A stretch of 43,187 nt of DNA from Sphingomicrobium sp. (GTDB lineage: Bacteria; Pseudomonadota; Alphaproteobacteria; Sphingomonadales; Sphingomonadaceae): the NCBI GenBank assembly GCA_036273235.1, contig DASUIB010000017.1:1-43187 (forward strand), read 5' to 3'. Every line of letters starts with the position of its first letter. The stretch's first letter is position 1. The notes below the pieces were generated by a model. That model made no database searches and was not told the origin of the DNA. It saw only the letters and a program-made list of their open reading frames with translations. The translations under genes and the position numbers were made by a program. This document shows, in pieces, positions 1-43,187 of this stretch.

Positions 1-1
1 C

Positions 2-52
2 TTTGAGTTCGCCGCCGAACTGCAGCGAATCGAGGCGCTGCTAGCAGCATAA
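2..52 (+). CDS. 3' end of an unidentified gene entering the window (FEFAAELQRIEALLAA*)
   Basis: Open frame from the window edge to TAA at 50-52, converging on a terminator hairpin; too short to identify. Confidence 0.45.
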   Translation, partial: FEFAAELQRIEALLAA

Positions 53-78
53 GAAAAGGGCCGCCTCTCGACGGCCCT
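51..78 (-). terminator. Intrinsic terminator (possibly bidirectional)
   Basis: Minus strand reads AGGGCCGTC-GAGA-GGCGGCCCT followed by TTTCTT, just downstream of the 101..649 gene. Confidence 0.75.
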
Positions 79-100
79 CGCTTCGCGGCTTCGCGGGAAC

Positions 101-649
101 CTAGACCATATGCTCCGAGTGACCGTAGACCAGGATGGTCATATAGCCGTCGCGCTCGGCTTCCTTGCGGGCCCCGCCGATGCTCGCCCGGAAGCGCTCG
201 GCCGAAGCGTCGTCGCAGCTATATTCGGGCCGCATGTCGCCCGAGGCCGAGACCACCCGGCAGTCCTTGACCGAGCCCTTGGGATCGATCGCCAGCGCCA
301 TCATCTCGCCGCCGAGCAGGGTGTCGCCGGGCTGGAGGTTCGGCTTGGCCGGGGCCGCGCCCGGATCGAAGCGCCGCTCGAAGGTGATTCGAGTCACCTC
401 GCCTTTCGACTCGGAAGCCTTGGTCGCCATCGCCGCCTGGTTCGACGAAACGTCGCAATCTTGGGCGTCGCCGGCCTTGAGGCTGGTCTCGTAGCGGCAG
501 GCCTGCGGCTTGCCGTCACCGTTCAGGGTGACCGTGATCCGCTCCCACCAGGGGGCATTGGAAACCAACGTCGAGGTTGTGCTCGCCGATGCGGCCGCGC
601 CGAGCGCGCCTGCCGCGGAAGCGAGAATGAGAGCGGCGATCTTGCGCAC
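101..649 (-). CDS. Secreted hypothetical protein; C-terminus resembles a TonB C-terminal fold
   Basis: GGAG RBS before GTG at 649; signal peptide MRKIAALILASAAGALGAAASA; segment LAIDPKGSVKDCRVVSASG resembles TonB_C. The longer ORF start at 922 is unlikely. Confidence 0.7.
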   Translation of the reverse strand: MRKIAALILASAAGALGAAASASTTSTLVSNAPWWERITVTLNGDGKPQACRYETSLKAGDAQDCDVSSNQAAMATKASESKGEVTRITFERRFDPGAAPAKPNLQPGDTLLGGEMMALAIDPKGSVKDCRVVSASGDMRPEYSCDDASAERFRASIGGARKEAERDGYMTILVYGHSEHMV

Positions 650-924
650 GTTCAAACTCCTTCGCGCCCGCCTCCGGGGTCCCCGCAAAGTCGTCCTTTG
701 CGGGGGTGGTCCCGCCGCTCCGGCGACCTCATTGCCGCCGCCAACCTGCCCCGCTGAACGCGCAGGAGTGATTTGGTTTCCGTGCCAGCGTCGAAGGAGT
801 TGCTTGCGCTGCATCAGGAGCGCCCGATTGCCATTGCCGCGCGCCGGGATGCGGCGGCCTGCCACTGCCGTGCGACCCGCTAGGCGCTCAATAGAAACGG
901 AGCGAAGCGGAGTTCCGCGCATGC

Positions 925-956
925 GAAATGGGGGCCGGCATTGCTGCCAGCCCCCA
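925..956 (-). terminator. 3' terminal hairpin/terminator of the candidate ncRNA
   Basis: TGGGGGCTGGCA-GCAA-TGCCGGCCCCCA (12 bp, one G-U) followed by a short TTTC tract. Confidence 0.65.
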
Positions 957-1452
957 CTGCGCCGAGCGAAGGATCTGCCGGTGTTCTTGGGCTTGGTCCA
1001 CTTCGGCCTTTCGGCCCAGCCTGACCCGCTCTCGATCCTGGCTCACCAGCTCAGGCGTCGCATTCCGCCGAACCGCTCCCTCTTGCGAGGAGCCCGACCG
1101 ACCTACTCGACTGCGCCGTCCCCGCCGAAGCGGGGATCACGCTGGTCTTTCGACCGTTCCGGCCCGGCGTCTGGGACCGAAATCCCTCGAAGCCAAAACC
1201 GTCCAGTGTTCCGCGGCCCTTCTTGGGTCGCCCCCTCTCGCGTCCCGCTTCGCTCACCGACGATCCGAAGACCGCCAGAAGCCGCGTCGCGCTCGAGAAA
1301 GACAACTCTTCCGGCGCCTCTTCCCGGCTGGCCCCGGCAAGAACCGAAGCTCTTCCCATTGCCTGCCGGCGGAGATCGGACCTTTGGCCACCTGCCGCAT
1401 CCTCGCGCCGTTTCCGACTCTTGGAGAGGCCGGGACCGCCGTCCCGATCACC
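925..1452 (-). ncRNA. Candidate large structured non-coding RNA of unknown family (~530 nt)
   Basis: Four UUCG- and five GNRA-capped hairpins on the minus strand, several needing G-U pairs that only form on that strand; CATGGT -10-like hexamer at 1458-1463; terminal GCAA-loop hairpin; no credible protein ORF. Confidence 0.7.
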
Positions 1453-1508
1453 CCTGAACCATGCACCTCGCTGCCGAGTCGGGAAAGCGAAAAATGGGCG
1501 GATGATCC

Positions 1509-1517
1509 TGTGGATAA
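1509..1517 (-). promoter_or_regulatory. DnaA box (TTATCCACA)
   Basis: Exact match to the canonical 9-mer (TGTGGATAA on +), flanked by two degenerate same-orientation boxes at 1497-1505 and 1518-1526. Confidence 0.65.
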
Positions 1518-1613
1518 CGGGGATATCGGGCACAATTGCCGGCACCTTTTCCAAGCTGCCGAAGCGCCGATGCTTCGGTTGCTGTTCTGCTCTCCTCCGC
1601 TTACCTCCGAAGT

Positions 1614-3884
1614 GTGCCGCAATCCCCAGCTCTGACGAATAACCCGCCTTACCTTCAGGGACTCAACCCGCCGCAGCGGGAGGCGGTGCTGGCGACGGAA
1701 GGTCCCGTGTTGGTTCTCGCCGGCGCGGGCACCGGGAAGACCGCTGCGCTCACCGCTCGTCTCGCCCACCTGATCGCCACCGGCAGGGCATGGCCGAGCC
1801 AAATTCTCGCCGTCACCTTCACTAACAAGGCCGCTCGTCAGATGCGCGAACGGGTCGCCGCTTTGTCGGCCGGCGCGCTCGAGGGAATGCCTTGGCTCGG
1901 CACCTTCCATTCGGTCGCTGCGCGAATGCTCCGCAGCCATGCGGAACTGGTCGGACTTCAGTCCAATTTCACTATCCTCGACACCGACGACCAGCTTCGA
2001 GTCCTCAAGCAGCTTATCCAGGCGTCCAACCTCGACGAGAAGCGCTGGCCGGCCCGCCAGCTCGCCGGCCTCATCGATCGGTGGAAGAACCGCGGCTGGA
2101 CTCCGAAACAGGTCGACGCGGGCGAATCCGAAGCGTTCGCCGCCGGCCGGGGCGCGGAGCTTTACGCTCAGTACCAGGACCGGCTCAAAACCCTAAACGC
2201 GTGCGACTTCGGCGATCTCCTGCTCCATATGCTCGTGATCTTCCGCACCCATGCCGACGTGCTCGACGGCTACCGGAATCGCTTCCGCTACATCCTCGTC
2301 GACGAATATCAAGACACGAACCAGGCGCAGTACGAGTGGCTGAAACTGCTGGCCGAGCCGCGCCGCAACCTCTGCTGCGTCGGAGACGACGACCAGTCGA
2401 TCTATTCCTGGCGCGGCGCCGAGGTCGCCAATATCCTTCGTTTTGAGCACGATTTCCCCGGCGCCAAAATCGTACGTCTGGAACAGAATTATCGCTCGAC
2501 CTCGCACATACTCGCCGCCGCCGACGGGCTGATCGCCCACAATGCCGGACGGCTGGGGAAGACGCTCTGGACCGAAGCCGGCGACGGCGAAAAGGTTCGC
2601 GTGGTCGGAATCTGGGACGGCCCGGAAGAGGCACGTCGTGTCGGCGAAGATATCGAGCAGCTGCAGCGCAGGGGTCACAGCCTCGATGAAGCCGCAATCC
2701 TCGTTCGCGCCCAGTTCCAGACGCGCGAGTTCGAGGAGCGCTTCATCGCGATCGGCCTGGCTTATCAGATCATCGGCGGCTTCCGCTTCTACGAACGCGC
2801 CGAGATCCGCGACGCCATCGCTTACCTCCGTCTGATTCAATCGCCGGCGGACGACCTCGCGTTCGAGCGGATCGTCAACACGCCGAAGCGCGGCCTTGGC
2901 GACAAGGCGGTTGCGACCATGCACCGGCGCGCTCGCCATACGCAGCAGCCGATGCTCATCGCCGCGGCACACCTGCTCGACAGCGACGATCTCACGCCGC
3001 AGGCGCGCCGAAGCCTCGGCAATTTCGTCGGCGATCTCGCCCGCTGGCGTGAAATGGCGAGCACCCTCCCCCACCCCGAGCTCGCGCGGATCGTTCTCGA
3101 CGAGTCCGGCTATACCGCGATGCTGCAGGCGGACCGCTCGGCCGAAAGCGCCGGCCGTCTCGAGAACCTCTCCGAGCTCACGCGGGCGATGGAGGAGTAT
3201 GAATCGCTCGCCGCTTTCCTCGAGCACGTCAGCCTGGTGATGGACAATGATGAGGCGCGCGCCGGCGAAAAGGTCACGATCATGACCATTCATGCGGCGA
3301 AAGGCCTCGAGTTCGACACCGTCTTTCTGCCCGGTTGGGAAGAAGGCGTATTCCCTTCGCAACGCTCGCTTGATGAAGGCGGCCTCGCATCGCTCGAGGA
3401 GGAGCGCCGCCTCGCCTATGTCGCGATCACGCGCGCGCGCCGCCGCTGCACTATCCTCCACGCCGCCAATCGCCGAATCTACGGCCAATGGACCAGCTCG
3501 ATCCCGAGCCGCTTCCTCGCGGAGCTGCCGAAGGCGCATATCGAGGAAGAGACCACCATGACGGGCGGCGAGAGCCTGTGGCGCGCTCAATGGTCCGAGC
3601 GTTCGGACCCATTCGCGCACGTCGCCCGGCCGACCCGCGGTCCCGGTTGGCAGCGTGCCAGCCGCATCTCCTACAATCCGGAGCCGCCCCGGATCGTCGA
3701 AGCGCGCGCTTCAGCGGTGAGCCTCGGCAATCAGGGCCGTACCGACCTCGCGCTCGGCCAGCGCGTGTTCCACGGTAAGTTCGGCTACGGCACCATCGCC
3801 GCGATCGAGGGCAACAAGCTCGAAATCGACTTCGAGCACGGCGGCCGCAAGAAGGTGCTGGACAGCTTCGTCAGTGCGGGTTGA
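1614..3884 (+). CDS. uvrD: ATP-dependent DNA helicase UvrD/PcrA
   Basis: AGAGTGKT, TFTNKAA, LVDEYQDTN, VGDDDQSIY, LEQNYRS, TIHAAKGLEF, EERRLAYVAITRA motifs and a C-terminal Tudor-like RVFHGKFGYG; GTG start at 1614 inferred. Confidence 0.95.
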   Translation: MPQSPALTNNPPYLQGLNPPQREAVLATEGPVLVLAGAGTGKTAALTARLAHLIATGRAWPSQILAVTFTNKAARQMRERVAALSAGALEGMPWLGTFHSVAARMLRSHAELVGLQSNFTILDTDDQLRVLKQLIQASNLDEKRWPARQLAGLIDRWKNRGWTPKQVDAGESEAFAAGRGAELYAQYQDRLKTLNACDFGDLLLHMLVIFRTHADVLDGYRNRFRYILVDEYQDTNQAQYEWLKLLAEPRRNLCCVGDDDQSIYSWRGAEVANILRFEHDFPGAKIVRLEQNYRSTSHILAAADGLIAHNAGRLGKTLWTEAGDGEKVRVVGIWDGPEEARRVGEDIEQLQRRGHSLDEAAILVRAQFQTREFEERFIAIGLAYQIIGGFRFYERAEIRDAIAYLRLIQSPADDLAFERIVNTPKRGLGDKAVATMHRRARHTQQPMLIAAAHLLDSDDLTPQARRSLGNFVGDLARWREMASTLPHPELARIVLDESGYTAMLQADRSAESAGRLENLSELTRAMEEYESLAAFLEHVSLVMDNDEARAGEKVTIMTIHAAKGLEFDTVFLPGWEEGVFPSQRSLDEGGLASLEEERRLAYVAITRARRRCTILHAANRRIYGQWTSSIPSRFLAELPKAHIEEETTMTGGESLWRAQWSERSDPFAHVARPTRGPGWQRASRISYNPEPPRIVEARASAVSLGNQGRTDLALGQRVFHGKFGYGTIAAIEGNKLEIDFEHGGRKKVLDSFVSAG

Positions 3885-3957
3885 CCGGGGCTCGCCGGTT
3901 CGGCGAACAGTCGGAGTCCTAAACGGTCCTGACGGGAAGAAGCGAAGGAGCGTTCGC

Positions 3958-4452
3958 ATGAAAACCCTGATCGCCTTCATCATTGGATTGATCGCTGCGC
4001 CGGTCCTGTTCGCCCTCGTTGGCGTCGCAGGTTGGTTGCCTAGTGATGCGACTTCGGAGCCGCCCAAATGGGAATCTTCGATCGGCATGCGCGCGCTCGA
4101 TGCTTCGCTCGAAAAACGGTCGGGCGGCGTCAGAAATCCTGTCTCAGCCAATGATTCGACGGCGCTTGCGGCGGGCGCCAAAATCTATGGTGACAATTGC
4201 TCAGGCTGTCACGGCAGCGCGAAGGGACCTAGCGACTGGGGCGCCAAGGGTTTGTATCCGCGGGCACCGCAATTCTTCCAGGAAGGTGCTGATGTGACGC
4301 CCCCTGAAGCCTTCGCCGCAATCCAGGATGGCGTTCGTTATTCCGGCATGGGCGCATGGCGCGATCAGCTGAGCAGCGACCAAATGTGGAAGGCGGCGAA
4401 CTTCGTCGCGAGCCTCCGCGGCAAGGCCGGCGCAATGAAGGACATGAACTGA
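3958..4452 (+). CDS. Membrane-anchored monoheme cytochrome c
   Basis: AAGGAG RBS; N-terminal hydrophobic helix; CSGCH heme motif; GVRYSGMGAW distal Met region. Confidence 0.88.
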   Translation: MKTLIAFIIGLIAAPVLFALVGVAGWLPSDATSEPPKWESSIGMRALDASLEKRSGGVRNPVSANDSTALAAGAKIYGDNCSGCHGSAKGPSDWGAKGLYPRAPQFFQEGADVTPPEAFAAIQDGVRYSGMGAWRDQLSSDQMWKAANFVASLRGKAGAMKDMN

Positions 4453-4536
4453 GAAGCGTTCGGCCGAACGGCCATTCACCGGCGGCGAGCAGCTCGCTCC
4501 ATGCGCGTGAGAAGCGCGTTTAAATCCTTAGGCATA

Positions 4537-5373
4537 TTAGATTTCTTCCTTCACCTGCGCATGGTTGAGGAGGGCGACGAAGACGACGCCGCCAAAGGAA
4601 TTGCCGATGAAGGCGGGCACCAGAAAGCCAAGCAGATAATCGCCCCATCCGATTGCCCCATGCATCGCCGCGAACGCGCCCTCCTCGGACCCGGCAATCA
4701 CGTGGCTGAACTGGGCTACCGCGATCAGCCATGTGACTGCGATGATGACGAGGAACTTCGCGGATGACGCCGCGGGCATCAGCCACACCATGAGCGCGAT
4801 CAGCCACCCGGCGAAGACCCCCTTCAGCAAAACGAGCGCGAAGCCCGGCTCGACCGCTTTGATGCCGAGCTTGACGAAGGATTGAACTGCATCGGGTGCA
4901 AACAGGTACGGAATCGACGCGGCTGCCGCGAACAGCAGCGTGGCCACGATGTTCGCGGCAAAAACGATCGCCCAGTAGCGCACCACCTCCATTACGCGGT
5001 GCGTTCCCTTGAGGTACGGAAGCATGACCGTCAGCGTGGTTTCGGTGAACAGCTGCTGCCGGCCCATGGTCACGAACAGGAAGCCGAGGCAGTAACCGAA
5101 GCTCGCGACGAGCTCGCGCCACGGCGCGTCCGGAAGATGCGTCTGCAGCAGACCCTGCCCGAGCATTGAGCAGCCCATCGTCAGCCCCGCGGCGAAGCCC
5201 GACCAGATCAACGAGGAGGTCGGCCGCCCGAGCTCCTCGCTGCCTTCCAGCCGGATGGCTTCGTGGACGACTTTCGCGGTGGTGCTGGAGCGATCGTCGG
5301 CTTCTTCGATCTCGCGGTCCGACAGCGGCGACCTGCGCTTCTCGCACTCGACCATTTGCTCGCGATCGACCAT
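4537..5373 (-). CDS. Formate/nitrite transporter family protein (YfdC-like)
   Basis: EGSEELGRP, GRQQLFTETT, FSHVIAGS and GNSFGG motifs; about six TM helices. Confidence 0.88.
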   Translation of the reverse strand: MVDREQMVECEKRRSPLSDREIEEADDRSSTTAKVVHEAIRLEGSEELGRPTSSLIWSGFAAGLTMGCSMLGQGLLQTHLPDAPWRELVASFGYCLGFLFVTMGRQQLFTETTLTVMLPYLKGTHRVMEVVRYWAIVFAANIVATLLFAAAASIPYLFAPDAVQSFVKLGIKAVEPGFALVLLKGVFAGWLIALMVWLMPAASSAKFLVIIAVTWLIAVAQFSHVIAGSEEGAFAAMHGAIGWGDYLLGFLVPAFIGNSFGGVVFVALLNHAQVKEEI

Positions 5374-5402
5374 GCGTGAGGCTCCCTTCGACTGCCTGCC
5401 GC

Positions 5403-5428
5403 AACTCGCCGGAAGCGGATTGGGTTCA
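5403..5428 (-). promoter_or_regulatory. EcfG/SigT-type general stress promoter for the FNT gene
   Basis: TGAAC-N17-AGTT about 30 nt upstream of the start; consensus is GGAAC-N16/17-CGTT. Confidence 0.45.
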
Positions 5429-5546
5429 TGCGGCGCGGCCGTCTCCGCGATGCGCAAAAGCCCCGGCCGAGCGTTGGCGATGGGAACCCGACTCGCTCCC
5501 CATGCATTTTCGTCGCAAAAGTCAATAGAAAAAATTCAGGTGTGAA

Positions 5547-6101
5547 ATGAAGCAGCTAGCCCTTGCGCTGGCGCTGACGGGATCGTGCGTATTTGCGACT
5601 GCCGTCGCCACTACGCCGGCGTCCGCGCTGGAAACATACGAAGCCAAGATGCAGGCGAGCGACGCCGCGTCTCAGGCCCGCGTCGACATGCTCGACGCAT
5701 TCGGACCGAAGATCCTCAAACCCGGCCAATATCTCTGGCGTGATGTACCCGAAAGCGCCGGCCCGCAACGCGTGATCATCAGCCTCTCCGATCAGATGGC
5801 CTATCTCTATCGCGGCGACACCCTGGTAGCCGCGACCACCATTTCAAGCGGTCGCGACAGCAAGCCGACCCCGACAGGGATCTTTTCCATCCTCAACAAG
5901 ACGCCGATGTACCGGTCGAAGAAGTACGACAATGCGCCGATGCCCTATGCGCAATTCTTCGACCCGGCCGGAATTGCGCTCCACGCGGGCTCTGTCGGCG
6001 ATGAGCCCAACAGTCACGGATGCGTTCACCTGCCGACTGCCTTCGCCAAGAAGCTCTATTCGGTGACCGACATCGGAACGCCGGTCTATATCGGCGCGTA
6101 G
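5547..6101 (+). CDS. L,D-transpeptidase family protein (YkuD/ErfK)
   Basis: Signal peptide; ISSGR..PTPTGIF; catalytic HAG...SHGCVHL motif. Confidence 0.92.
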   Translation: MKQLALALALTGSCVFATAVATTPASALETYEAKMQASDAASQARVDMLDAFGPKILKPGQYLWRDVPESAGPQRVIISLSDQMAYLYRGDTLVAATTISSGRDSKPTPTGIFSILNKTPMYRSKKYDNAPMPYAQFFDPAGIALHAGSVGDEPNSHGCVHLPTAFAKKLYSVTDIGTPVYIGA

Positions 6102-6108
6102 CTGCCGA

Positions 6109-6137
6109 GGGCCGCGCCCGCGTTGTTGGCGCGGCCC
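6109..6137 (+). terminator. Probable terminator hairpin
   Basis: GGGCCGCGCC/GGCGCGGCCC 10-bp stem right after the stop codon; weak U tract. Confidence 0.5.
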
Positions 6138-6240
6138 CAGTCTTATTCCGTCGCTAGAAAGCTAGCTCGCTTGATCGTCCGTGCGGGATACGCGCATGGG
6201 ATGGCGAGTTGAGCGTTCAACAGCCGAACACCAGGAGAAA

Positions 6241-6591
6241 ATGATGGCGAAGGCAAACACAAGCGGCGGAAAGAACGGGAAGAAAGGTGGAACTGCCGTG
6301 GCACGCCAATCCTCTAGCGGCAGCTCGCGCTCGCAGGACGGCATGGGCGAAGCGTTCATCAAGCTGCTGCAAAGTCCGCTGGTTGCCGAGCTGGTCGCCG
6401 TGGCGGCGACGGCGGCGCTCGCGGCGCTCGCCGAGCATGGTTTCACCACCGGCGGCGAAGGTGCACGCGGAAAGCGCGCCGGCAAAGCCGTAAAGGAGGC
6501 TGGCAAGGCAGCCGCGGCTGCGGTCGGCCGGCGCCTGGGCAGCGAGCTCGACGAGATCCGCAAGGCCGCTAAAGGCGGCGCAAAAGCGTAA
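6241..6591 (+). CDS. Hypothetical Ala/Lys-rich protein
   Basis: CAGGAG RBS before ATG at 6241; coding-like codon usage; central hydrophobic helix. Confidence 0.7.
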   Translation: MMAKANTSGGKNGKKGGTAVARQSSSGSSRSQDGMGEAFIKLLQSPLVAELVAVAATAALAALAEHGFTTGGEGARGKRAGKAVKEAGKAAAAAVGRRLGSELDEIRKAAKGGAKA

Positions 6592-7111
6592 GCTTCGCTC
6601 GTCCCGCCCGCCGCGCGCAGTCGAGCACGAGCTCGCCGGGGTCGACGTCGTCATTACCGCTCGTTTCCATGCTGAGCCAGCCGCCGTGCCTGAGCCATCC
6701 TGAATCAACCACCGAGTGCACGACGGAATTGCCTGCGCCAGGTGCATAGGGGGGGTCGGCAAAAACCAGATCGAAAGGCTGCTCGGATCGGGGAAGCGCG
6801 AGTGCCGAGCACGCAACCAATTGCACGCGCCCGCTCGCGCCGAGCTCTTCGGCATTGCGCCTGATCGCCGTCACCGCTTGCGGATCGCTATCCACGAACG
6901 TCGCACTCGCCGCTCCACGCGAAAGCGCCTCCAGGCCCAGCGCTCCGCTGCCGGCGAACAGATCGGCTACGCGCAACCCTTCGAAGCTGCCGAGCCGGCT
7001 TACGAGCATCGAGAACAAGGTTTCGCGGACGCGGTCAGCGGTGGGCCGAGTCGCAAGCCCTGGCGGCGCTTCGATCCTCCGCCCGCGCCATTCGCCGGCG
7101 ATGATCCTCAT
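6569..7111 (-). CDS. rsmD: 16S rRNA m2G966 methyltransferase
   Basis: MRIIAGEWRGR, TRPTADRVRETLF, DLFAGSGALGLEALSRGA, DPPY. Confidence 0.95.
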   Translation of the reverse strand: MRIIAGEWRGRRIEAPPGLATRPTADRVRETLFSMLVSRLGSFEGLRVADLFAGSGALGLEALSRGAASATFVDSDPQAVTAIRRNAEELGASGRVQLVACSALALPRSEQPFDLVFADPPYAPGAGNSVVHSVVDSGWLRHGGWLSMETSGNDDVDPGELVLDCARRAGRAKLTLLRRL

Positions 7112-7920
7112 TTGAGCGACTTACGAAATGGGTCGAGTTGCGCCTCCCCGGTCTCCTCGATCCCGCCTGGCTCCAGGCCCTCGACGGTGAAAGGACCATA
7201 GGCGGTGCGGATAAGACGCGAAACCTGCAGCCCCAGATGCGCTAACACGCGCCGAACTTCCCGGTTCTTCCCTTCGGTCAGGCTCATCTCGATCCAGCAA
7301 TTGCTCCCGGTCCGCCGCTCCAAGTTCGCGTTGACGGGGCCATAACGCACGCCGTCGATGGTGATGCCCTCCGCGAGATCCTCGAGCTGAGCCTGGGAGA
7401 CTCGCCCGAACGCGCGCGCGCGGTAGGTCCGAACGAGCCCTGTCCTCGGAAGCTCGAGCTGGCGTTTGAGCTCGCCGTCGTTGGTCAGCAGCAGCAGCCC
7501 TTCGGTCATGAAGTCGAGCCGGCCGACCGGCATCAGGCGCGGCAGGCCCTTGGGCAGCCGATCGTAGATCGTCGCGCGGCCTCTCGGGTCGTTCGCCGCC
7601 GTGATCGTTGCCGGGGGCTTATGGAAGCGGAAGAGCCGCGTCGCCGCGGCCGGCCGTACCGGCCTTCCGTCGACTGTCACACCGGCGAGATCGGCGAGCA
7701 AAGTCGCGGGAGCCGCGAGCTTTTCGCCGTTGAGCGCGATGCGGCCATCGGCAATCATACGCTCGACTTCCCGGCGCGAAGCGACCCCCGCGCGCGCCAG
7801 CAGCTTGGCGATGCGCTGCGGCTCACCCGGCCCCTTCTGTGGCGCCGCGGGCACAGTGCGGCTCCGGCTGCGCCGACGCGGCACTGGACGCTTGTTCGTT
7901 CGTTCCGGAGGCGGAGTCAT
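7108..7920 (-). CDS. rluB: rRNA pseudouridine synthase (RsuA/RluB family, S4 domain)
   Basis: RIAKLLARAGVASRRE (S4), PVGRLDFMTEGLLLLTNDG, EGKNREVRR; ATGA overlap with rsmD. The start is ATG 7920; the longer ORF runs antisense into the next gene. Confidence 0.9.
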   Translation of the reverse strand: MTPPPERTNKRPVPRRRSRSRTVPAAPQKGPGEPQRIAKLLARAGVASRREVERMIADGRIALNGEKLAAPATLLADLAGVTVDGRPVRPAAATRLFRFHKPPATITAANDPRGRATIYDRLPKGLPRLMPVGRLDFMTEGLLLLTNDGELKRQLELPRTGLVRTYRARAFGRVSQAQLEDLAEGITIDGVRYGPVNANLERRTGSNCWIEMSLTEGKNREVRRVLAHLGLQVSRLIRTAYGPFTVEGLEPGGIEETGEAQLDPFRKSLK

Positions 7921-7935
7921 TGGTCGGGTTCGCAC

Positions 7936-8373
7936 ATGCTGTTCGGGAAGCGCAAGCAGGTCGTCAAGCGCATCCTCATCGTCGAGGATGAGCCGCTGAC
8001 CGCGTTCGACAATGAGAATATGCTCGGCGACGCCGGGTACGAAGTGGTGGCCACCCTCGACGATCTTCAGGACGCGCTCGAAGTGCTCGATCGGGAACAG
8101 GTCGACCTGATCTTGAGCGACGTCCGCCTGCGTAACGACCAAACCGGCATCGAGCTTGCCCGGGTAGCGAAAACAAAGGGCGTCCCCACGCTGTTTGCCA
8201 CCGGCCATTCCTACCCGGATGCCGCTGAGGTCGCGATCGGCTGCGTGATGAAGCCTTATACGGAGCGGCAATTGTGCAAAGCGATCGAGGTGGTCGACCG
8301 GCACTTGCAGGGTGAGAAAGTAAAGCCTCCCAAAGGCGTCGAGCTGTTCATCGCAGTCGATGAAGCGGAGTAA
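7936..8373 (+). CDS. Single-domain response regulator (FATGUY/SdrG-like)
   Basis: ILIVEDE, DLILSDVRL (phospho-Asp), PTLFATGH, KPYT; no output domain. Confidence 0.9.
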   Translation: MLFGKRKQVVKRILIVEDEPLTAFDNENMLGDAGYEVVATLDDLQDALEVLDREQVDLILSDVRLRNDQTGIELARVAKTKGVPTLFATGHSYPDAAEVAIGCVMKPYTERQLCKAIEVVDRHLQGEKVKPPKGVELFIAVDEAE

Positions 8374-8455
8374 GCTCCGGCATCGTTCATGGCGGGGCTA
8401 GGCAGCCGCTGAAACCTGTCTAAGGTTTCATGCCACCAGAGCGACGGAGGGAACG

Positions 8456-10156
8456 ATGGCGGGCGAGCGGCCAAAGGGGTGGAAGCTGCTCAAGGCGGCG
8501 CTCGCAACCCGCAAGTCAGCGACCATGCTGGGCTTCGGATTTTCTTCCGGTCTGCCGTTCGCACTCCTGATCGGGACTCTCAACGCCTGGCTCGGCGATG
8601 CCAAGATCAATCTCGCAACCATTGGCGTGCTCTCCTGGATTGGCCTCACCTACGCTTTCAAGTTCCTGTGGTCGCCGCTCGTGGACCGGGTGCACCTGCC
8701 GCTGTTGGCACAGCTGGGACGCCGCAAGAGCTGGATCCTGCTTTGCCAGGCCGGGCTCATCATCTCCTTCATCGGCTTGGGAATGGGGAATCCGGCGGCG
8801 AACATCGGCACTTTCGCAATTTTCGCCGTCATCGGCGCTGTCGCGTCGGCGACTCAGGACATCGCGGTCGACGCCTGGCGTATCGATGTCGCGGATGAGC
8901 GCACGCCGGTCGAGCTGCTGTCTGCAGTCTATCAGTTCGGCTACCGAATCGCGTCGATCGTCGGCGGCGCCATCGCATTGGTTCTGGCCGCGCGAATGGC
9001 GTGGGGGACCGTTTACCTGATCATGGCCGCGCTCGTCCTATTGCTGATGGTCGTCGCGGCGACAGCTCCAGACACCGAGCGGCCACCCTCCGGCATCATC
9101 GAACAGGGGCTGGAGCAAGCCGGCGAGGTCAGCGCGACCGTCAGGTTCGCCGCGCTCGCGATCGTCGGCCTCTGCTGGCTGTGGGCGATCGTCGGCTTAG
9201 GCTCATTCATGGCGTCGATGCTGACCACCGCTCCCGGCCAGAAACCCCCGTCCGTCGCCGACTTCACGGCTCACGTGGGTCCCTGGATCATCGTCGCGAC
9301 CGTGTTCGTCCCGCTGGTCGTCGCCGCAACCGTGAACTGGCTGAAGACGCATGGTCAAGGGGTGCAGGGCGAAGCCCATCCAAAGGTGTCGAGCGGCCGA
9401 GCGGCGATGAACCACATTTATGGGGCGCTGGTCTCTCCGCTAGCGGAACTCGCGGGGCGGCTTGGCTGGGGCGTGCTCATCATCATCGGCTTCATCCTGA
9501 CCTATGCGCTTTGCTACAATATCTGGTCCTCGTTCGCCTTCCCCTTCTATTTGGATTACCTCCACTACACGAAGGATCAGGTCGCCTTCGCGTCGAAGGT
9601 GTTCGGCATCTTCATGACGATGCTGGGGATCAGCCTCGGCGGCTATCTCTTCACCAGAATTGGACGCTTTCCGACGGTCCTGATCGGCGCCGCAATCACG
9701 CCGCTCGGGAACCTCGTCTATGCCGATCTCGCCGACGGAGGTCCGAACATCGACGCTTTCGCCCACCTGACCCGCCTCGACCGGCTCGCCGCCGCGTTCG
9801 GCGCCGACGAGCGCATGCTCCGGCTGCTGATGGCGATCTGCTTCGACAATATCTCGATCGGAATCGCCCTGACCGCGTTCGTCGCCTACCTTTCGGGCAT
9901 CATCAGCAAGAAGTTCACCGCGGTGCAATATGCGCTGCTCTCCTCGCTCACTTTCCTGGTCGGATCGCTCGGCCGCGGCGTCGCCGGCGAGAGCTTCGAT
10001 AAATATGGCTATGCGCTGGTGTTCCGCTGGACCGCGGCAGCCGGCCTCCTCGCCGTCCTCTTCGTGCTGCTCGAATGGGCGCGTGTCGCCTCGCAGGAGC
10101 GCCGCTCGAGGGTCGAGGCCGAAACCGCTCCAAAGGTGGCACCGGTCAAGGCCTAG
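8456..10156 (+). CDS. ampG: AmpG-family muropeptide MFS permease
   Basis: LGFGFSSGLPF, KFLWSPLVD, GRRKSW, ASATQDIAVDAWRI, QYALLSS. Confidence 0.88.
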   Translation: MAGERPKGWKLLKAALATRKSATMLGFGFSSGLPFALLIGTLNAWLGDAKINLATIGVLSWIGLTYAFKFLWSPLVDRVHLPLLAQLGRRKSWILLCQAGLIISFIGLGMGNPAANIGTFAIFAVIGAVASATQDIAVDAWRIDVADERTPVELLSAVYQFGYRIASIVGGAIALVLAARMAWGTVYLIMAALVLLLMVVAATAPDTERPPSGIIEQGLEQAGEVSATVRFAALAIVGLCWLWAIVGLGSFMASMLTTAPGQKPPSVADFTAHVGPWIIVATVFVPLVVAATVNWLKTHGQGVQGEAHPKVSSGRAAMNHIYGALVSPLAELAGRLGWGVLIIIGFILTYALCYNIWSSFAFPFYLDYLHYTKDQVAFASKVFGIFMTMLGISLGGYLFTRIGRFPTVLIGAAITPLGNLVYADLADGGPNIDAFAHLTRLDRLAAAFGADERMLRLLMAICFDNISIGIALTAFVAYLSGIISKKFTAVQYALLSSLTFLVGSLGRGVAGESFDKYGYALVFRWTAAAGLLAVLFVLLEWARVASQERRSRVEAETAPKVAPVKA

Positions 10157-11454
10157 TCCGGCACCTGATCGTTCTCCGCGAGAACCGCTCCCGCGAGATA
10201 GAGCGAGCCGAAGATCAGCACTCGAGCGTCCGCCGGAACGGCTCGCAGCGCCTCTTCGACATTGTCGTGAGCATCGGCCGGAAAGCCGAGCTCGCCGGCA
10301 ATTTCCACCAGGTCGCTCGGCGTGAAACAGGCGTGGTCGGGGATCGACACCGCATGGACCTGCGCCGCCACGCCTCGGAACGGTTCGAGCATGCCCGGCG
10401 GATCCTTGGTTGCCAGGCTCGCGAACAGGAGGTGGAGCGGACGGCCATCATCCCAGCGACGCTTGAGGAAAGTCGCGATCTGCCGAGCGGCGGACGGGTT
10501 ATGGCCGCCGTCGAGCCAGACCTCCCGGTTGCCGACCAGCGGCCCGGGTGCGAGGTGCTGCAACCGCGCCGGCCAATCCGTCCAACCCATCGCCGCGCCG
10601 AGCGCCGACGGCGGCACATGGAACAGGTCCTGGTGATGGAGCATGGCGAGCGCGAGCGCGGCGTTCATCGCCTGATGGCGGCCGTGCAGGCGCGGCAGCG
10701 GCAGGTCGAACTCGCCCCGCTCGTCGTCGCGGTATCGCAGCTTCCCCTGCCGCACAATCGCGTCCCAGACGCCGCCGCGCGGAAGCCAAGATGCCCCGCG
10801 CTCATGCGCGATCTTGTCGATCCTGCTGCGGATCGCCGGCGGATAGAGCTGCGTTAAGAGCGGCACGCCCGGCTTGGCGATCGCGGCTTTTTCACCGGCA
10901 ATGTCGGGCAGGCCATTGCCGAGGAACTGCTGGTGATCGAGCGCGAGATTGGCGATGCCCGTGACCAGCGGGTGCTCGATCACGTTGGTCGCATCGAGGC
11001 GGCCGCCGAGCCCGACCTCGAGGATACATGCGTCCGCGGGCGTCCGGGCGAAGGCGAGGAACGCCGCAGCGGTCGCGACCTCGAAGAAGCTCGGCTCGAT
11101 GCCGACGCCCGCGTCGATGACCTCGGCGAGGATTTGCGCCAGCTCGTCATCCTCGATCAGCCGCCCCGCGATCCGGATCCGTTCGTTGAACCGGACGAGA
11201 TGAGGGCTGGTGAAGGCGTGGACGCTGTACCCGCTCGCCTCCAGCGCAGCGCGCAGGAATGCGACGGTCGAGCCCTTCCCGTTGGTGCCGGCGATATGAA
11301 AGACGGGGGGAAGAGCCTCCTGCGGCCGACCCAATCGCCCGAGCAGCGCGGAAATCCGCTCGAGCCCCAACCGGTCGCCCGCGGGCGAGAGCTTCGACAG
11401 TCGATCGAGCTGCGCCTGGACGGCGGGATGCGCCGAGCGCGCGAAGTCCGCCAT
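10153..11454 (-). CDS. folC: Folylpolyglutamate/dihydrofolate synthase
   Basis: HIAGTNGKGST, TSPHLVRFNERIRI, EVGLGGRLDATN, DGGHNP, FGSLYLAG; start overlaps the accD stop. Confidence 0.95.
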   Translation of the reverse strand: MADFARSAHPAVQAQLDRLSKLSPAGDRLGLERISALLGRLGRPQEALPPVFHIAGTNGKGSTVAFLRAALEASGYSVHAFTSPHLVRFNERIRIAGRLIEDDELAQILAEVIDAGVGIEPSFFEVATAAAFLAFARTPADACILEVGLGGRLDATNVIEHPLVTGIANLALDHQQFLGNGLPDIAGEKAAIAKPGVPLLTQLYPPAIRSRIDKIAHERGASWLPRGGVWDAIVRQGKLRYRDDERGEFDLPLPRLHGRHQAMNAALALAMLHHQDLFHVPPSALGAAMGWTDWPARLQHLAPGPLVGNREVWLDGGHNPSAARQIATFLKRRWDDGRPLHLLFASLATKDPPGMLEPFRGVAAQVHAVSIPDHACFTPSDLVEIAGELGFPADAHDNVEEALRAVPADARVLIFGSLYLAGAVLAENDQVPD

Positions 11455-12311
11455 CAGGCGGCCGCTTTCGCCTCCGGCGCGAGGTAGGAGATTAGAAGCG
11501 CAAGCTTCTCCTTCAGCTCGCCGCGGGAGATCACCATGTCGATCATGCCGTGCTCGAGCAGATATTCGGCGCGCTGGAAGCCTTCGGGCAGCCTTTCGCG
11601 GATCGTCTGCTCGATCACCCGCTGCCCGGCAAAGCCGATGAGCGCGCCGGGCTCGGCAAGCTGCACATCGCCGAGCATGGCATAAGAGGCGGTCACGCCG
11701 CCGGTCGTCGGGTCGGTCAGCACGACGATATACGGCAGCCCGGCTTCCTTGAGCTCGGTGATCGCCACGGTGGTTCGCGGGAGCTGCATCAGCGACAGGA
11801 TCGCTTCCTGCATCCGCGCCCCGCCCGACGCCGTGAAGATGATGTACGGGCACTTGTCCGCGATTGCCGCATGAACGCCGGCGAGGAAGGCCGCACCGAC
11901 CGCGGTGCCCATCGATCCGCCCATGAACGCGAAATCCTGCACGCCGACGATCGTCTGACGCCCGCCGATCCTGCCCCGCGCATTCACCAGCGCATCGCGT
12001 TCGCCAGTGGCGGCGCGCGCCGCCTTCAGCCGTTCGGTATAGCGTTTCGTATCCTTGAACCGCAGCGGATCCTCACGGACCTCGGGCGCGGACAGAAGCT
12101 CATATTCGGCCGCGTCGAACAGCTGCTGGAAGCGTTTGGCCGGGCCGATCCGGTCGTGGAAGTTGCAGCGCGGGCAGACGCTGTAATTCTCCTCCCATTC
12201 CTTGACGAAGACCATCGTCCCGCACTTCTTGCACTTGTGCCACAGGTTCTCGGCGGTCTGGCGTTTCGGCAGGAATGGAATCCCGCTGCGCACGCGGCTC
12301 AACCAACTCAT
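11454..12311 (-). CDS. accD: Acetyl-CoA carboxylase carboxyltransferase beta subunit
   Basis: [12 protein letters not shown] zinc finger, [41 protein letters not shown]. Confidence 0.96.
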
Positions 12312-12313
12312 GA

Positions 12314-13012
12314 CTAGATCCTTGTTTCGGCGGCCCTCTGCTCCAGCGAGGCGGCAATGTCCATGATCGCCCGCGCCGGGTCGGCCGCGCCGGTGATCGG
12401 ACGACCGATCACCAGCACCGACGCGCCGTCGGCGAGCGCCTGAGCAGGCGTCACGACGCGCTTCTGATCGCCGGCGTCGGCTCCTGCGGGACGGACTCCC
12501 GGCACGACGAAGAAGCCGCTCGGCCAGGATGCGCGCGCCTGCGCCACCTCCGCGCCCGAGCATACGATCCCGTCGATTCCGGACGCTCGCGCCAAGGCGG
12601 CGAGCCGCGATACCTGATCGGCCGGCGAGCCGTGAACGCCTGCCGCCGCAAGGTCGCGCTCGTCGAGGCTCGTCAACACCGTCACCCCTACGACCTTGGT
12701 TGTTGCCAGGGCGGCGGCCTTGGCAGCTTCGAGCATCGCCCGTCCGCCGCTTGCATGGACGGTCAGGATCGCCGGCTCGAGCGGCGCAAGCGCTCCCACT
12801 GCCTTGCCGACGGTATTGGGAATGTCGTGCAGCTTCACATCGAGGAAGGTCGGGAGTCCGAGCGCCGCGATGCGGCGGACTCCTTGCGGGCCTTGCGCAG
12901 AGAAGAACTCGAGCCCGAGCTTCACCCCGCCCGCATGACCGCGCACCGCCTCGGCGAGCGCCAGCGCGCGGTCGAGATCGGGCGTATCGATTGCGACGAA
13001 GATCGAGCTCAT
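12314..13012 (-). CDS. pyrF: Orotidine-5'-phosphate decarboxylase
   Basis: [39 protein letters not shown]. Confidence 0.96.
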
Positions 13013-13296
13013 CCGAGCGGCTCCGCGCCGTCACCGGCCGGAGCAGTCGTCGCCGATGAAGGCCGGGTTCGCTCCAGCGCGTCGACTCTGCGTCGGTACG
13101 ACCAAAGCCGGCCGCGCATGATCAGCCATGTCGGAAGGAAACCCAAAAGGAAGATGATCAGCAACAGCGCCGGAATTTTGATGTCGGCCTGGATGTCGCC
13201 CCAAAGGTTCAGCGTGACATCGGACCAGTTCCGGCTGGCAAACAGCACCAAGACCACCGCAACGAGCACCCAGAACAAAGTCTTCAGGAACTGCAT
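13009..13296 (-). CDS. LapA/DUF1049-family small membrane protein
   Basis: [11 protein letters not shown]-x-x-x-V-x-L motif, two TM helices; usual position upstream of pyrF. Confidence 0.75.
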
Positions 13297-13458
13297 CCAT
13301 CGGCCTCCTGACGGGCGCACGCATGGCGCGCCGGGCGTTCTTAGCCATTAGCCGGTTCGTCGCAAGGCTGAGTCGGTTTATCGCATGGCTTGGCACAGCC
13401 CGTTGAGGGTGACGCCCGTCCCCGTCACAGCAGCGTTAAGGGTGGGGAGTGAAGGTTC

Positions 13459-14751
13459 TTGAAGACCAGGAATAAGCTCGGGCTCGGGGCGCTTGTCTTG
13501 CTCATGGGCGCCTCGCTTCTGGCGATGCGCTCGCATTCCGAGGACCGCCATCACGCCGAGATCGTCGCGGCCCATCTCAAGCTCGCATCGGTTTCGACCG
13601 CGGCGCGACGCGACGTCGACTATCGGCTTCTCGACGCGCGGCTCCAGCAGCTGATGAGCAAGCCGGCGATGGTCGGCCTTGCGGTAGGAGTGGTCGAGAA
13701 CGGCCGCATTACTTTCCTCAAAGGTTATGGCGAGACCCTCGAGGGCTCCGGCGACCCTGTCACGCCCGAGACGGTCTTCCGTTGGGCATCCTGCTCCAAG
13801 GGCGTGGCGGCAACGATGGTCGCGAAGCTCGCCGAAGAGGGCAAGGTCAACCTCAACGGGCCGGTGTCCGATTATGCGCCCGACCTCAAGCTTCCGAACG
13901 GCAACGAACGTTTGGCAACGGTCGGCGACCTGCTTTCCCACCGCCTCGGCCTGTATCGCGACGCCTTCGCCAACAAGCTCGAGGAAGGACAGGACCCAAG
14001 CTTCCTCAGGACCCAGCTCGCGACGCTCAACGCGGTCTGCGCGCCCGGCACCTGCTGGGATTATCAGAACGTCGCCTACGACGCCTCCAGCGAGATCGTC
14101 TCGCGCGTCACGCATTTGCCCTATGAGCAGGCGGTCAAAGGATACCTCTTTAATCCGCTCGGAATGGCCAGCGGCAGCGTGTCGATGGAGGGCCTCGAGT
14201 CCAATCCCAGCTGGGCACGCCCACACAGCGCGGGCAAAAGGCCGTGGCCGATGGTCGATACCTATTACAAGGTCCCAGGCGCCGCCGGGATCAACAGCAA
14301 CATCAAGGACATGGCGCTGTGGATGGAGGCGCAAATGGGCGAAATGCCCGATGTGATCGATGCCAAGGTCCTCGACACCATTCACGCGCCCTACGTTGTC
14401 ACGCCGGGCGAGCGCGGTCGGTTGCGCAAGTTCCTCGAACGCCTCGGCACCGCCTGGTACGGCTACGGCTGGCGCAGCTACGATTACGCTGGGCACCGGA
14501 TCATCGGCCACCGCGGCGGAATCAAGGGCTATCGCTCGCTGATCCTGTTCGATCCCGAGAAGAAGAGCGGCGTCGTCGCGCTATGGAACAGCGACAGCTG
14601 GCAGCCAGGCGGGCTGGAGTTCGAGGTCATGGACATGCTCTACCGTTTGCCGTTCCGCGACTGGCTCGAGCTGAACAAAAGCCCAGCAGAGTCGCTCGCC
14701 GCCGACAATGACGCGAGCGACAGCGGCGACAGTGCCGATACCGGCCGCTAG
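13459..14751 (+). CDS. Serine hydrolase, beta-lactamase/PBP class C family
   Basis: Signal peptide; SxxK (SCSK), LLSHRLG, YxN (YQN), HRGG. Confidence 0.88.
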   Translation: MKTRNKLGLGALVLLMGASLLAMRSHSEDRHHAEIVAAHLKLASVSTAARRDVDYRLLDARLQQLMSKPAMVGLAVGVVENGRITFLKGYGETLEGSGDPVTPETVFRWASCSKGVAATMVAKLAEEGKVNLNGPVSDYAPDLKLPNGNERLATVGDLLSHRLGLYRDAFANKLEEGQDPSFLRTQLATLNAVCAPGTCWDYQNVAYDASSEIVSRVTHLPYEQAVKGYLFNPLGMASGSVSMEGLESNPSWARPHSAGKRPWPMVDTYYKVPGAAGINSNIKDMALWMEAQMGEMPDVIDAKVLDTIHAPYVVTPGERGRLRKFLERLGTAWYGYGWRSYDYAGHRIIGHRGGIKGYRSLILFDPEKKSGVVALWNSDSWQPGGLEFEVMDMLYRLPFRDWLELNKSPAESLAADNDASDSGDSADTGR

Positions 14752-15002
14752 CGGCTCTCGGCTTCAGCTCTCGCTTTCCTGATCTCAGCTTTCTGGTTAA
14801 GGTGCGCGAGATAGCGGCAGCCCATGCCGATGATCGACGTCGCCATTCCGATGATCAGCACCGGATAATACCAGTCGGGCGGATTGTCCTTCGCCCAGGC
14901 GACCGCGCCGAGAAAGAACACGCTGCAAATCGAAATGAGATAGCCGAGCGCTTTCCAGTCCAGGCCCGTGGGCGCGGGGATCGTGACGGTTTCGCGACGC
15001 AT
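14748..15002 (-). CDS. Small two-TM hypothetical membrane protein
   Basis: Two hydrophobic helices and a basic tail; CTAG stop overlap with the convergent gene; start uncertain. Confidence 0.6.
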   Translation of the reverse strand: MRRETVTIPAPTGLDWKALGYLISICSVFFLGAVAWAKDNPPDWYYPVLIIGMATSIIGMGCRYLAHLNQKAEIRKARAEAESR

Positions 15003-15011
15003 GCTGCGGCA

Positions 15012-15037
15012 GGAACATCCAAGCTGCCACATTGGTT
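15012..15037 (+). promoter_or_regulatory. EcfG/SigT general stress promoter
   Basis: GGAAC-N17-GGTT ending 32 nt upstream of the hemerythrin start. Confidence 0.65.
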
Positions 15038-15069
15038 TCCGTCCTGAAATCGACAGGGAGTTGAGTCAC

Positions 15070-15573
15070 ATGGCTAGCAAGGACGCAATCACGCTTCTCA
15101 AGGAGGACCATCGCGCGGTCGAAAAACTGTTCAAGGAGTTCGAAAGCGCGAAGGGCGACGGCCGCAAGCAGAAGCTCGCGCACCAGATCTGCCTGGAACT
15201 ATCCGTCCATTCCGAAATCGAGGAAACGATCTTCTACCCGGCGTGCGAAGGCATTGTCGAGGAAGACGAGCTCAAGGAAGGCTATGTCGAGCATGACGCC
15301 GCCAAGCTCATGATCGCCGAGATCGAGGCGAACGAAGGTGCGGACGACGAATTCTTCGATACCAAGGTGCACGTGCTCCAGGAGGAGATCGAGCATCACA
15401 TCAAGGAAGAGGAGGGGCCGGGCGGGATTTTCGCCCAGGCCCGTAAGGGCGATCTCGACATGACCGCCATCGGCGAGCAGCTGGCCGATCGAAAAAAAGA
15501 ACTAACCAAGCAATATAAGGCGCAAGGCCTTCCGCAGCCCAAGCTCAAGACGATGGACGAAGTGTCCGTCTAA
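15070..15573 (+). CDS. Hemerythrin/HHE domain protein
   Basis: DAITLLKEDH, ELSVHSEIEETIFYP, EHDAAK, IEHHIKEEE; AGGGAG RBS. Confidence 0.9.
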   Translation: MASKDAITLLKEDHRAVEKLFKEFESAKGDGRKQKLAHQICLELSVHSEIEETIFYPACEGIVEEDELKEGYVEHDAAKLMIAEIEANEGADDEFFDTKVHVLQEEIEHHIKEEEGPGGIFAQARKGDLDMTAIGEQLADRKKELTKQYKAQGLPQPKLKTMDEVSV

Positions 15574-15596
15574 CGATGCCCGCCAGTGCCACCGCG

Positions 15597-16916
15597 CTAT
15601 CTCAGCGCGGCGACCTGCATTGCCTGTGCATCGCGGCCGTAGATATCGTCGACGAAGCTCAACTGTCCGTTCTGAGCCTGCGCCGTCAGATAGGTGACGT
15701 AGATCGGCACGGGCGTCGGAAGCGGCACGTTCTGCTCAGGCGCGCTCGATGCCGTTTCCGGATCATGGCCGAGCGCCCAGCGCGCGAGCCGGTCGGCATC
15801 CTGAAGGCGAATGCAGCCGTGACTGAGGTCGCGGTCGTCCTGCGCGAACAGATCCTTGGACGGCGTGTCGTGCAGGTAGATGTCATAGGCATTGGGGAAG
15901 CCGAACTTGACGTGACCCATTGAGTTCGCCGGCCCCGGCAGCTCGCGGACCCGGACCTGGAGGCTGCCGTCGGCGACCGAATGCCAGTCGACCTTCGCAG
16001 GGTCGAGCAACGTGTCGTCAGTCGCATCAGCAGGCATGACCTGATAGCCATGGGTCTTCAGATAACCGAGGCCCTGCTCCAGCACATTCTTGGCAATCAG
16101 CGATCGGACGAGCTCGGCGTCGACATGCCAATAGGGATTGAGCGTCGCATAATAGATGGTGCTCGCCATCATCGGGGTCTGAGTGTGGGCGCCGGCCTTG
16201 CCGACGACGACCTTCATCGAATCGACGACTCGGCCGTCCTGAATCATGTAGAGCCGGGCCGCGGCGGCATCGACCATGATATATTTGTCCTGGAACGGCC
16301 GCTCCCGAGCACGGTCGAGGCTGGTCAGCACGCGCGGATCGAGCGAGCCGCCATTCGATTGCATTTCGGTCCAGGCGGCATCGCGCAGCTGCGCGTACAG
16401 CGGATTCACCTCGGAGACGGAGCGCGCGTAGCCGGCGAGCGAGGGCGCTGCGGCGCTGCGCTGCAAGATCTGCATCGGACTGTCGCGGCGCGGCATCACC
16501 CACTGGTCGGCGTAAATCATCCCCGAAGGCGGCCGCTGAAGCGTCTGCACATAGCTGACCCACGCCGCCGAGAGCACGCGGTCGGCCGCTGCCAATGCCG
16601 CCGGATCGCCGGTTTGCGCCCGCGCCACCAGCGCTTGCGCCTGCGCCGCAAGTTGAGGACCGTTGTCGAGCCCGTCGAGCGGCGCTCGAACGAGAATCCC
16701 CATCAGTTCACGCGCTGCACCGCTGTCGGCGCCGTCCCGCAGCCAGAGCGGCGCACCGCCGCGGCCGGCGTAGAACGCGTCAACCGCCTGCATCGCTGAC
16801 GGAGAAACCTGAATTGTCGCCCCTGGGAGCTCAGGGCTCGTGGCAGCGGAGACGGGCATAGACATGCCCAGCAGCACCGCGCATGCCGCGGCGCCGGCCA
16901 ACAACCGAATTTTCAC
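15597..16916 (-). CDS. Murein L,D-transpeptidase (YcbB/LdtD-like), paralog 1
   Basis: Signal peptide; MKVVVGK, TLNPYW, PGPANSMGHVKF, YLHDTP...SHGCIRL, VPIYVTYLTA; GTG start inferred. Confidence 0.9.
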   Translation of the reverse strand: MKIRLLAGAAACAVLLGMSMPVSAATSPELPGATIQVSPSAMQAVDAFYAGRGGAPLWLRDGADSGAARELMGILVRAPLDGLDNGPQLAAQAQALVARAQTGDPAALAAADRVLSAAWVSYVQTLQRPPSGMIYADQWVMPRRDSPMQILQRSAAAPSLAGYARSVSEVNPLYAQLRDAAWTEMQSNGGSLDPRVLTSLDRARERPFQDKYIMVDAAAARLYMIQDGRVVDSMKVVVGKAGAHTQTPMMASTIYYATLNPYWHVDAELVRSLIAKNVLEQGLGYLKTHGYQVMPADATDDTLLDPAKVDWHSVADGSLQVRVRELPGPANSMGHVKFGFPNAYDIYLHDTPSKDLFAQDDRDLSHGCIRLQDADRLARWALGHDPETASSAPEQNVPLPTPVPIYVTYLTAQAQNGQLSFVDDIYGRDAQAMQVAALR

Positions 16917-16969
16917 GGGTCCACACTCTCTATTCAAATCAGGCTCTTGCGAGCCCACCTGAAGCCCAT

Positions 16970-16994
16970 AACGTCCGGAGGGCAGCAGGGTTCA
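16970..16994 (-). promoter_or_regulatory. EcfG/SigT-type promoter for L,D-transpeptidase paralog 1
   Basis: TGAAC-N16-CGTT on the minus strand about 50 nt upstream of the start. Confidence 0.5.
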
Positions 16995-17078
16995 AATTTC
17001 CAGTTGACAGAATTAAAAAATCGTCTCGGGCCGGGACTGCTGTTCAGCCTCGGAGCTGCGACTCGAGTCGCGACAGGC

Positions 17079-17111
17079 TGTATTGACAGCGTAATACACC
17101 AGCTCTATCCT
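17079..17111 (+). promoter_or_regulatory. Sigma70 promoter overlapped by a palindromic operator (GntR/YtrA-like)
   Basis: TTGACA(17083-88)-N17-TATCCT(17106-11); TGTATT-N8-AATACA inverted repeat at 17079-17098 covers the -35. Confidence 0.7.
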
Positions 17112-17137
17112 GCCGCCGTTTCCGGCTAGGAGAGGTC

Positions 17138-18250
17138 ATGTACAGCCAACAGGAGATCGACGATGCGGTGGCCTCCGGCGTCATCACCGCGGATGCCGCC
17201 GCGGCCTTGCGCGCGCATGTCGAGGGCCAGCGCTCGACGGCCATCCCCGACGAAGAGCAATTCCGCCTGATCACCGGCTTTAACGACATTTTCGTGTCGA
17301 TCGCCGCCGCGATCCTGCTGTTCGCGGTCGGCTGGATCGGCCAGTGGATCGGCCAACGGGCCGGGCTGGTGCTCGACGTCGACGGCCCCTCCCCGCTCGC
17401 GCCACTGGCGGTTGCCGGGACCGCATGGCCGCTCGCGATGTTCTTCACGGCGAGACGCCGGATGGCGCTTCCGTCGATCCTGCTCCTCCTCGCCTTCGTG
17501 CTCGGCGTGTTCGGCACCGTGGGACTGGGGATTGCCGCCGCGATCGGGCCCGATTCGCTGAACGACAACAATCTGCTCAGCGGCATCATTCTCGCCGTCT
17601 CGGCCGCGGTCAGCGCCTGCGCTGCCTGGCTGCACTGGCGAACCTTCCACGTTCCGATCACCATCGCCGCCGGTGCGGGCTCGGTTGCCGCTATCGCCGT
17701 AGGCCTCTTGCTCGCGGGCTTGGGCCAGAATGCCGACCAGGCGAAGAACATCATCCTCGGATTCGTGCTCCTGCTCGGCATCGGCATGTTCCTGTTCGCG
17801 ATGTGGTGGGACGGCTCGGATCGGGCACGCCTGACCCGGCGGAGCGACGTCGCCTTCTGGCTTCACCTGCTCGCCGCGCCGATGATCGTACATCCCATCT
17901 TCACGCTGCTCGGGCTCACAAGCGGACACATCAGCGTCGCAGAGGGATTAGCCGTTATCGCGCTCTATCTCGTCCTCGGGATCACGGCCGTGGCGGTCGA
18001 TCGCCGTGCGCTGCTCGTCTCGGCGCTGGCTTATGTGCTGTACGCGTTGAACGAGCTGTTCCGGCAGTTCGGCGCCGTCGAGCTCAACGTCGCGTTGACG
18101 GCGCTCGTCATCGGTTCGGCGCTGCTGCTGCTCTCGGCCTTCTGGCACCAGGCCCGAGGGGCGATTGTCAGACCGCTGCCAGATGGCCTGCGCGACCGGC
18201 TCCCGCTCGTCGATCGCTCAACCATCGCGGTCAGCCAACCAGCCGCATAA
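17138..18250 (+). CDS. Polytopic membrane protein of unknown function
   Basis: AGGAGAGG RBS; about 11 TM helices; DEEQFRLITGFNDIF and RRSDVAFWLHLLAAP segments. Confidence 0.85.
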   Translation: MYSQQEIDDAVASGVITADAAAALRAHVEGQRSTAIPDEEQFRLITGFNDIFVSIAAAILLFAVGWIGQWIGQRAGLVLDVDGPSPLAPLAVAGTAWPLAMFFTARRRMALPSILLLLAFVLGVFGTVGLGIAAAIGPDSLNDNNLLSGIILAVSAAVSACAAWLHWRTFHVPITIAAGAGSVAAIAVGLLLAGLGQNADQAKNIILGFVLLLGIGMFLFAMWWDGSDRARLTRRSDVAFWLHLLAAPMIVHPIFTLLGLTSGHISVAEGLAVIALYLVLGITAVAVDRRALLVSALAYVLYALNELFRQFGAVELNVALTALVIGSALLLLSAFWHQARGAIVRPLPDGLRDRLPLVDRSTIAVSQPAA

Positions 18251-18572
18251 GCCGGCGCTCCAGCGGGGCCAGCACGGGCGCGAGCTCGTGGCCCCGCTTG
18301 AGGACAGCGCCATGCTCGCCGACCAATGCAAACGCGCCTTGCTTCACTCGGAGCGAGGGGCGCTTCTCGATCCGGATTTCGGGCCGTTCGCTATGGCGTC
18401 GAAAGGCCGCGAATATCGCCACGTCAGGGTCGATCCGCAGCGCATAATCGCGCCAGTGGTCGGCCGCGACCATGCGGCCGTAGAGGTCGAGGATCCGCGA
18501 CAGCTCCTTGCGGTCGAAAGTGGCGATTGGGCGCCGGTCCCAGCTAGGCGGGAACGGCGCGATCACGCTCAA
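18231..18572 (-). CDS. DUF2794 family protein
   Basis: FDRKELSRILDLYGRMVAA..WRDYA, IEKRP, LKRGHEL; coupled to cysE. Confidence 0.85.
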   Translation of the reverse strand: MSVIAPFPPSWDRRPIATFDRKELSRILDLYGRMVAADHWRDYALRIDPDVAIFAAFRRHSERPEIRIEKRPSLRVKQGAFALVGEHGAVLKRGHELAPVLAPLERRLMRLVG

Positions 18573-19255
18573 GCGCTCTTCACCTTCGGCTGAGGCTGAC
18601 GCGCGGCCTTCAAAATCTTGAGCTCGGCGCGAAGCTCCTCGAGCTCATGCTCGAGCTCATTGAGGCGCACCCGAACCGGATCGCAATCCTCCCCGCACGG
18701 GGTTCCGTAAGGCATGAAGCCGGGGCTGTAGTGAACCGCCTCGACCGGCACTGACTTCGCGGGAATGCCGACCACCGTCGCGCCGGGCGCGACATCCTTC
18801 GTCACCACCGAATTCGCGCCGATCTTCGCCCCCTCCCCGACCTCGATCGGCCCCAGGACCTGAGCGCCCGAGCCGATCACGACGTTGGAACGGATGGTCG
18901 GATGGCGCTTGCCGCCGATGCCGGTGGTCGGGTTGGTCCCGCCGAGCGTCACGTTCTGGTAGATGGTGACGTCGTCGCCGATGTCCGCGGTCTCGCCGAT
19001 GACGCTGAAGCCATGGTCGAGGAAGAAGCGCTCGCCGATCTTCGCTCCAGGATGGATGTCGATCGCGGTGAGGAAGCGCGAAAAATGATTGATGAGGCGC
19101 GCGACGAAATAGAGCCGGCCTTCCCAAAACCAATGCGCGAGGCGATGGAGGCCGAGCGCCCAGACTCCGGGATAGAAGAGCACGTCCCAGCGCGAGCGCG
19201 CGGCGGGATCGCGCGATTTGACGGAGTCGAGATAGGCGGTGAACCCGGACTGCAA
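18569..19255 (-). CDS. cysE: Serine O-acetyltransferase
   Basis: RDPAARS, IDIHPGAKIG, YQNVTLGGT, KRHPT, hexapeptide repeats, VVGIPA. Confidence 0.92.
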   Translation of the reverse strand: MQSGFTAYLDSVKSRDPAARSRWDVLFYPGVWALGLHRLAHWFWEGRLYFVARLINHFSRFLTAIDIHPGAKIGERFFLDHGFSVIGETADIGDDVTIYQNVTLGGTNPTTGIGGKRHPTIRSNVVIGSGAQVLGPIEVGEGAKIGANSVVTKDVAPGATVVGIPAKSVPVEAVHYSPGFMPYGTPCGEDCDPVRVRLNELEHELEELRAELKILKAARQPQPKVKSA

Positions 19256-19482
19256 GCGTGATGTCCCTTACCGTTGCATTCTCAATTTAGGGTTCGGGCT
19301 GGAGCCCGGCAATGGGCGAGAGTCTGTAGCTTCGAAACCGTCTGCCGCAAATAGAAGTCGAGTCATCAGCTAGAGTTTAGCTTCCCCTTGCCAAGCTCGG
19401 ATGCTTCGGCAAAGCAGCGCGCTCCAACGGGGCAAAAAGCAGCAATTCCATGCCGTATGATCGTGTAAGCTAGGGGGCAGCG

Positions 19483-20268
19483 ATCCTTACCGCCTATAAT
19501 CCGTTCTACTCGATCGCCGGCTTCCTGGTCGGCGCGCTCGTCGGGATGACCGGCGTCGGCGGCGGCTCGCTGATGACTCCGCTGCTGGTGCTGCTGTTCG
19601 GCTTCCACCCCGCGACCGCCGTTGGCACCGACCTCCTTTACGCGTCCGTCACGAAGAGCGTCGGGACAGCCGTCCATGGGAAACGCCACACGGTGGACTG
19701 GAAGATCGTCGGAGGTCTGGCGACTGGCAGCATCCCGGCCTCGATCGTCACCCTGTGCCTGATGGCCTATTTCGGAGTGAGCGGCGCGCACAGCGCGTTC
19801 GTTCTCAATGTCCTCCTCGGGGGGGCGCTTCTGGTCACCAGCATTGCCGTCTTCTTCCGGCCATGGATCCTTCGCTGGGCCGGTCACCACATCGACGCAA
19901 TGGAAGGGAGCCGCGTAACTAGCTGGACCGTGTTTTTGGGGGCAACGCTCGGCGTCCTGGTTTCAATCACCTCCGTCGGCGCGGGTGCCCTCGGCACGAC
20001 GGCGCTGCTGATCCTCTATCCGAAACTTCCCGTTGCCCGAATCGCCGGCAGCGACATCGCCCATGCCGTTCCGCTGACGCTGATCGCTGGTATCGGCCAC
20101 TGGCTGATGGGCTCCGTCGATCTGACCTTGATGCTCGCACTGCTCGCCGGTTCCATCCCTGGGATCATCGTCGGCAGCCTTCTCGCCACACGCTCGTCGG
20201 ACGCAGTCCTGCGTCCCATTCTGGCGGCGACCTTGCTCCTCTCTTCGGTGAGACTGCTGACAGCCTAG
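19483..20268 (+). CDS. TauE/SafE sulfite exporter family protein
   Basis: GMTGVGGGSLMTP, AVGTDL, TSVGAGALG, GSDIAHAVPL. First ATG is at 19546; the start is placed at ATC 19483 (see findings). Confidence 0.85.
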   Translation: MLTAYNPFYSIAGFLVGALVGMTGVGGGSLMTPLLVLLFGFHPATAVGTDLLYASVTKSVGTAVHGKRHTVDWKIVGGLATGSIPASIVTLCLMAYFGVSGAHSAFVLNVLLGGALLVTSIAVFFRPWILRWAGHHIDAMEGSRVTSWTVFLGATLGVLVSITSVGAGALGTTALLILYPKLPVARIAGSDIAHAVPLTLIAGIGHWLMGSVDLTLMLALLAGSIPGIIVGSLLATRSSDAVLRPILAATLLLSSVRLLTA

Positions 20269-20359
20269 CCAGTCCCATGTGGCGGTTGCAGGGGCCCACG
20301 CGCTGGCATTGATCGTTCGACCCCCTTATAGGCCCCGGTCTTATTGGATTGGTCGATCA

Positions 20360-21328
20360 ATGTCCGCCCACCCCCCAACGCTGAAACAGCTGCAATATTT
20401 GGTGGCGCTCCGTCGCCACGGTCATTTCGGGAGGGCAGCCGACGCCTGTTTCGTTACCCAGTCGACGCTATCCGCCGGGCTTCGGGAGCTCGAAGCGCTT
20501 CTTGGGGTAACTCTGGTTGAACGGACGCGCCGTCTGGTCCGCTTCACTGCTCTTGGCGAAAAGGTCGCCGACAAAGCGATCCGAGTTTTACGCGAAGCCG
20601 AAGAGCTTGCCGAAATGGCGCGCGCCGAGGGCCAGCCGATGCATGGCGAGCTCAGGATCGGCGTGATCCCGACGATCGCTCCCTTTCTCCTCCCATCCAT
20701 GCTCCCTCGGCTGCGCACCGAGTGGCCGCAGCTCAAGCTTTATCTTCGCGAGGAGACCAGCACCGCGGCTTGCGAGGCGCTGCACCGCGGGCAGCTCGAT
20801 TGCGTGCTGCTGGCAATGCCGTTCAACTGCGGTGAGGTGGATTCGGCGCTGTTGTTCGACGACGCGCTCTACGTCGCCTTTCCTCCAGGCGAAGCGCCGC
20901 GGAGCCATTCAGTGGATGCCGCAGCCATCGACGAGAAAAGGCTGCTGCTTCTGGAAGACGGCCACTGCCTCAAGGATCATGCGCTGTCCGCCTGCAATCG
21001 GCCCGACATTCGTGCTCATGCTTCGATGATGGGCACCTCCCTTCACACGCTCGTTCAGATGGTCGACAACGGCCTTGGCCTCACTTTCGTGCCCGGGATG
21101 GCGATCGAGACCGGAATCCTCAACGGGACCAGGGTGGACGCGCGGCGGCTGCAGTCGGATCACGGCTTCCGCCGAATCGCGCTGATCTGGCGCAAGTCGA
21201 GCCCCCGCGAGAACGAGTTTCAGCTGCTCGCCGCCACGCTGCGCAGGATCGCTCGCGACCTCATTCCCGACCTGGAGCCGGTAAGTTCAACCGGCTCCCA
21301 CGAAATGGCGCTCGAGCCCGCCTGCTAG
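20360..21328 (+). CDS. oxyR: Hydrogen peroxide-inducible LysR-type activator OxyR
   Basis: LysR HTH (HFGRAADACFVTQSTLS), GVIPTIAPFLLP, redox pair in LLEDGHCLKDHALSAC, TSLHTLVQMV. Confidence 0.92.
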   Translation: MSAHPPTLKQLQYLVALRRHGHFGRAADACFVTQSTLSAGLRELEALLGVTLVERTRRLVRFTALGEKVADKAIRVLREAEELAEMARAEGQPMHGELRIGVIPTIAPFLLPSMLPRLRTEWPQLKLYLREETSTAACEALHRGQLDCVLLAMPFNCGEVDSALLFDDALYVAFPPGEAPRSHSVDAAAIDEKRLLLLEDGHCLKDHALSACNRPDIRAHASMMGTSLHTLVQMVDNGLGLTFVPGMAIETGILNGTRVDARRLQSDHGFRRIALIWRKSSPRENEFQLLAATLRRIARDLIPDLEPVSSTGSHEMALEPAC

Positions 21329-23656
<2,328 letters not shown>

Positions 23657-23674
23657 TCAGAACAGCAGAATCGA

Positions 23675-24241
23675 TCATTCCATGTGCTTGAGACCGACGC
23701 GCAGATAATCGTAGCCGGTAATCAGCGTCAGCGCGGCGGCCGCCCACAGGCAGATCAGGCCCACGAGGTGCACCCACGGCTGATGCGGCAACGCGCCGGC
23801 GAGGATCAAGGCGCCGAGCGCAACCAGTTGCAGCGTCGTCTTCCACTTGGCAAGCGCGCTCACCGGCACCGACACCTGAAGACCGGCAAGATATTCGCGA
23901 AGGCCCGAGACGATGATCTCGCGCAGCAGGATCACGAGCGCGGGAATGAGGTGCAGCCCCGCGATCTCGGGCACCGGGTTCGCCCGCCGGCTCGAAATCA
24001 GCATCACGAGCACCGCGGCAACCATGATCTTGTCGGCGATCGGATCGAGGAACTGGCCGAGCCGCGAAATGCTCCCCCACGCCCGGGCGAGATAACCGTC
24101 GAGATAGTCGGTGATACCGACCACGCAGTAGAGCACGAAGGTGATCGCATAATCGACCGGCGCCGGCCGCCACAGCAGGAAGACCAGCAGCGGGACCGCG
24201 AGGATCCGCGAAAGCGTCAGCAGGTTCGGCAGCGACAGCAT
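23675..24241 (-). CDS. pgsA: CDP-diacylglycerol--glycerol-3-phosphate 3-phosphatidyltransferase
   Basis: LPNLLTLSRI, TDYLDGYLAR...GQFLDPIADK, REIIVSGLRE, KWKTTLQ. Confidence 0.95.
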   Translation of the reverse strand: MLSLPNLLTLSRILAVPLLVFLLWRPAPVDYAITFVLYCVVGITDYLDGYLARAWGSISRLGQFLDPIADKIMVAAVLVMLISSRRANPVPEIAGLHLIPALVILLREIIVSGLREYLAGLQVSVPVSALAKWKTTLQLVALGALILAGALPHQPWVHLVGLICLWAAAALTLITGYDYLRVGLKHME

Positions 24242-24317
24242 TGAACCTTTCAATAGCGCATCCCTGCCCGATTGCGATTCGGCGCTTTTCTCCTATGTTG
24301 TCCTGAGAGGAGCTGTC

Positions 24318-24560
24318 GTGACCAAACCCGTTCTGAAGAGAGTGCCGGCGCAGAAGAAGAAAGCGATAGAAGCAGCTATTCTTCAAAAGCAGCGGGTGGC
24401 TGACGAGAACGGCAAAATTGATACGATCTATCGCCTGGACGCGGCCAGCGGGCGCTTCGATGTCGAGTTCAGCAAGGCTTTTCAGCTGTCGGTCGCAAAA
24501 GCACGCCGGGAAAATAAGAGGCTGACGGGATCGCCCGACGTTGCCAGCGCGAAAAAGTAA
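24318..24560 (+). CDS. Small basic protein, candidate antitoxin partner
   Basis: GAGGAG RBS before GTG; 80 aa; overlaps the downstream ATPase by 20 nt. Confidence 0.7.
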   Translation: MTKPVLKRVPAQKKKAIEAAILQKQRVADENGKIDTIYRLDAASGRFDVEFSKAFQLSVAKARRENKRLTGSPDVASAKK

Positions 24561-25146
24561 TCCACCGCGCTTCCTCGTCATCGCCGGCCCGAACGGATCG
24601 GGCAAAACCACCGCATATGAACGGTCCATCGTTCAGCTGAGAGGGCGGGCGCTTCGGATCATCAATCCCGATCGGCTCGCAAAGCGCCTCGAATCCTTCG
24701 AGAAGATATCCGCCGAAAAGGCCAATCTGGAGGCGGTGAGCCGAATAGAGCAATGGCTCGAAACGTCGATTCTGGCCGGCCACTCCGTTGGCGTCGAGAC
24801 GGTACTTTCGACCGGCAAGTACAGGCGCTTGGTCGATAAAGCGAAATTCCTCGGATTTGAGATTCAGCTAATATACGTTGTGTTGGACAATCCCGACCTG
24901 AACGTCCAGCGCGTCGCTCTGCGCGTCCGTCGTGGTGGGCATTCCGTGCCGGAAGAGAAGATTCGCACGCGATATGTCCGCTCCCTTGCTCAACTCCCAT
25001 GGTTTTTCGAGCAGGCTGATATGGCGCTGCTGTTCGACAATTCAGGCGCCACTCCCAGGCTGGTAGGGGAGAAGGCCGCCGGCCTGAGTTGGATTGACGT
25101 TCACGCGCCGGACAATTTGGCGCAAGCGCTCACAAACGGAGAATAG
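24541..25146 (+). CDS. Zeta-toxin-like P-loop kinase/ATPase (COG4185-like)
   Basis: IAGPNGSGKTT, IINPD, ETVLSTGKY, RVALRVRRGGHSVPEEKIRTRY, FDNS. Confidence 0.85.
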   Translation: MPARKSNPPRFLVIAGPNGSGKTTAYERSIVQLRGRALRIINPDRLAKRLESFEKISAEKANLEAVSRIEQWLETSILAGHSVGVETVLSTGKYRRLVDKAKFLGFEIQLIYVVLDNPDLNVQRVALRVRRGGHSVPEEKIRTRYVRSLAQLPWFFEQADMALLFDNSGATPRLVGEKAAGLSWIDVHAPDNLAQALTNGE

Positions 25147-25209
25147 TTTGGCCTCGTCGTCAAAGCTGGCTATGCGTCCGGCACCCATGGAACCCGGCGC
25201 AGCCAGGCT

Positions 25210-26484
25210 TTGATTCAGAACGTTTCCCACCTGCTGCGCGCGCGGCGCTTCCTGCCGCTGTTCGCGACCCAGTTCTTAGGCGCCTTCAACGACAGCCTGT
25301 TCAAGCAGGCGGTCGTGCTGTTCGTCACCTATCAGCTCTTTTCAAACCCGGCGAAGGAGTTCCAGTTCAGCGCTATCGCGCAGGGGCTTTTCATTCTGCC
25401 CTTCTTCCTTTTTTCGGCGCTTTCGGGGCAGCTCGCCGATGACCACGACAAAGCGCGCCTCATCCGCATCATCAAGTTCGCCGAAATCGGGATCATGATC
25501 GTCGGCGGCGCGGGCCTGATGCTCGCCAACATTCCGCTGATGCTTGTCGCCGTCGGCCTCATGGGCGTCCACTCGACCTTCTTCGGACCGATCAAATATG
25601 CGATCCTTCCGCAGCATCTTGGCCGTGACGAAGTGCTGGGCGGCACCGGCCTCGTCGAAGCGGGCACCTATATCGCCATCCTCCTCGGCACGATCCTCGC
25701 CGGAGTTCTCGCTTCGCGCCCCTCGTCTGCAGCGGCAGCGGTGCTCGGCTTCGCCGTGCTCGGATATCTGACCGGCCGGCAAGTCCCGCCCGCGCCGCCG
25801 GCCGCGGAGCGGCTACCCACAACCTGGCATATCGTGCACGCCTCGATCGAGCTGGTCAGCGCGACCATGCGCATCCGCCGGCTGTTCCTTGCGATCCTCG
25901 CGATCAGCTTCTTTTGGACGATCGGCGCGGTGCTGATCATCATTTTCCCGCCCCTGGTGAAGAATGTGCTCGGCGCAAACGAGCAGGTCGCGAGCCTGTT
26001 CATCGCCATCTTCTCGATTGGAATCGCGATCGGCTCCGTCGCCATCAACCGGTTGCTCAAGAGCGAAGTCTCGGCGCGTTTCGCACCTGCCTCGGTCATT
26101 GCAATGGGAGTCTTCGTGCTCCTCCTCCACTTCGTCGCGCTCATCTGGAGCAAACATGGGCCGGACCTCACGACTCTCGAGAACTTCCTTTTCAATCCGA
26201 TGGCCTGGCCGATGATCCTGTGCATGCTTGGCGTCGCGATCACCGGCGGCATGTTCGTGGTGCCGCTTTACGCCTTCCTCACCACCACGGTGCCGAAGAC
26301 CGAAACCGCGCGGACCGTTGCAGCCAATAACATCGTCAATTCAGGAGCGATGGTGATCGGCGCGCTGCTCGCGTTCGCATTGTCGAGCATGGGCATAGGG
26401 CCGGTCGGCCAGCTGCTGCTGGTTGCGGCGATGTGCCTCATCTCCGCCTGGCTTGGATGGAAGCTCCACCTCGCTTGCGACTGA
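25210..26484 (+). CDS. MFS transporter, LplT/Aas-type
   Basis: RFLPLFATQFLGAFNDSLFKQA, STFFGPIKYAILPQ, GGMFVVPLYA, AANNIVNS. Confidence 0.88.
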   Translation: MIQNVSHLLRARRFLPLFATQFLGAFNDSLFKQAVVLFVTYQLFSNPAKEFQFSAIAQGLFILPFFLFSALSGQLADDHDKARLIRIIKFAEIGIMIVGGAGLMLANIPLMLVAVGLMGVHSTFFGPIKYAILPQHLGRDEVLGGTGLVEAGTYIAILLGTILAGVLASRPSSAAAAVLGFAVLGYLTGRQVPPAPPAAERLPTTWHIVHASIELVSATMRIRRLFLAILAISFFWTIGAVLIIIFPPLVKNVLGANEQVASLFIAIFSIGIAIGSVAINRLLKSEVSARFAPASVIAMGVFVLLLHFVALIWSKHGPDLTTLENFLFNPMAWPMILCMLGVAITGGMFVVPLYAFLTTTVPKTETARTVAANNIVNSGAMVIGALLAFALSSMGIGPVGQLLLVAAMCLISAWLGWKLHLACD

Positions 26485-26494
26485 TCGCGGAAGA

Positions 26495-26665
26495 TCAGCC
26501 GATGAGGATAGAGACGACGAGAAAACCGGCCACAAACGTCGTGGCAAACAGCTTGAGATCGGCGCTAAGCGCGGCGGGCGCTGTCGGAGCGCTCCCAAGC
26601 TCGCGTGCGCGTCCCTTGCCGAACAACTTCGGGTCCAGTGCGAAAGCCGGGCGGGCGAGCTGCAT
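26495..26665 (-). CDS. 56-aa microprotein with C-terminal TM helix (below ORF-track cutoff)
   Basis: AAGGA RBS; MQLARPAFALDPKLFGKGRARELGSAPTAPAALSADLKLFATTFVAGFLVVSILIG*. Confidence 0.6.
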   Translation of the reverse strand: MQLARPAFALDPKLFGKGRARELGSAPTAPAALSADLKLFATTFVAGFLVVSILIG

Positions 26666-26774
26666 GGCAAAATCCTTAACGCGATTTTTACCATGTTCAA
26701 ACTCGCGGCAGGCGCTTGCGGCTCCCGCAGTTCCGTAACGGGACAGAAGTCAGCAATTCACCTTTGTGAGAGGG

Positions 26775-28385
26775 TCAGCCGTTCGCCGCTGCCAACAGCT
26801 GCGGTTCATTCCCGCGGCTTCGCGCGGCGAGCAGTTCGCGCGCTTGCTCGGCGGTCATCGGCTTTCCAAAATACCAGCCCTGACCGATCGCGCAACCGAG
26901 CCGGACGACGGCCTTATAGACCGTCTCGCTTTCGATCCCCTCGACGCAAACCGGCACCGAAAGCGCCGCGGCCAGCGTGGTCACCGCACGGATGATCGCC
27001 GCGCTCTCGCGCTTGGAGCTGAGATTGGCGACGAAGCTCTTGTCGATCTTGATGATGTCGAACGGCAGCGAGCGAATGTGCGCGAGCGACGAGAAGCCGG
27101 TGCCGAAGTCGTCCAGCGCCAGGCGGACGCCCTGATTCTTCAGGCTGGTGACGATCGTTCGGGCGAGATCCATGTCTGTGAACAGCGAGCTCTCGGTGAT
27201 TTCGACCACCAGCCGTTCGGCCGGAAAGGCGGTGTCGGCGAGGATTCGCACGATCCGCTGGGCGAGCCAGGCGTCGGCCAGCTGCGCCGGCGAGATGTTG
27301 ACCGATATCTTGGTTGCCGGGTCCCATTCGGCGGCCTCGCCCAATGCCGCCGAAATCACTTGCTCGGAGAGGCGGCCGATCAGGCCGATTTCCTCCGCGA
27401 CGGGAATGAACACGTCGGGCCCGATTATCCCGGAGAGCGGGTGCTTCCAGCGTGCGAGCACCTCGAAGCCGACCACCTCTCCGGTGGCGAGGTCCACCTG
27501 CGGTTCGAAATGAGGAACGAACTGGCCGTGCTCGAGCCCGAACCGGATACCCTGCTCGATCTCTCCATGAGCGATCAAGGCGCGCTCCATTCCGTCGTCG
27601 AACCACACCGGCCGCGCGATGCGGCCGCTACGCGCCCGATCCATGGCGATGTCGGCGCGGCGCAGGATATCGGGAATGCTGACAGCCGATGCAGGCGCCG
27701 CGGCAATGCCGGCGAAGGCTCCGACCTGGATGATGCGTTCGTCGAGCATCACCGGCCGAGTGACGGTACGAAGGACGGCCTCGGCGATCGCCTCGGCCTC
27801 ATTGGTTTCACGGTGCCCGAGCGCCAGAGCGACGGCGAACTCATCACCGCTGAGCCGCGCAATGATCGCGGATTCCCGGAGCTCGGCGACCAAGGCGGCT
27901 GCGATCGATTTCAGAAGCCAGTCGCCGGCGTCATAGCCATGCTGGTCGTTGACCGCTTTGAACCGCTGAATCTGAAACGAGACGATGACCAGATTGTCGC
28001 CGCCGGCGCCCGCTTCGAGGCAGAGCTGAGCGGCGCGATCGGCAAAGCCTTTGCGGTTGTAGAGTCCGGTGATGGGATCGGTGGTCGCAAGCAGAGTTGC
28101 TCGCCGCTCCTGCTCGGCGCGCACTTCGGCCTCGTGCTGAAGGTCGACGTATCGGCGCCAGCCGAACAGGATCAACGCGACGTTGAGGGTCAGCGCCGTG
28201 CTGGCGATGCGAACGTCCGCTGCAAAATTGGCGCGCTCGACGAGGATTCGATTGAAGAAGGCGCTGCCGTTCCAGATCAGCAGGAGGACTGCGGTGATGA
28301 GGACGCCAAGGACGATCGCGTCCCGTCGCGCGCTGAGGACGCCGGGGCTCCTTGCCTCCGCCTCTGGATGTGAAGCACTCCCCAC
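26775..28385 (-). CDS. Membrane GGDEF-EAL protein, paralog 1 (degenerate cyclase, intact EAL)
   Basis: Two TM helices; SGDEF and FQIQRFK replace GGDEF and DLDxFK; EVLARW, EITES, DDFGTG, KIDKSF, EGIE. Confidence 0.9.
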   Translation of the reverse strand: MGSASHPEAEARSPGVLSARRDAIVLGVLITAVLLLIWNGSAFFNRILVERANFAADVRIASTALTLNVALILFGWRRYVDLQHEAEVRAEQERRATLLATTDPITGLYNRKGFADRAAQLCLEAGAGGDNLVIVSFQIQRFKAVNDQHGYDAGDWLLKSIAAALVAELRESAIIARLSGDEFAVALALGHRETNEAEAIAEAVLRTVTRPVMLDERIIQVGAFAGIAAAPASAVSIPDILRRADIAMDRARSGRIARPVWFDDGMERALIAHGEIEQGIRFGLEHGQFVPHFEPQVDLATGEVVGFEVLARWKHPLSGIIGPDVFIPVAEEIGLIGRLSEQVISAALGEAAEWDPATKISVNISPAQLADAWLAQRIVRILADTAFPAERLVVEITESSLFTDMDLARTIVTSLKNQGVRLALDDFGTGFSSLAHIRSLPFDIIKIDKSFVANLSSKRESAAIIRAVTTLAAALSVPVCVEGIESETVYKAVVRLGCAIGQGWYFGKPMTAEQARELLAARSRGNEPQLLAAANG

Positions 28386-28476
28386 CCTCGCTGAGTAAGG
28401 GCGGAACGCTTAATAAATTACTTTAGATAAGGGACAAATCCGCTCGTGGAGTGGATTGGCAATCGACTCAATGCTG

Positions 28477-28564
28477 TGGTGCGGACGGCGGGATTTGAAC
28501 CCGCACGCCCTTTATGGGCAGAAGATTTTAAGTCTCCAGCGTCTACCGGTTCCGCCACGTCCGC
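28477..28564 (-). tRNA. tRNA-Leu (anticodon TAA)
   Basis: GCGGACG acceptor stem, GGAGA-CTTAAAA-TCTTC anticodon arm, long variable arm, GGTTCAAATCC T-arm, encoded CCA. Confidence 0.97.
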
Positions 28565-28584
28565 GAGGGGCGGTTTAGCGCGAA

Positions 28585-28887
28585 TTACTCCGCCGTCACT
28601 TCCCTGAGGTTTAAGCGCTCGCGCATTTCCTTGCCCGGCTTGAAGTAAGGCACACGCTTGGCGTTGACGGAAACGGCTTCGCCCGTGCGGGGATTGCGGC
28701 CCACTCGACCGTCGCGCTGGCGCGTCGAGAAGGCGCCGAAGCCTCGAAGCTCGACCCGGCCCCCCTTGGACAGCTGGTCGGTGATCGAATCGAAGATGGC
28801 GCTGACCACGCCTTCGACCTCGCGTTGCGTGAGGTCGGGAAAGTCGGTGCAAAGCTTCTGCACCAGTTCGGAACGGATCATCGTCAC
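28585..28887 (-). CDS. ihfB: Integration host factor beta subunit
   Basis: [42 protein letters not shown]; follows rpsA (alternative ATG start at 28881). Confidence 0.95.
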
Positions 28888-29010
28888 CCCGCTACGGATT
28901 TGCCGGCCCCGCCCCCTACGAGGAGCCGCTTAAAGACACGCTGTCAGGAATCAGACGCGCACGCAAGATGGATTCACGCGCCGCCCCATAAAGAAACGCC
29001 GCCTTTCCCG

Positions 29011-30777
<1,767 letters not shown>

Positions 30778-31100
30778 GGGTGTGTGTGTCTTCCGTGTCG
30801 TAATCGGCCTGCCGCGTGCCGCGCCACCGTGGCGGGGCTTCACCTGCGGACCTGGTTTTATGTCGTGCCCCGACCGGCTCATCCGGTCGCGGCATCCGGC
30901 GACAGCTCGCATGGCAAAAAGCGCGTAACGGTACCGGTTCATCCGCCCACCGCACGCGCTCGCCAATAGACGGGCTGTCCAGAGGGGGTTAGCGCCCGCC
31001 CGGACGGAATGGGCCCTTAGCTTAGAGGGCGTGTGGCGGCAAGGTGGAGGGCGCCCGTTTGGCAAACGCCGATCTATTGGCGAACTGCTGCGCTCGCCGC

Positions 31101-31400
31101 CTAACTATTATTGCGCTCCACGATCTTTCGGCGAGAAGAGGAAGAGGTGGAGTCACGCGTAGCCTCCTCAGCGTGCTGGTAAGCCCGTGCAAGATCCTCA
31201 GCCAATTGCTTCAGACGCGCCTGTTTCTCGGCGCGGTCGCGAGCGCGATCATCTAAAGGCTCGGAATCCCGGTCGCCCAGACCGATCTGCGGAATGGTCG
31301 CTTTAGGCGGCCGACGTGAAATTAGAAACGCGCACATTCCCGCAAAAAGAGATGCGGCCACTGCGACTACAGCGGGGGCAATGTGACTTAGCTGATCCAT
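31101..31400 (-). CDS. Hypothetical single-TM protein
   Basis: N-terminal hydrophobic helix and charged coiled tail; 1-nt gap to the upstream ORF; lower GC. Confidence 0.5.
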   Translation of the reverse strand: MDQLSHIAPAVVAVAASLFAGMCAFLISRRPPKATIPQIGLGDRDSEPLDDRARDRAEKQARLKQLAEDLARAYQHAEEATRDSTSSSSRRKIVERNNS

Positions 31401-31401
31401 C

Positions 31402-31659
31402 TTACGATTCCGCCTTCAATCCTAGGCATATAAGCATCGCTATAGCTATCACAAACGCGCCGCTGACCAAAAAGATCGTTGCGTCACGGTCGAAACCCTT
31501 CTTCCACCATTCGGCGGCGCCTGCCGCGATGACCAACACGCCCGCGTTGTTACAGAACAGCGACAGAGTTTTTATCTGCTCATTTTTCTGAAGAATTTCC
31601 GAACGGGTATATTCGGCTGGATCGTAGGTCCGCCATGTGAACAGGTCACGCAAGGCCAT
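31402..31659 (-). CDS. Hypothetical two-TM protein
   Basis: NEQIKTLSLFCNNAGV followed by two TM helices; lower GC. Confidence 0.55.
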   Translation of the reverse strand: MALRDLFTWRTYDPAEYTRSEILQKNEQIKTLSLFCNNAGVLVIAAGAAEWWKKGFDRDATIFLVSGAFVIAIAMLICLGLKAES

Positions 31660-32105
31660 GCAGGCATTTGAAGCGCCAGTTAGCGCTTGTCTAGCTTACA
31701 CCCTTCTTCGGCTCGTTCTTGCGCGGACGCGGCTTTGTCGCCAGCATCCGCCGCGACACGCCATCCTCTCGCTTTTGATCGGCCTCTATCATGGCACCTC
31801 AGCAAGTCACGATCCGCGTCGAGCGAGGCAGAACCAGAGCTTATCCGCACATCGCCGACCTTTTCACGTTTTACGGCATGATGCTGAGTTACTTCTCGCA
31901 CCAGACAGGCCACGCGTTAGGTCGGCAATCGGCGAGCATTCTGCTGATCCCGCCGACGCGCTTTGGCTGATACTGACGACCGTGGGCTCGGCTGAAGAGG
32001 ATCAGGCGTTCGCCGCGATGAGTGACGCATGTTCGCGTGCCTGACGCCGGGCCAGACTCTCAAGTTCGGAAAGACCTCGCTTCGCGGAACGGTGGCGATG
32101 AACCT

Positions 32106-32303
32106 TTATCGGTTGGCCAAGGCGCCGAAGGTGCCAGCCGCGCCAGTATCGAAGTGATAAGAACCGACTTGGTTCCTTTCCTGCGTAGCGCTGTTCTGGT
32201 ACATGAAAGACAAACTCGCAGAGGAGCGCAAGCGCATTGTGCCCGCTGCGGCGATGGCCATCAATCCAGTCAGGCCGGCGGCGAGCTTCGTAAAGTGGTT
32301 CAC
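32106..32303 (-). pseudogene. Possible truncated secreted-protein gene
   Basis: Signal-peptide-like start (MNHFTKLAAGLTGLMAIAAAG) behind an AT-rich promoter region, ending after 65 aa in sequence with no coherent long frame. Confidence 0.3.
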
Positions 32304-32599
32304 CCTAACTCTCTAGCTCTCATCAGCTCAGAAGAAATATCCTAAAGTGAAATAGTCGTTTGCAATTCTTCAAATTAACACGGCATAAGACGATAGGTCT
32401 GTCCTTTTAGTTCGTGAATATATTCTTCATCTCTTTTTATATTTTTTCTTTCCTGTTGATATCGAGGATTTTGTCGGCTACTGATTTTCTCGCTACCAGT
32501 CGCAATCGACGGTCCTTGGCGCTAAGCCGCTCCTCCGCCCTTCTTTCACGCCTCCTAGCGGCAGCCGCCATTCCGGCGCTGCCAACCAAGGAACACACC

Positions 32600-32809
32600 A
32601 TGAAATATTTCGGAACCGTCAAGTCGTTCGACACGATCAAGGGCCACGGCGAAATCAAGCAGGAAGCGGGCGGCGACGACCTTCGCTTCGAAACCAGCGC
32701 GATCACGTGGGACAAGAATGTTGCCCCGACGGTCGGCCAGCGTCTCAGCTACGATGTCGGCCAGACTCCCGAGCGCCACGCGTGCGCGCTGAACCTGCAG
32801 ACGATCTAA
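32600..32809 (+). CDS. Atypical cold-shock domain protein
   Basis: AAGGAA RBS; GTVKSFD..KGHGEI...GQRLSYDV...ALNL pattern of the CSD fold, 69 aa. Confidence 0.85.
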   Translation: MKYFGTVKSFDTIKGHGEIKQEAGGDDLRFETSAITWDKNVAPTVGQRLSYDVGQTPERHACALNLQTI

Positions 32810-32944
32810 TCGGCCGGCGGAAGCCGTTGCTTCCGTCTGCACTGTAATGCGTTGGGGGCCGATCCCGGACGGCGGTTGAGCGACCTGAAGTCCTCGCTGT
32901 CCGGGTGAGCCCACCGGCCGCCAGGAAACGAAAAAGCCCGGGTC

Positions 32945-33064
32945 ATGAAGGACCAGGTTAGAGGGAATTGGCGCAGCCTGGCGTTGCCGCTCGTCCTCAC
33001 GGCGATCGTCACTGGATCGGCACCGGGCTTCGCTTTCTCCCGGGCGCCGCTTTCGGGCTCGTAA
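32945..33064 (+). CDS. Possible 39-aa hydrophobic peptide
   Basis: MKDQVRGNWRSLALPLVLTAIVTGSAPGFAFSRAPLSGS*; weak RBS support. Confidence 0.3.
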   Translation: MKDQVRGNWRSLALPLVLTAIVTGSAPGFAFSRAPLSGS

Positions 33065-33171
33065 ATCCCGGGCGCACACCCCATATCGGAAGCATCGCCG
33101 GCAATGCACGCGTAGGCGCCGGCGGCTGAGAGACAGAGGCGCTCCCGCTTACAGCATCTGGAGCATGAGCG

Positions 33172-33330
33172 ATGGACCTCAATTCTCTTCCGGAACGCAA
33201 CCCGCCCGTGCCGACCGAGCCCGGCGACTCGCTGACGCCGCGCGAAGCACGCGCTTATGAACAGTTCGCGCGCGAACATGCCGAGCAGACCCGAATGATT
33301 CAGGACGCTCTGCTGGGGTCCGCCAAATGA
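33172..33330 (+). CDS. 52-aa microprotein (MDLN...)
   Basis: GGAG upstream; stop overlaps the next start as ATGA (33327-33330). Confidence 0.6.
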   Translation: MDLNSLPERNPPVPTEPGDSLTPREARAYEQFAREHAEQTRMIQDALLGSAK

Positions 33331-33641
33331 GCGCGCCCGAGACCGCGGACGATCCCGCGAGCGCCGCGACGCCCCGCCGGGCCATGACTTTCCGCAAGTA
33401 CAGCAAGAAGCCGCTTCCCACGCCCGATGAGGCGCGGCGGCAGAGCCACGTCGTCCAGTCCGCCTGGCGCCACTTCGGCGAGCCGGGGCCGGTGATCGCC
33501 TTCCTCAACACCCGCCACGAAGGCCTCGAGGGCCAGCCGCTTCACCTTGCGATCGAGAGCGACGAGGGGCTCGCCCGGGTCGAAACATTGCTCAGCCGAA
33601 TGACTCGCGAAACGCAGCCCGAGCCCCGCATATGCGAATGA
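33327..33641 (+). CDS. DUF2384 / Xre-MbcA-ParS antitoxin C-terminal-like protein
   Basis: AFLNTRHEGLEGQPLHLAIESDEGLARVETLL matches the family pattern; no HTH and no RES toxin adjacent. Confidence 0.7.
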   Translation: MSAPETADDPASAATPRRAMTFRKYSKKPLPTPDEARRQSHVVQSAWRHFGEPGPVIAFLNTRHEGLEGQPLHLAIESDEGLARVETLLSRMTRETQPEPRICE

Positions 33642-33778
33642 AGCGCCCCCCGCCGACCGACGAGATGGATCTCGTGCGCGTCGAGCGCGCCGCGAAGGAG
33701 CGCAAGGAGCGATCTTTCGCCGAGGACAAGGCGCTCGACGCCGCCGTCCGCAACAGCATCAAGCTCCACGGCGCCTGA
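33638..33778 (+). CDS. 46-aa microprotein
   Basis: ATGA coupling to the previous gene; strongly GC3-biased codons; MKRPPPTDEMDLVRVERAAKERKERSFAEDKALDAAVRNSIKLHGA*. Confidence 0.65.
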   Translation: MKRPPPTDEMDLVRVERAAKERKERSFAEDKALDAAVRNSIKLHGA

Positions 33779-33793
33779 TATCGGAGAGGAAGC

Positions 33794-34105
33794 ATGGCCG
33801 ATTCCGACCGTTCGAAAGGCAAGGGCTTCACCGTCTTGCGTTCGGCCGACGAGCAGGCCGAGATGAAGCGCGCGGAGCAGGACTGGGCCAATGAAGGCGG
33901 GCACATGAGCTCGACCTCGGGCCGCGTCGTCAATCGTCCCGGCGAGGACCTGCCGTTCGTCGCCATCCTGTTGCACCACGCCAGCGAGCGCACCGAACAC
34001 GGCTTCGCGACGATGCGCGAGGCGGAGGCGTTCATCAAGCGCAACACGCCCGTGCCGGAACCGAAGCTGTCGAAGCTGTACGACCGGTCGGCGTCTGAAT
34101 GGTGA
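33794..34105 (+). CDS. Hypothetical protein with DWANEGG motif
   Basis: GAGAGGA RBS; high GC3 codon bias. Confidence 0.75.
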   Translation: MADSDRSKGKGFTVLRSADEQAEMKRAEQDWANEGGHMSSTSGRVVNRPGEDLPFVAILLHHASERTEHGFATMREAEAFIKRNTPVPEPKLSKLYDRSASEW

Positions 34106-34182
34106 GCTTCGAGGGCACCATGCGACAGGCGGTGAGAGGGCGAGCAGCTCGCCGAGGATGAAAGCGCAGCCGCGCAAGCGCG

Positions 34183-35283
34183 CTAGCACGGCGGCTGGCC
34201 GAGGATGGCGCGGCGCGCCATCGCCATCGCGTCCGTCGCCGACGGCGGATCATAGTTCGAGAGCGCGACGATCGTCTCCCCGCTTGCCGGAAACAGGTCG
34301 AACTCGGCATTGATGCCGAGGCTTCCGCCGCCGTGACCGACCGCCCAACGGCCATCGGGGTAATCCATCCGAACGAACCCGTAAGCATAGCTGACCTGCG
34401 CGCCGTCGCGGGATTGACCGGGGACTCTAGCGGCCCACAGCTGTTCGACGATCGAGCGGGACAGAAGCTTGCCCGATCGAAGAGCTTCGCCGAATTTGAC
34501 CATGTCCAGCGCCGAAGCCACCGCGCCGCCGGCCGGTCCGCCGCGCCGTCCCCCAATTTCAGGCGCGGGGCGAGCGACGGACGCCATGCTTCCATCCGGT
34601 TGGTGCTTCGTCATGGCCGTTGCGCGCGGCGCCGTTCCGGCAAGATCGGCGGCCGACATGCCAGCGGGCACGAAGATGTGCGTGCGAACGTAATCGGCAT
34701 AGGACATGCCGCTCAGCTTCTCGATCACGGCGCCGAGGACAACGTAGCCGGAATTTGAATATTGCTGTTTTGAACCGGGGGCGAAAGCGAAACCGTCGCG
34801 GATTGCGAGCGGCAAGAGGTCGCTCGCGGTGCGGGCGGCACGAATTGCCTCCGCATTTTCCGGACGCAGATAATCGCCGAGTCCCGATCGATGGGTGAGC
34901 AGCTGATCGATCGTGATTTTGCCGATGCTGGCGGGCAACCCTGCCATCACATGCCCGATGGGCTGGTCGAACGAGAGCTTCCGCTTCTCAACCAGCTGTC
35001 CGATGGCGACGGCGGTGAACATCTTTCCGGCGGAGGCGATGTTGAAGGGCGTTCGGGGAGAAAATGACAGCCGGCCTGCCGGGTCGGGGTGACCGAACGC
35101 GTCGCTTGCAGCCAGCGCTCCGCCGCGGCCGACCGCGACGATTCCCGAAAGTCGACCGGCCTTGGCGGAAGCGGCAAGACACTCCTGGAGAGCGCCGAGA
35201 CCATGATTTGGTCCGGCCGCTCCGGGAGGCGTCGCCGCGAGCATCAGCGGCACAGCCAGCACGAGCATTTTCGACAGACTCAT
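34183..35283 (-). CDS. Serine hydrolase, beta-lactamase family
   Basis: Signal peptide; FNIASAGK (SxxK), LLTHRSG, YSNSGY, GHGGG; AGGAGG RBS. Confidence 0.9.
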   Translation of the reverse strand: MSLSKMLVLAVPLMLAATPPGAAGPNHGLGALQECLAASAKAGRLSGIVAVGRGGALAASDAFGHPDPAGRLSFSPRTPFNIASAGKMFTAVAIGQLVEKRKLSFDQPIGHVMAGLPASIGKITIDQLLTHRSGLGDYLRPENAEAIRAARTASDLLPLAIRDGFAFAPGSKQQYSNSGYVVLGAVIEKLSGMSYADYVRTHIFVPAGMSAADLAGTAPRATAMTKHQPDGSMASVARPAPEIGGRRGGPAGGAVASALDMVKFGEALRSGKLLSRSIVEQLWAARVPGQSRDGAQVSYAYGFVRMDYPDGRWAVGHGGGSLGINAEFDLFPASGETIVALSNYDPPSATDAMAMARRAILGQPPC

Positions 35284-35346
35284 CAGTTGTTCCTCCTACC
35301 GCGGCGCGATAGAGACGAGGCCCAACTTCAACAGGAAGGCCTCTTC

Positions 35347-35919
35347 TTGAGTAGAACGCTCACCGTTGGCAGCGCCCGGATCGCACGCATCCTGGAGGAC
35401 GGCCGGCGGCGACGCCTCCTGCTGTCATTCGTCAATCGGGATCGCAGCCTGAAAGAGGCCGCCGAGATCAACGGACTGCCGCTCAATCTCGCGCATTATC
35501 ACCTGCGTCAGCTCATCGATGCGGACCTTGTCGAAGTCACTCGGGAGCAGAAGAGAGCGGGCCGCCCGATCAAATTTTATCGCGCGCGGTACAGCGCCTA
35601 CCTGATTCCTGCCGCACTGTTGAGATCACGTCCGGCGGAACAGCTCGCTCGAAGCTTGGCGACGGCATTGGAGAATTCGCGGAATCGCGCTGGTGCCGGC
35701 ATCTTGCTCGACATCGATGATTCCGGGCGCGCCCGAATGCGGGAAGCGGCGGGCGCCGGACCCATGCCGCTCGAGATCTGGCGTCGCCTGAATCTGTCGC
35801 GCAGGGAGGCGGAAAGACTCTTCGAGGAGCTGACCGCGACCATTCACCGATACGAACAGCCCACCAGCCGCAACCCTTCTCAGTGGATCGTTCACCTCGC
35901 CATGGGGCAATTGCGGTGA
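35347..35919 (+). CDS. Winged-helix (ArsR-like) transcriptional regulator
   Basis: AGGAAGG RBS before TTG; SLKEAAE..LAHYHLRQLIDADLVEV..RAGRPIKFYRA; divergent from the hydrolase. Confidence 0.8.
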   Translation: MSRTLTVGSARIARILEDGRRRRLLLSFVNRDRSLKEAAEINGLPLNLAHYHLRQLIDADLVEVTREQKRAGRPIKFYRARYSAYLIPAALLRSRPAEQLARSLATALENSRNRAGAGILLDIDDSGRARMREAAGAGPMPLEIWRRLNLSRREAERLFEELTATIHRYEQPTSRNPSQWIVHLAMGQLR

Positions 35920-35932
35920 AACGGTAACGAGC

Positions 35933-36031
35933 GAGCTGATCCGCGACGTCCAGGGCAGCCTGTTCCCGCGCTCGCTGATCGAGCGCTGCCGGGTACCGCC
36001 GGTGACCCCGCCGGGCGTCAAGCGATTATAG
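35933..36031 (+). pseudogene. Relic fragment resembling a phage/GTA terminase large subunit
   Basis: ELIRDVQGSLFPRSLIERCRV resembles the ELIEDVEGALW..LIERCR segment of GTA-type terminases; no start codon or upstream body. Confidence 0.35.
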
Positions 36032-36068
36032 GTATTTTCCTATTGCGATATAGGAACAAATAGGCAAC
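36028..36068 (+). promoter_or_regulatory. Operator array (ATAGG/CCTAT x4) with overlapping LexA-like box
   Basis: Half-sites at 36028, 36039, 36050 and 36060; GAAC-N7-CAAC at 36054-36068. Confidence 0.55.
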
Positions 36069-36101
36069 ATGGAAGGCGCGTCCAGCTCGGAGTCGCCTGT
36101 C

Positions 36102-36194
36102 ATGCTCGTCCTCAATCCCGCTCTCCTGATCGCGCTCGCGGCGCTGATCAGCAGCCTTTCCGCCTTCATCTGGGCGGTCCGGCGAAAGCCGTAG
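36102..36194 (+). CDS. 30-aa single-TM microprotein
   Basis: GGAG RBS at 36089-92; MLVLNPALLIALAALISSLSAFIWAVRRKP*; alternative in-frame ATG at 36069. Confidence 0.65.
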   Translation: MLVLNPALLIALAALISSLSAFIWAVRRKP

Positions 36195-36222
36195 CGCCTG
36201 GATTGACCTGACGGTCACTTTG

Positions 36223-36246
36223 TTCCCCGCTTGCGCGGGAATGACG
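36223..36246. repeat. Single REP-like palindrome (CGTC-tagged type)
   Basis: TTCCCCGCTTGCGCGGGAATGACG; reverse complement CGTCATTCCCGCGCAAGCGGGGAA, a form typical of alphaproteobacterial extragenic palindromes. Confidence 0.6.
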
Positions 36247-36259
36247 GTAAAGCAGGCGC

Positions 36260-36787
36260 ATGCTGACCGAATGGCATGATTACTTTTTCATGATCGGATC
36301 GTCGGCGGCGGCGCTGATCGGGCTGATGTTCGTGGTCGTCACGCTGACCGCGGGCCGCGACCGGCAGGAGGTCGAGCACGGCAAGCAGCTCTATACCTCG
36401 CCGATCGTGTGGCATCTCGCGGCGGTGCTGGTGCTGTGCGCGGCGGCGATCGCGCCGGGGATCAGCGCTCGGCTGTTCGGGATCGTCAGCGGGTGCATGG
36501 CGCTGCTCGGTCTGGGCATCGGGCTTCGAAGCGCGGTCGGAATCACGCGGCGGCCGGGCGTCGCCGACGCCGCCGGGTTCGACATGTTCTGGTACGGGCT
36601 CGCGCCGGCGATCGTCTATGCGGGGCTCGCGGCCGCCGCGTGGGCGATCGTCGCGGGGCGAAGCTGGGGCGTTCCGGCGCTGGCCGCGGACCAGATGGCG
36701 CTGCTTCTGGTCAGCATCCACGCCGAATGGGACCTGGTGACGTTCCTCGCGCCCATCGCCGGACCGCCAGACCGCAACCGCGACTAG
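36260..36787 (+). CDS. Hypothetical membrane protein
   Basis: WHDYFFMIGSSAAALIGLMFVVVTL ... AEWDLVTF; about five TM helices. Confidence 0.85.
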   Translation: MLTEWHDYFFMIGSSAAALIGLMFVVVTLTAGRDRQEVEHGKQLYTSPIVWHLAAVLVLCAAAIAPGISARLFGIVSGCMALLGLGIGLRSAVGITRRPGVADAAGFDMFWYGLAPAIVYAGLAAAAWAIVAGRSWGVPALAADQMALLLVSIHAEWDLVTFLAPIAGPPDRNRD

Positions 36788-37272
36788 CCGCCGAGCTCCA
36801 GCGTCATCTCGATCATCGTCTGGCGGAAGCCGGCCTTGGCGAACATCGCCCGGGCGGCGTCATTCTTCTCCGCGGTGAAGAGCAAGGCGCGCGGAGCGCC
36901 GAGCTCGCGAAGGGCGCCGAGCGCGGCACCGAGCAGCGCGCTTCCGACGCCCAGCCGCCGGTGCGCGGGGTCGACGACCAAGTCGTAAAGGACTCCGGCC
37001 GGACCGCGAAGCGCCATATAATCGCTCCCTTCCATGCCGGCATAAGCATAGCCGACCAGCGCACGATCGCGTTCGGCGGCGAGCACGAGCATTCCGGGCT
37101 TGCCGATCTGCGACACGAGGAAGGCGCCGTAGCGCTGCGGCAGCTCGGGCACCGGGGGGATGAAGCGCTTCGGATCGAAATCGTGATGCTCGGCGACCAG
37201 CATCGCGCCGAGGCGGCCGAGCGCGCGTTCGTCATCGGGTCGCGCGGCGCGGACGGTCACTGGGGCGCTCAT
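36784..37272 (-). CDS. GNAT family N-acetyltransferase
   Basis: VRAARPDD, LVVDPAHRRLGVGSALL (motif A), NDAARAMFAKAGF. Confidence 0.92.
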   Translation of the reverse strand: MSAPVTVRAARPDDERALGRLGAMLVAEHHDFDPKRFIPPVPELPQRYGAFLVSQIGKPGMLVLAAERDRALVGYAYAGMEGSDYMALRGPAGVLYDLVVDPAHRRLGVGSALLGAALGALRELGAPRALLFTAEKNDAARAMFAKAGFRQTMIEMTLELGG

Positions 37273-37325
37273 GGTCGTGGCTTCTCGCAGCCGCGATAAG
37301 CGTCGGCAATCCTACACACTGCCCG

Positions 37326-37727
37326 TCATTCGGTATCCGTTCGTCCTGAACTCGTCCTCTCGGGTGTCCCCCGGACATCCGTTCGTCCTGAGCTCGTTCT
37401 CTCGGATGTCCGCCGGACATCCGTTCGTCCTGAGCTTGTCGAAGGACTGCCTTTCCCCTTCGCCAGCGCCGAAATCTCGGCCCAGTCCCCTCGGATGAGC
37501 GCCATCTTCTTGGCGCGGCTCCAGCCTTTGATCCGGCGTTCGGCGGAGACGGCTTCATAGCGCGTCTCGAATTCCTGCGACCAAACCAGCTCCACCGGCA
37601 AATGGTCGGAGGTGAAGCCGCGGACCAACCCTGACTTGTGCTCGCCGATGCGCTGCTCCAGGTCTTCCGTATGCCCGGTATAGAAATAACCGCCGCGGCA
37701 ATGGAGCATGTACGCGTAGAAGGTCAT
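37326..37727 (-). CDS. GIY-YIG nuclease (UPF0213/YhbQ-like) with repeat-derived C-terminal tail
   Basis: FYAYML..GYFYTGHT.DLEQRIGEH, EAVSAERRIKGWSRAKK.ALI; tail contains TSSGRTD three times. Confidence 0.9.
   Translation of the reverse strand: MTFYAYMLHCRGGYFYTGHTEDLEQRIGEHKSGLVRGFTSDHLPVELVWSQEFETRYEAVSAERRIKGWSRAKKMALIRGDWAEISALAKGKGSPSTSSGRTDVRRTSERTSSGRTDVRGTPERTSSGRTDTE
37335..37447. repeat. Tandem 42-bp repeat (about 2.7 units) built from a REP-like element
   Basis: ATCCGTTCGTCCTGA starts at 37335, 37377 and 37419; units are joined by the hairpin CGGATGTCC-GCC-GGACATCCG or its variant. Confidence 0.9.
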
Positions 37728-37779
37728 GCGGTCTGCCTAAGGGGGAGGACGGTCCTTCGACAAGCTCAGGACGAACGGA
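37420..37779. mobile_element. Candidate REP-flanked GIY-YIG element (360 bp, 28-bp terminal inverted repeats)
   Basis: TCCGTTCGTCCTGAGCTTGTCGAAGGAC (37420-37447) and its exact reverse complement (37752-37779) bracket the nuclease core; mobility is inferred. Confidence 0.55.
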
Positions 37780-37893
37780 GTAAGCGGCGTTTTGTGTCAA
37801 TTCGTCATGCAGCCAGACAAAAGCCCTCCCGCTCAAGCACTTGTTCAGCTAATCGAGCGCAGGTTTCCTAAGCGTGCAATGAGGGGACGTTCG

Positions 37894-39195
37894 ATGCGGT
37901 GGGCTTTGTGGGTTGCGGCGGTCGTGTTCGCCGCGCCGGTGCAGGCGCAGGAGGATGTCGCGCCGGTTGCGGTGGCGAAGCCCGCGGCGGCGGTCCAGCC
38001 GGCGCCGCTCGCGGACGGCAATGTCGCGCCCTTCTACGCCGCGCATCCCGATACGCTCGTGTGGCTGCGCGACGCCGATAGCAAGGCGGCCGCGGCGAAG
38101 CTGGCCGACATTTTGAAGCGGGCGCCGATCGACGGGCTCGCCGACGGGCCCGCGCTCGCCTCCTCGGTCGAAGCGGCGCTTGCCAGCGGGACTCCGGCCG
38201 ATGACCAGATCGTCTCGACGGCCTGGGTCCGCTATGTCCAGGCGCTGAAGCGGCCGGTCGCGGGCGTCAGCTACGGCGACCCGGCGCTTCAGCTCCAGGC
38301 GCCGTCGGCCAATGCGATCCTCAACGAGGCGGCGGCGGCGCCGTCGCTTGCCGCCTATCTCGACGGCGTTTCGGGCGTGAACCCGCTCTATGCCGCGCTC
38401 CGGCAGGATGCGATCGCCGGCGGGCAGCAGGACGATCCGCATGTGCGCGCAACGCTGGACCGGCTTCGGCTGGTGCCGGCGAAGGGCCGGGCGATCCTGG
38501 TCGACGCGGCGAACGCCCAGCTGATGATGATCGAGGACGGCGCTGTCGTCGACACGATGAAGGTGATCGTCGGCAAGCCCGATTTCGCGACCCCGCTGCT
38601 CGCCGGCAAGATCTGGTACGTGACCTTCAACCCCTATTGGCACATCCCCGCCGACGTCGCGAAGCGCAAGGTCGCGCCGATCGTTCTCAAGCGCGGAGTC
38701 AAATATCTGACCGCGGCGCGCTATCAGACGGTTGGCGGCTTCGGCAGCGACAAGGAGGAGCCGATCGACCCGGCGAGCATCGACTGGAAGGCGGTCGCGG
38801 CGGGCAAGGTCGAGGCGCACATCCGCCAGCTGTCGGGCCCGCACAACATGATGGGCAAGATGAAGTTCGGCTTCGCCAACGATTACGGAATCTTCCTCCA
38901 CGACACGCCGGAAAAGGCATTGTTCGCCAAGGACAAGCGCAATTTGAGCCTCGGCTGCGTCCGGCTCGAGCATCCCGAGGCGCTCGCCAAATGGCTGCTC
39001 GGCCACGATCCGGTCGCGCCGAGCGACGACAGCGAGCAGAACGTGCGGATCGGCGATCAGGGCGTGCCGATCTACGTCAGCTATCTGACCGCGCGGCCCG
39101 ACGGGCAGACGATCGCGTTCGCCGACGATGTGTACAAGCTGGACGGGGCGAGCCCGCCGGAGGAAGCGGTCAGTACAGCCTCAGCGAAGCGCTGA
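37894..39195 (+). CDS. Murein L,D-transpeptidase (YcbB/LdtD-like), paralog 2
   Basis: GAGGGG RBS; signal peptide; MKVIVGK, TFNPYW, FLHDTP...SLGCVRL, VPIYVSYLTA. Confidence 0.9.
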   Translation: MRWALWVAAVVFAAPVQAQEDVAPVAVAKPAAAVQPAPLADGNVAPFYAAHPDTLVWLRDADSKAAAAKLADILKRAPIDGLADGPALASSVEAALASGTPADDQIVSTAWVRYVQALKRPVAGVSYGDPALQLQAPSANAILNEAAAAPSLAAYLDGVSGVNPLYAALRQDAIAGGQQDDPHVRATLDRLRLVPAKGRAILVDAANAQLMMIEDGAVVDTMKVIVGKPDFATPLLAGKIWYVTFNPYWHIPADVAKRKVAPIVLKRGVKYLTAARYQTVGGFGSDKEEPIDPASIDWKAVAAGKVEAHIRQLSGPHNMMGKMKFGFANDYGIFLHDTPEKALFAKDKRNLSLGCVRLEHPEALAKWLLGHDPVAPSDDSEQNVRIGDQGVPIYVSYLTARPDGQTIAFADDVYKLDGASPPEEAVSTASAKR

Positions 39196-39203
39196 GTTCA
39201 GCC

Positions 39204-40793
39204 TTAGCGGCTGCGGCGGAGCTTCGAGGGGATGGCGGCCGCCTGGCCTTGCTCGGGGCCGACCCCCGCCTCGCTCATCCTCAGGAAGCTGCGGACGGCG
39301 TCGGCGGAGACGGCGCGGCCGTACAGCCAGCCTTGCGCTTCCGAGCAGCCGAACTGTTCGAGCGCGGCGCGGATCTGCTCCGATTCCACGCCCTCGGCGC
39401 TGATCGGGACGTCGAGCGTGTGGCCGAGACCGGCGATGGTGTTGACGATCTCGGCGGTGCGCTGGCTCTTGACGATCGTGGTGATGAAGCTCTTGTCGAT
39501 CTTGATCCGGTCGAGCGGAAGGCGGTTGACCTGCGCCAGTGACGCATAGCCGGTGCCGAAATCGTCGAGCGAAATCCGGACTCCGACGTTCTTCAGGCTT
39601 TCGATGATCGTCAGCACCTGCTGCCGGTCCTCGAGCAGCGAGCCTTCGGTGATCTCAATCTCGAGCCGGTTGGCGGGGAAGCCGGTCGCCGAGAGGAGCT
39701 TCAGGATCTGCTCGGCCAAGGTCGGGTCGCGGAACTGCACGGGCGAGACGTTGACCGCGAGCTTCAGGTGCGCGGGCCAGTCGCGCGCCTGGGTCATCGC
39801 CTGCTCCATGATGCTCAACGTCAGCGGGCCGACCAGCCCGGTGCGCTCGGCGGCCTCGATGAAGCTTTCGGCCTCGAGCATCGATCCGTCGGGCGAGCAC
39901 CAGCGGGCGAGCGCTTCGAAGCCGGCGATCTCCTGGCTCGCGAGGTCGATCAGCGGCTGGAAATAAGGCACGAACTCGCCCTTGCGGACGCCGCGGCGGA
40001 TATCCTCCTCGAGCTTCAATCGGTCGGAAAGCTCGAGCTCGAGCTCCTCGTCGAACCAGGCGAAGGCGTTGCGGCCGCCGCGCTTGGCGGCATAGAGCGC
40101 GACGTCGCTTCGGCGGAGCGCGGTTTCCTCGTCGTCGCGCGGCTCGACCCGGGCGAGGCCGATCGAGGCCGAGGCCTGGACCTGCGCGCCTTCGACCTGC
40201 ACCGGCTCGGCGAGATATTGCTGGATGTTGCGAGCGACTTGCTCCGCTTCATGATCGTGGACCGAGGCGAACAGCATGGCGAACTCGTCGCCGCCGGTGC
40301 GCGCGCAGCAGGCGCCCGCCGGGGCGCTCTTCCCCAGCGCCTCGGCGACGGCGCGGAGCACGCGATCGCCCGCGGCGTGGCCGTGGAGGTCGTTGACATG
40401 CTTGAAATGGTCGAGGTCGAGGAGGAGCAGGACTCCGCGCGTCCTGGCTTCGAGCATCTCCTCGAGCGCGCGCATCAGCTCGCGGCGGTTGGCGAGGCCG
40501 GTGCCGGGATCGGTATTGGCATTCTCGCGCGCCAGCCGGTCGGCCGCCTCATAAGCATCGAGCGCGTCCCTCAAATCCTTCGAACGCCGCCAGCCGAACA
40601 GGATGATCGCGATGTTGAGCAGGAAGGCGACCTGGAGCGTGCCCGAGGAGTCGACCGGCGGAAGCCCGAAGATCGCCGCGGGGACGATTCGGCTGCCGAT
40701 CGCGACGAACAGCAGGATCGCCGCGATGGTCGCGCAAGTGATGATGACGTGGCTGCTCGCGATGCGAACCGCCTTGCTTCGGACGCGCTTCAT
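39204..40793 (-). CDS. Membrane GGDEF-EAL protein, paralog 2 (both motifs intact)
   Basis: [47 protein letters not shown]. Confidence 0.92.
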
Positions 40794-40873
40794 GTGTGGT
40801 CCACTTTCTGCCTGCGCGCATCATGGCAGGCAGAAGTGAAAATTATCCTACATTAGCTTTGGGCGAAGTTCTC

Positions 40874-41881
40874 CTAAGGTGCGGCGAGCGCGGTCATCGC
40901 TTTGTCGATGACGTAGCGCTGGAGGTTGGGCCAACGCTCAGGGTGCGCGAGATAGGCGGGCCAGCCGTCTTCCATCGCGACCAACAACCTCTTCTGAGGA
41001 CCTGCCGGGAAATCGTTCGAGATCCTCCGGTCGGGTTTGCTGAGCCCGCAGGCGATGGAAGTCTTGACCTGCATGCACAGGCACATGGTTTCTTCGAGGT
41101 CGACCTTGCGCGATTGCGCGAGCGCCAGCGCCGCTTGGACGCCAGGCTGCGTGGCGAGCGGGGTTCCAAGCGCTTCAGACCAGATCAGATGGCTGCCTTC
41201 GTGGCCGAGGAACCAGGGCAGGTTGGGCTTGTCGAACAGCGAGCTGAAGATCGCGGGCGGCGAGTAATTGCCGCTTCCGGACGGATGGAACGGCATTGCG
41301 AACACCAGCAGCCGCGACGCCCGCAATGGCAAGCGCTGCAGACCGATCAGCACCTGCATCGGGTGGAGGCGCGAATCCTGGTCGCGCCAGGCGGCGATCT
41401 GGCTTTCCACCGCGGCGCGAACATGCTGGTTCCAATAGGTCTTGAACGCGGGAAAGTAGGGCGCTCCGGCATCGATCACGCTCAGCACTTGCGCAAGCGC
41501 CGGGGGATGCTGGCTGTAGGAGAGGATTCGGGGCACCGGGCGCATCACGCGCTTCGCCGGGAGCTGGGCGAAGGTGCGCCGGACGAACGGGTGCAGCTGG
41601 CTGTAATTCCTAAGTCCCGCCGAAGCGACGACCTCGGGAACCGCGACCAGCGCATCGACCGTTGGAACCTTGTCGAAGGCGGGCGGCGCGAACGGCGGAA
41701 AGCTGTCGTGCGGCAAGCGGTAGAGCAGGACGTGCAGATAGTCGGCGAGCATGTTGCTTCCGAACAGCAGCGACGGACCGCCGGCGGGACCCATCGCGCC
41801 GAGCGCCGGAGGCGCCACAAGCAGCGCGGCGCCGCCGGCCATGACCGAACGCCTGGTCAACATCATCGGGCCGCACGCCAT
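40874..41881 (-). CDS. Tat-exported hypothetical protein with HEXXH motif
   Basis: GGAGGA RBS; LTRRSVM twin-arginine signal; GHEGSH followed by a downstream EE. Confidence 0.75.
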   Translation of the reverse strand: MACGPMMLTRRSVMAGGAALLVAPPALGAMGPAGGPSLLFGSNMLADYLHVLLYRLPHDSFPPFAPPAFDKVPTVDALVAVPEVVASAGLRNYSQLHPFVRRTFAQLPAKRVMRPVPRILSYSQHPPALAQVLSVIDAGAPYFPAFKTYWNQHVRAAVESQIAAWRDQDSRLHPMQVLIGLQRLPLRASRLLVFAMPFHPSGSGNYSPPAIFSSLFDKPNLPWFLGHEGSHLIWSEALGTPLATQPGVQAALALAQSRKVDLEETMCLCMQVKTSIACGLSKPDRRISNDFPAGPQKRLLVAMEDGWPAYLAHPERWPNLQRYVIDKAMTALAAP

Positions 41882-41994
41882 GCAATCCTCCGTAAAGCAA
41901 CCAACATCCCCGGGCGCGATCAGAACTGCGTCCTCCGACAGATGCAAGCCGATTGTTGACGGCCGTAATTTGGCGACGGTCGGAATGCCGGTGA

Positions 41995-42651
41995 TTAAGT
42001 TTCGGCAAGCCGCTCCTCCGCCAGCCGCACGGCTTCGGCGACCGCCGCATCGAGGTCGAGATCGCCGGTGTCGAGCAGGATCGAGTCTGGCGCGGGCTTC
42101 AGCGGGGCGACGTCGCGGGTGGAGTCGCGCTCGTCGCGGGCGTGGATGTCCGCGAGCACGTCTTCGTAATGGACGCGCATGCCGCGCTCCTCGAGCTCCT
42201 TGAGGCGGCGCCGGGCGCGCACTTCGGGCGATGCGGTGACGAACAGCTTCACGTCCGCATCCGGGGCGATCACAGTGCCGACATCGCGGCCGTCGAGGAC
42301 CGCGCCGCCGTCCTGGCGCGCGAAGTCCTGCTGGCGCTCGAGCAAGGCGGTGCGGACCGACGGGTAGATCGAGACGGCTGAGGCGAATTGCGACACCGGC
42401 TCGCTCCTCAGCTCGGGATCGTCGGGGTCGAAGCCGAGGTCTGCACAGGCGCGCAGCGCCTCGAACTCGTTCGCGGGATCGCCGCCCCAGCGCCACAGGT
42501 TGAGGGCGACGGCGCGGTAGAGCAGGCCGGTGTCCATATGCGGAAGCCCGAAATGCTTGGCGAGCGCCCGGGCGATGGTCCCCTTCCCGCTCGCGGCCGG
42601 GCCATCGACCGCGATCACGGGCGCCCTGTTTATCGGCGATTTCGATCCCAT
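41995..42651 (-). CDS. cmk: Cytidylate kinase
   Basis: IAVDGPAASGKGT, DTGLLYRAVA, VLDGRDVGTVIAPDA, RDERDSTR; start uncertain (42618, 42651 or 42663). Confidence 0.95.
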   Translation of the reverse strand: MGSKSPINRAPVIAVDGPAASGKGTIARALAKHFGLPHMDTGLLYRAVALNLWRWGGDPANEFEALRACADLGFDPDDPELRSEPVSQFASAVSIYPSVRTALLERQQDFARQDGGAVLDGRDVGTVIAPDADVKLFVTASPEVRARRRLKELEERGMRVHYEDVLADIHARDERDSTRDVAPLKPAPDSILLDTGDLDLDAAVAEAVRLAEERLAET

Positions 42652-42763
42652 ATTCTTAGCCAAGCCGCGCGCTTTGACAGGGGCATATGCCTATGGCAAG
42701 GCGCGCCGCCGAACGCCGGGCGCAAGCTCGCGACACATGCCTTTTACTGGAGTTGGAACCCTC

Positions 42764-43087
42764 ATGGTGAAGCCCGAATGGGGCGCCAAGCGCACTTGCC
42801 CCAAGTGCTCGACCCGCTTCTACGACCTCGGCAAGGACGACCCAGTCCATTGCATTAGCTGCGGCACCGACTTTACCGTCGAACCGGTGCTGAAATCGAA
42901 GCAGCCGATGGCCTTCGAAGCGGCTCCGGTTGCGGCCAAGGAGCCGGAAAAGGCCGATGAGGATCTCGCCGCGGACGATCTCGCGATTGACGAGGACGAA
43001 GAAGTCAGCGCCGACGAGGAGGTCGACCTCGAGACCGGCGACGACGACCTCGGGGTCGAGGCGGCCGGCGACGACGACGAAGCCTAG
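42764..43087 (+). CDS. TIGR02300 / FYDLN-acid family protein
   Basis: MVKPEWGAKRTCPKCSTRFYDLGK..CISCG followed by an acidic tail. Confidence 0.92.
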   Translation: MVKPEWGAKRTCPKCSTRFYDLGKDDPVHCISCGTDFTVEPVLKSKQPMAFEAAPVAAKEPEKADEDLAADDLAIDEDEEVSADEEVDLETGDDDLGVEAAGDDDEA

Positions 43088-43185
43088 CGCTCGCCCCTCT
43101 CCCCTCGCACTGCGGTTTTAGTCGCGGCGGCTCCGGGCCGGGCGACCGCATACATTTCCCTGGCGATCACTTTGGTGAGCGCGTC
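43084..43185 (-). CDS. 3' end of an unidentified gene entering from the right edge
   Basis: DALTKVIAREMYAVARPGAAATKTAVRGERGER*, ending in a CTAG overlap with the TIGR02300 stop. Confidence 0.35.
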   Translation of the reverse strand, partial: DALTKVIAREMYAVARPGAAATKTAVRGERGER

Positions 43186-43187
43186 GG

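Follow-up and report, generated by a model that had tools for sequence, protein, structure and literature searches.

The question raised by this locus is whether the DNA beside uvrD in a Sphingomicrobium sp. contig encodes a structured RNA and, if so, of which class and with what function. In a sequence-only reading of the window, by which we mean the whole stretch of 43,187 nucleotides, positions 925 to 1452 had been taken for a stand-alone RNA on the minus strand, divergent from uvrD and of no recognized family. The minus strand at 1452–925 carries a stand-alone non-coding RNA gene, equipped with a conserved promoter and a terminator of its own, and the product of this gene is almost certainly a real structured RNA. 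The gene body (925–1452) is ~528 nt long, with the 5′ end inferred at G1452/G1451 and the 3′ end at ~927–925. In same-genus homologs, conservation begins abruptly at GTGATCGG, 6–7 nt downstream of the -10 element, and ends at CCCCCATTTC. The gene is single-copy, the best non-self match in a similarity search of the assembly having an E-value of 0.002.

All nine UUCG- and GNRA-capped hairpins of that first reading are found where it had placed them, and so are the G-U pairs which it had read in five of the stems. Between 925 and 1452, nine such capped stems of at least 4 bp occur on the minus strand and none on the plus strand. The background is a mean of 0.45 per 530-nt window over 18,066 tiled genome windows (both strands); the sole two windows scoring 7 overlap the RNA locus and the next best scores 5, in an assembly which is 87% complete and from which rRNA may be missing. 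The minus strand folds at -270.4 kcal/mol (z = -2.89), a value equalled by 0 of 100 shuffles, and the plus strand at -220.2 kcal/mol (z = -1.91). The hairpin at 1119–1136 exists as claimed but is an 11-nt expansion private to this genome among 49 aligned sequences. From its resemblance to palindromes elsewhere in the genome, at C152:9-49 and C19:9744-9784 (80% over 41 nt), the expansion at 1107–1147 is perhaps a REP-like insertion.

Within the genus, blastn matches with E ≤ 3e-22, full-length or strong, have been obtained in 30 of 36 genomes; three of the remaining genomes have short matches and three, which are 73–77% complete, have none. The titles of the named records with this RNA type are mostly Sphingomicrobium sp. 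The 57 distinct sequences that carry all anchor motifs range from 355 to 646 nt, and uvrD is also present at 53 of these loci. Pairs were counted in 49 of the 57 sequences, eight mostly divergent or near-duplicate ones having been omitted by hand. One sequence (L022, genome G020) is an unpublished record, and no claim rests solely on it. Covariation among these homologs supports the fold. A 93-pair model is paired in 95.3% of cells, compared with 28–44% in slid-alignment controls, and double-sided changes are seen in 33 of the 93 pairs against 17.2 ± 2.0 in shuffles, a control which is blind to relatedness and is applied to a model drawn from the same 49 sequences. Many arm-base pairs are invariant and contribute no covariation evidence. 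In an unbiased MI-APC scan, the top two pairs both fall in the stem of arm 3 and are both 100% paired. Two loci (L030 and L036) have a partial second copy of the terminal hairpin downstream of the terminator.

The model describes five arms joined by linkers of 0–4 nt and followed by a terminal hairpin, all on the minus strand. Arm 1 (1371–1452, helices 1–4) is closed by GG/CC and by the GAUCGG/CCGAUC pairing noticed from the start, which 49 of 49 aligned homologs keep unchanged; the arm has purine-rich internal loops and a GNRA tip. Arm 2 (1324–1369, helices 5–6) has the base CCGGC/GCCGG and a variable UUCG tip. Arm 3 (1215–1318, helices 7–13) has an invariant base, GAGGCGCCGGAAGAG / CCAAGAAGGGCCG, and A-rich bulges, and its stem 1306–1300/1233–1227 shows the strongest covariation. 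Arm 4 (1060–1214, helices 14–15) starts with GC/GC, followed by a purine-rich internal loop that is mostly GGAA/GGAA-like; its distal part is branched and variable in length. Arm 5 (960–1057, helices 16–19) has the base CGCC(U)GAGC/GCUCGGCG and a variable tip. In general, the arm bases are invariant in the genus and bear A-rich bulges or GA-rich internal loops, while the tips vary greatly in length and are capped by UUCG or GNRA. The terminal element (925–956) consists of a 12-bp GNRA hairpin (956–929) and a short AUUUC tail and is likely an intrinsic terminator. The sequence-only reading had recognized the structured RNA itself, and it lacked the five-arm layout, the DnaA-box/CGACTC promoter and the family-wide spread described below.

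The homologs have no shared reading frame, as the spacings between anchor motifs are spread evenly over all three frames in the 57 sequences. Only five stop-free sense-strand frames exist in total across these sequences. This bears on the possibility that the stretch serves the downstream gene as a 5′ leader or cis-regulator, or is the mRNA of a poorly conserved small protein. The downstream ORF here does lie on the same strand, and chance ORFs of up to 172 aa occur in some bodies. However, the downstream genes vary and are often on the opposite strand, the anchor spacings are independent of frame, and the RNA contigs end at the terminator, so that this explanation is extremely improbable and largely refuted. 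The downstream ORF (101–646, minus strand, 181 aa) has no Pfam match and is 49–74% identical by tblastn at 11 relatives' loci; it is probably merely a neighbour. It begins with a signal-peptide-like stretch and is located 3′ of the RNA in many same-genus genomes.

Part of the RNA stretch is present, at small word shares, in 21 RNA runs from soil, rhizosphere and compost. Seven RNA runs from six studies, selected for containing this stretch, and run X23, whose kind is unrecorded and which is DNA-like, have been compared by contigs. The contigs come from relatives (80–99% alike) and their depth is summed over many strains; the depths therefore speak for presence and rough limits and not for strand or level. 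In four runs (X1, X5, X11 and X17), the summed contig depth is 8.8e3–2.2e5 over 911–1430 and 0.85–85 in the bin 1431–1560, which contains the 5′ end. Outside 911–1560, uvrD included, it is at most 66 in X1, 0 in X5 and X11, and at most 21 in X17. In three further studies the contigs span ~924–1469 only, and in X23 they run on into both flanks.

In run X21, one contig (depth 156.5, with 40 letters on the short side) joins 927 to 1446, that is, the 3′ end to the 5′ end. This junction may reflect a circular form or a template switch, and it fits the predicted RNA ends whether or not there is a circle. Template switching on an abundant RNA yields the same junction picture as a circle. A search for the junction pattern in JGI metagenome contigs gave nine matches, which are chance genomic sequence after the hairpin; being a DNA collection, it has no bearing on a circle. 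A catalytic or self-circularising RNA, either a ribozyme or a domesticated circular element, would agree with this contig and with the A-rich hub, which is invariant in the genus. Against it, the junction occurs in one contig of one of the seven RNA runs, among the joints listed, the hub sequence is lost across genera, and there is no Rfam ribozyme match. Such an activity is most unlikely.

The divergent gene (1656–3884, plus strand) is a uvrD homolog (Pfam UvrD-helicase, E 9e-90; UvrD_C, E 1.5e-67) whose true start is slightly upstream, and it is outside the RNA system. Homologs had been expected upstream of uvrD across the Sphingomonadales, but beyond the genus none of 29 uvrD-upstream regions of other genera contains the RNA. 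Because of this, and because the neighbours are not the same from one genus to the next (nadA, argG together with a lytic transglycosylase and a glycine-zipper gene are among them), the link between uvrD and the RNA is incidental, and uvrD adjoins the RNA only within this genus. Among 81 flanking ORFs from 38 loci and the window, no conserved neighbour gene and no reverse transcriptase has been found. By eye, a GAAC-N7-GAAC element, which we take to be a LexA-type motif, precedes uvrD in most of the 29 other genera, and a version with one mismatch lies at 1573–1587 in the window. At two Sphingobium loci (L133 and L172), a tRNA gene on the strand opposite to the RNA is located ~45–50 nt past the terminator.

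Beyond the genus, the RNA has been traced by its two ends. A covariance model of the 3′ part matches in 86 of 150 family genomes, and a DnaA-type box lies 369–795 nt upstream in 28 of the 29 best loci. Among 58 further matches inspected, 34 have the 3′ context of the family; 27 of these carry the full promoter pattern and three more have DnaA boxes. Overall, of 149 other Sphingomonadaceae genomes at least 58 have the RNA gene, marked by the same 3′ hairpin 300–850 nt downstream of clustered DnaA boxes, mostly accompanied by a CGACTC site of the CcrM/GcrA type; the count is a lower bound. In the other 91, two complete low-GC genomes (G092 and G196) among them, the gene was not found with a 3′ model whose training sequences came from one genus, and it may therefore be dispensable. 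A pattern scan of GTDB contigs yields at least 120 loci (about 470 estimated), with titles that include Sphingomicrobium, Sphingopyxis, Sphingobium, Allosphingosinicella, Sphingomonas, Novosphingobium and Sandarakinorhabdus. The sphingomonad hairpin is also seen in records titled Pyrinomonadaceae and Bacillota (L140 and L216), which are probably binning contamination.

The body of the RNA differs completely in sequence between genera, and the hub sequence is not kept. Between genera, homology rests on the promoter, on the RTCG/GTGG start at the 5′ end, on some short motifs and on the terminator, while the bodies are not alignable. In 90 bodies (12 loci were left out as their start was not parsed), the length is 304–794 nt, with 58% purine and 13.5% U; one additional locus has a body of ~800 nt. 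By blastn these bodies sort into 28 separate clusters, and the representative of every cluster folds better than its shuffles (z -1.9 to -10.2, eight shuffles each). The loops predicted in the representatives are chiefly GCAA, GAAA, UUCG and GCGA, A makes up 47% of the unpaired bases, and CGGA occurs in all 28 (215 observed versus 123 expected). The terminator-like end stem that had been pointed out is among the best-supported elements: across 42 family members, 99.2% of its cells are paired and 11 of its 12 pairs show double-sided change. RNAalifold returns five arms and a terminator for both the argG-linked type (25 sequences, 87 of 131 pairs double-changed) and the Sphingopyxis type (14 sequences, 41 of 134 pairs). 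A model of the Allosphingosinicella type (eight sequences) has more than five hairpin domains in another top-level layout, and five arms are therefore not universal.

The RNA gene was not found outside the Sphingomonadaceae among the genomes searched, where a first-look filter and the fast divergence limit sensitivity. The promoter model gave three and eight extra-family matches in 150 order-level and 150 class-level genomes, none with a hairpin downstream. The hairpin model gave 27 matches in 40 genomes, 24 of which belong to other families; the single true member, L316, is in-family, and the other 26 look like ordinary terminators. The pattern CGACGCCTGAKCTGGT, allowing one mismatch, matched 96 of 301 family genomes, and the 30 loci tested scored at most 9.7 bits with the profile, which we treat as noise. 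Neither 50,697 phage records nor 72,556 plasmid records contain a match. Three IMG/VR contigs (L285–L287) carry the gene or its 3′ part, and L285, given its chromosomal uvrD context, is likely host DNA.

The promoter is one of the features that these divergent genes share. The CATGGT hexamer that had been read at 1458–1463 is the -10 element (family pattern nAnnnT), and TTTCCC occupies the -35 position at 1481–1486 (family cTTg). CGACTCG at 1475–1481, a CcrM-type GANTC site, lies ~28 nt above the inferred start. Further upstream, at 1509–1535, there are three abutting 9-bp elements, TTGTGCCCG, ATATCCCCG and TTATCCACA, which we take to be DnaA-type boxes; by this motif reading, and by inspection, they form the sole such triple among the 17 TTATCCAC[AC] sites of the assembly. 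All of these elements are on the minus strand. A generic promoter and terminator scan makes no call at the RNA locus, the promoter being of an alphaproteobacterial type and the U tail being short.

In other genera, two direct DnaA-type boxes and one inverted box are found. Setting aside 43 of the 120 GTDB-scan loci for which the upstream DNA is too short, 73 of 77 have a DnaA-type box 380–850 nt upstream of the hairpin; a similar box pattern occurs in 45 of 4,748 background 1-kb windows. GANTC is present in 61 of the 73 box-bearing loci and missing in 12, mostly from Sphingopyxis. With the promoter model alone, all nine family loci scanned carry the hairpin downstream on the same strand. In the 90 bodies, GANTC is located at -28/-27 in 56 and is absent in 15, and it reads CGACTCG or CGAATCG in 58. 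The reverse complement of CGACTCG fits the GcrA consensus YGAKTCK (PMC4647560), and each of the five genomes tested has gcrA as well as an N6/N4 methyltransferase. The CcrM/GcrA-type promoter motifs have been taken from PMC3708114 and PMC4647560. With the motifs given in these two sources and in PMC4287350, the layout is of the ftsZ/mipZ type, in which CGACTC is placed between the -35 and the -10 and a DnaA box stands further upstream; in podJ P2, GANTC is at -24 and the DnaA motif at -82 (PMC4287350). Judged from these motifs, control of the RNA gene by DnaA is probable, and control by GcrA and CcrM is somewhat more likely to operate than not to. The same tandem box motif has been observed directly upstream of dnaB (G500/L305 and G582/L309) and gapR (G491/L306) in other alphaproteobacteria.

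A cluster of DnaA boxes can also have a role as DNA. Loci such as datA and DARS regulate DnaA away from the origin, and the locus could be of this kind; the RNA would then be a by-product, folded merely to avert R-loops or translation. In favour of this possibility, no feature is better conserved than the cluster of two or three DnaA boxes, and the locus lies 0.76–1.03 Mb from hemE in five complete genomes, hemE flanking an origin-like cluster in G092. However, compensatory changes over 500 nt and a kept arm layout exceed what a by-product needs, and elsewhere, in front of dnaB and gapR, the same box motif acts as an ordinary promoter element. This explanation is very unlikely. With the distance of 0.76–1.03 Mb from hemE in the five complete genomes, the RNA locus is distinct from the chromosomal origin. 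The dense cluster of DnaA boxes and GANTC sites in G092 (L257:1380-1650, upstream of hemE) is probably the origin itself; it came from a pattern search of five genomes that lack a 3′-model match and was set aside on inspection as origin-like and not RNA.

The RNA has been compared with known classes through Rfam 15. In the window segment 1–3000, five matches at E ≤ 10 are found, all far below gathering scores, the best being RsmY (E 0.98, 15.6 bits against a gathering score of 57). In 20 family loci the RNA is unmatched and only two flanking tRNAs are found. The proposal of a stand-alone minus-strand structured RNA outside Rfam is thus upheld by the covariation, the lack of a reading frame, the sharp conserved ends and the confinement of the RNA contigs. 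The exclusion of RNase P, tmRNA and group II introns also holds. RNase P RNA (C227, RF00010, 275.7 bits) and the alpha two-piece tmRNA (C178, RF01849, 215.8 bits) have their genes at other sites of this genome, and no group I or II intron core is matched in the window segment 1–3000 or the 20 family loci. SRP RNA (RF00169) is at C192 here and is elsewhere than the RNA locus in five of five genomes. For 6S RNA (RF00013), the present assembly, 87% complete, gave no match, and four of five relatives have it at other places; it is a rod of about 190 nt, whereas the RNA here is multi-armed. RNase P, tmRNA, SRP and 6S RNAs resemble the present RNA in being abundant, stable, single-copy structured RNAs.

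CsrB, RsmY and RsmZ are protein-sponge RNAs with repeated GGA in hairpin loops. The RNA here resembles them as a stand-alone, hairpin- and purine-rich, fast-diverging RNA with many GGA triplets (ANGGA 4.4 per RNA). On the other hand, the GGA here is not in hairpin loops, which are predicted to be GCAA, GAAA, UUCG or GCGA, the arms are long and irregular instead of short stem-loops, and the promoter is of the DnaA/GANTC type. CsrA/RsmA (PF02599) was found in none of five genomes tested, in which control searches were positive. Hfq sponges of the CrcZ type have repeated single-stranded AAnAAnAA or (ARN)n tracts, but these tracts are scarce here, at 0.04 and 0.1 per RNA in the 90 bodies.

A trans-acting base-pairing sRNA, or an Hfq-type sponge, that controls cell-cycle mRNAs would account for a gene with its own promoter and an intrinsic-type terminator. 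Hfq and the Hfq-dependent SuhB act in Sphingopyxis granuli (10.64898/2025.12.09.693200), and Caulobacter has cell-cycle sRNAs (PMC4287350, PMC5988900). However, the invariant blocks of the present RNA pair internally, it is U-poor (13.5%), the rest of the genome offers no long match to it (best non-self E-value 0.002), and no seed is shared across genera, which makes such an sRNA unlikely. SuhB is a separate, characterised sRNA. Caulobacter CcnA (CCNA_R0094, 182 nt, from the origin) is likewise an alphaproteobacterial ncRNA tied to cell-cycle regulators (PMC4287350, PMC8959179), but the present RNA is 0.76–1.03 Mb from hemE, 2–4 times longer and without a sign of base-pairing targets. Zymomonas Zms6 has been considered and set aside, as the accessible text gives no locus or sequence that links it to the gene, which was not found in two low-GC family genomes.

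ROOL, GOLLD and OLE RNAs invite a further comparison, in which the RNA would be a protein-free, self-assembling particle that forms an oligomer or condensate through intermolecular A-minor contacts. These families, which we take to be included in Rfam 15, have no match in the window segment 1–3000 or the 20 family loci. The size (300–850 nt), the many GNRA loops, the A-rich unpaired bases, the high apparent abundance and the absence of a partner gene nearby all suit such a particle; ROOL and GOLLD use A-minor contacts, and ROOL is sometimes very abundant (PMC12286853). On the other side, no pseudoknot or kissing-loop pair is found among the top 40 MI-APC pairs, at an effective depth of 35 and with an invariant hub, and the tips are closed UUCG/GNRA loops of variable length. 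In addition, ROOL and GOLLD are linked to phages and tRNA islands, whereas this gene, unmatched in the phage and plasmid records, is chromosomal, single-copy and found in one family, and its sequence turns over between genera. A particle of this kind is a possible but doubtful reading. As for E. coli, the naRNA4/REP325 nucleoid RNA binds HU. Its run of hairpins, proposed to act via a nucleoid protein (PMC4550694), is similar to the arms here, but naRNA4 derives from repeated palindromes, and the arms of the present RNA are not repeats of one another, its promoter is a dedicated one of the replication type, and it is conserved across the family.

In the full-text literature no description of this RNA has been found, though supplements and subscription papers might list it as an unnamed candidate. 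The main text of two ncRNA discovery papers holds no such Sphingomonadales motif. The S. granuli TFA dRNA-seq sRNA list could likewise include the locus as an unnamed candidate. The RNA is apparently a new, undescribed class of large RNA. Shape and regulation are kept and sequence is not, which would explain its absence from Rfam and from similarity screens. The novelty concerns the RNA class; the mechanism may be of a known sort, such as a sponge or scaffold.

Taking these observations together, we propose that the RNA is an abundant, replication-coupled, multivalent protein-binding RNA which acts as a scaffold or decoy for a nucleic-acid-binding protein, a reading to which we give a probability of roughly 0.45. 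The odds that it acts as a protein scaffold or decoy at all are about even, and the predicted partner is most plausibly a nucleoid or replication-cycle protein. The sequence-only reading had offered a ribozyme or an RNP scaffold; the scaffold is the part that we prefer, and the ribozyme is disfavoured because only short motifs beyond the terminator persist across genera. In the proposed mechanism, DnaA bound at about -85 to -57 and GcrA bound at methylated CGACTC at about -28 would activate a sigma-70 promoter, in an arrangement likened to that of Caulobacter ftsZ, mipZ and podJ. Synthesis would therefore be tied to replication initiation, with the GcrA/CcrM input expected in most genera. The UUCG and GNRA caps and the closed ends would stabilise the RNA, which would therefore accumulate even where soil cells grow slowly. 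With their A-rich bulges and GA-rich internal loops, the conserved bases of the arms would pack into a hub, and the arms would display recurring purine-rich internal loops (CGGA/GGAA) to bind several copies of one protein. Recognition by the protein would be of shape and not of sequence, and such multivalent, shape-read binding would explain why the number of arms is kept while the sequence is free. The scaffold reading also accounts for the absence of a partner gene and for the company that the promoter motif keeps elsewhere (dnaB and gapR).

In its boldest and more tentative form, the proposal is that this RNA defines a core bacterial RNP class: it would be among the most abundant stable RNAs of soil sphingomonads, directly controlled by DnaA, with a five-arm shape that is kept while its sequence is rewritten in each genus, and it would organise or titrate a nucleoid or replication protein, maybe as a closed circle. 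In metatranscriptomes of soil and rhizosphere, the RNA apparently forms a deep signal that is unannotated. Bacteria have few large structured RNAs, and most of the known ones without an assigned function come from phages or hard-to-grow hosts. The RNA described here is chromosomal and single-copy in a large culturable family, so its function is directly testable in tractable strains, and its readable promoter ties it to the DnaA-GcrA-CcrM cell-cycle circuit.
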